Source: Octopus sinensis (taxonomy: Eukaryota). From it: a DNA stretch of 64,000 nt. Positions 1 through 64,000 of the stretch are shown piece by piece; within the stretch, counting starts at the first letter, position 1; each line of letters starts with the position of its first letter. Both the position numbers and the translations under genes were made by a program. Location of the stretch: contig NC_043020.1 of the NCBI RefSeq assembly GCF_006345805.1, positions 10,974,001 to 11,038,000 on the forward strand. The letters are read 5' to 3'. The notes under the pieces were generated by a model, which saw only the letters and a list, made by a program, of their open reading frames with translations, did no database searches and had not been told where the DNA came from.

Positions 1-359
1 CCACCACCACCACCACCACCACCCTATATAAACTAGTGCATGCACTCAGATTCCCCTACTCGATTCTTTCTATTAATGCCTCCACCAAAGGAATACATAT
101 CCAGAAGATGAACTCATCTAAATTTGCAAGTTCGCAGTATGACCGCCCTCCCACCCCTCCACCTGTACCGAAAGTTCCTATTCTCTGTCATCCTTTAGTT
201 GTCTCCCATGAACACTTCTAAAGGCTTTATGCCATCCATACCCCCAACTCAGGGTTATCTCCTATGTAAGGTAGTGATCATATAGTGCAAAAATATGATA
301 GTGTAGTGTATGCAGGTTGAATTGAAAGCTATTGTTTGCTTATGAAGTCTGCTAAATGC

Positions 360-694
360 GAGCTTTCTTTTCAGGTACCTGACGCTGCTGTCCTCCGTCC
401 CAGGGTCTCACAGGCCCATAACTCCCACACCCTCAGGGTTGGCACTCTCAACGTCGACACACTGAAAGGTAGGTCTCTTTTACTCTTTTACTTGTTTCAG
501 ACATTTGACTGCGGCCATGCTGGAGCACCGCCTTTTAATCGAGCAACTCGACCCCGGGACTTATTCTTTTGTAAGCCCAGTACTTATTCTATCGGTCTCT
601 TTTGCTGAACCGCTAAGTAACGGGGACATAAACACACCAGCATCGGTTGTCAAGCTATGCTAGGGGGACCAACACAGACACACAAACACACACA

Positions 695-744
<50 letters not shown>

Positions 745-1581
745 TACGATGGGTTTCTTCCAGTTTCCGTCTACCAAATCCACTCACAAGGCTTTGGTCA
801 GCCCGAGGCTATAGTAGAAGACACTTGCCCAAGGTGCCACGCAGTGGGACTGAATCAGGAACCATGTGGTTGGTAAACAAGCTACTTACCACACAGCCAC
901 TCCTGCTGGTGAGATTGTTGAGATGCTTGAACGGAGATGTGTCAATATGTACTGCATCCAAGAAGTAAGATGGAGAGGAGGTTCCGCTAGGTTCTTCACA
1001 GGCAAAGAACACAGGTACAAGATTTTTCTGGGCAGGGAACATTGACGGGGTCGGGGCTTGGGTATACTTCTTGTGGAGAAATAGGTGGACAAGGTAATCG
1101 AGGTTGTCAGGGTATGAAACAGAATACTTAAGATTAGATTAGTACTTCATCATGGGTTAGCAACCAATATCTCGGCCTATGCCCACATAGATGATCGTTC
1201 ACTTGCACTAAATGAGGCTGCAAAGAGAGAGGTTTGGAGACGCCACTATGAGAGGTTGCTCAATAAAGAAAATGAATGGGAGAAAGAGAGTCTGCCGAAT
1301 GTCGACCCAACAGAGGGACCAGCTATCTGAGTTGACAGTACCTTGGTAGATAAAGCAATTAAGAGTATGAAGACAGGGAAAGCCCCCGGTCCATCAGGAA
1401 TCACTGCAGAGATGCTTAAAATATCTGGCTGTGTTGGCTATAGCCTCGTTGCCTCGTCACCCGTATAGTTAACCAGGCGATACACGAAGGAGTCATGCTC
1501 AATCACTGGTGTAGCAGCACTATAGTCAACTGCTACAAAGGTGAAGGTAACGCTTTAGATACAAATAATTACAGAGGTATC
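360..1581 (+). mobile_element. RTE-clade LINE 5' fragment (APE endonuclease plus RT start), split by a SINE and internally deleted
   Basis: HTLRVGTLNVDTLKGRS / GEIVEMLERRCV...IQEVRWRG...ISAYAP, then AIKSMKTGKAPGPSGITAEMLK...NYRGI; contains stops and frameshifts. Confidence 0.85.
477..906 (-). mobile_element. tRNA-derived CORE-type SINE (family S1)
   Basis: tRNA-like head, ccttgggcaagtg CORE motif, internal (TA)n, tail gctccagcatggccgcagtcaaatg; inserted inside the RTE APE coding sequence. Confidence 0.85.
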
Positions 1582-1666
1582 ACACACATATACATACTAA
1601 AAAGATGTACACATATGTATTGCTGTCTGTACATATACATGACAACACACCCCTTCAGTTACTCTG

Positions 1667-1706
<40 letters not shown>

Positions 1707-2278
1707 ATACACACACACACACACACACATCCATTTCATATACATGTACATACAATTTTTCACTTTCTCTTTTCTCTCACTTTAAAACAAAAGTAAATGA
1801 ATAAAATCTTTCCATGGAAATTAACAAACTCTGGATGATGAAATCACATTCAGTTAAAAATATATTTAATAATTGAAATATTGTGTACAAAAAAAAAATT
1901 GAAATATTGTGTACATCAACTCTTCTTTTTTCTTAGAGAGCGTAAAGACGATGTGTGTGTATATGTCACAGATAGCGAGCAGGTGTTTGTGTTGACTGAC
2001 ATGACATGACATTCGTTATATGTATTCTGTATGAGTGTATGTGTGTTGATGTCACGGAAACCATGTATTTTCATCAAGAAAAGATAAAATATATCATTCC
2101 TGAAATATGTCAGTTACACACAAACATCCATAGAGTTTTAGTATTATTAAGGTAAGAAAAACTAAATCAAGTATCAAAGAACAAAAAGGATAAACTCAAG
2201 TGGAATTCTCCAAAGTAGGGCTTAAACATAAACACAGATTCAAATTTAAATCACAAAACAACATTTCATTGATGATTA

Positions 2279-2652
2279 TTAGTTTAACCTGCTCATATAC
2301 AAAAAGCTAGAGGGCTTATTGGGGCTGATGAATTTTGCCTGGTTCATCCTCAAAAATACTGCGTCATTAACTGTAAGTTTGTATCTAAATGATAATTGTA
2401 TCATGGCATGTTCCGTTATGTTTAAAGAACTTGAACTTTTCTTCATGAACACATAATCTTTTTCACTATTCTTTCTCTCCAACATTATGGTTGTAACTGC
2501 TGGTGGAGCACCAACTGGAATATGTAATTGCACTGCACAAGTTATTTGGTAAATCCCATCTTGAGGTATAACAATGTAACTGCCATTAATCAGTTTGATG
2601 TTGCCTAGATCCTGGCTCTCATCTTTTATCCACTGTAAATTAGTCGGTCCAT
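2279..2652 (-). CDS. TNF-like gene A exon 4 (TNF homology domain, 374 nt to stop)
   Basis: tttttcag|ATGGACCG acceptor (phase 1); [35 protein letters not shown]...[10 protein letters not shown]; by hand alignment about half of the residues are identical to gene B exon 4. Confidence 0.9.
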
Positions 2653-5600
2653 CTGAAAAATAAATAATAATAGTAATAATAATAATCCACTCTAAATAAT
2701 CCATCTGAAAAAGAAATAATAATAGTAATAATAATAATCCACTGTAAATAATCCATATGAAAAAGAAATAATAATAGTAATAATAATAATCCACTGTAAA
2801 TAATCCATCTGAAAAAGAAATAATAATAGTAATAATAATAATCCACTGTAAATAATCCATCTGAAAAAGGAATAATAATAGTAATAATAATAATCCACTG
2901 TAAATAATCCATCCGAAAAAGAAATAATAATAGTAATAATAATAATCCACTGTAAATAATCCATCTGAAAAAGAAATAATAATAGTAATAATAATAATCC
3001 ACTGTAAATAATCCATCTGAAAAAAAATAATAATAGTAATAATAATAATCCACTGTAAATAATCCATCTGAAAAAGAAATAATAATAGTAATAATAATAA
3101 TCCACTGTAAATAATCCATCTGAAAAAGAAATAATAATAGTAATAATAATAATCCACTGTAAATAATCCATCTGAAAAAGAAATAATAATAGTAATAATA
3201 ATAATCCACTGTAAATAATCCATCTGAAAAAGAAATAATAATAGTAATAATAATAATCCACTGTAAATAATCCATCCGAAAAAGAAATAATAATAGTAAT
3301 AATAATAATCCACTGTAAATAATCCATATGAAAAAGAAATAATAATAGTAATAATAATAATCCACTGTAAATAATCCATCTGAAAAAGAAATAATAATAG
3401 TAATAATAATAATCCACTGTAAATAATCCATCCGAAAAAGAAATAATAATAGTAATAATAATAATCCACTGTAAATAATCCATCTGAAAAAGAAATAATA
3501 ATAATAGTAATAATAATAATCCACTGTAAATAATCCATCTGAAAAAGGAATAATAATAGTAATAATAATAATCCACTGTAAATAATCCATCCGAAAAAGA
3601 AATAATAATAGTAATAATAATAATCCACTGTAAATAATCCATCTGAAAAAGAAATAATAATAGTAATAATAATAATCCACTGTAAATAATCCATCTGAAA
3701 AAAAATAATAATAGTAATAATAATAATCCACTGTAAATAATCCATCTGAAAAAGAAATAATAATAGTAATAATAATAATCCACTGTAAATAATCCATCTG
3801 AAAAAGAAATAATAATAGTAATAATAATAATCCACTGTAAATAATCCATCTGAAAAAGAAATAATAATAGTAATAATAATAATCCACTGTAAATAATCCA
3901 TCTGAAAAAGAAATAATAATAGTAATAATAATAATCCACTGTAAATAATCCATCTGAAAAAGGAATAATAATAGTAATAATAATAATCCACTCTAAATAA
4001 TCCATCTGAAAAAGAAATAATAATAGTAATAATAATAATCCACTCTAAATAATCCATCTGAAAAAGAAATAATAATAGTAATAATAATAATCCACTGTAA
4101 ATAATCCGTCCGAAAAAGAAATAATAATAGTAATAATAATAGTCCACTGTAAATAATCCATCTGAAAAATAAATAATAATAGTAATAATAATAATCCACT
4201 GTAAATAATCCATCTGAAAAAGAAATAATAATAGTAATAATAATAATCCACTGTAAATAATCCATCCGAAAAAGAAATAATAATAGTAATAATAATAATC
4301 CACTGTAAATAATCCATATGAAAAAGAAATAATAATAGTAATAATAATAATCCACAGTAAATAATCCATCTGAAAAAGAAATAATAATAGTAATAATAAT
4401 AATCCACTGTAAATAATCCATCTGAAAAAGAAATAATAATAGTAATAATAATAATCCACTGTAAATAATCCATCCGAAAAAGAAATAATAATAGTAATAA
4501 TAATAATCCACTGTAAATAATCCATATGAAAAAGAAATAATAATAGTAATAATAATAATCCACAGTAAATAATCCATCTGAAAAAGAAATAATAATAGTA
4601 ATAATAATAATCCACTGTAAATAATCCATCTGAAAAAGAAATAATAATAGTAATAATAATAGTCCACTGTAAATAATCCATCTGAAAAAGAAATAATAAT
4701 AGTAATAATAATAATCCACTGTAAATAATCCATCCGAAAAAGAAATAATAATAGTAATAATAATAATCCACTGTAAATAATCCATATGAAAAATAAATAA
4801 TAATAGTAATAATAATAATCCACTGTAAATAATCCATCTGAAAAAGAAATAATAATAGTAATAATAATAATCCACTGTAAATAATCCATCTGAAAAAGAA
4901 ATAATAATAGTAATAATAATAATCCACTGTAAATAATCCATATGAAAAATAAATAATAATAGTAATAATAATAATCCACTGTAAATAATCCATCTGAAAA
5001 AGAAATAATAATAGTAATAATAATAATCCACTGTAAATAATCCATCCGAAAAAGAAATAATAATAGTAATAATAATAATCCACTGTAAATAATCCATCTG
5101 AAAAAGAAATAATAATAATAGTAATAATAATAGTAGTAATAATAATAACAATAATAATAATAATAATAATAATAATTGCTTTTATTTGCCAAGGATAAGG
5201 GGGACAATACAAAGACAGACATAATGTTCTGGGGTTTAGATATAACAAAATAATAAACAAAAAAAAAAGAAAGCATACATGGTATATAATAAAACAAAGG
5301 TAAGTACACTTAGTATGCAACAGTAAATAGAAAGTAGAAGGGTAAGAAATGGATGATGATGGGGTCTTCCTGATACAGGAGGACCTCTAGGGATAATTGA
5401 GAAAACCCAAGGCAAGAACACTCTCCAATACCTACTTTCCAGCTCACAGGTCTATACGTAGTGGTACCATCCACTCTTGCCATTTTCACAATTTTCATCC
5501 ACCTTTCAATAGATTCACTCAAGGACAGCACCTCCCTCTCTATCCTCACTTTCCTTTTCAAGGTAAAACTTGAAAAAGTCAATAGGGGCTCTACCAAGGT

Positions 5601-8600
5601 CTCTGTCCTCATACCTTTCAGCCCTGTCCATCATACAACTGCTTTTGCAATCACCCACAAACAAAGGAAAACTGCCTCCCCTGCAGTAAAGCAAGGTGGT
5701 GGGCCAATCATCACTATGGATTTGATTGATAGACAGATCCATCCCACATGTAACAACAGTGGAGGCACATGGCCTAGTGGTTAGAGCAGTGGTCTCGCAG
5801 TCAAGGGATCGTAGGTTATCATTCAGCTAGTGTTAGAAACATAAATTGTGACTAAGGTTTGGTGGAAGATTTTAATTCAAAACTTATGAAAACAAGACAT
5901 TTGTACTACAGAGCTAGAGGCAGTTTCAGCCGGGTTGGTAACAAAAGGGTTAAGGGGATAATTCAACTTATGAGAAAAAGCGTGCAATAAATCTGTATAA
6001 ATCAGCTTACCTAACTCAGTGTAACCCCTTGTTTTTAGGAGAAAGAAGGCATGTTGAACTGAAAGATAAGAAGAGAGAAAGCAGACAGTGAGAAGGATAT
6101 ATTTGAATACAGGTTCAATATCTGGCAGAAGACTAAAACCAGAAAGGACATTTCTTGATGTATTTCATATATTTAATATTTCAGATTATCATCTAATAAA
6201 TAACTATACAACATATCAACTGTTTCACAATTATTATTATCATAATTAAAATGATCTACATAGACAACAATTATTAACCATTAATGAAAGAGAGCCAAGA
6301 CTTTATAAATATCTATATATTACACCCATCACTTGTAGTTTCATGAGCTTTAATATGGTCAGTTGTATAGAAGCGATGCTTTGCTGGGACTCATCCTCCT
6401 CATCATCATCATCATTTAATGTCCACTTTCCATGCTAGCATGGGTTGGACGATTTGACTGAGGTCTGGCGAACCAGACTCCGATCTGATCTGGCAGTGTT
6501 TCTACAGCTGGATGCCCTTCCCAACGCCAACCACTCCGAGAGTGTAGTGGGTGCTTTTACGTGCCACCGGCACAAGGGCCTGTTTGGCGATACTGGCAAC
6601 GGCCATGACCAAATGGTGCTTTTTACGTGCCACCTGCACAGGAGCCAGTCCAGTGGCACTGGTGACGACCTCGCTCGAATGTTTCACATGCCACCAGCAC
6701 AGGTGCTAGTAAGGTGACTCAGTAACGATCACGCTCGAATGATGTGCATAAATGTGCCAAGTTTAGTACAATTCTAGTAAACATGTACAGGAGGCTTCAT
6801 CCTATCAAAGTGTCATCTAAAGCCATGGTCCAGTTAATCCTTGTAGACATTTCATTCAAATATTTAATGATGTGGGTATTTTTACTATTTATTTCTTTAG
6901 TATGTCTGATATTTTTCAAGTTGCCTATCTTAAGACTGTAATGTATTGAGGACATGTTTAGTCCCCAAAGTCCATCCCCTCCTCACCGTGGCAGGGACGC
7001 TGGCAACGGGTAGTGTCATAGCTATGCTGTCGGGAACTTCAGTTCCTGGTAGGGCCACCCGAGGCGGATTGGTCTGACACCTAGTGGTATTAGGGCCACA
7101 ACCCAGCGGTGAAAATCGTCGGAGTGTCTGTTTCGGCAACCGGCGGCTTCTCGGTCGTTCTGTCCCTGCGCCTGCGGACAATCTGCGGCAAACAGGATGT
7201 CTCTACATGCGGGATAGTGTCATAGCTATGCTGTCGGGAACTTCAGTTCCTGGTAGGGCCACCCGAGGCAGATTGGTCTGACACCTAGTGGTATTAGGGC
7301 CACAACCCAGCGGTGAAAATCGTCGGAGTGTCTGTTTCGGCAACCGGCGGCTTCTCGGTCGTTCTGTCCCTGCGTCTGCGGACAATCTGCGGCAAACAGG
7401 ATGTCTCTACATGCGGGATTGTTGGGGACCGCTTGTGAAATTCATATTCCCACGAAACTTCTTCCACTGCCATGGTTCGAGATGCCTCGAGGGTGGTAGA
7501 AGAAGCCGACTCAACCCGCCCAGGGTGAATGTCGCCACAAGTACAAGTAAGTAAGTAAGTATGTTTAGTGATTTAACGTTACAATATGTTATGGTGTCAG
7601 AGGATTTTATAGACACATGGATGGTGTAATGGTGACAACATATATACTTACATAGTGGAGGAGCTGGTAGAGGATACTGCCGCTAAAGTAGAAAGATAAG
7701 GAAATGAGAAAAGGACAATTAAGACGGTAATTGGTGTTGTTTATATTACTTTCATCATATTACTCCCTCCTTTACAATTTGTCAGTCTTGTTACAGTCTT
7801 GTCACAGTCTTGGTACGGACCTGATACACTTGTTACAGCATTGTTATTCTCCAGTAACTCACTTGTTATACTCCAATTACTTTTGTCTTACACTTGATAC
7901 ACCATTGTAACATTCCTGTTAGTATTTGTTTCTTGTTACATAGTCTGCCATTACATTCATGTTACAAACATGTTACATGTATTATTACTGTTACATACAT
8001 TATTGCTATGTAGCTGTACTATTAATCTTGTTATACTCACAACTGTCAGCTTACTCTTGAGATGGTTGATCAGTGGAGACATAGATTTTATTCATAATGA
8101 CTTCTACAGGATCTGATTATTATCTGTTTCTTTACTACCCACAAGGGGCTAAACACAGAGGGGACAAACAAGGACAGACAAACGGATTAAGCCAATTGTA
8201 TCGACCCCAGTGCGTAACTGCTACTTATTTAATCGACCCCAAAAGGATGAAAGGCAAAGTCAACCTCGGCAGAATTTGAACTCAGAACGTAGCAATGAGT
8301 TCAAATTCCGCCGAGGTCGACTTTGCTTTCCATCCTTTCGGGGGTCGATATAATCGACTTAATACGGTTGTCTGTCCTTGTTTGTCCCCTCTGTGTTTAG
8401 TCCCTTGTGGGTTGATCATTGGAGACATAGATTTTATTCATAATGACTTCTACAGGATCTGATTATTATCTGTTTCTTTATTACCCACAAGGGGCTAAAC
8501 ATAGAAGGGACAAACAAGGACAGACACACGGATTAAGTCGATTCTATCGACCTCAGTGCGTAACTGGTATTTAATTTATCGACCCCAAAAGGATGAAAGG

Positions 8601-11600
8601 CAAAGTCAACCTCAGCAGAATTTGAACTCAGAACGTAGCAATGAGTTCAAATTCCGCCGAGGTCGACTTTGCTTTTTATCCTTTCGGGGTCGATAAGTTA
8701 AGTACCAGTTAGGCACTGGGGTCGATATAATTGACTTAATCCGGTTGTCTGTCCTTGTTTGTCTCTCTGTGTTTGGCCCCTTGTGGGTAGTAAAGAAATA
8801 GGTATTTCGTCCGCTGTAACGTTCTGAGTTCAAATTCTGCCGAGGTCAACTTTGCCTTTCATCCTTTCGGGTTCGATAAATTAAGTACCAGTTACGCACT
8901 GGGGTTGATATAATTGACTTAATCCGGTTGTCTGTCCTTGTTTGTCCCCTCTATGTTTAGCCCCTTGTGGGTAATAAAGAAACAGATAATAATCATATCC
9001 TCTGATTATTATCATTAAAAACAGAAAACAGAAGAAGCAGAGACAGATGCAGCATTGGAAACAGATGATGGGGTAAGCTTGTGACACCCCACAGGACTTG
9101 CTGAATTCTATCACAATGGCCCCTTATTCAAGAATGGTCATAAAAATGAATGACGAAAAAACTGAAGCATTTCTTTACATTCTATAGTCAGGAAGATCTT
9201 TACAAAAATGTTACTCAACAGATTCAGAGAATCAATCACCGTATATTTACCTGAATCCCAATTATGTTCAGATGGGGATAAGCAGTAGAGACAAGGTGTT
9301 CTTTCTTTATCAGATTCAGAAGAAATACGATGAATGGAACAAACCATATTGCTAATTTTTCCAAATATGTACAATCAGTAGAGATGGCAGGCTTAGTTTT
9401 TAGATAGTTCAGAGAATGACTGTGGAATGACAAAGACATTATATTCCAAGTGAAGTATAAAGCTTTAAGACCGCGACCTGTTTGACAAATTAAACTTTTT
9501 GTGACACCCTACAGGACTTGCTGAATTCTATCACAATGGCCCCTTATTCAAGAATGGTCATAAAAATGAATGACCAAACTACTGAAGCATTTCTTTACAC
9601 TCTATAGTTTTTAGATAGTTCTTTGACAACTTTTGTGACACCCTACAGGACTTGCTGAATTCTATCACAATGGCCCCTTATTCAAGAATGGTCATAAAAA
9701 TGAATGACCAAACTACTGAAGCATTTCTTTACACTCTATAGTTTTTAGATAGTTCTTTGACAACTTTTGTGACACCCTACAGGACTTGCTGAATTCTATC
9801 ACAATGGCCCCTTATTCAAGAATGGTTATAAAAATGAATGACCAAACTACTGAAGCATTTCTTTACACTCTAAAGTTTTTAGATAGTTCTTTGACAAATT
9901 AAACTTTTGTGACACCCTACAGGACTTGCTGAATTCTATCACAATGGTCCCTTATTCAAGAATGGTCATAAAAATGAATGACCAAACTATTGAAGCATTT
10001 CTTTACATTCTATAGTTTTTAGATAGTTCAGAGAATGACTGTGGAATGACAAAGACATTATATTCCAAGTGAAGTATAAAGCTTTAAGACCGCGACCTGT
10101 TTGACAAATTAAACTTTTTGTGACACCCTACAGGACTTGCTGAATTCTATCACAATGGCCCCTTATTCAAGAATGGTCATAAAAATGAATGACCAAACTG
10201 CTGAAGCATTTCTTTACACTCTATAGTTTTTAGATAGTTCTTTGACAAATTAAACTTTTGTGACACCCTACAGGACTTGCTGAATTCTATCACAATGGCC
10301 CCTTATTCAAGAATGGTCATTAAAATGAATGACCAAACTACTGAAGCATTTCTTTACACTCTATAGTTTTTAGATAGTTCTTTGACAAATTAAACTTTTT
10401 GTGACACCCTACAGGACTTGCTGAATTCTTTCACAATGGCCCCTTATTCAAGAATGGTCATAAAAACGAATGACCAAACTATTGAAGCATTTCTTTACAT
10501 TCTATAGTTTTTAGATAGTTCAGAGAATGACTGACGAATGACAAAGACATTATATTCCAAGTGAAGTATTAAGCCTACCGATCAATAACACTGGATAACA
10601 AAAAAACATTTTTTGTATGTTGTTTTAGTTTTCGCATGTCGTGTTCAGCTTTCCATACTTTGTTCCGGGTCTCGCTCATCTGCAAATTTCAACCACTTTA
10701 ACTGATCAGCATTTTTTTATGCAACTGACCTTGTTCACATGCATCTCATGACCAAACCAGTCCAGTTTTCCTACTAGTACATTGCATTGAATTCTTCTTT
10801 ATGCCAAGCTTTTCCTTCAGTACAGTAGCACTCTGTTATACACACACAACCACACACACACACACACACACACACATGTATGTAATGTAAGTAAGTATGT
10901 ATATACACATATAACTGGATGTGCTTGACACATGATAATTATACCATTCAAGTTGCAGCTCTAGTTTTAATCACATTTAAACTCTCATATATATACTATA
11001 TTTATAGTATTTAATTGATACTATATAACTACGAATTGATTATTTCATTAAGTATTTTATCATTTTATTTTAACTATAAGATTTTTGAAAGTTATTATTT
11101 AGCCAACGAGATAAAAAGATAGTTAATTTGCTATAGCAAATTGATACTATATAACTACGAATTTTAATTTTAATTTTTAAGTATTAATTTTTAAGGTAAG
11201 AAACCCACAAATAATCTAATAGCGGTTTTATCTCTAATTTAATATATATATATATATATATACGTGAAGGCGCAATGGCCTAGTGGTTAGGGCAGCGGAC
11301 TCGCGGTTTCGATTCCCAGACCGGGCGTTGTGAGTGTTTATTGAGCGAAAACACTTAAAAGCTCCACGAGGCTCCGGTAGGGGTTGGTGATCCCTGCTGT
11401 ACTCTTTCTCCCACTCTTTCTTCTGTTGGCCTGCTTGCTTAGCCAGCGGGGTGGCGTCATTCAAAGGCTAAAAAAACAATGCGAACGCATTGTGACCAGC
11501 GATGTGTAACAACATCTGATGGTCTGGTCGGTCACGTGATCACGTGATATATATATATATATTTAATGTATGGATTTATGTAATCTAGTGGTAATCACAA

Positions 11601-11909
11601 AAAAGGCTCCTTTAGGGGACCTGGCAACATACCAGTGCATAGGAGCATAGAGTCCTATGCAGTTGAATCGAGTAAATCCAATCAGTGAACATTATTTCAT
11701 GAGGATTATACAGAATGGTATCAAAAGGTTCCTGAACTAGTTAAATTTGGCTGTGTGGTAAGTAGCTTGCTTACGAACCACATGGTTCCAGGTTCAGTCC
11801 CACTGCATGGCACCTTGGGCAAGTATCTTCTACTATAGCCTCAGGCCAACCAAAGCCTTGAGTGGATTTAGTAGACGGAAACTGAAAGAAGCCCATCGTT
11901 TATATGTAC

Positions 11910-11957
<48 letters not shown>

Positions 11958-12007
11958 ACAATTTAACAAATAAAACATATGCATACATATATGTACGTAC
12001 CTACATC

Positions 12008-12070
<63 letters not shown>

Positions 12071-14139
12071 GCATATATGAGTACAGGACACCACAAATAA
12101 ACGTAGAACACAACGAGAAACGAAAACATAAAATCAAACAAGGAAACGGACTTTTTTTAACAACAAAAAAAACAGAGTACAAGACAAACAATACAAGGAA
12201 TATTCCCCTTCATCAGCAGCCCTTGGTTCGACTCAATGTGTATATATATATATATATACATACATATATATACATCTATATGTGTGTTTGTGTGTCTGTG
12301 TTTGTCCCCCACCCACCCAACATCGCTTGACAACCGATGCTGGTGTGTTTACGTCCCCGTAACTTAGCGGTTCGGCAAAATAGACCGATAGAATAAGTAC
12401 TAGGCTTACAAAGAATAGGTCCTGGGGTCGATTTTCTCAACTAAAGGAGGTGCTCCAGCATGGCCGCAGTCAAATGATTGAAACAAGTAAAAGAGTAAGA
12501 GAGTATTTATCCAGGTTTTAACATTTCTTTTGAAATAGTCACTTTGCGGAGCAATACACCGTTCCCGTCGTCCTTGCCACTTTTGGAATCCGACCTGGAT
12601 TCAAGCAAGTCAAGGACCTACTGAATTCCCTCTGGATCTCAACAAAGGTGTTAAAACAATGACCCCTGAGCGTCATTTTCATCTTGGGGAAGATGGACGT
12701 CCGCAGGTGCTAAATCTGGCAAATAGGGCAGGTGTAGATGTGATGCTATGTTGTTTTGAGAAAGAAACACATGAATGAGGAGAACTTGGTGAAGAATCCA
12801 ATTCTTCGTGCTTCACAGACTCGGTTGCTTTCAACAAATGTCCTCTCTCAAATGCTTCAAAATGTTACAGTAGAACTCTTGATTAAGGGCTGGCCCTAGG
12901 GGGCAAATTCTCGATGCACAATATATTTTCGAAGGTGATGCTTATGGCAAGTCTTCCAAATTACTCATCGTCTTCCAAGGACACTCTTCCACTTTTGAAA
13001 CACTTGTGCCACTTAAAACATTGCATACGACTCACTGCCTCATTGCTGTAAGCTTGCCAAAGCATGCTCAATATTTTTCTAACAGGCGAGCTGGCAGAAA
13101 CGCTAGCACGCCGGGCGAAATGCGTTGCCGTATTTCGTCTGCCGTTACGTTCCGAGTTCAAATTCCGCCGAGGTCGACTTTGCCTTTCATCCTTCCGGGG
13201 TCGATAAATTAAGTACCAGCTACGCACTGGGGTCGATGTAATCGACTTAATCCCTTTGTCTGTCCTTGTTTGTCTCCTCTGTGTTTAGCCCCTTGTGGGT
13301 AGTAAGGAAATAAATATTTCTCTAACAGACTCCCCAAGTTTAGCACAAAATTTCATGTTGGCTCTTTGTTCCTGTCCATGACAAAATCGCAAACTACACC
13401 ATACATGTAATCACAAAACCGCAAATTTCACAACTTTAGAAGTAAACACAGCACTCACTTAGCGCAGTACCTCATGAAGGTCACTGCTGGCTCACACTGT
13501 GCATATAACTGTGTACTTCCACCCGTTGGCACAGTACAGAACTAGTCTGAGAACCTTTTGATACCACTTTGTATAGAATATAAAGAAAGTCAAGAGGTAG
13601 ATGCATATATTTATTTCACCAGTTCATATCCGTAGGACGACGGTTATTTTGCAGTCAACCTCAAACAAAAATAATCTATTTTAGTGTAGATTATTTTATG
13701 CGCAACTCCATTGTCTCCCGAGACAAAAAGGATGTCAACAACCCCAGTATAGCCCCACTTTTCTCCCAAGTTGGGAGACAATACCGGCCACTTTGGGAAC
13801 CACTGGTGGAGATTATATCAGAATTTGATGTTAAAAAAAAAGAAAAGAAAAGAAAAAAATTATGGGTTACAGTTTGTAAATAGAAATGTGATATGTAGAT
13901 GTGTGCGCTCAACGATTTGTTTTTGACATTAAATTCTGCTTAGTTTAAAATTTACACCATCTGAAATACCGACATTTGGGCGATTAACGAAAGATCGTCT
14001 ATATTTCTAGAAAAAAAAATTAATTTCAATATCTATTTTTCTGATAATTATGAAAAAACAAAGTGAGCGAGTGGGGGAGGGGCAGAGTTTGTTGACAGAC
14101 ACACAAATACTCAAGTACATACACGCATAGATAGGAAGG

Positions 14140-14194
<55 letters not shown>

Positions 14195-14212
14195 ATAGAT
14201 AGACAGACAGAG

Positions 14213-14295
<83 letters not shown>

Positions 14296-14424
14296 CAGAC
14301 AGATAGACAGACAGACAGACAGACAGATAGACAGACAGACAGACAGATAGATAGATAGATAGATACATAGCTAGATAAGATAGATAGATACATAGATAGA
14401 TAAGATAGATAAATAGATAGATAA

Positions 14425-14505
<81 letters not shown>

Positions 14506-15087
14506 AAATAAAACTTTAAGGTTTACCTGAGATAGGACAATAGCAATAATCGCCAGTGTTATCGCAACAATGAGAAGAATAATAGAGATTAGAAAATATT
14601 TTAAGAGAGACTGCTGGGATTTAGTTTTGCTTGATGGTACCTGGGGTTGCAATGAAGGTGTTGATTTAGGACTGTTTTGTTCGATGTCGACTGCTCTACT
14701 TCCTGGTTTGAAAATTACTTTAGCTTTTCCTTCTTGAATTAAACATTCAGCTTCAGGTTTATTGTCATCGGTTAATGACAATTTTGGTGGTAGATCTTTA
14801 CTGTCTTCATCAATTTGAACATGGGTGTCAGTTTCCTTGTGTTTTGGTGTGTCTTGTTCGTTGTCCTCACTGCAGGCTTGGCTAGCAGCTCCTTCCACGT
14901 CTCCGTCGAAACACGGTGATTGTTCTTCTTGAGCAGGCGATGGCATAGCATCACGCTCAGTTATTACATTAGACTCAGGTATTACATTAGGATAGGGTTT
15001 TGCATCAGGATCTGGTACTGCACCAGTATCTGGTATTGCACCAGTATCTGGTATTGCATCAGGATCTGCGGGTATAATAGTGGGCAT
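2279..15087 (-). CDS. TNF-superfamily ligand gene A (type II membrane protein, 4 coding exons, 337 aa): join complement(15087-14527, 7682-7652, 6058-6011, 2652-2279)
   Basis: All junctions are GT-AG, phases 0,1,1, and the frame stays open (561+31+48+374=1014 nt). Architecture: acidic N-tail, TM, Pro-rich stalk, TNF homology domain (AFFLL...NLQW...[17 protein letters not shown], cf. human TNF QLQW...LVVPSEGLYLIYSQV). The paralog at 37693-54379 has the same structure. Extra in-frame exons in intron 1 cannot be excluded. Confidence 0.85.
2653..5105 (-). repeat. 52-bp minisatellite, about 47 copies, made of the exon-4 splice acceptor plus the exon start
   Basis: Sense unit: tattattattactattattatttctttttcag|atggattatttacagtggat. 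True exon start: cag|ATGGACCGACTAATTTACAGTGGAT. Confidence 0.95.
5177..5760 (-). mobile_element. 3' end of an L1/Tx1-like non-LTR retrotransposon
   Basis: Frameshifted [36 protein letters not shown]-terminus, then a 3' UTR with AATAAA (5181-5186) running into (ATT)n. The clade call is from memory of such C-termini. Confidence 0.5.
6011..6058 (-). CDS. TNF-like gene A exon 3 (48 nt, [16 protein letters not shown]; first THD strand)
   Basis: cttatctttcag acceptor, TTAG|GTAAGC donor, phase 1 to 1; same length as and homologous to 43475-43522. Confidence 0.85.
6400..6745 (-). mobile_element. Short element or truncated copy sharing the RTE 3' end, (TGA)n tail
   Basis: Matches the reverse complement of 19300-19670. 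Further copies at 19970-20125, 25605-25960, 37185-37517, 56925-57245 and 59705-60285. Confidence 0.8.
6963..7560 (+). mobile_element. GC-rich SINE-like retroposon with (AAGT)n tail and a 201-bp internal tandem duplication
   Basis: 9-bp TSD atgtttagt (6954-6962 and 7561-7569); absent at the homologous position in gene B (~45920); second copy at 59011-59388. Confidence 0.8.
7652..7682 (-). CDS. TNF-like gene A exon 2 (31-nt micro-exon, [10 protein letters not shown])
   Basis: Long polypyrimidine tract plus ctactttag acceptor; donor CTAT|GTAAGT; phase 0 to 1 as required; flanks homologous to gene B exon 2. Confidence 0.8.
8065..9000. repeat. Palindromic, tandemly duplicated array of tRNA-derived SINE family S2
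   Basis: Head-to-head S2 halves meet at ~8297 and ~8640; a ~346-bp unit is duplicated (8065 and 8410); the flank is also inverted (8456 vs ~8961-9000). Confidence 0.85.
9081..10570. repeat. Tandem repeat, 8 copies, unit 134-141 bp with 211- and 420-bp long variants
   Basis: gtgacacc anchor at 9081, 9501, 9635, 9769, 9909, 10120, 10260 and 10401. Confidence 0.9.
11262..11548 (+). mobile_element. tRNA-derived SINE (family S3)
   Basis: A box tggcctagtggttagg, B box ggtttcgattccc; same head as the reverse copy at 21640-22027. Confidence 0.75.
11749..12503 (+). mobile_element. SINE family S1 with an expanded internal (TA)n
   Basis: S1 head at 11749-11900 and tail at 12290-12503. Confidence 0.8.
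12530..13083 (-). pseudogene. Degenerate mariner transposase fragment
   Basis: [31 protein letters not shown] (mariner HTH region), followed by degenerate catalytic and C-terminal residues ([16 protein letters not shown]); many stops. Confidence 0.75.
13085..13312 (+). mobile_element. tRNA-derived SINE family S2
   Basis: ggcgagctggcagaaacg head, gagttcaaattcc B box, gggtagtaa tail. Other single copies at 23935-24152(-), 27913-28143(+), 43195-43427(+) and 61258-61425(+). Confidence 0.85.
14128..14505. repeat. (GATA)n/(GACA)n microsatellite about 20 nt inside gene A intron 1
   Basis: Direct reading. Confidence 0.95.
14527..15087 (-). CDS. TNF-like gene A exon 1 (187 aa: cytoplasmic tail plus [24 protein letters not shown])
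   Basis: ATG at 15087 with an in-frame TGA 3 nt upstream; non-repetitive ORF; hydrophobic helix ends at CAG|GTAAAC donor (phase 0); (TCTA)n microsatellite follows. Confidence 0.85.
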
Positions 15088-15439
15088 GTTTCAAAGTTTC
15101 GCAAACAAAGAAATAACACGACGTTGAGCTAACACGACATTAACTGCAGCTAAAAAACAACTTTTTACCTAACCTGAACTTTAGCATTACTCACTTCCCC
15201 TCTAATCACCTGCTCTTCTTTTCTCATTGAATACAGGTAGCCTTCTCCAATAACTTCTTCTCTCTCTCCCTTCCCCTCTCTCTCTCTCTCTCTCTCTCCC
15301 CTTCTCTCTCCGTCTCTTACCTTTCATCCCTCTCTTCTTTTCTTCCTGTCTTTTTCTTTCTCCCCTGCTATATCTCAGTTCTTCTCTATCTATTCCTCTA
15401 CACAACTCTTCTTTCAATCCTTGCGCTTTCATTTTATTA

Positions 15440-16640
<1,201 letters not shown>

Positions 16641-17348
16641 AAAGACTCCCATCCAGCCTCACGCTAATACCTATACCCTGTTCTTATCCCTAGCCTATGA
16701 CTTTCTTAAATTTTTGTTTCCTCAGATGCTATATTTTATTCAAAATATTCACCACAGCCTTTCCTTGCATGATTAACTTTGTACAAAAGAAAAAAAATAT
16801 ACAGAATTCTTTTTTGCTGCAGCAACAAGGTAAAGAAATTAAATCCTACCACACCTATATTTCTATGAAATATATATTTATGTAGTTGACAAACTGTACT
16901 ACAACAACTAAATTAGGTTATGAATGTCAATTGTAAGATTGGATAAAATTACAAAATACACCTGAAATGTAACTTTATCTTTATTCAATTGCAACTTCCA
17001 ATTGCAACTACAGTTACTGTACATGTATATGTTAAAGAGGTAGTACAATGCAGAAAAGTAAATAGTAAACTTACACTGTAAACCTGAAAAGAAAAGTTAG
17101 CTTTGAATTGAGGTCAATCAGAACTATGTACTCTTTTTCTCTTTTGTACTCTTTTACTTGTTTCAGTCATTTGACTGCGGCCATGCTGGAGCACCGCCTT
17201 TAGTCGAGCAACTCGACCCCGGGACTTATTCTTTGTGAGCCCAGTACTTATTCTATCGGTCTCTTTTGCCGAACCGCTAAGTGACAGGGGACATAAAAGC
17301 ATCGGTTGTCAAGCAATGCTAGGGGGACAAACACAGACACACAAACAA

Positions 17349-17405
<57 letters not shown>

Positions 17406-17409
<4 letters not shown>

Positions 17410-19670
17410 AGTTGATAGTTCTGTGGTAGCTAAGGCAATTAGAAGCATGAAGACAGGGAAAGCCCCAGGCCCATCAGGAATCACTGCAGAGATGCTCAAA
17501 ATGTCTGGTAGTGTCGGCTATAGCCTAGTCACCCATATAGTTAATCAGGTGATACACAAAGGGGTCATACCCAATGACTGGTGTAGCAGTATAATAGTCA
17601 ACTGCTACAAAGGTAAAGGTGATGCCCTAGATACAAATAACTACAGAGGTATCAAGCTGTTGGACAGGTGATGAAGGTTACGGAGAGGGTCATAGCCCAA
17701 CTAATTAGAGAGAGAGTTAGTTTAGATGAGATGCAGTTTGGGTTTGTGCCAGGGAAAAGTACTACTGATGCTATATTCCTGGTAAGGCAGCTGCAGGAAA
17801 ATACCTAGCCAAAGATAAGCCCCTGTACCTGGCTTTTGTTGACATGGAGAAGCCTTCGACAGGGTCCCCCGATCCCTTATCTGGTGGGCATGAGAAAACT
17901 AGGGATAGATGAATGGTTAGTGAGAGCTGTGCGGGCCATGTATAGGGACGCCGCTAGTAGGGTGAGGGTTGGAAATGAGTACAGTGAAGAATTCCGGGTA
18001 GAGGTAGGGGTCCACCAAGGCTCAGTACTCAGCCCCCTCCTATTTATCATAGTCCTCCAGGCAATAACGGAGGAATTCAAGACAGGATGCCCTTGGGAGC
18101 TCCTCTATGCTGATGACCTTGCTCTAATTGCTGAGTCGCTATCAGAACTGGAGGAGAAGTTTCAGGTGTGGAAACAAGGATTAGAATCGAAGGGCCTCAG
18201 AGTCAATCTAGCTAAAACCAAAGTCGTAATCAGTAGGAAGGTAGACAAATCACAAACACCTTCAGGTAGATGGCCCTGCTCGATCTGTAGAAAAGGTGTA
18301 GGTAGAAACTCTATAAGATGCACCAAGTGTAAGCTATGGACACATAAGAGATGCAGCAATGTCAAAGGAAGGCTAACTAGGAAGATGGTTTTTGTATGTG
18401 GCAGATGCTCAGGAACAATAAACACTGAAAATGCTCTGAGACCAACTTCCGTCACTTTCCAGGGAGAAAAACTAGAAATAGTTGATAGTTTCCGTTACCT
18501 AGGTGACCAAGTCAGCAGCGGGGGTGGGTGTGCTGAAAGTGTAACTGCTAGAGTAAGAATAGCTTGGGCAAAGTTCAGAGAGCTCTTACCTCTGCTGGTG
18601 ACAAAAGGCCTCTCGCACAGAGTGAAAGGCAGACTGTATGATGCGTGTGTACGAACAGCCATGCTACATGGCAGTGAAACATGGGCCGTGACTGCTGAGG
18701 ATATGCGTAAGCTCGCTAGAAATGAAGCCAGTATGCTCCGGTGGATGTGTAATGCCGGTACTCCACACTCGGCAGAGTGTAAGTACCTTGAGAGAAAAGC
18801 TGGACCTAAGAAGCATCAGTTGTGGTGTGCAAGAGAGACGTTTGCGCTGGTATGGTCATGTGGCGAGAATGGATGAAGATAGTTGTGTGAAAAAGTGCCA
18901 CACCCTAGCGGTTGAGGGAACCTGTGGAAGAGGCAGACCCAGGAAAACCTGGGACGAGGTGGTGAAGCACGACCTTCGAACTTTAGGTCTCACTGAGGAA
19001 ATGACTAGAGACCGAGACCTCTGGAAGTGTGCTGTGCGCGAGAAGACCCGGCAGGACAAGTGAGTCCACAACCCGTGGCCTTCTACATGGGATGGAGCCA
19101 GCCTACGTATGCATACCTTCCCTTCTTGGGACACAAAACTCTACTTGTGAAGACGTGTTGAGGCAAGTGAGGATCATAATCGAAATCGATCAATGGAAAT
19201 TGCGGATGTGCTACCAGTGCCTGTGGCATGTCGAAACTCTGCTTGTGAAGACCCATTGAGGCAAGTGAGGATCAGAATCGAAATCGATCAATGGAATCGA
19301 TCAATGGAAATTGCAGATGTGTTACCAGTGCCGGTGGCATGTAAGAGAACTTTCCGTTTCGCGACCGTTGCCAGCACCGCCCCGTTTCGTGTCCGTTGCC
19401 AGCCTCGCCTGGCCCTCGTGCCGGTGGCACATAAAAGCACCATCCGTTCGTGGCCGTTTGCCAGCTCTGTCTGGCACCAGTGCGGGTGGCACGTAAAAAG
19501 CACCCACTACACTCACGGAGTGGTTGGCGTTAGGAAGGGCATCCAGCCGTAGAAACACTGCCAGATTTGACTGGGCCTGATGAAGCCTTCTGGCTTCACA
19601 GACCCCAGTAGAACCGTCCAACCCATGCTAGCATGGAAAACGGACGCTAAATGATGATGATGATGATGAT
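17406..19670 (+). mobile_element. 5'-truncated RTE-clade LINE (RT domain, PHD-like finger, 3' UTR, (TGA)n tail)
   Basis: KAPGPSGIT..., QFGF, QGSVLSPLLF, YADD, FRYLG, RLRWYGHV motifs across three frameshifted ORFs; ends aaatgatgatgatgat. Confidence 0.92.
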
Positions 19671-20364
19671 GATATATATACGACGGGCTTCTTTCAGTTT
19701 CCGTCTACCAAATCCACTCACAAGGCTTTGGTTGTCCCGAGGCTATAGCAGAAGACACTTGCCCAAGATGTCACGCAGTGGGACTGAACGCGGAACCATG
19801 TGGTTGGTAAGCAAGCTACTTACCACACAGCCACTCCTGCACCTATGCATATACAAACATATATAAACATATAGAAAACACATACATGGATGCATACACA
19901 GTGACACAAATGATATACTTAATGTGTTCATATTTTATTGTTAATAAAATCACAAATGAAACTTAGTTAATCATCATCATCGTTTAATGTCCGTTTTCAT
20001 GCTAGCATGGGTTGGACAGTTCGACCAGGGTCTGGGAAGCCAGGAGGCTGCACCAGGCTCCAGTCTGATCTGGCAGTGTTTCTACAGCTGGATGCCCTTC
20101 CTAACGCCAACCACTCTGTGAGTGTAAACCGAGGACAGATGCACTTTTGCTGTTAGCCATTGCAGAGTAAAACCAATTGCTAAGGGGTGGAGGTCACCAC
20201 TGGGGTTGGTGAGACCAAATAGTTTGACCCCCAAAGAACAGGGGGCAAGTGTAAGAAAGGATACTCTGAAAACAGATATTAAATGATGATGTGCATATGT
20301 CTATGTATGTATATAAATATATGTGTGCTTATATATGTATGTGTGTGTGTATATATATATATAC

Positions 20365-21100
20365 GGGTGGATGCCCTTCCTAATGTCAACCACTCTGTGA
20401 GTGTAGTAGGTGCTTTTTACATGCCACCGGCTCAGGTGCCAGGGGAGACTGGAAATGGCCATGATCAGTTGGTGTTTTTTACATGCCATTGGCACGGAAG
20501 CCAGTCAGGCGCCTGGCATCGTCAAGGCACTTCGGTTCGGATGGTGCTTTTTACATGCCACTGGCTCAGGTGCCAGGGGAGGCTGGAAATGGCCGTGAAC
20601 GGTTGGTGTTTTATACATGCCATTGGCACGGAAGCCAGTCAAGGCGGCGCTGGCATCGGCCACGTTCGGATGGTGCTTTTTACATGCCACCGGCTCAGGT
20701 GCCAGGGGAGGCTGGAAATGGCCGTGAACGGTTGGTGTTTTTTACATGCCATTGGCACGGAAGCCAGTCAAGGCGGCGCTGGCATCGGCCACGTTCGGAT
20801 GGTGCTTTTTACATGCCACCGGCTCAGGTGCCAGGGGAGGCTGGAAATGGCCGTGAACGGTTGGTGTTTTTTACATGCCATTGGCACGGAAGCCAGTCAA
20901 GGCGGCGCTGGCATCGGCCACGTTCGGATGGTGCTTTTTACATGCCACCGGCTCACCACTGGAAATGTGATCACATGCCATTGGCACGGAAGCCAGTCAA
21001 GGCGGTGCTGGCATCGGCCACGTTCGGATGGTGCTTTTTACATGCCACCGACACGGGTATCACAACTACAATTTCCATTTGATTTTTTGATGTTGATGTA
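20365..21100 (-). repeat. RTE-3'UTR-derived element with a 129-bp tandem repeat (about 4 copies)
   Basis: ggatggtgc anchor at 20539, 20668, 20797, 20926 and 21026. Confidence 0.85.
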
Positions 21101-21523
21101 ATATTACTTTCAAAATATTAATTCCAAATAGAATGGATATAATATGTTTTATTGACCAAACTTATCATACAGGCACAGGTGTAGCCGTGTGGTTAAGCAG
21201 CTTGCTTTGCAACATGGTCTCATGTTCGGTCCCTCTACACTGCATTTTGAACATACATCTAATTTTTTTTTCTTGAAGCACTCCGTCGGTTATGACGACC
21301 GATAGAATAAGTACTGGGCTTACAAAGAATAAGTCCTATGGTCGATTTGCTCGACTAAAAGCGGTGCTCCAGCATGGCCGCAGTCAAATGACTGAAACAA
21401 GTAAAAGAGTAAAAGAGTATACATACATATAAAGGTGACAATAATATGATGAAAGTAATAAAAGCATCAGTCACCATGTTGTGTTAATTTTCCTTTTCTC
21501 ACCTTCTTTTCTTTCTGTTTTAG

Positions 21524-21554
21524 AAGGACAATAAGCAACAGCCACCTCCACGAT
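21524..21554 (+). pseudogene. Orphan inverted paralog of TNF exon 2 (31 nt, KDNKQQPPPR) with about 200 bp of homologous intron flank (21435-21637)
   Basis: ttctgttttag acceptor and CGAT|GTAAGT donor, phase 0 to 1. Upstream taatatgatgaaagtaata is identical to gene A intron 1; downstream ccatgtctcaataaaa...atattgtaac matches intron 2 of A and B. No partner exons found. Confidence 0.7.
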
Positions 21555-21639
21555 GTAAGTTACTTCCACCGTTCCACCTTCCATGTCTCAATAAAATTAT
21601 CTTGACTCTGTAATATATTGTAACATTAATGAAATCACT

Positions 21640-22027
21640 GGATGGAAGCACTCCGTCGGTTACGACGACGAGGGTTCCGGTTGATCCGAATCAACGGAAC
21701 AGCCTGCTCGTGAAATTAACGTGTAAGTGGCTGAGCACTCCACAGACACGTGTACCCTTAACATAGTTCTCGGGGATATTCAGCGTGACACAGAGAGTGA
21801 CAAGGCCGGCCCTTTGAAATACAGGTACAACAGAAACAGAAAGTAAGAGTGAGAGAAAGTCGTGGTGAAAGAGTACAGCAGGGATCACCACCATCCCCTG
21901 CCAGAGCCTCGTGGAGCATTAGGTGTTTTCGCTCAATAGACGGTCACAACGCCCGGTCTGGGAATCGAAACCGCAATCCTATGACCACGAGTCCGCTGCC
22001 CTAACCACTGGGCCATTGTGCTTCCAC
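21640..22027 (-). mobile_element. tRNA-derived SINE, S3 head with a different 3' tail
   Basis: Reverse complement of the 11262 head; its tail differs from that copy. Confidence 0.75.
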
Positions 22028-22143
22028 ACATCTTCTAATATAGCCATGACCAGCTCATGCCTTGTGAGTGTATTTTGTAGATGGAAACTGTGTGGAAGCT
22101 TATTGTTTTTTTTTTATATGTGTTTAAATATGTATGTATATAC

Positions 22144-22387
22144 TCTTTACTCTTTACTTGTTTCAGTACACTTGACTGCGGCCATGCTGGAGCACCGCCT
22201 TTTTTTTTTTTTAATCGAGCAACTCGACCCTGGGACTTATTCTTTGTAAGCCCAGTACTTATTCCATCGGTCTCTTTTGCCGAACCGCTAAGTGACGGGG
22301 GACATAAACACACCAGCATCAGTTGTCAAGCAATGGTAGAGGGACAAACACAGACACACAAGCATACACGCACACACACATATATAT

Positions 22388-22439
<52 letters not shown>

Positions 22440-23017
22440 CGGGCTTCTTTCAGTTTCCGTCTACCAAATCCACTCACAAGACTTTGGTTGGCTCGAGGCT
22501 ATAGTAGAAGACACTTGCCCAAGGTGCCACACAGTGGGACTGAACCCAGAACCATGTGGTTGGTAAAGAAGCTACTTACCACACATCCACTCCTGCGTAT
22601 ATATATATATATATATATATACGACAGGCTTCTTTCAGTTTCCGTCTACTAAATCCACTCACAAGACTTTGGTTGGCCCAAGGCTATAGTCGAAGACACT
22701 TGCCCAAGGTGCCACACAGTGGACTGAACCCAGAACCATGTGGTTGGTAAAGAAGCTACTTACCACACATCCACTCCTGCGTATATATATATATATATAT
22801 ATATACGACAGGCTTCTTTCAGTTTCCGTCTACTAAATCCACTCACAAGACTTTGGTTGGCCCAAGGCTATAGTCGAAGACACTTGCCCAAGGTGCCACA
22901 CAGTGGGACTGAACCCAGAACTGCGTGGTACCTTGGGAAATTGTCTTCTACTATAGTCTCGGGCCGACCAAAGCCTTGTAAGTGGATTTGGTAGACGGAA
23001 ACTAAAAGAAGCCCATC

Positions 23018-23055
<38 letters not shown>

Positions 23056-23693
23056 TTGGCCCCCAACATCGCTTGACAACCGATGCTGGTGTGTTTACAT
23101 CCCCGTAACTTAGCGGTTCGGCAAAAGAGACCAATAAAATAAGTACTAGGCTTATAAAGAATAAGTCCTGGGGTCGATTTGCTCGACTAAAGGCGGTGCT
23201 CCAGCATGGCCACAGTCACATGACTGAAACAAGTAAAGACTAAAAGACTAAAAGACTACCTTGTAACTAAGATATTTACATGACATGGTTGTTTAGTTTT
23301 AAAAAGATATTGTTGCATAAGTGTCAGAGGCGCAGGAGTGGCTGTGTGGTAAGTAGCTTGCTAACCAACCACACGGTTGCTGGTTCAGTACCACTGCGTG
23401 GCATCTTGGGCAAGTGTCTTCTGCTATAGCCCCGGGCCGACCAATGCCTTGTGAGTGGATTTGGTAGACGGAAACTGAAAGAAGCCTGTCGTATATATGT
23501 ATATATATATGTATGCGTGTGTTTGTGTGTCTGTGTTTGTCCCCCTAGCATTGCTTGACAACCGATGCTGGTGTATTTAGGTCCCCGTCACTTAGCGGTT
23601 CGGCAAAAAGAGACCGATAGAATAAGTACTAAAAGGTGGTGCTCCAGCATGGCCGCAGTCAAATGACTGAAACAAGTAAAAGAGTAAAAGAGA
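22144..23693. mobile_element. S1 SINE cluster with tandemly repeated heads in both orientations
   Basis: S1(-) 22144-22597, two repeated heads to ~22920, S1(+) 22930-23255 and 23329-23693. Confidence 0.8.
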
Positions 23694-24242
23694 GTCCGGA
23701 TCTTGCCAGTTTTAACATAAAGTTCGTTGAATATTTAGGCCAGAATATTGAGGCCAGAGTTTTAATGGTAAAGGGTTAAAAATAACATTGCTTTTTAAGG
23801 CTATCTATACAGATTTTCAATACAAATTATGGCCAGCACTGAGTTTGTCACAACGTTTCGTATCCGTTGTAGCAAAATTAATGCGGGCTATAATTTCTGT
23901 AGAAAATCAGTAGAGACAACTTTATTTCCTTATTGCCCGCAAGGGGCTAAACACAGAGGGGACAAACAAGGACAGACAAAGAGATTAAGTCGATTACATC
24001 GACCCCAGTGCGTAACTGGTACTTCAATTATCGACCCCGAAAAGGTGAAAGGCGAATTCGACTTCGGCAGAATTTGAACTCAGAACGTAACAGCAGATGA
24101 AATACTGCTAAGCATTTTACCCAGTGTTTAACGTTTCTGCCAGCTCGCCGCTAGAAACAACCTGAACAAATGATGTAATAGCACTGCTAACACAGTAGAA
24201 CACAGTGTTTTCTTATAAAAAAGTGTTTAATATAATTTATAG

Positions 24243-24494
24243 CTGTGGTTCCCAAATTGGGTGGTATTGCATCCCTAGGAGCAGTGGGAATTTCCAAGGG
24301 GGTGTCGAAGAAAAGTGGGGCGATAAGAAGGTAGCAGTTCCTGTAAAAACAACAAAATAATGGGTTCATTAAGTAAACCTTTATTTGTGAAATACAAATA
24401 TAGACCTCAGAAGGAGGTCTATATTTGTGATGGCGTTAGGAATGTGAGCTGGGTGTCAAGGGGGCGACAGCCCATAAAAGTTTGGGAACCACTA
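24243..24494. mobile_element. hAT-like MITE
   Basis: TIRs ctgtggttcccaa / ttgggaaccacta; degenerate 8-bp TSD atttatag/ttttattg. Confidence 0.6.
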
Positions 24495-24717
24495 TTTTAT
24501 TGTATATCATAGTTGCATAGTGAAATACAGTTTCCTTACATGTCAATAATAAAAATAACTTTACGCCTTCTTCAACTACAATTTGTCAGCAAAAGACAGA
24601 AAAAAATATCAAAGATGGACAATGCAGTAAAATAAATAGTAAATTTTGAATGTAAAACTGGAAAAAAAAATTGTCAGCTTTTATTTGAGGACAATCAGAA
24701 CTGGTTACTGAAATGCA

Positions 24718-25069
24718 TCTCTATATATATAAACGGCAAAATGTCTGTATGTGTGTGTCTGTGTGTCCTTTATAAAAATCCACAATTTTTCAGTTAGAGG
24801 GCTCGCACTTTCTATGGTCATTCAAAACCGTCCAAGGGTGGTCGTGCACATCTTTAGATTTCCCCAGTCACCCCGCAAAGCCATTAAAAAATCAATAGAA
24901 GTGACTTTTTTGTGAATTTTCTATCCAAAACCCAATCAAAATGCCTGAAACTTGATACGCAAATTGAATGCCAGCTAGCTGTATGTGATTGGTCAGAGAT
25001 TTGGACAGTACTCGCGTGTATGTGTGCACGCACGCAGTTGTATATGCATGCACTACCACATAGAGCTAG
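24718..25069 (+). mobile_element. Non-autonomous Helitron-like element
   Basis: A|TCTCTATATATATAAA start and CTAG|T end, inserted at an AT dinucleotide. Confidence 0.6.
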
Positions 25070-25572
25070 TAATAGAATAAATCAATATATATATGTGTGT
25101 GTATGTAAATGGATGAATGAATTATCCTTTGTTTACAGTTAACATTGAAACTTCAATAAACAGTTACCAGGGTAGCAAAATTCACACAAGTAACAAGGAT
25201 GTAGTGACCTATTCAAAGGTAGAAACTCCAGGTTGATGTGCAGTAATTTGTATAGTATTTTCAACCGATATATCCCTCTATATTTCTCCTTTATTTGTTC
25301 TCTACTTATTATTTCTTTACCCCTTCTCTTTATATGGTCTACCTTTGACGTCAGATCTACTAATGGTTACTTTTTTAAAATACTTAATAGCATTCTGTTT
25401 ATGCAGTCATCAAAATTATTATAATGTCTTGTTGTTGAGATGGATTCTCTTTCTTTCCTGCTGAGAAGATTGCATTATTTTGCACCTTTTATTCCCTTGG
25501 AATAAAACCAATGTTGTCATCGAAACATATGTCGAAAGTAAAAGAATTTGAATAACATCTGCGTTTAACTCC

Positions 25573-25604
<32 letters not shown>

Positions 25605-26037
25605 CATCATCATCATCATCATCATTGTTTAACGTCCACTTTCCATGCTAGCATGGGTTGGATGGTTCGACCGGGGTCTGGGAAGCCAGGAGGCAGTGCC
25701 AGGCTCCAGTCTGATCTGGCAGTGTTTCTACAGATGGATGCTCTTCCTAATGCCAACCGCTCCGTGAGTGTAGTGGGTGCTTTTTACGTGCTACCAGCAT
25801 GGGGGCCAGAAGAGGCTGGCAAACGGCAATGATCGGTTGGTGCTTTTTACGTATCACCGACACAGATGCCAGTCAGGTGGCGCTGGCATCGGCCACATTC
25901 GGATGGTGCTTTTTACGTGCCACCGGTACGAGTATCACAACTACAATTTCCATTTGATTTATATATATAGATATATATATATATATGTATGTATATATGT
26001 ATATATATATATATAGATATATATATATATGTATGTA

Positions 26038-26093
<56 letters not shown>

Positions 26094-27212
26094 TAAATTA
26101 GAGATAAAACCACTATTAGGCAAATCAAACAGTGAAAAACATAAGCCAATACATAAAATTAATTAAAAAATATAAAAGTTAAAAATAAAAAATTATTTAA
26201 ATAATTTAAACTTATAAATTTTATATATATATATACAAATATATATATATATGTATGTATGTATATTTTTATATTTATATATTATTTTATTTATTTATTT
26301 ATTTATTATTTATTTTTTTAATATATATCAAAAGTATTAAAAGTTTAATAAAAGATAAAGAGTAAAACACTACGATCGTTTCATGGCTGTACCAATTCGA
26401 ATAACAATGCTTCACCCTCCACAAAAGAAGTTTGGTTTGGGGGGCTTTTAGGACTTTAGATCTCTGGATAAAGCATCGTACACCTGTACTACACATTTTA
26501 AGCAGCTGAATAGGCTGGAGTAACGTGACGTACAGTGTCTTGTTCAAGGGCACAACTTACTGCCAGGAATCCAAGTCAAGACATTGTGATTGTCTACTGA
26601 GTACTCCCAATCTCTAAGCGACGTATCTTCACTGAAAAGACTCCCTCCCAGCCCCACACTTATACCTGTACACAATTGTTACTTCTCAGTCTATGAAATT
26701 CTTAAATTTCTCCGTGTCATCACCTGCGAGATTTTATTCTAAATTTCTGACACAGGTTTTCTTTGCATGATTACCTTTAACAAATCACAACAACAAAAAA
26801 AAAAAAGTAAGAAAAAAAGAATTGTTGTGACTGCAACAACAGCAAGAAAATAAATAAAAACCTCGTCTCACCTGTATTTCAGTGTGAATGCATATCTGAA
26901 GTAGGATAAATAAGTGAACCAAAAAAAAGGTAAGTTGTGATATCAATTATCTGGTGGTAAGTGAGACATGGAAAAACTACAAAATATATCTTAAAAATGA
27001 CTTCAAATAAAATATCTACTTTAATTGTGACTTCCTGAAAATAACTATAGTTGGCACACCTTGAAATCGTGTAAGAAGACCTACAATGCAGAAAAGTAAA
27101 CTGTAAACTTTAAAAGTAAAACTGAAAAGAAAAATCAACTTATGTTTGATGACAATCAGAAATGTTAATTAAAATGCATTTTTAATGAAAATCACTGATG
27201 AAAACTGGTATA

Positions 27213-27604
27213 GGTGCAGAAGTGGCTGTGTGGTAAGTAGCTTGTTTACCAACTACATGGTTCCAGGTTCAGTCCCACTGCGTGGCACCTTGGGCAAGTG
27301 TCTTCTACTATAGCCTCGGGCCGACCAAAGCCTTGTGAGTGGATTTGGTAGACGGAAACAGAAAGAAGCCCGTCATATATATATATGTGGGTGTGTGTGC
27401 TTGTGTGTCTGTGTTTGTCCCCCTAGCATTGCTTGACAACTGATGCTGGTGTGTTTACGTTACCGTTACTTAGCGGTTCGGCAAAATAGACCGATAGAAT
27501 AAGTACTGGGCTTACAAAAGAATAAGTCCTGGGGTCGAGTTGCTCGATTAAAGGCGGTGCTCCAGCATGGCCGCAGTCAAATGACTGAAACATGTAAAAG
27601 AGTA
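27213..27604 (+). mobile_element. SINE family S1
   Basis: Complete head, CORE and tail. Confidence 0.85.
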
Positions 27605-28379
27605 AATGTTAGTTTCAGAATATCTATTCCAGCTGGAGTGGCTATAATATATATTGATGACCAAAACAATCATACAGGTATAGGTATAGCTGTATGGCTG
27701 AGAAGCTTGCTTTGTAACCATGTGGTTTCAGGTTCAGTCCCACTCCACTGCATTTTGGGTAAGTGTCTAAATAAATATATATACATAGCCTTAAAGTACT
27801 TCTGCAAGAGATCTAGTGTCACACAGAATGTGACAAGGTTGGCCATTTGAAAGACAGGTACCACTATTTTTGCAAGCTGAGTGACCTGGAGCAATGTGAT
27901 ATACAGTGTCAAGGCGGCGAGCTGGCAGAAACGGTAGCACACCGGGCGAAATGTGTAGCCGTATTTCGTCTGCCGTTACGTTCTGAGTTCAAATTCTGCC
28001 GAGTTCGACTTTGCCTTTCATCCTTTTGGGGTCGATAAATTAAGTACCAGTTACACACTGGAGTCGATGTAATCGACTTAATCCCTTTGTCTGTCCTTGT
28101 TTGTCCCCTCTATGTTTAGCCCCTTGTGGGTAGTAAAGAAATAGATATACAGTGTCCTGCTCAAAGACAGAACTCACTCCCAGGAATCTAACTAATGAGC
28201 TTGTTATTCTAAAATGAGTACCCTTAACCACTAAGCCATGCACTTTCACTGATACTTTGCTTAAAAGGAAAAGGAAACACAATATTCCATCCAAAAATAG
28301 AATTTTTTTTTTAAATCGAAAAGTATCAACAAGATTACGGCTGGAAAATAAGTGTTCACTCTAAGTAGATGCACTCAAC

Positions 28380-28800
28380 AGTCTGAGGACAGCTCCAGAA
28401 CGTTGTGCATTTGTTCCTCACTGCATTCCTGGGAAGATCTTCAAACACTTCCTTGATCTTGGCTACCTGCTCAGCATTGGTGTTGTTGGCAGAATGGCTG
28501 GTGTTGTTCTTGACCACACCCTACATATAGATTGCAATTAGTGGAATTAGGAGGCCAGAAATTTGGGTTGGTGAAGTCATAGAGATTCTCCAACGACCAC
28601 TTCTGATTCTCTCCAGAACAATAGCAAAGAGAAAAAGCCTGCTTCCACATATATGGCCTTCCAGCAGCAAACCTCTCCAACCAGGGTTTGAATTGAGCGT
28701 AGTATCCTGTTCAAAATTGTGGTGTGGCATGACATCTCCTCTACTGGAGACACCTCCCCCCCCCGCCATCATATGTGGGACACAGTCAAAAACAATGCTA
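28380..28800 (-). pseudogene. Degenerate Tc1/mariner (maT/DD37D-like) transposase fragment
   Basis: GVSSRGDVMPHHNFE...ERFAAGRPYMWKQ...NFWPPNS; same family as 59400-61150. Confidence 0.7.
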
Positions 28801-29136
28801 ACTGCTCTGCCTTTGCCTCCTAATTTCAGCTGCTCACTTTTACACAACTGATAAAACTGGTGCATTATCACCTGACATATTAATGATGTCAGCATGGATG
28901 CCCTTTGAAGCTACAACATTTTGGCAGGTACTTGATAACAACACAATGCCAAATTTTGTCCATTTTCAAAACAATTCGCTACTAGTTAATTTTCAAGTCT
29001 TCTTCAAATACTCAGATGTCAGTTCATCTGGTAAGAAGAGTTGAAATTAATGCTTGCAAGATTTCACAGCTCTAGCAGTACTCCTTCATAGTCAGCCTGT
29101 GAACTTTTCAGCCCACCTTCATACATATCTCTATGG

Positions 29137-29185
<49 letters not shown>

Positions 29186-29905
29186 TAAATTATTGTATAC
29201 AGTGCTCAGGTGCACCACAACTTGTCAGAAAGTGCATATAAAGCATATGCAGTAATGTACAAATGTCTGGAAAGCGAACAATGTATGAGTCAGATACATG
29301 CTTGCATGTGTATGGAGGGGAGAAAATCAGGTGTAGCGTTGGCGAATCTCAGAAAGCATGGAAGTTTTGAAGGATGCAGTGCTCCGACAACTAACAACTG
29401 ATGCCGGCAGTTTATTCCATGGTTCAGCAACTCTCAGCGTGAAAAAATGTTTCCCAAAGTCATGGGAGCTGTGCTGTTTTCTGACTTTGTAAATATGTCC
29501 ACGGGTGTTAGACGGGTGGAGTTTGAAAAGGTGCTCAGAGTTATTGTTTGTAAGATGGTTGATAATTTTATGGGTGTCTGCCAAGTCAGCTGCCAGACGT
29601 CGGAGTTTCAATGTGTCCATGCCCAGGGAAGTAAGGCGTTCATAATATGGCAAATGCCTGATGGAGGGTATTCTCTTGGTTGTCAGATACATGCTTGCAT
29701 GTGTATGGAGGGGAGAAAATCAGGTGTAGTGTTGGCGAATCTCAGGAAGCATGGAAGTTTCGAAGGATGCAGTGCTCCGACAACTAATAACCAATGCCGG
29801 CAGTTTGTTCCATGCTTCAGCAACTCTCAGCATGAAAAAATGTTTCCCAAAGTCATGGGAGCTGTGCTGTTTTCTGACTTTGTAAATAAGTCCACTGGTG
29901 TTTAT
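29186..29905 (-). mobile_element. CR1-type LINE 3' end with a partial tandem duplicate and an (ATT)n tail
   Basis: RIPSIRHLPYYERL...RGH.YK...KHFFTLRVAEPWNKLP..VV C-terminus; tail (AAT)n at 29140-29185. Confidence 0.85.
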
Positions 29906-30074
29906 TACCTTGCTTAGAAAGAGATGAAGGTTGGCAACAGGTAGGGCACCTGGCTGTAGAAATTCTGTCTGATGTATGCAAGCATGGAAAAGTAGATGTT
30001 AAACAGTAATGGTTTTTAATTATATTTCATTATCATTTTTAAGACATTTAATTACATATGATAAACATATTTAA

Positions 30075-30730
30075 CCCTTTAGCATTTAGACCGGCCATAT
30101 CCGGCCAAAAGTATTCTGCTTGTTTTATGTTCAAACTGGCCAGATCTGGTCTTTCACACCAACCCTACAATATCGTTTTAAAACTTAACATCTGCCTCAT
30201 CAAATTCTCATAGTTACAAGATAATGCATTTAAACTGGCCATATCCGGCCAAAAGTATTCTGCCTGTTTTATGTTCAAACTGGCCAGATCTGGTCTTTCA
30301 CACCAACCCTACAATATCGTTTTAAAACTTAACATCTGCCTCATCAAATTCTCATAGTTACAAGATAATGCATTTAAACTGGCCATATCCGGCCAAAAGT
30401 ATTCTGCCTGTTTTATGTTCAAACTGACCAGATCTGGTCTCTCACACCAACCCTACAATACCGTTTTAAAAATTAACATCTGCCTCATCAAATTCTCATA
30501 GTTACAAGATAATGCATTTAAACTGGCCATATCTGGCCAAAAATATTCTGCCTGTTTTATGTTCAAACTGGCCAGATCTGGTCTTTCACACCAACCCTAC
30601 AAAACCTTTTTAAAAATTAACAGCTACCTCATCAAATTCTCATAGTTACAAGATAATGCATGATTATAGTTCAAAACAATGTGGATAAAAAAAGGATTAA
30701 TTTTGGCAGAATAATGCGAACACTAAAGGG
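30075..30730. mobile_element. piggyBac-type MITE with an internal 144-bp repeat x4
   Basis: TTAA on both sides; termini CCCTTTAG/CTAAAGGG; ggccatatc anchor at 30093, 30237, 30381 and 30525. Confidence 0.85.
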
Positions 30731-30769
30731 TTAAAAATAAGTAAATGATTCAAATAATAAACTTCTCCC

Positions 30770-31190
30770 GCAATCCCTCCATCATCTCACACTTCAGAAT
30801 AAGATCATCTGCATACAGTATCTCCATTACTAATCCCTCTCTTGCACTCCCCATCACCACATCAACCACTGTTACAAACAACAATGGTGACAACACAGAT
30901 CCCTAATGCACACCAACTTTCATTGCAAACTCCTCCGACAGCTCTGATCCAATTCTAACTCTTGTCTTTACCCCCTCATACAAACTCATCACTGCCCTCA
31001 CTATTACCTCAAGTACACCTCTCTTCCTCAATGCCCACTCAATCACCTTCCTTGGAACCCTATCAAATGCCTTCTCCAGATCAATAAAGCACATGTACAA
31101 CTCCTCCTTATCTTGGTATTTCTCTTGCAATCTCCTTACAATGAACACTGCTTCTGTTGTCCTCCTTCCAAGCATAAAACCCAAATAAAA
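30770..31190 (-). mobile_element. RTE-type RT fragment
   Basis: GF..GR.TTEAVFIVRRLQEKY...FIDLEKAFDRVPR...GSVLSPLLF...LYADDL. Confidence 0.85.
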
Positions 31191-31276
31191 CCAATTTATA
31201 GAAATGATATTGTAAATGACACAGCTTCATTTTTATAGAAGACCCATAACAAAGATCAGATACAAAAAGAAACAAA

Positions 31277-31790
31277 TCTATATATATAAAACTGTAGTTG
31301 TGTGAGTGTCTGTCCCCTTCGATTTAGATTCCTAACTACTCCCACATTTTGCGGTGCAGTTTAACCAAATTCGGGTATCTTATAGTTATAATTCATATCG
31401 AGCCCGTCTGAGTATTAGCGCGCGTCTACGATGAGTCTACGATTTTAAAAATAATTTAACATCATTTTTTTATTCCATTTTAATGCACAATTTTTCGTGT
31501 GTCGATGGCGGCGGAGTTGGCGTCCATGGTCACACCTGCACCTGTTTGCTTCTCCCCCTTCTTCCTTCCCTCATGAAGCTGTGGGGAAGGGAGTGTAAGG
31601 AAATCAACGTCGTAAAGCGTTGTCAAGGAGACCAGCGTTCTTTTAGAACAACGACTTCATGGCTTGAAGACACCAAAACAGAAATGGCTAAGAAAGCCCG
31701 AATTGGCATCTATAAGGGAAGTAACTCTCTAAAAATGCTTATATAGTTATTTCCCTTACAAACCCGAGCAACGCCGGGCGATACTGCTAG
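31277..31790 (+). mobile_element. Non-autonomous Helitron-like element
   Basis: A|TCTATATATATAAAA ... cccgagcaacgccggg hairpin ... CTAG|T. Relatives at 43666-43971(-), 48194-48596(-) and 58016-58400(+). Confidence 0.75.
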
Positions 31791-32014
31791 TACATAATAC
31801 AGTGAAAAAATATTAGGTATAACCTAAGTAAACATGGATGTACAAATCCCCCCATACATACATGGTCTGGCACACAACACTTGCTCATACAAATGCACAC
31901 ACACATCACACAAATGCAAGTGATCTGGTCCACATAGTCACACATAGAATTATTAATAAGGTCAGTGGCTATTTGTGGCTAATGATATGTCCTGAAACTG
32001 GAGACTTTAGGATC

Positions 32015-32325
32015 TGAGATCTATCTCTCTGACATCACACATCAGCAAAGTCATGGAGCAGATAGTTAGAAGAAAACTAATCACCTTTGTTAAGGAAAAT
32101 TACTTGCTGACTGACACCCAACATGGTTTCTGACCTGTAAGAAGCTGCCTAACACAACTCTTACAACATTATGACTGGGTGTTGAAACAGCTCCTCAACC
32201 ACTCGAATGTGGATGCGATATATCTCGACTTTGCAAAGGCTTTCGACAAAGTTGGTCATGAAATGATATGTCACAAACTGCGTGATCTCAGCATAGTTGA
32301 GAAATTGGGAGAATGGTTGTATGAC
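32015..32325 (+). mobile_element. CR1/L2-type RT fragment
   Basis: ISLTSHISKVME...TQHGF...SCLTQL...DAIYLDFAKAFDKV. Confidence 0.8.
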
Positions 32326-32748
32326 AGATCTTTTCGGTTTGAATGGCAGTTTTTTCTAGCGGTGTCGTATGAAATTATCACCCACAATTATGACCCTAGT
32401 ATCGATCTATTGCATTTCAATCTATTTTAGGGTTAGGGTTTGGGTTAGGGGTGGGGGTGAAGGTTTTTTTATTTTTCTTCACAAATGTAAATAAACCCAA
32501 TCTGTTTCTTAAACGAGGGACATATTCATACAGCACAAAATGTTTTTTACCTCAACAAACATCAGTGATTGGTTGAAATTGTAGAAATTGAAGAAAAAAA
32601 CAACAAATATCTTACAAACTATAGAATTTTTTCAATAAAGCCAAGAGAAAATAATGTTTTATAAACACATTCTACCAGTATACGAAGTTTAAAATTTTTT
32701 AGTTACCTAGAAATTATGTTAAAAACTGCCGTTCAAACCGAAAATATG
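32325..32748. mobile_element. MITE with GATCTTTTCGGTTTGAA TIRs and internal TTAGGG-like repeats
   Basis: TIR pair; an oppositely oriented copy lies at 48820-49249. Confidence 0.7.
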
Positions 32749-33076
32749 CCATTTGATTTTTATTTTGATGATATTGACGTACTTGACTCAATAGGTCTCC
32801 TCAAGCACAGCAGGTCACTCTACGATCCAAGGTTAGCACAGCAGGCTGTCTTGTGAGCCATGGACTCACTTCATTTGTCGGGTCTTCGCAGTCACAGAAT
32901 ATCTCAGTTTTTCGTCATTTCCTCTGTGAGGCCCAATGTGCCACCGGCACGGGTATCACAACTACAATATCCATTTGATTTTTAATTTGATGTTGATGTA
33001 TGTTATGCAGAAATACCTGCCGATGTTCATCCAACTGAATTATCTCCCCTTTAAATCAACATCCTCTGTATTTTAA

Positions 33077-33296
33077 CCCTTTAGTGTTCAGATTATTCTA
33101 TCAAATGTGATATTTGTTTATTTAAAATGGTTTGAATTAATCCTGCATTATCTTGTAGTTTAGAGATTGCAGTGATGTGATTTTTCAGTTGTAGAATGAC
33201 ATGGTAGGGCTGAGGTGAGAGGTGAGATCTGGTCAGTTTCAATGTAAAACAGGTTAAATATTTTGGCCGGATATGGCCGGTTTAAATGCTAAAGGG
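33077..33296. mobile_element. piggyBac-type MITE (220 bp, unexpanded relative of 30075-30730)
   Basis: TTAA on both sides; CCCTTTAG/CTAAAGGG termini; shared ggccggatatggcc subterminal sequence. Confidence 0.85.
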
Positions 33297-33619
33297 TTAA
33301 GTCTCACTAGCAGTCACCCAACTTTTGCCCTGGTCTGTACTGTACTCACATACATCTCTTGTAATGCCCAGGAGTCGAATTGTAGCTAAAACTTGCTAGT
33401 TTCCAGTCTTCACGAAAAAAAGGTCTAAATTCTAAACCAACTTGTCATCGTTCTGATGTTTCCTGTTCTCTGGAGGAAACATTTCTGGCTGCATTACTTT
33501 GAAGTTGTTTTGTAAACCCCTGTTCTCTTAAGCAAGCTTTTCTATCAGCTTGAGGCTCCAGTCTCCCTTGTTTCTGTTCTGGTATCTTGTGTTTCCTGAA
33601 GTTGGTAACAAAGGCTCTC

Positions 33620-34040
33620 TGTTGATAACAAAGGGCTGCTCCCTCAGAGTGAAAAGCAGACTGTATGATGCCTGTGTGCAAACAGCCATGCTACACAGTA
33701 ATTAAACATGAGCGTTGACCACCAAGGACATAGATATACTTGAAAAAAATGAAGCTAGTATGCTTCACTAGATGTGCAATATCAGTGTGCATGTACGACA
33801 GGGTGTAAGTGTCTTGAAAGAAAAGCTGGATATAAGAGGCATCAAATGTGGTGTGCAAGAGAGATGACTGTGCTGGTATGGGCATATAATGCATATGGAC
33901 GAGGGCAGCTGTGTAAAATTGTGCTGAACTCTAACTGTGAAAGGAATCTGTGGAAGAAATAGATCTAGGAAGACATGGGATAAGGTGGTGAAGCATGGTC
34001 TTTGAACATTGGGCCTCATGGTGACAATGACAAGTGACCA
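33620..34040 (+). mobile_element. Degenerate RTE C-terminal fragment
   Basis: Similar to 18590-19010. Confidence 0.7.
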
Positions 34041-34489
34041 AAACGTTCGTTCAAACCTATCGGCAATTTCTTGTGATGATTTGGACCAATCTCAACAGGA
34101 AGTATTTTTCTGCAATATACACTTGCGTCAGAAATTAATTAGCACTTCTCAATTTTCTACATTAAATAGGTTAAATTAATTAACCTATGAGCTGTTCAAA
34201 ACGTCTTACGCGATGAGAAAACTTAGTATGGTGATTTCGGTCCTTGCGAGGCGCTACCTATATCTATTAAACAAAGGAAGATTTGTCTGCATCCGCACTC
34301 CAAGTTGTTGTTGCACTGCTATGTCAACATCATAAGGCTGTAGACTCTCAAACTGCTCTGCAAACAAAGTTACGTCATCGTTCTGCGCAACAGTGAACTC
34401 ACAACAAAGCAATAGTTCGAGATATGGCCACTAGGTGACAGCACATACCTTGAGTGAAGAGCAAATCAAGGGTGCTAATTAATTTCTGA

Positions 34490-35960
34490 TGGTAGTGTAC
34501 ACATAACCATGTCAACACTTCTACTTGGAGTTGTTTACTGCCCTCCCAAATTATCATCAAGACACACAACTTTTTGATATCCTCAGACTTGCTGCCATGG
34601 AAACAGCCATATATGTTTATATTGCAGGGGACTTCAATTTCCCGGAGATTGACAGGGAAGCCTTCCATTGGCCGCAAAGTGCAGACGATTTCGTTAAGCT
34701 AGTGCTGAATTCAAATTGGTCCCAAGTCGTTACCTCCCCCACAAGGGGTAACAACACTTTGGATCTGCTACTTACCGCTTCTCCTGAAACAATCATTAGT
34801 GTCGCTACTGAAGAACCTTTAGGTGACTCTGATCATTCCATGATCATTGCTGACTTGTCTCTGACTGATTGTAAAAAAAAACCGCAAACATCTTCAAACT
34901 GCCTGCTTTGACTGGAATAAAGCAGACTGGAACTCTTATCGTACCGAGCTGCAACGCTCAAACTGGCTCGAATTTTATGTTTATGGAAATGTAAACACTA
35001 TACTTTAGAACATCTTGAATTCAATATGGACGGCATATGCAGCACTGGTACCACACAAGCACCAAAAACCACCCAATAGTGCAAATTGGGAGATTGCAGC
35101 AGTCCAACTTGCCAGGAAAGAACGCCGTAATGCTGAACAGGAATACAAAATGCACAAATCAGAGATCAACAGGAAAAAGCGCAATAGATCATCCAACCAT
35201 CTCAAGCAGGTGACAAAAAAAGCAGTGCTTGAATTCGAACAGCGCATAGCAACCAACCCTCACAGCAAAGTGTTCTGGAAGTATGTACATTCAAAGCAGA
35301 GACCTCACTCTCCAGTTGGTCCCCTTTGCAATACCCACACAGGCCAGATTACTGACAATCCCAAAGAATGTGCAGAAATCATTGCTGGATGCTATGCAGG
35401 CATCTTTACTGTCGAAGATCAAAATGTTCCATCTCCATCACCTCTGACACCGGACTCTATAACTACTATGAAATTTACACCAGCAATGCTACAACGCCAC
35501 CTTAAGAATAAAGGTAACTATGCCTTTCCTGGTCTCGATGGTGTTACATACCTACTTCTCAAACACGGTGGGTACTTTCTTCTGAACCAACTTACACTAT
35601 TTTTTCTATTCTCTCTTGACAATGGTATTATTCCAGAGCAGTGGAAAACTGCCAGTGTCATCCCTCTGTTCAAAAAAGGTGACCGCACATCGCCTGTCAA
35701 ATATCGCCCCGTTAGTCTTACTAGCTGCATCACCAAACTGATGGAATCCTGTATCAGAGAAACCCTCTGGAACTTCTAGAAGTCTCACAGCCTCATCCAG
35801 CCATCACAATTTGGATTTATTCCTAAATCCAGCTGCTGTAATCAACTCATCGAATTTCTTGAGGACATTACCCGAATCACTGATGGCAGCTCCTGGGTGG
35901 ATGTTGTTTACCTGGACTTTGCTAAGGTTTTTAATTCTGTGCCACACAAAAGACTTATAA
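34490..35960 (+). mobile_element. CR1-type LINE ORF2 fragment (APE plus RT N-terminal part)
   Basis: GDFNFP...PTRGNNTLDLLL...LGDSDH; KVFWKYV; WKTASVIPLFKKGDR...YRPVSLTS; QFGF; VYLDFAK. Confidence 0.88.
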
Positions 35961-36639
<679 letters not shown>

Positions 36640-36754
36640 TTTATTTAATGAAAATAGTGGTTAACATACAAACCAACTTTGCTTTTTGAAGTATTAAGAT
36701 GAGTAGGACTAAATAAGTACCAGGCAAATTACAAACAGCTTGATATAATTAAAT

Positions 36755-37600
36755 GAATCTCTTCAAAAGAATATCCTCCATCAGGCATTTGCCATATCCT
36801 GAATGCCTTACTTCCCTGGGCATGGACACATTGAAACTCCGACGTCTGGCAGCTGACTCGGCAGACACCCATAAAATTATCAACCATCTTACAAACAATA
36901 ACTCTGAGCACCTTTTCAAACTCCACCCGTCTAACACCCGTGGACATATTTACAAAGTCAGAAAACAGCACAGCTCCCATGACTTTATGAAACATTTTTT
37001 CACGCTGAGAGTTGCTGAAGCATGGAACAAACTGCCGGCATCAGTAGTTAGTTGTCGGAGCACTGCATCCTTCAAAACTTCCATGCTTTCTGAGATTCGC
37101 CAACACTACACCTGATTTCCTCCCCTCCATACACACGCAAGCATGTATCTGACTCATACACTGTTCACTTTCCAGACATTTGTACATCATCATCATCATT
37201 TAGCGTCCGCTTTCCATGCTAGCATCAGTTGGACGGTTCAACTGGGGTCTGGGAAGCCAGAAGGCTGCACCAGGCCCAGTCTCATCTGGCAATGTTTCTA
37301 CGGCTGGATGCCCTTCCTAATGCCAACCACTGCGTGAGTGTAGTGGGTGCTTTTTACGTGCCACCGGCACAGGTGCCAGATGGGGCTGGCAAACGGCCAC
37401 GGAGGGATGGTACTTTTTACGTGCCACTGGCAAGGGGCCAGGCGAGGCTGGCAACGGCCACGATCGGATAGTGCTTTTTACGTGCCACCGGCATGGAGGC
37501 CAGTCGGGGCGGCGCTGTACATTACTGCATATTCTATATACACACTTTCTGACAAGTTGTGGTGCATCTGAGCACTGTATACAATAATTTCATTATTATA
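36755..37600 (+). mobile_element. CR1-type LINE 3' end, interrupted by an RTE-tail element
   Basis: Same C-terminus as the 29186-29905 copy; ends gagcactgtatacaataatttcattatt. Confidence 0.85.
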
Positions 37601-37692
37601 TTACAAGATGTTTTAAGGTCAAAAAGAACTTTTAAAGAAAACACTTGATCTAAGCCCCGAATCACAACACAAACATTTTATTGATGAGTATT

Positions 37693-54379
<16,687 letters not shown>

Positions 54380-54407
54380 ATTTGAATGTTTTGGTTCACA
54401 AAAGATC

Positions 54408-54465
54408 AACACGATATCAACACGATCACCCAACTAAATCTGGTTCCGGGGTTTCGGAATTTATA
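54408..54465 (-). promoter_or_regulatory. Putative core promoter/5' UTR of gene B (TATAAAT at 54465-54459; TCGTGTT doublet)
   Basis: TATA-like box ~80 nt upstream of the ATG; the TCGTGTT doublet is shared with gene A (15115-15137). Confidence 0.4.
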
Positions 54466-55442
54466 TTTCTCTATAAATACCTACTCCTCTCACGTCACAC
54501 AGTAACTTTTTTCTTCTCTCTTACTTTCTCTGCCCATCACTCCCTCTTCGCCCCTCTCTTATCTTCATCCTGTCTCTACTCCATTATCTACTTAACTTTC
54601 TACTTTCATTTTATTCCATTGGCTAAGCGGCCCAGCCGCGAACACTGTATCTAGCTATACATTCACAACTACCTCTTCCTTTTATGAGCAACCAATGTTA
54701 TTTTAGAGATTTGACAGATATTTCTAGCAGATTGAGCTACCGCATAAAGGTTAAACACACACACATACACACATATACTCTTTTACTTGTTTCAGTCATT
54801 TGACTGGAAGCATTGATGTACATGTGTGTGTGCGTGTGTGTTTGATGGGGTGTGGGAGACAGACAGTATGTTGTGTAAGTGAAGTGCTTCTGTTAGTATG
54901 TGTGAAAGAAAGAGATAACTGAAATTTTTTACTCGGTGTATGTGTATATGTATGTATATTACTTCAAAAGTTCCCGCAAGCCCATATGTAAAAAAAAAAA
55001 AAATTTTACGGAAATCGACGGAAAGGTCTACTAGAGACGAAAGATCGCCCTCTATTATAAAATGGAAATTCCATTCGGAAAAATTAAAATTCAAATACAA
55101 ATATCTTCAATTTTTATTTTCGTCCTCTAATTTGGGACACTACTGAGAGAGGCATAGACAGACGACAGAATATGGTGGTGGAAGGAGTAATGTACCATGT
55201 GAATATGGTGGTGGAAGGAGTAATGTACCATGTGATTGGAGAGAAAGGGGAGGAGTAAGTCATCTACTCTGGGAGGCGTGGTCAGTTTTGCTCTCTCCTC
55301 CTATCACCCTCTGTTCTTTAATCCAAACTCTTTTACTTTTTCTTTAAAGTCTTTGTGAATGCAATTCGTTGTTTTCGCAATTATTTAATTTTTTTCTAGA
55401 TTTCTTTTGTCCTGTAAATATATATATATATATATTTTTTTT

Positions 55443-55626
55443 TGTTTCAGTCATTTGACTACGGCCATGCTGGAGCACCGTCTTTAATCGAGCAACTCGA
55501 CCCCAGGACTTATTCTTTTGTAAGCCCAGTACTTATTCAGTCGGTCGCTCTTTTGCCGAACCGCTAAGTAACGGGGTTGTCAAGCAATGCTAGGGGTACA
55601 AACACAGACACACAAACACGCATATA

Positions 55627-55708
<82 letters not shown>

Positions 55709-57795
55709 TATGACGGGCTTCTATCAGTTTCCGTCTACCAAATCCACTGACAAGGCTTTGGTCGGCCCGAGGCTATAAACATTTGAACCCAGAACTATGT
55801 GGTTGGTAAACAAGCTACTTAACACACAGCCACTCCTGCGCCTGTAGTTGCTGAATAAAAAAAATACATTAACTTTCAAAAACAAAAACAAAAAATAAAT
55901 CTCTCTATATATAAAGCTGAAGTTGTCTGTCTATGGCAGGTTTAGTAGCCTTCAACTAACACTATCTCCTCCGAGACCCTGCGGCGCAAGTTGACCAAAA
56001 TTGAGAGTATAATAGAAGAAGGCTTGCTCTTCCTTCCGTAGAAGAAAAAATTCAAATCGGACCATGTTAACACCAAAAATTAATTACATCAAAAAGGTGC
56101 TTTTTTTCTACGAAAATCCCTATTTTTTACGATTTTTTTACTGCTGTGTCGCCATTTTTCGGTGTATTTCAACCAGAAAAGTGTTCACTTAAAGAGAATA
56201 ACAAGCTACATAATGCCTGTAAATATATTTACTGCTAGTAAATAATAGAATAAACATTTCCTTTGAATATACCGTATTTTCCGGCGCATTGCACGCACCC
56301 CTATTTTTCAAGGATATTTTGCGGAAAGAAAAAAAAGAAAAAAAGCTAGTGCAGATACATTCGGTTTCAAACTTGTCAACTTGAGAAAAGTTTATATTTT
56401 CAAAGTTATTTCGTATTAAAGTAGTCGTATTTCAGTAATTTCAACCAATCAATGACGTGTATTCAGCTGAATAAAATTACTGCTGTTGTTTGTCCTCAAC
56501 AACTATATATATGTATAAATATATATATACTCTTTTACTTGTTTCAGTCATTTGACTGCGGCCATGCTGGAGCACCGCCTTTAATTGAGCAACTCGACCC
56601 CGGGACTTATTCTTTTGTAAGCCCAGTACTTATTCTATCGGTCTCTTTTGCCGAACCGCTAAGTAACGGAGACATAAACACACCAGCATCGGTTGTCAAG
56701 CAATGCTAGGGGGACAAACACACACACATACATATATATATATACATATATACGACAGGCTTCTTTCAGTTTCCGTCTACCAAATCCACTCACAAGGCAT
56801 TGGTCGGCCCGGGGCTATAGCAGAAGACACTTGCCCAAGATGCCACGTAGTGGGACTGAACCCGGAACCATGTGGTTGGTTAGCAAGCTACTTACCACAC
56901 AGCCACTCCTATATATATATATATCACCATCATCGTTTAACGTCCGCCTTCTATGCTAGCATGGGTTGGACGATTTTGACTGAGGGCTGGCGAACCAGAC
57001 GACCGCACCAGGCTCCAATCTTGATCTGGCAGAGTTTCTACAGCTGGATGCCCTTCCTAATGCCAACCACTCCGAGAGTGTAGTGGGTGCTTTTTACGCG
57101 CCACCAGCTCGGGGCCAGTCGGGCGGTACTGGCAGTGACCTCGCTTGAATCTTTTTACACATGCCACCGGCACAGGTGCCAGTAAAGCGACGTTGGTAAC
57201 GATCACACTCGGATGGTGCCCTTTTACGTGCCACCCGCATGGAGCTAGATGGCTGCTCTGATATATGTGTTGATATATATATATATATATAGATATATAT
57301 ATATATTATATATATATATATATATAATATATATATATATATTATTATTATTCTTTATTTACTTTTGTCGATTAACTTTTAGCCTCTTTTGTTTCATTGA
57401 ATATATCTTACTCTTTTACTTGTTTCAGTCATTTGACTGCGGCCATGCTGGAGCACCACTTTTAGTCGAGCAAATCGACCCCGGGACTTATTCTTTGTAA
57501 GCCCAGTACTTATTCTATCGGTCTCTTTTGCCGAACCGCTAAGTGACGGGGACGTAAACACACCAGCATCAGTTGTCAAGCAATGCTAGGGGGACAAACA
57601 CAGACACACAAACATACACACATATACATACATACGACGGGCTTCTTTCAGTTTCCGTCTACCAAATCCACTCACAAGGCTTTGGTCGGCCCGAGGCTAT
57701 AGTAGAAGACACTTGCCCAAGATGCCATGCAGTGGGACTGAACCTGGAACCATGTGGTTGGTAAACAAGCTACTTACCACACAGCCACTCCTGCG

Positions 57796-57797
<2 letters not shown>
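55443..57797 (-). mobile_element. Three S1 SINEs (55443-55842, 56528-56909, 57408-57797), a Helitron-like element (55900-56238, +) and an RTE-tail element
   Basis: S1 head, CORE and tail motifs; A|TCTCTCTATATATAAA...CTAG|T termini. Confidence 0.78.
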
Positions 57798-57882
<85 letters not shown>

Positions 57883-58694
57883 GTGTGTGTGTGTGGTGTG
57901 TGTGTGTGTGTGTGTGTGGTGTGTGTGTGTGTCCTGTATCATATATGCGTGTATATGTACATGTAGAGGTAGGTACGTACATATATGTTTATATATATGC
58001 ATATGTTTTATTTCATCTCTCTATATATAAACGGCAGTTTGTCTGTGCGTGTGTCTGTGTGTCTGTCAGGTTGTACCCTCACCCTGACCACGGCTTTCAA
58101 CCGATTCTGATGAAACTTGACACACACATAGCCCAATGTCATAATTCAAAACTAACGCAGCGAAAATTTTGAAAAGTTCCCCCAGTTCTGAAAAAAATCG
58201 ATAAATTCGACATGGGGTCGAGAATCAGAAACACGAACCACAAACTGTCTAGGGGATGCAACTCCACCTTTTTTAAATCTCAAAAAAAAATTTACCATCA
58301 TTTTTTTCCATTTTTTTGCTATTTTTTGGCTATAACTCTCTAAAAATGCTTTATTGTTATTTCCCTTACAAACCTGAGCAACGCCGGGCGATACTGCTAG
58401 TTTATTAATATATATATATATATTATTATTCTTTATTTACTTTTGTTGATTAACTTTTAGCCTCTTTTGTTTCATTGAATATATTGAATAAAATGTGACT
58501 CTCAGTCCACCACCACCACCACCACCACCGCCATCACTGTGTAATCCCATTTGACATTATGTTGATATTACGTCCTTCCAAAGGTCGTCACAGCAAGTCC
58601 TTATCTCCTTCTCTCCCACCATCTTCGACTGTGACAGAAAGACCCATGATAAAAATAGAGACCAAACACACCATATGATCAGCAATAAATAGAT

Positions 58695-58725
<31 letters not shown>

Positions 58726-59010
58726 TATGTGTATGTCTGCATGTATGTATGTCTGTCATCATCATCATCCACTTTTCATGCATGCATGGGTTGGATGGAG
58801 TTTACTGAGATAGATTTCCTACTGCGAAATGTGCTTCCTATTACCAAACCTTGGCCAGTTTCCAAGCAGAATAATATTTTCCCATGGCCAAACATGTTTT
58901 TGCAGGATAATGAAAATGAACAACATTCATTTATAACAATCTGTGTTACAAAGCTATGACCAGCAGGAAGGGATATAGCAGGCATTCTGACTGTACCTGT
59001 ATGTCAGAAT

Positions 59011-59388
59011 CCCCACCTCACCGTGGTGGGGACACTGGCAACGGTAGTGTCAGAGCTATGCCGTCGGGAACTTCGGTTCCTGGTAGGGCCACCCAAGGCG
59101 GATTGTTCTGACACCAAGTGGTCTTAGGGCCACAACCCGGCAGACAGGGCTCTGCTGAACTTCCTCAGAGTGTCTGTTTTGGCAACCGGCGGCTCTTCGG
59201 TCGTTCTGTCCCTGCGCCTGCGGACAATCTGCGGCAAACAGGATGTCTCTACATGCGGGATTGTTGGGGACCGCTTGTGAAATTCATATTCCCACAAAAC
59301 TTCTTCCACTGCCATGGTCCGAGATGCCTCGAGGGTGGTAGAAGAAGCCGACTCAACCCGCCCAGGGTGAATGTCGCCACAAGTACAA
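59011..59388 (+). mobile_element. GC-rich SINE-like retroposon (same family as 6963-7560)
   Basis: 12-bp TSD gtatgtcagaat (58999-59010 and 59389-59400). Confidence 0.8.
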
Positions 59389-59399
59389 GTATGTCAGAA

Positions 59400-61150
59400 T
59401 TCATCCTACAACTTCAGGATAAGGTAATGGAAGATCTGAGCAATGAGATCTGGGATTTGGAAAGAGAGATGGGTGTTGGGGTCACCAGCATGAAGTAAAC
59501 TTGAGGCCTGAATCACTCCCACTCATATAAGAGGAGGACGAGACAAATTCTGACAGCCAAAGCCAAGGAGAACCACCTGACAAAGATAAAGAAATTCCTG
59601 AACAAGCTATGGAATTTTGTTGAGCGAGGGATGATCTGATTCTTATCAGATGAAAAGAACTTCTGCGAGAGCAACAGGTAGCTTGCCTATAATGCTTGTG
59701 ATGTCATATCATCATCATCGTCGTTTAACGTTTGCTTTCCATGCTAGCATGGGTTGGACGGTTCAATTGGGGTCTGGGAAGCCAGAAAGCTGCACCAGGC
59801 CCAGTCTGATCTGGCAGTGTTTCTACAGCTGGATGCCCTTCCTAACGCCAACCACTCCGTGAGTGTAGTGGGTGCTTTTTACGTACCACCGGAACAGGTG
59901 CCAGACAAGGCTGGCAAACGGCCACGATCCAATGGTGCTTTTTACGTGCATGGAAACGGCCACGATCGGATGGTGCTTTTTACATGCCACCGGCACGGAG
60001 ACCAGATGAGGCTGGCAAACGGCCACAATCAGATGGTGCTTTTTATGTGCCACCAGCACGGAGACCAGATGAGGCTGGCAAACGGCCACGATCCAATGGT
60101 GCTTTTTACGTGCCACCGGCACGGAGACCAGACGAGGCTGGAAACGGCCACGATCGGATGGTGCTTTTTACGTGCCACGGGCACAGAGGCCACTCAGGGC
60201 GGCGCTGGCTATGGCCACATTCAGATGGTTCTCTTACGTGCCACTGACACTGGTATCACAGCTACAAATTCCATTGGTGTTGATCAATTACGATTCATAT
60301 ATATCATGAAAACCTAGTTCCCCCAAACTATGATGGTTTTCAGGTGTGTCCCTAGTCAGGGTGACGTCATATTGCCCCACATCTTTGAATAAGATCATTT
60401 CAGACAGTTATGTGAAACTCTCTTTTTACTCTTTTACTTGTTTCAGTCATTTGACTGCAGCCATGCTGGAGCACCGCCTTTAGTCGAGCAAATCGACCCC
60501 GGGTCTTATTCTTTGTAAGCCCAGTACTTATTCTATCGGTCTCTTTTGCCGAACCACTAAGTGACGGGGACGTAAACACACCAGCATCGGTTGTCAAGCA
60601 ATGCTAGGGGGACAAACACAGACACACAAACATCTACACACACACTTATATATATATACATATATACGACAGGCTTCTTTCAGTTTCCGTCTACCAAATC
60701 CACTCACAAGGCATTGATCGGCCCAGGGCCATAGCAGAAGACACTTGCCCAAGATGCCATGCAGTGGGACTGAACCCAGAACCATGTGGTTGGTTAGCAA
60801 GCTACTTACCACACAGCCACTCCTACGCTGGACACTGGAGTCAAACCTTTACTGGAGAGGGTTGCTGCAAGAAAACCATATGTATAGCAGCAGGATTTGG
60901 CTCATTGCCATACCTCAAGAGTCAGAAGTGGTTGTTGGAGAATTTTGGGCCTCCAAATTGCCCCAATTGTAATCCATACATTGCTATGTGTTGGGCATGT
61001 TTGAAAAAGACACCAACAACTCTGTCTGCAACACCAAGGATGAGCTGGTGGCCAAGATCAAGGAAGGGACACAATGAGAAAGGCATGCCCCAGGTTCTGG
61101 AGCCCTTTTGAAGCCATGGTGGAAGCTGAGAGTGGCTACTTTGAGCAAAC
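59400..61150 (+). pseudogene. Degenerate Tc1/mariner (maT/DD37D-like) transposase split by an RTE-tail element (59705-60285) and an S1 SINE (60419-60826)
   Basis: YKRRTRQILTAKAKE...FLSDEKNF / MKT.FPQTMMVF...GDVILPHIFE / VKPLLERVAARKPYV.QQD...PPNCPNCNP...NTKDELVAKIKE. Confidence 0.75.
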
Positions 61151-61427
61151 TGTTATCTCCCCCCCATAATCTAGTTGGTATTTTTAAAAATATTTTTTAT
61201 TTTTGGGTGAAACGTGTTTTCCTCTCCTTTTATGCAAACTGTTGACTTTAGCCCAAGGCACTGGCAGAATCGTTAGCACGCCGGGCGAAATGTTCTGCTT
61301 TACATCCTTTCGGGGTCGATAAATTAAGTACCAGTTACGCACTGGGGTCGATGTAATTGACTTAATCCCTTTGTCTGTCCTTGTTTGTCCCCCTCTATGT
61401 TTAGCCCTTTGTGGGTAATAAAGAAAT

Positions 61428-61473
<46 letters not shown>

Positions 61474-61474
<1 letters not shown>

Positions 61475-61835
61475 GAGCAAAACGACCCCCCCCCCGTCCA
61501 ATGGACGGTGGTGAGTTGTCAAACATTTAAACCAAATTTTCTCAAAACAACTTGTCCGAACGTCCCTTTGAGAAACACTGATTTAACCTAAATTTGAGAC
61601 ACCATGCATTTTTCTCGCATACAACAGCTGATGGACTTGCGCATACAAATGCACGTTTCACGGCTTTATCGATCGCATTCTCACCTGGAATCGATTTTTG
61701 TAAGTTTTTGAAGACTTATACATGTCCTGATACCGTTGGTATCTACATCTTAAATTTGAGCACAATCGGATGGAGGATATCCAAGATCCTAGAAGACACG
61801 CACACAGACAGACAGAACGGATTTTATATAATAGA
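61474..61835 (-). mobile_element. Helitron-like element (distinct family)
   Basis: A|TCTATTATATAAAA start; CCGTCC-ATT-GGACGG hairpin near the end; CTCG|T terminus (one mismatch to CTAG). Confidence 0.55.
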
Positions 61836-61899
61836 TATATATACACACATATATCTATATATACGCATATCTATTTGTGAATGCGTGTGTATATATTAA

Positions 61900-62262
61900 G
61901 GCGTAGGAGTGGCTGTGTGGTAAGTAGCTTGTTTACCAACCATATGGTTCAGTCCTACTGCATGGCACCTTGGGCAAGTGTCTTCTACTATAGCCTCGGG
62001 CTGACCAAAGCCTTGTGAGTGGATTTGCTAGACAGAAACTGAAAGCAGCCCGTCGTATATATATATGTGTGTGTTTGTCCCCCCCAACATCACTTGACAA
62101 CCAATGCTGGTGTGTTTACGTCACCGTAACTTAACAGTTTGGCAAAAGAGACCGATAGAATAAGTACTAGGCTTACAAAGAATAACTCCTGGGGCCGATT
62201 TGCTCAACTAAAGGCAGTGATCCAGCATGGCCACAGTCAAATGACTGAAACAAGTAAAAGAG
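61900..62262 (+). mobile_element. SINE family S1
   Basis: Head, CORE and tail. Confidence 0.8.
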
Positions 62263-63342
62263 TAATATATGTATTTATATGTACACACAAACACATAAAT
62301 CCTTTAAAATGTTTTAGCCCTAAGGCCGCGGCCATGCTGGGGCACCACCATATATATATATATATATATAATGGAGACTACTGTCTGCTTTGACATATGA
62401 TGGTCTAACAATATGTTTTTTTCTTCTGTTTTAGTTGTGATGTCTACAGCCTTTATGAGACTTCAATCTAGCCAACAATTTACAGACAAGTCCACAGACT
62501 CAACTTAAGAAATAATCGTTATACGAGACAGCTGGCACAGTTAGTTCAATACCTTGTCGTTGCTCTCTGTTCTTCAAGATGATCCAGATGGTTGAATTCA
62601 CAGTTCCTTATGGCTTTTCCAGTTTCTGTCCACCAAACCCATTGGTTGTCCCAGGGCTAAAGTAGAAGACAGTTGCTTGAGTTGCCATGCAGTAGGACTG
62701 AACCCCAGACCACATGATTAGAAAAAGAATTCAATCTTACAACCGTGTCTGAATGGTGAGGATTCCTAACATAGGTCACACTTTTTGAAAGAGGAAGGTC
62801 AAGGTTGAGTAGAGCACAAATTACTCCTCAGCATCAGTCAAATCCAGAAATGTACAGAGGGCTGCAAGCTAAGAACTAATCTGAAACTCAACTGCTCCAT
62901 TGTCATTAAGTTGTCCACGTGACAACTTGCTGGGGCTGCCTGACAGGTGACGGTCGGTCGTTTAGAAAAAGCGTGGGCTAAAACTACGCGCCTTCACTAG
63001 TCAGTCAAGGTGAGACAGTATCATGTGACAACTTGCTGGGGCTGCCAGCTGGAGCCTATGCGGCAGGTATTTAAAGGGAAAAATTTGACAAGACTGTCAG
63101 TCACCGGCTGAAACTCGCTGACGATACATCGAAGAGGCCAGGGAACAGAAGAAAGAAGAAAGAAGACATGCACCCAACACCAGAGCTGAAGACACCTCCG
63201 AAAGGACGGGGCCCCGCCACGTCAAAACGGTAGAGGAGTAGGGGCCGAAACCCGACGTGGTTCCTCCTGACAATATCTCGAGCTAACTGGATCCTACAAA
63301 GGAGCTGTTGTGGTAGCAGACCACGAAACACGGTTGTAATTC

Positions 63343-64000
63343 CTAATCCTTTCTACTATAGGCACAAGGCCTGAAATTTTGGAGGAGGGGATAAATTGAT
63401 TACATTGATCCCAGTGTGTAACTGGTATTTATTTCATCAACCCCAAAAGGATGAAAGGCAAAGTCAACCTTGGTGGAATTTGAACTCAGAACACAGTGAT
63501 GGGTGAAATACTGCTAAGCATTTTGCCAAGCACCCTAATGATTCTGCCAGCTCGCTGTCTTATTATCAATAATAATTTTTTCTGCTATAAGCACAAAGCC
63601 TGAAATTTTGGAAAGGGGAATAGTCAATTACATTGACCCCAATACTTAACTGGTACTTATTTTATATCAACCCTGAACGGATGAAAGGCAAAGTTAACCT
63701 TGGTGGAATTTGAACTCAAAACATGTAGACAGATAAAATACCTATTTCTTTACTACCCACAAGGGACTAAACACAGAGAGGACAAACAAGGACAGACAAA
63801 CGGATTAAGTCGATTACATCGACCCCAGGTATTTATTTAATTGACCCTGAAAGGATGAAAGGCAAAGTCGACCTCGGCGGAATTTGAACTCAGTACGTAG
63901 CGGCAGACGAAATACCCATTTCTTTACTACCCACAAGGGGCTAAACACAGAGGGGACAAACAAGGACAGACAAACGGATTAAGTCGATTATATCGACCCC
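63343..64000 (-). repeat. Tandem S2-type SINE array running off the window end
   Basis: Repeated gaaaggatgaaaggcaaagtc..cctcggcggaatttgaactc units. Confidence 0.8.

What the first reader, a model, noticed from the sequence alone, without database searches (positions are those of the whole stretch)
2279..5105. The splice acceptor of a TNF-domain exon is amplified into ~47 tandem copies: a candidate splice-site array
Seen: the 52-bp unit is the intron end (tattatttctttttcag) plus the first ~20 nt of exon 4 (ATGGA..TTATTTACAGTGGAT vs the real ATGGACCGACTAATTTACAGTGGAT). Gene B has only (ATT)n at this spot, so the amplification is specific to gene A. The sense unit has no stop in any frame and 52 is not a multiple of 3. 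About a third of the acceptors (those reading FSDG) are therefore in frame and would add variable numbers of very hydrophobic Tyr/Ile/Leu/Phe repeats into the TNF domain, between its first strand (exon 3) and the rest. The others frameshift. About 15 units have lost the AG itself (CAG to CGG or CAT), and a ~678-bp higher-order duplication is visible. Inference: the array could be a decoy sink, a copy-number rheostat on functional ligand output, an isoform generator, or a neutral expansion that the spliceosome skips.
Basis: partly seen in the sequence, partly recalled or inferred. Interest (0 to 1): 0.85.

Follow-up and report, generated by a model that had tools for sequence, protein, structure and literature searches.

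The report
Splice-acceptor minisatellite in octopus TNF gene
An octopus TNF-like cytokine gene carries 47 tandem copies of the junction between its last intron and last exon; this is a real "mirage"-type minisatellite, a kind already known from lancelets, most likely a neutral by-product, and whether the extra splice sites are used is untested.

Summary
A 52-bp unit is repeated 47 times at 2653-5105. It lies inside intron 3 of an intact four-exon TNF-superfamily ligand gene on the minus strand. The genome belongs to the Octopus vulgaris complex. Each unit holds part of an (ATT)n tract, the polypyrimidine tract with CAG, and a 20-nt copy of the start of exon 4.

Of the 47 extra acceptors, 32 keep the AG and 10 of those are in frame. 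Fifteen have lost the AG (9 CGG, 6 CAT). By sequence the copies are as good as the authentic acceptor at 2652.

Five related junctions in O. vulgaris and O. bimaculoides are single-copy. Three of them end in (ATT)n or (TTA)n, so the array is lineage-specific and derived from the exon.

The class is already known: "mirage" minisatellites in lancelet genes, and the human F7 and ABCA7 intronic VNTRs that carry donor sites. In the lancelet and F7 cases the duplicated sites stay silent.

My best reading (about 0.6) is a young, neutral or mildly harmful expansion seeded by the microsatellite, with productive splicing at 2652. No transcript data could be reached, so a decoy or rheostat effect (about 0.25) remains open. 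Interest is moderate.

The parts
2279..2652 (-). Exon 4 of gene A (last exon). It codes for most of the TNF homology domain; the stop codon is at 2279-2281.
   Evidence: Translation gives GPTNLQW...SRLN*. Pfam TNF scores 27.7 bits. tblastn finds paralogues.
2653..2654 (-). AG of the authentic acceptor of intron 3 (tttatttttcag|ATGGACCGAC).
   Evidence: Sequence. It is the only acceptor that joins exon 3 in phase 1 to the conserved TNLQW frame without an insertion.
2653..5105 (-). 47-unit, 52-bp minisatellite. Each unit holds a pseudo-acceptor and a 20-nt copy of the exon-4 start.
   Evidence: TRF, unit alignment, acceptor table, pattern count.
2819..3954 (-). Higher-order duplication: 2819-3276 is exactly repeated at 3497-3954 (offset 678 bp, 13 units).
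   Evidence: Offset scan.
4171..4661 (-). Four-unit (208-bp) higher-order repeat: 4171-4453 equals 4379-4661 exactly. It carries the adjacent CAT and CGG dead-acceptor units.
5108..5176 (-). Flanking (ATT)23 microsatellite at the 5' edge of the array (gene sense). It is the presumed ancestral tract that seeded the duplication.
   Evidence: TRF, sequence. The same tract precedes the acceptor in three related genes and a degenerate ATT-rich stretch in a fourth.
5177..6010 (-). Remaining unique part of intron 3. The donor G|gtaagc has its first intron base at 6010.
   Evidence: Sequence.
6011..6058 (-). Exon 3 (48 nt, coding [15 protein letters not shown], first beta-strand). It ends in phase 1.
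   Evidence: The junction type is confirmed in a spliced Logan RNA contig of a gene-B-like relative. The strand position comes from the model.
7652..7682 (-). Exon 2 (31 nt, coding [10 protein letters not shown] plus one base).
   Evidence: Homology to the O. bimaculoides exon-2 region and canonical ag/gt sites.
14527..15087 (-). Exon 1 coding part, with the transmembrane segment [25 protein letters not shown].
   Evidence: ORF and donor.
37693..38066 (-). Gene B exon 4. This paralogue is the comparator and has a single-copy junction.
38078..38533 (-). Gene B (ATT)146 microsatellite, directly upstream of its exon-4 acceptor.
   Evidence: TRF, sequence. The O. vulgaris locus has 150.7 copies and O. 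bimaculoides has 11.

Best explanation
This is a young, lineage-specific 'mirage'-type minisatellite with no adaptive function.

Inferred origin: the 3' end of intron 3 in this TNF-ligand family ends in an unstable (ATT)n tract. A segment of about 57 bp was duplicated in tandem. It ran from inside that tract, through the polypyrimidine tract and CAG, to 25 nt into exon 4. One upstream copy then lost 5 nt, giving the 52-bp unit. That copy was amplified to 47 units by slippage or unequal exchange, which left higher-order blocks of 4 and 13 units.

Shown: the whole array lies inside intron 3. The only junction that gives an uninterrupted TNF domain is exon 3 (donor 6011) joined to the last acceptor (2652).

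Inferred consequence: the 32 AG-bearing upstream copies are pseudo-acceptors and the spliceosome mostly ignores them. Each is followed by U-rich, intron-like sequence. The purine-rich exon body (GATAAAAGATGAGAGCCAGGA) follows only the real site. Any use of the copies gives frameshifted products or products with hydrophobic insertions, so the array is neutral to mildly harmful.
For: Structure and derivation:
- Array structure.
- Direction of derivation: the exon-start motif ACTAATTT(A/G)CA(G/C)TGG, coding TNL(Q/H)W, is conserved in the close paralogues. Every other junction seen is single-copy. These are gene B in the window, gene B in O. vulgaris, O. bimaculoides gene B and gene C, the O. vulgaris P0003 gene and a further O. 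vulgaris paralogue.
- O. bimaculoides gene C is collinear with gene A across exons 2-4. Its intron 3 is 455 bp with one acceptor.
- All 47 units share the 5-nt deletion. The real exon copy does not, as expected for an edge copy that is excluded from homogenisation. The same pattern is described for lancelet mirages (PMC3087553).

These intron ends are prone to expansion:
- Gene B's ATT tract has 146-151 copies here against 11 in O. bimaculoides.
- The O. vulgaris P0003 gene has an unrelated 20-bp x30 minisatellite just upstream of its exon-3 acceptor. Gene A has that 20-mer once.

[quoted passage not shown] The F7 pseudo-donors are functional but silent (PMC1557585).

Gene A is intact, with canonical splice sites and a 337-aa open frame.
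Against: No transcript evidence exists for gene A in either direction.

Nothing on the intron side favours the real acceptor. Positions -25 to +5 are identical except one base. Typical copies have a slightly better pyrimidine tract and a yUnAy motif at -41 that the real site's unit has lost. The array RNA is less structured than shuffled controls (z = +2.6), so structural masking is not supported.

The two commonest variants in the array both destroy the AG: 15 of roughly 30-37 variant cells fall on 2 of 52 positions. This hints at selection against live copies, which would mean they are used to some extent. That signal is weak. It represents only 2 of about 10 distinct variant types (P about 0.05-0.1 by my binomial estimate), and the two variants were co-amplified in one 4-unit block.

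The silent pseudo-donors of F7 lie downstream of the authentic donor. Here the copies lie upstream of the authentic acceptor and are transcribed first.
Confidence: 0.6

Rival explanations
1. Decoy sink or copy-number rheostat. The live pseudo-acceptors capture a real share of splicing. That share depends on the number and position of live units, so array length sets the output of functional ligand. Such an effect could be merely harmful or could be exploited.
For: There are 32 sequence-complete acceptor modules, equal to or slightly better than the real one. They are unstructured and transcribed before the real site. The AG is the most frequently mutated position in the array, as expected if live copies are costly. 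In ABCA7, an intronic VNTR that starts at a donor shows use of a unit's donor and length-dependent exon skipping (PMC5954066).
Against: Lancelet mirages and the F7 VNTR leave normal splicing intact (PMC3087553, PMC3902484, PMC1557585). No transcript data are available here. The AG-loss enrichment can be explained by amplification of a single 4-unit block.
Confidence: 0.25
2. Isoform generator. The in-frame array acceptors produce ligand variants carrying 52 to 815 extra hydrophobic residues between strand A and the rest of the TNF domain.
For: The exon-4 frame is open across the entire array, and 10 live acceptors are in frame, including the first one at 5097.
Against: The inserted peptide (for example [52 protein letters not shown]) is a by-product of translating ATT-rich DNA. 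(ATT)n has no stop in any frame, so the openness is expected. The insertion would fall inside the jelly-roll between its first and second strands and would very probably prevent folding. No database protein carries such a repeat, although that search was swamped by low-complexity candidates.
Confidence: 0.03
3. Assembly artefact. The array, or its copy number, was produced by mis-assembly of a shorter repeat.
For: Tandem arrays are prone to assembly error. A lancelet mirage was reported as mis-assembled in a draft genome (PMC3087553). No raw reads or second assembly of this interval could be examined.
Against: The array carries structured internal variation: 10 or so variant types, nested 4-unit and 13-unit blocks, and two unit-length variants. 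It sits between unique flanks and the window has no N. At 2.45 kb it is easily spanned by long reads. Neighbouring repeats agree closely with an independent O. vulgaris assembly: (ATT)146 against 150.7.
Confidence: 0.05
4. Gene A is a decaying or silent paralogue, so the array is tolerated because the gene is no longer under selection.
For: Gene A's exon 4 is only 64-65% identical to its closest relatives, whereas gene B is 87% identical to its O. bimaculoides orthologue. No annotated or transcript-derived protein close to gene A was found. The cluster shows mosaic and relic pieces.
Against: All four exons are open and all splice sites are canonical. The Pfam TNF score is above the cutoff and the invariant family residues are kept.
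Confidence: 0.1

Closest known systems
Lancelet (amphioxus) 'mirage' minisatellites: Adh3, globin BflGb6/BflGb9, troponin C, PGBD5
   Same: They are tandem, minisatellite-like duplications whose unit spans an intron-exon boundary and carries AG or GT signals. The BflGb6 unit is also the 3' end of an intron plus the 5' part of the next exon. Some units have lost the splice signal. They show concerted evolution, with the edge copy excluded from homogenisation (PMC3087553, PMC3902484).
   Different: They have so far been described in cephalochordates; this one is in a cephalopod. The globin cases have 3-6 units of 150-160 bp, against 47 units of 52 bp here. Normal splicing was checked by RT-PCR in lancelets but not here.
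Human F7 intron-7 37-bp VNTR
   Same: The first unit spans the exon-intron boundary, so the authentic site is accompanied by identical pseudo-sites inside the intron. It has served as a natural model of splice-site choice (PMC1557585).
   Different: It duplicates the donor, not the acceptor, and has 5-9 copies. Its pseudo-sites lie downstream of the authentic site, so a 5'-to-3' scan reaches the real one first. Here the copies lie upstream of the real acceptor.
Human ABCA7 intron-18 25-bp VNTR
   Same: It is an intronic VNTR that begins at a splice site. One unit's site is sometimes used, causing a frameshift, and VNTR length correlates with aberrant splicing (PMC5954066). This is the precedent for a rheostat-like effect.
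   Different: It is on the donor side and its unit is unrelated. The effect there is disease-associated, not shown to be adaptive.
Polymorphic (TG)m(T)n tract at the CFTR intron-8 acceptor (from my own knowledge, not checked here)
   Same: A simple repeat directly upstream of an acceptor whose length modulates exon inclusion. It is relevant to the (ATT)n tracts of gene B and of the ancestor of gene A.
   Different: It is a microsatellite within a single acceptor and does not duplicate the acceptor itself.

Membership tests
Mirage minisatellite (tandem repeat spanning an exon-intron boundary) | Head-to-tail tandem repeat of minisatellite unit size | tested here: met
   52 bp x 47.8 copies, 97% matches.
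Mirage minisatellite (tandem repeat spanning an exon-intron boundary) | Unit contains the splice signal plus adjacent exon sequence of the host gene | tested here: met
   The unit holds the polypyrimidine tract, the CAG and a 20-nt copy of the exon-4 start. The exon motif is conserved in the close paralogues, so the unit derives from the exon.
Mirage minisatellite (tandem repeat spanning an exon-intron boundary) | Authentic boundary sits at the edge of the array and escapes homogenisation | tested here: met
   The real copy alone keeps CCGAC; all 47 units share the 5-nt deletion.
Mirage minisatellite (tandem repeat spanning an exon-intron boundary) | Regular splicing is not disturbed by the duplicated sites | not testable with these tools
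   No gene A transcript was found in the protein collection.
Mirage minisatellite (tandem repeat spanning an exon-intron boundary) | Length instability or polymorphism | not testable with these tools
   Higher-order blocks imply unequal exchange. The orthologous interval of the O. vulgaris assembly could not be fetched.
TNF superfamily ligand | TNF homology domain by sequence profile | tested here: met
   PF00229 scores 27.7 bits against a cutoff of 23, E = 3e-06.
TNF superfamily ligand | Jelly-roll fold matching solved TNF-family structures | tested here: met
   Tested on P0004, the O. vulgaris orthologue of gene B (55% identical to gene A's exon 4). The model has pLDDT 70.8 overall and 85-93 across most of the domain. 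Top PDB matches are TNF-alpha, RANKL, TL1A, TRAIL, CD40L, APRIL and Eiger, with probability 1.00 and target TM-scores mostly 0.7-0.83. Gene A itself was not modelled.
TNF superfamily ligand | Type II membrane topology (N-terminal cytoplasmic tail, one transmembrane helix, C-terminal domain) | tested here: met
   Exon 1 encodes a hydrophobic segment of about 25 residues upstream of the domain. The P0004 model has a helix at residues 48-70.
TNF superfamily ligand | Trimer formation and receptor binding | not testable with these tools
   Needs experiment.
Splice-site-bearing VNTR with a shown splicing effect (F7, ABCA7 type) | Array starts at the authentic splice site and repeats it nearly identically | tested here: met
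   Positions -25 to +5 are identical except one base. It is an acceptor here, a donor in the human cases.
Splice-site-bearing VNTR with a shown splicing effect (F7, ABCA7 type) | Measured use or silence of the pseudo-sites, and copy-number polymorphism | not testable with these tools
   No RNA or population data are available.
NAGNAG or other short-distance tandem acceptors | Alternative AGs a few nucleotides apart sharing one branch point and pyrimidine tract | tested here: not met
   Acceptors are 52 nt apart and each has its own tract.
Tandem arrays of alternative exons (Dscam type) | Each unit is a complete exon with an acceptor and a donor | tested here: not met
   By inspection of the consensus, the unit's only GT (ACA|GTGGAT) matches the donor consensus poorly and would define a 14-nt exon.

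The most novel reading that the evidence does not exclude
The array is a polymorphic VNTR whose live acceptors take a copy-number-dependent share of splicing, so array length tunes the output of an octopus TNF-like cytokine. The equally informative opposite is that the spliceosome reliably passes over 32 intact, equal-strength upstream acceptors. That would give a natural 3'-splice-site counterpart of the F7 donor model and show that exon context alone decides acceptor choice.
Probability: 0.2. Interest if true: 0.7.

Novelty: new member of a known kind. Interest (0 to 1): 0.4.

Why it matters
If the array is as assembled, one pre-mRNA offers 33 near-identical AG acceptors. Only the last gives a working cytokine, and nothing on the intron side marks it out. 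That makes it a ready-made test of how a 3' splice site is chosen among equals: exon context against order of transcription against branch-point scanning. It is the acceptor-side counterpart of the F7 donor VNTR. It also extends 'mirage' minisatellites from lancelets to a mollusc, and shows the 3' intron ends of this immune gene cluster to be hotspots of repeat expansion. If, as is most likely, the copies are ignored, the locus is an ordinary intronic VNTR of local interest and a warning for gene annotation. The open frame across the array gives a spurious 1013-aa ORF.

Tried and rejected
Steps that led nowhere:
1. Fetching the orthologous array interval from another assembly. Gene B's O. vulgaris locus (L003) ends about 8.5 kb short of gene A. 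P0001 and P0006 are not on record.
2. A composite query (exon 1 + exon 3 + array peptide + exon 4), meant to catch annotated or transcript proteins that splice into the array. It was swamped by low-complexity candidates and returned only P0003.
3. An exact-match scan of metagenome contigs for the unit: 0 hits.
4. A candidate exon 2 at 12860-12892. I rejected it because the phase was wrong and it lacked a proper donor. The real exon 2 was found at 7652-7682.
5. A tRNA scan of intron 3: nothing found.

Readings considered and rejected:
- Masking of the copies by RNA structure. The array folds less well than shuffled controls.
- The exon start deriving from a dispersed repeat. The unit occurs nowhere else in the window and the exon motif is conserved in the close paralogues.
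- NAGNAG-type acceptors and Dscam-type exon arrays (see the membership test).
- The AG-loss enrichment as proof of selection. I treat it as suggestive only, because the two variants were co-amplified in one block.
Full report
**What is there.** Tandem Repeats Finder reports one outstanding array at 2648..5131: period 52, 47.8 copies, 97% matches, score 4703. A 32-nt core of the unit occurs 47 times in the window. All copies are on the minus strand inside the array, and none is expected by chance. In gene sense (minus strand) the consensus unit is ATGGATTATTTACAGTGGAT-TATTATTATTACTATTATTATT-TCTTTTTCAG. The array ends exactly at the acceptor of an exon that begins ATGGACCGACTAATTTACAGTGGATAAAAG. 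So each unit is the end of the intron (ATT tract, pyrimidine tract, CAG) joined to a 20-nt copy of the exon start. That copy differs from the real start by a 5-nt deletion (CCGAC) and one substitution. A (ATT)23 microsatellite at 5108-5176 flanks the array on its upstream side.

**The host gene.** The exon at 2279-2652 translates to [11 protein letters not shown]...SRLN*. Together with the 48-nt exon at 6011-6058 ([15 protein letters not shown]) it matches Pfam TNF (PF00229) at 27.7 bits against a cutoff of 23.

- I completed the model with exon 1 (15087-14527, containing a transmembrane segment) and exon 2 (7682-7652).
- All splice sites are canonical and the product is an open 337-aa type II protein.
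- Exon 4 carries the stop codon, so it is the last coding exon. An ATTAAA lies about 410 nt downstream.

For the fold I modelled P0004, the O. vulgaris orthologue of the neighbouring paralogue gene B. The model has pLDDT 85-93 across most of the domain. Its best PDB matches are TNF-alpha, RANKL, TL1A, TRAIL, CD40L, APRIL and Eiger, with probability 1.00 and target TM-scores mostly 0.7-0.83.

**Source.** Window 23622-64000 is collinear with O. vulgaris chromosome OX597837.1 (29.79-29.84 Mb, locus L003) at 96-99% identity. Gene B differs at 2 of 223 residues from XP_029650509.1. The window therefore comes from the Octopus vulgaris species complex, but not from that assembly.

**Counts.** There are 48 acceptor positions: 47 in the array plus the real one.

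| Dinucleotide | Count |
|---|---|
| AG | 33 (including the real acceptor) |
| GG | 9 |
| AT | 6 |

- Because 52 = 3 x 17 + 1, the frame rotates from unit to unit. Fifteen array positions are in frame with exon 4 and 10 of these keep the AG: 5097, 4629, 4161, 4005, 3849, 3642, 3483, 3171, 2964 and 2808.
- The consensus unit has no stop in any sense frame. The whole array has three stops, all from one C-to-G variant, and none is in the exon-4 frame. This produces a spurious 1013-aa ORF at 2279..5320.
- The openness is expected. (ATT)n has no stop in any frame, and only about 30 nt of each unit is other sequence.
- Higher-order structure is real: 458 bp repeated exactly at offset 678 (13 units) and 283 bp repeated exactly at offset 208 (4 units).

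**Direction and age.** The exon-start motif ACTAATTT(A/G)CA(G/C)TGG, coding TNL(Q/H)W, is conserved in the close paralogues, and the junction is single-copy in every relative I could read.

| Relative | Junction |
|---|---|
| Gene B in the window | (ATT)146, then ttcttttttcag |
| Gene B in O. vulgaris | (TTA)150.7 |
| Gene B in O. bimaculoides | (ATT)11 |
| O. bimaculoides gene C (collinear with gene A over exons 2-4) | intron 3 of 455 bp, one acceptor, only a degenerate ATT-rich stretch |
| O. vulgaris P0003 gene (closest protein relative of gene A, 64%) | (TTA)10 |
| Further O. vulgaris paralogue | no ATT tract |

The array therefore derives from the exon boundary and not the reverse, and it is specific to gene A in this lineage. 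All 47 units share the 5-nt deletion and the real copy does not. So one mutated upstream duplicate was amplified, and the functional edge copy stayed outside homogenisation. The original duplicate would have been 57 bp.

**Are the copies credible acceptors?** By sequence, yes.

- From -25 to +5 the commonest unit differs from the real site at one base, and the unit has the pyrimidine there.
- Typical copies have 16/20 pyrimidines in the tract, a 38-nt zone free of AG, and a yUnAy match (TTTAC) at -41. The real site has 15/20, and its unit reads TTTAG at that place.
- The array RNA folds less well than shuffled controls (z = +2.6), so masking by structure is not supported.

The only distinguishing feature is downstream. 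The real site is followed by purine-rich exon sequence, and the copies are followed by U-rich, intron-like sequence. That difference is shown by the sequence; that it is what the spliceosome uses to tell the sites apart is my inference.

**A hint of selection.** The AG is by far the most variable place in the unit: 9 A-to-G and 6 G-to-T changes, against at most 7 changes at any other column. About half of all variant cells fall on 2 of 52 positions. This would fit selection against live copies. However, the changes represent two mutational events among roughly ten variant types (P about 0.05-0.1 by my binomial estimate). The two dead units sit side by side in a 4-unit block that was amplified as a whole. 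I treat this as suggestive only.

**What is known.** This kind of object has a name.

- Lancelet Adh3, globin BflGb6/BflGb9, troponin C and PGBD5 genes carry 'mirages'. [quoted passage not shown] Some units keep AG or GT and some have lost them. RT-PCR indicates that regular splicing is not disturbed (PMC3087553, PMC3902484).
- Human F7 intron 7 has a 37-bp VNTR whose first unit spans the donor. The 5-9 identical pseudo-donors are functional in constructs but silent in vivo (PMC1557585).
- The human ABCA7 intron-18 VNTR starts at a donor. One unit's donor is sometimes used, and VNTR length correlates with exon skipping (PMC5954066).

The octopus array is the acceptor-side version, in a new phylum, with an unusually high copy number. 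One geometric difference matters: the copies lie upstream of the real site and are transcribed first.

**Verdict on mechanism.** The most likely reading (0.6) is a neutral to mildly harmful expansion seeded by the unstable ATT tract, with productive splicing at 2652.

Other evidence supports a mutational origin. The same gene family shows large changes in the ATT tract (11 against about 150 copies). An independent 20-bp x30 minisatellite sits just upstream of the exon-3 acceptor of the O. vulgaris P0003 gene, where gene A has the 20-mer once.

A real decoy or rheostat effect (0.25) cannot be excluded and is the interesting alternative. A functional isoform generator is very unlikely (0.03), because the inserted peptides are translated ATT-rich DNA placed inside the jelly-roll. 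A pure assembly artefact is unlikely (0.05), given the structured internal variation and the agreement of neighbouring repeats with an independent assembly.

Junction-dependent NMD is therefore not expected to remove the aberrant forms (established knowledge; invertebrate NMD rules are less well known).

**Limits.** No transcript of gene A, and no second copy of this interval, could be reached. The steps that would decide the question are listed separately.

Noticed in passing
window 37693-54379 (gene B); L003; L001: The (ATT)n tract directly upstream of gene B's exon-4 acceptor has 146 copies in the window and 150.7 in the O. vulgaris assembly, but only 11 in O. bimaculoides. About 450 nt of pure AUU repeat sits where a branch point would normally be.
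   Followed up: partly
L002 21041-21641 (O. vulgaris P0003 gene); window about 6104-6123: A 20-bp unit (TGAACCTGTATTCAAATATA) about 30 nt upstream of the exon-3 acceptor is amplified to 30 copies in the O. vulgaris P0003 gene. It is single-copy at the same place in gene A. This is a second, independent minisatellite at a 3' intron end in this family.
   Followed up: partly
window 49661-50303 and 51377-52897; L003 15.1-28.5 kb: Each of these window segments matches four places about 5 kb apart in the O. vulgaris locus. A segment of about 5 kb in gene B's intron 1 is therefore present four times in that assembly and once in the window. The gene range is 33.6 kb there, against a coding span of 16.7 kb in the window.
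   Followed up: no
window 30082-30661; L003 46252-47119: A 144-bp tandem repeat has 4.0 copies in the window and 6.0 in the O. vulgaris assembly. This shows copy-number differences in repeats between the two genomes.
   Followed up: no
window 21418-21639: This fragment is 87.8% identical to the exon-2 region of O. bimaculoides gene C. That is closer than gene A's own exon-2 region (69%). It may be a relic of a lost paralogue between genes B and A.
   Followed up: no
window 5950-6960; L002 39020-39678 and 37198-37572: Exon 3 and its flanks in gene A are about 85% identical to a further O. vulgaris paralogue whose exon 4 is only 41% identical at protein level. This suggests mosaic evolution (gene conversion or exon exchange) within a TNF-ligand cluster of at least four genes spanning about 170 kb.
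   Followed up: partly
window 14956-15068 (gene A exon 1): An 18-bp coding tandem repeat (AIPDTG-like hexapeptides) lies in the cytoplasmic tail. Gene A's tail is much longer than that of gene B.
   Followed up: no
window 2279-5320: A 1013-aa ORF runs through the array into exon 4. Automatic gene callers could mistake it for a real protein.
   Followed up: yes
P0006 (O. vulgaris annotation of gene B): An annotated 168-aa 'hypothetical predicted protein' leaves gene B's exon 4 after ...NVGNIQ and continues into unrelated sequence. It is either an alternative internal donor or a mis-annotation.
   Followed up: no
L004 (Logan SRR16213285 contig, 1277 nt): A spliced RNA contig from another octopus species encodes a full 225-aa gene-B-like ligand. 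It confirms the family's exon 3/4 junction and shows that the gene is expressed.
   Followed up: partly

What the first reader, a model, noticed from the sequence alone, without database searches (positions are those of the whole stretch)
14923..14946. Receptor-type TRAF-binding motif (MxxxAQEE) conserved in the cytoplasmic tails of both ligands
Seen: gene A has MPSPAQEEQ (aa 48-56) and gene B has MTRIAQEED (aa 1-9, 54353-54379), with the same Met-to-AQEE spacing in otherwise unalignable tails. Established: the major TRAF2/1/3 consensus is (P/S/A/T)x(Q/E)E, found on TNF receptors (CD40 PVQE, OX40 PIQEE, 4-1BB T/AQEED), not typically on ligands. Inference: these ligands may recruit TRAFs directly for reverse or bidirectional signalling.
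Basis: partly seen in the sequence, partly recalled or inferred. Interest (0 to 1): 0.7.

Follow-up and report, generated by a model that had tools for sequence, protein, structure and literature searches.

The report
Shared acidic tag in octopus TNF-ligand tails
Two neighbouring octopus TNF-type cytokine genes share a four-residue acidic stretch (AQEE) near the start of their intracellular tails; it is most likely a leftover of their common origin and not a demonstrated docking site for TRAF signalling adaptors.

Summary
The strings exist exactly as described. MPSPAQEE is at 14946-14923 (minus strand, gene A aa 48-55) and MTRIAQEED at 54379-54353 (gene B aa 1-9). Both genes are intact four-exon, type II TNF-superfamily ligand genes in a tandem octopod cluster.

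The "Met-to-AQEE spacing" is a coincidence. Gene A's homologous start is M1 (15087), because only its 5' flank matches the flanks of the paralogues' start codons. M48 corresponds to an Ile (ATA) in the closest relative, P0026 (MPTVIPQPAEEM). It sits in the last copy of an 18-bp coding repeat that inserted about 40 residues into gene A.

The core (P)A(Q)EE is probably inherited from the cluster ancestor, so "shared" holds. The evidence does not support a selected TRAF site:
- The consensus [PSAT]x[QE]E occurs by chance in about 50% (gene A) and 20% (gene B) of shuffled tails.
- Family-wide, 4 of 14 tails match against 3.8 expected.
- Between orthologues the element changes faster (2/6 and 3/6 identical) than the rest of the tail (70-80%).
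- Key positions vary: I/P/L, Q/N and E/Q; gene D has AEQ.

TRAF binding could not be tested and is not excluded (about 10%). Ordinary finding, low interest.

The parts
14923..14946 (-). Gene A codons 48-55, MPSPAQEE. The core PAQEE is 14923-14937. It matches Px(Q/E)E (PAQE) and [PSAT]x[QE]E (AQEE).
   Evidence: It aligns ungapped to P0026 IPQPAEEM, with ATG opposite ATA.
54353..54379 (-). Gene B codons 1-9, [13 protein letters not shown] matches only the loose consensus (Ala at P-2). The Met is the initiator.
   Evidence: Orthologues read MTRPANEEE and MTRLANEEE. A transcript contig, L002, carries the same start.
14527..15087 (-). Gene A exon 1 (187 codons): a 164-aa cytoplasmic tail, the transmembrane segment, and a phase-0 GT donor.
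14956..15068 (-). An 18-bp in-frame tandem repeat (about 7 copies of the hexapeptide IPxxxA) inserted between MPTIIP and SPAQEE of gene A. It is derived from the single IPQPA unit seen in P0026.
   Evidence: Tandem Repeats Finder; translation; alignment to P0026.
15088..15123 (-). Conserved non-coding block directly 5' of gene A's M1 (..CGTGTT..TCTTTGT..GCGAAACTTTGAAAC ATG). It marks the homologous start codon.
   Evidence: z = 7.2 against P0026, 6.7 against D, 4.9 against E.
54380..54415 (-). The same conserved 5' block upstream of gene B's M1.
   Evidence: z = 7.2 against D, 4.5 against P0026, 5.1 against E.
7652..7682 (-). Gene A exon 2 (31 nt, [10 protein letters not shown] plus 1 base), homologous to gene B exon 2.
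   Evidence: blastn to the gene B exon 2 region, with AG/GT sites.
6011..6058 (-). Gene A exon 3 (48 nt, [15 protein letters not shown]).
2279..2652 (-). Gene A exon 4 (374 nt): TNF homology domain and stop codon.
   Evidence: (PF00229, 28.2 bits against a cutoff of 23).
54173..54379 (-). Gene B exon 1 (69 codons): a 50-aa tail, the transmembrane segment, and a phase-0 GT donor.
46011..46053 (-). Gene B exon 2 (43 nt).
43475..43522 (-). Gene B exon 3 (48 nt, [15 protein letters not shown]).
37693..38066 (-). Gene B exon 4 (374 nt): TNF homology domain and stop codon.
   Evidence: The AF2 model of the 99%-identical P0002 has the TNF fold.

Best explanation
The window carries two tandem paralogues, A and B, of an octopod-restricted cluster of TNF-superfamily ligand genes. 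Both encode type II membrane proteins with a disordered N-terminal cytoplasmic tail, one transmembrane helix, a short stalk and a jelly-roll TNF domain.

The shared AQEE is a remnant of the ancestral 5' end of exon 1. Cluster members keep a block of about 35 nt of 5'UTR, the ATG, and a few first codons of the form M-x-T-x-I-(P-x-P)-A-(Q)-E-E. In gene B the element follows the start directly (MTRI-AQEE). In gene A an 18-bp coding repeat amplified the preceding IPxPA unit about sevenfold and pushed the element to residues 51-55. An Ile-to-Met change (ATA to ATG) in the last repeat copy created the illusory MxxxAQEE spacing.

The resemblance to the TRAF1/2/3/5 motif Px(Q/E)E is most likely incidental. 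The consensus carries little information, the tails are acidic and disordered, and the positions that would contact TRAF drift between orthologues and paralogues.

Shown: gene models, fold, topology, start-codon homology, origin of M48, lack of enrichment, and faster-than-tail divergence. Inferred: that the element has no specific docking role.
For: Gene identity:
- Gene models have canonical splice sites, and both genes share the same exon phases.
- Pfam TNF matches. The two TNF domains are 55% identical.
- The AF2 model of P0002 (99% identical to gene B) has residues 1-46 at pLDDT < 50, a helix at 47-72 and a beta sandwich. Foldseek top hits are TL1A, TNF, CD40L and APRIL, with target-normalised TM-score about 0.8.

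Homology of the start and origin of M48:
- The 5' flank of gene A's M1 matches P0026, D and E, and B through D and P0026. The flank of M48 matches nothing.
- Tail-only BLASTP aligns A 47-118 to P0026 15-87 (E = 4e-7), with [13 protein letters not shown] opposite VIPQPAEEMKSMC. The DNA alignment puts ATG opposite ATA.
- The 18-bp repeat lies at 14956-15068.

Chance:
- The consensus is expected in 51% of shuffled gene A tails, 19% of gene B tails and 9.7% of trials for both.
- Five identities in eight positions occur in 12% of shuffles.
- Family-wide, 4 of 14 paralogue groups match against 3.8 expected (P = 0.58).

Drift:
- Gene B orthologues read IAQEED, PANEEE and LANEEE; paralogue C reads PPTQEH and VPAQQD.
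- Element identity is 3/6, 3/6 and 2/6, against 80%, 70% and 75% for the rest of the tail.
- Gene D of O. bimaculoides reads I-T-D-A-E-Q at the homologous place, and gene E has no such element.
Against: In each of A, P0026, B (three species) and C (O. vulgaris), the only loose-consensus match in the tail is at this N-proximal element. The three gene B orthologues keep A-x-E-E despite Q-to-N, and A and P0026 keep Px(Q/E)E despite a Q/E change. That is what weak selection for an acidic TRAF-type motif could look like.

The element is cytoplasmic and disordered, and it sits on a ligand expected to trimerise, which would suit a trimeric TRAF. Octopus haemocytes express putative TRAF2, TRAF3 and TRAF5 homologues (PMC4199593).

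Only two or three orthologues per gene were available, and no orthologue of gene A itself was found, so the rate comparison is weak.
Confidence: 0.65

Rival explanations
1. The (P)A(Q)EE element is a functional TRAF1/2/3/5-type docking site on the ligand tails, letting the trimeric ligands recruit TRAF trimers for reverse or bidirectional signalling.
For: Strict Px(Q/E)E in gene A (PAQE), P0026 (PAEE) and C of O. vulgaris (PTQE); loose A-x-E-E in all three gene B orthologues. Disordered cytoplasmic location. It resembles the receptor motifs 4-1BB TTQEE and PEEEE (PMC6262405) and the Px(Q/E)E consensus (PMC6125299). Putative TRAF2, TRAF3 and TRAF5 homologues are reported in O. vulgaris haemocytes (PMC4199593).
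Against: No enrichment over chance. The contact positions vary: P-2 is I, P or L, P0 is Q or N, and P1 is E or Q. C of O. bimaculoides (PAQQ), D (AEQ) and E lack a match. The element evolves faster than the rest of the tail. In gene B the canonical register has Ile or Leu at P-2, or Asn at P0. No direct TRAF docking on a TNF ligand turned up in the literature searches.
Confidence: 0.12
2. The conserved block has another function. It may be maintained at the nucleotide level (5'UTR plus the first codons, for example translation-initiation context or a promoter-proximal element). Or the acidic N-terminus serves a different partner or process, such as sorting or N-terminal processing.
For: Conservation extends about 35 nt into non-coding sequence, at least as strongly as into the first codons, in paralogues whose tails otherwise cannot be aligned. 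The block is transcribed in the gene B orthologue: the 5'UTR of contig L002 contains it.
Against: No conserved RNA structure was predicted. Paralogue C keeps MVTRI and P(A/T)Q(E/Q) but not the 5' block. No known motif was identified.
Confidence: 0.13
3. Pure coincidence. The two AQEE strings arose independently and are not homologous at all.
For: A shared 4-mer is expected in 8.6% of shuffles and 5-of-8 identity in 12%. BLASTP and MAFFT do not align the two AQEEs.
Against: P0026 bridges the two. It has the same 5' block and ATG as B and A, then ATA CCA CAG CCT GCT GAA GAA, compared with gene B's ATA GCT CAG GAA GAA and gene A's ATG CCA TCG CCT GCT CAA GAA GAA. Gene B of O. bimaculoides reads P-A-N-E-E.
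Confidence: 0.1

Closest known systems
Major TRAF1/2/3/5-binding motif Px(Q/E)E of TNF-receptor tails (CD40 PVQET; 4-1BB TTQEE and PEEEE)
   Same: Same short pattern (gene A PAQE, P0026 PAEE, gene B AQEE in the loose form). It lies in a disordered cytoplasmic segment of a membrane protein that is expected to trimerise.
   Different: It sits on the ligand, not the receptor, and in gene B at residues 5-8 of the protein. The contact positions are not conserved among orthologues, and occurrence is not above chance. Binding was not tested.
Known reverse-signalling elements in TNF-ligand tails (FasL polyproline SH3/WW docking; 4-1BBL acting through Src kinases, TNFR1 and TMEM126A)
   Same: N-terminal cytoplasmic tails of type II TNF ligands can carry short docking motifs and signal backwards.
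   Different: None of the documented cases found here uses direct TRAF docking (PMC2763855, PMC7758191). The octopus tails show no recognisable SH3-type polyproline core apart from gene A's repeat-derived IPxxxA units.
Vertebrate TNF-superfamily ligands (TL1A, TNF-alpha, CD40L, APRIL)
   Same: Jelly-roll TNF homology domain (Foldseek E about 5e-9, target-normalised TM-score about 0.8) and type II topology with a single transmembrane helix.
   Different: Only 12-17% sequence identity. The octopus genes belong to a family found so far only in Octopus and Argonauta (16 representatives among 1.84 billion). The family lies in tandem clusters, and its tails evolve fast.

Membership tests
TNF superfamily ligand (TNF homology domain, PF00229) | Sequence match to the TNF homology domain profile | tested here: met
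   Gene A exon 4 scores 28.2 bits against a cutoff of 23. Gene B scores 21.1 bits, just below the cutoff, but its orthologue P0003 carries PF00229 and sources name it a THD or TNF-profile protein.
TNF superfamily ligand (TNF homology domain, PF00229) | Jelly-roll beta-sandwich fold like solved TNF ligands | tested here: met
   AF2 model of P0002 (99% identical to gene B): domain pLDDT mostly 70-94. Top 50 Foldseek PDB hits are all TNF ligands (TL1A, TNF, CD40L, APRIL, RANKL, TRAIL, FasL), with E about 5e-9.
TNF superfamily ligand (TNF homology domain, PF00229) | Type II topology: N-terminal cytoplasmic tail, single transmembrane helix, C-terminal ectodomain | tested here: met
   Helix at 47-72 in the model, with residues 1-46 disordered. 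Hydrophobic stretches close exon 1 in both genes. Orientation is inferred from family knowledge.
TNF superfamily ligand (TNF homology domain, PF00229) | Homotrimer formation and binding to a TNFR-type receptor | not testable with these tools
   No multimer modelling or binding assay was available.
TRAF1/2/3/5-binding major motif | Sequence fits Px(Q/E)E, or the loose form [PSAT]x[QE]E | tested here: met
   Gene A has PAQE (strict) and AQEE. Gene B has AQEE (loose only; the canonical register has Ile at P-2) (consensus from PMC6125299).
TRAF1/2/3/5-binding major motif | Accessible, disordered, cytoplasmic location | tested here: met
   pLDDT is below 50 over residues 1-46 of the gene B orthologue. 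The element lies N-terminal to the transmembrane helix of a type II protein.
TRAF1/2/3/5-binding major motif | Contact positions (P-2, P0, P1) conserved in orthologues and paralogues at the homologous site | tested here: not met
   Gene B: I/P/L and Q/N. Paralogue C: PTQE against PAQQ. Gene D: DAEQ. Gene E: absent. The element is 33-50% identical against 70-80% for the rest of the tail.
TRAF1/2/3/5-binding major motif | Occurrence above chance expectation | tested here: not met
   Expected in 51% and 19% of shuffled tails. Family-wide, 4 of 14 match against 3.8 expected, P = 0.58.
TRAF1/2/3/5-binding major motif | Physical, motif-dependent binding to a TRAF MATH domain | not testable with these tools
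   No complex modelling or wet assay was available.
   Gene B's Met is the initiator. Gene A's M48 aligns to Ile (ATA) of P0026 and lies in the last copy of an 18-bp repeat. The flank of M48 matches no paralogue start flank.

The most novel reading that the evidence does not exclude
The N-proximal (P)A(Q/E)EE element is a genuine, weakly selected TRAF (MATH-domain) docking site kept since the ancestor of this octopod TNF-ligand cluster. Trimeric membrane ligands would then recruit TRAF trimers directly and signal backwards. This would be a receptor-type wiring on the ligand side that I did not find described for any TNF ligand.
Probability: 0.1. Interest if true: 0.65.

Novelty: new member of a known kind. 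Interest (0 to 1): 0.2.

Why it matters
If ligand tails really recruited TRAFs, that would be a new mode of bidirectional TNF signalling, and testable in an invertebrate. The evidence here points instead to an ordinary inherited acidic stretch that matches a very degenerate consensus.

What remains useful:
- Corrected four-exon models for both genes.
- Gene A, an intact paralogue that is absent from the protein collections searched.
- The demonstration that a coding 18-bp repeat reshaped its tail.
- A conserved 5'UTR block that marks the true start codons across the cluster.

Tried and rejected
- **Direct alignment of the two tails.** BLASTP gave nothing. MAFFT of full proteins aligned M1/T3 but not the two AQEEs.
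- **An apparent third instance.** IAQET in O. bimaculoides P0008 made 'AQE' look enriched (3 of 14 tails against 0.39 expected, P = 0.003). I rejected this. Through P0026, the AQE of P0008 aligns to gene A's CLIQE (aa 115-119), not to aa 52-55, and P0008 starts at an internal Met of the P0026-type tail.
- **M48 as an alternative start.** This would explain the spacing, but nothing upstream of M48 resembles any paralogue start flank.
- **Other TRAF motifs.** The minor motifs Px(Q/E)xxD and Px(Q/E)xT and the TRAF6 motif PxExx(Ar/Ac) are absent at the element.
- **RNA structure in the conserved 5' block.** None was predicted.
- **Orthologue of gene A.** None was found by the word-index search, exhaustive HMMER or exact look-up of the exon-1 ORF.
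- **Reaching gene A in another genome.** The O. vulgaris locus next to gene B (L007) ends about 8.5 kb short of where gene A should lie. The O. bimaculoides gene at the equivalent position (D) is a different paralogue, with 56% TNF-domain identity.
- P0008 is not on record for a DNA look-up. The species behind run SRR16213285 could not be identified.
Full report
**What is at the coordinates.** On the minus strand, 14946..14923 reads ATG CCA TCG CCT GCT CAA GAA GAA = MPSPAQEE. These are residues 48-55 of an ORF that starts at 15087. Likewise 54379..54353 reads MTRIAQEED, residues 1-9.

**The two genes.** Both peptides lie in the first exon of a TNF-type gene. Using relatives from the protein searches, tblastn and splice-site inspection, I built complete models with canonical AG/GT sites and identical exon phases.
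- Gene A: 15087-14527, 7682-7652, 6058-6011, 2652-2279 (337 aa).
- Gene B: 54379-54173, 46053-46011, 43522-43475, 38066-37693 (223 aa).

The last exons match Pfam TNF (28.2 and 21.1 bits against a cutoff of 23) and are 55% identical. An AlphaFold model was made of P0002, the 99%-identical O. vulgaris gene B protein. It has residues 1-46 disordered (pLDDT < 50), a helix at 47-72 and a confident beta sandwich. Its best PDB matches are TL1A, TNF-alpha, CD40L and APRIL (E about 5e-9, target-normalised TM-score about 0.8).

**Organism and family.** The window is 96-99% identical and colinear to O. vulgaris chromosome OX597837.1, so it comes from that species complex. An exhaustive HMMER search found only 16 related representatives among 1.84 billion proteins. 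Every one I looked up is from Octopus or Argonauta.

**Is the match more than chance?** Taken alone, no.
- Five identities in an ungapped 8-residue window occur in 12% of composition-preserving shuffles of the two tails.
- Any shared exact 4-mer occurs in 8.6%.
- The loose TRAF consensus [PSAT]x[QE]E appears in 51% of shuffled gene A tails, 19% of gene B tails, and in both in 9.7%.
- Across 14 paralogue groups, 4 tails contain a match against 3.8 expected (P = 0.58).

**The Met is a coincidence.** The last 30-36 nt before gene A's M1 (15087) form a block..CGTGTT..TCTTTGT..GCGAAACTTTGAAAC ATG. The same block stands before the start codons of the cluster paralogues: P0026 (z = 7.2), D (6.7) and E (4.9). 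B is linked through D (7.2) and P0026 (4.5). The 30 nt before M48 resemble none of them (z <= 0). Gene A's homologous start is therefore M1.

Gene A's closest relative is P0026 (O. vulgaris XP_029650685.1, same chromosome, TNF domain 64% identical). Its tail begins (MLRSLLAKLSD)MPTVIPQPAEEMKSMCVDGVTEGAG. Tail-only BLASTP aligns gene A 47-118 to P0026 15-87 (E = 4e-7), placing [22 protein letters not shown] opposite VIPQPAEEMKSMCVDGVTEGAG. At the DNA level, gene A's ATG CCA TCG CCT GCT CAA GAA GAA aligns ungapped to ATA CCA CAG CCT GCT GAA GAA ATG. M48 is thus an Ile-to-Met change.

Between MPTIIP and this unit, gene A carries an 18-bp in-frame tandem repeat (14956-15068, about 7 copies). It encodes IPxxxA hexapeptides and is evidently amplified from the single IPQPA unit. 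In gene B the Met is simply the initiator. A spliced transcript contig from another octopus (L002) carries the same ATG ACT CGG start behind the same 5'UTR.

**The acidic core is probably homologous.** Behind the shared 5' block the paralogues read as follows.

| Gene | N-terminal residues |
|---|---|
| B | M-T-R-I-A-Q-E-E |
| B, O. bimaculoides | M-T-R-P-A-N-E-E |
| B, transcript from SRR16213285 | M-T-R-L-A-N-E-E |
| P0026 | M-P-T-V-I-P-Q-P-A-E-E |
| A | M-P-T-I-I-P-[repeat]-S-P-A-Q-E-E |
| D, O. bimaculoides | M-T-R-Y-I-T-D-A-E-Q |
| C, O. vulgaris (another chromosome) | M-V-T-R-I-P-N-V-T-N-Q-P-P-T-Q-E |
| C, O. bimaculoides | M-V-T-R-I-Q-N-R-T-N-Q-V-P-A-Q-Q |

So "shared by both ligands" holds, as a relic of the ancestral 5' end of exon 1. 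It is not an independently maintained motif in otherwise unrelated tails.

**Does it behave like a selected TRAF site?** The review PMC6125299 gives Px(Q/E)E as the major TRAF1/2/3/5 motif, with the side chains at P-2, P0 and P1 making the contacts. At the homologous site:
- The strict form is present in gene A (PAQE), P0026 (PAEE) and C of O. vulgaris (PTQE).
- Only the loose form (Ala at P-2) is present in the three gene B orthologues (AQEE, ANEE).
- There is no match in C of O. bimaculoides (PAQQ), D (DAEQ) or E.

Between orthologues the six-residue element is 3/6, 3/6 and 2/6 identical, while the rest of the same tails is 80%, 70% and 75% identical. The candidate contact positions therefore drift at least as fast as the surrounding disordered tail.

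**Literature.** Human 4-1BB uses TTQEE and PEEEE (PMC6262405), so the resemblance is real at string level. Reviews describe ligand reverse signalling through Src kinases, TNFR1 association and TMEM126A for 4-1BBL (PMC7758191), and SH3/WW docking on the FasL polyproline region (PMC2763855). My searches found no case of direct TRAF docking on a TNF ligand. Putative TRAF2, TRAF3, TRAF5 and TRAF6 transcripts are reported in O. vulgaris haemocytes (PMC4199593), so a partner could exist.

**Verdict.** The best explanation is inherited sequence plus an incidental match to a low-information consensus (confidence 0.65). The TRAF-docking reading is not excluded (about 0.12). The element is cytoplasmic, disordered and on a molecule expected to trimerise, and it is the only consensus match in most of these tails. 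No test here supports it, and binding could not be tested. A third possibility (0.13) is that the block is kept for another reason, because the conservation extends into about 35 nt of 5'UTR. Pure coincidence of the AQEE core is less likely (0.10), given the bridge through P0026.

**Limits.** No orthologue of gene A itself was found, and gene A is absent from the protein collections searched. Only two or three orthologues per gene were available. The AlphaFold model is of gene B's orthologue, not of gene A. The alignment of the first few codons between subfamilies is short and rests on the conserved 5' block as an anchor.

Noticed in passing
window 2648-5131 (minus-strand gene A intron 3 and start of exon 4): A 52-bp minisatellite, 47.8 copies, 97% matches. 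On the gene strand its unit reads ...TTTCAG|ATGGA plus TTATTTACAGTGGAT, that is, copies of the exon-4 splice acceptor and the first exon-4 bases. This places about 48 decoy acceptors in front of the real one at 2653/2652.
   Followed up: partly
window 14956-15068: An 18-bp in-frame coding repeat (hexapeptide IPxxxA, about 7 copies) that lengthens gene A's tail by about 40 residues compared with P0026. It may vary in copy number between individuals.
   Followed up: yes
window 15088-15123 and 54380-54415; L004 9998-10033; L001 22279-22314; L003 20062-20097: A block of about 35 nt directly upstream of the ATG is conserved among cluster paralogues A, P0026, D, E and B, although their coding tails have diverged. 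No RNA structure was predicted. In P0026 it contains an in-frame upstream ATG that the annotation uses as the start.
   Followed up: partly
window 14301-14505: An (AGAT)n microsatellite (about 51 copies) begins right after the exon-1 splice donor of gene A. It extends the raw ORF as LSIY repeats.
   Followed up: no
window 53936-54024 (+): An Rfam tRNA match (57 bits, full model, 89 nt) inside gene B intron 1, on the opposite strand. ARAGORN finds no tRNA there. It may be an intron-containing tRNA or a tRNA-derived SINE.
   Followed up: partly
window 2279-15087 (gene A): Gene A is an intact four-exon TNF-ligand gene, but no identical or near-identical protein exists in the collections searched. 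It appears to be unannotated in O. vulgaris and O. sinensis.
   Followed up: partly
window 33448-33609; L003 10001-26261; P0008: Probable annotation errors in public models. P0005 (O. vulgaris) joins gene B exons to a transposon-derived ORF. P0007 (O. bimaculoides, 315 aa) fuses genes D and E. P0008 starts at an internal Met compared with P0026.
   Followed up: partly
L003 (O. bimaculoides), L004 and L007 (O. vulgaris) compared with the window: Cluster organisation differs between species. O. bimaculoides has B> D> E> <P0008. The window has B> A>, with P0026 about 110 kb away, convergent to an E-like gene. Gene B's intron 1 holds about 4 tandem copies of a ~5-kb segment in O. vulgaris, making the gene 33.6 kb against 16.7 kb here.
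   Followed up: partly
window 17306-19063, 30903-31184, 34525-35779, 40248-40904, 42199-42864: Reverse-transcriptase and endonuclease-like ORFs of LINE-type retroelements, together with many SINE copies and (TA)n/(GA)n microsatellites, fill the introns and the intergenic space.
   Followed up: no
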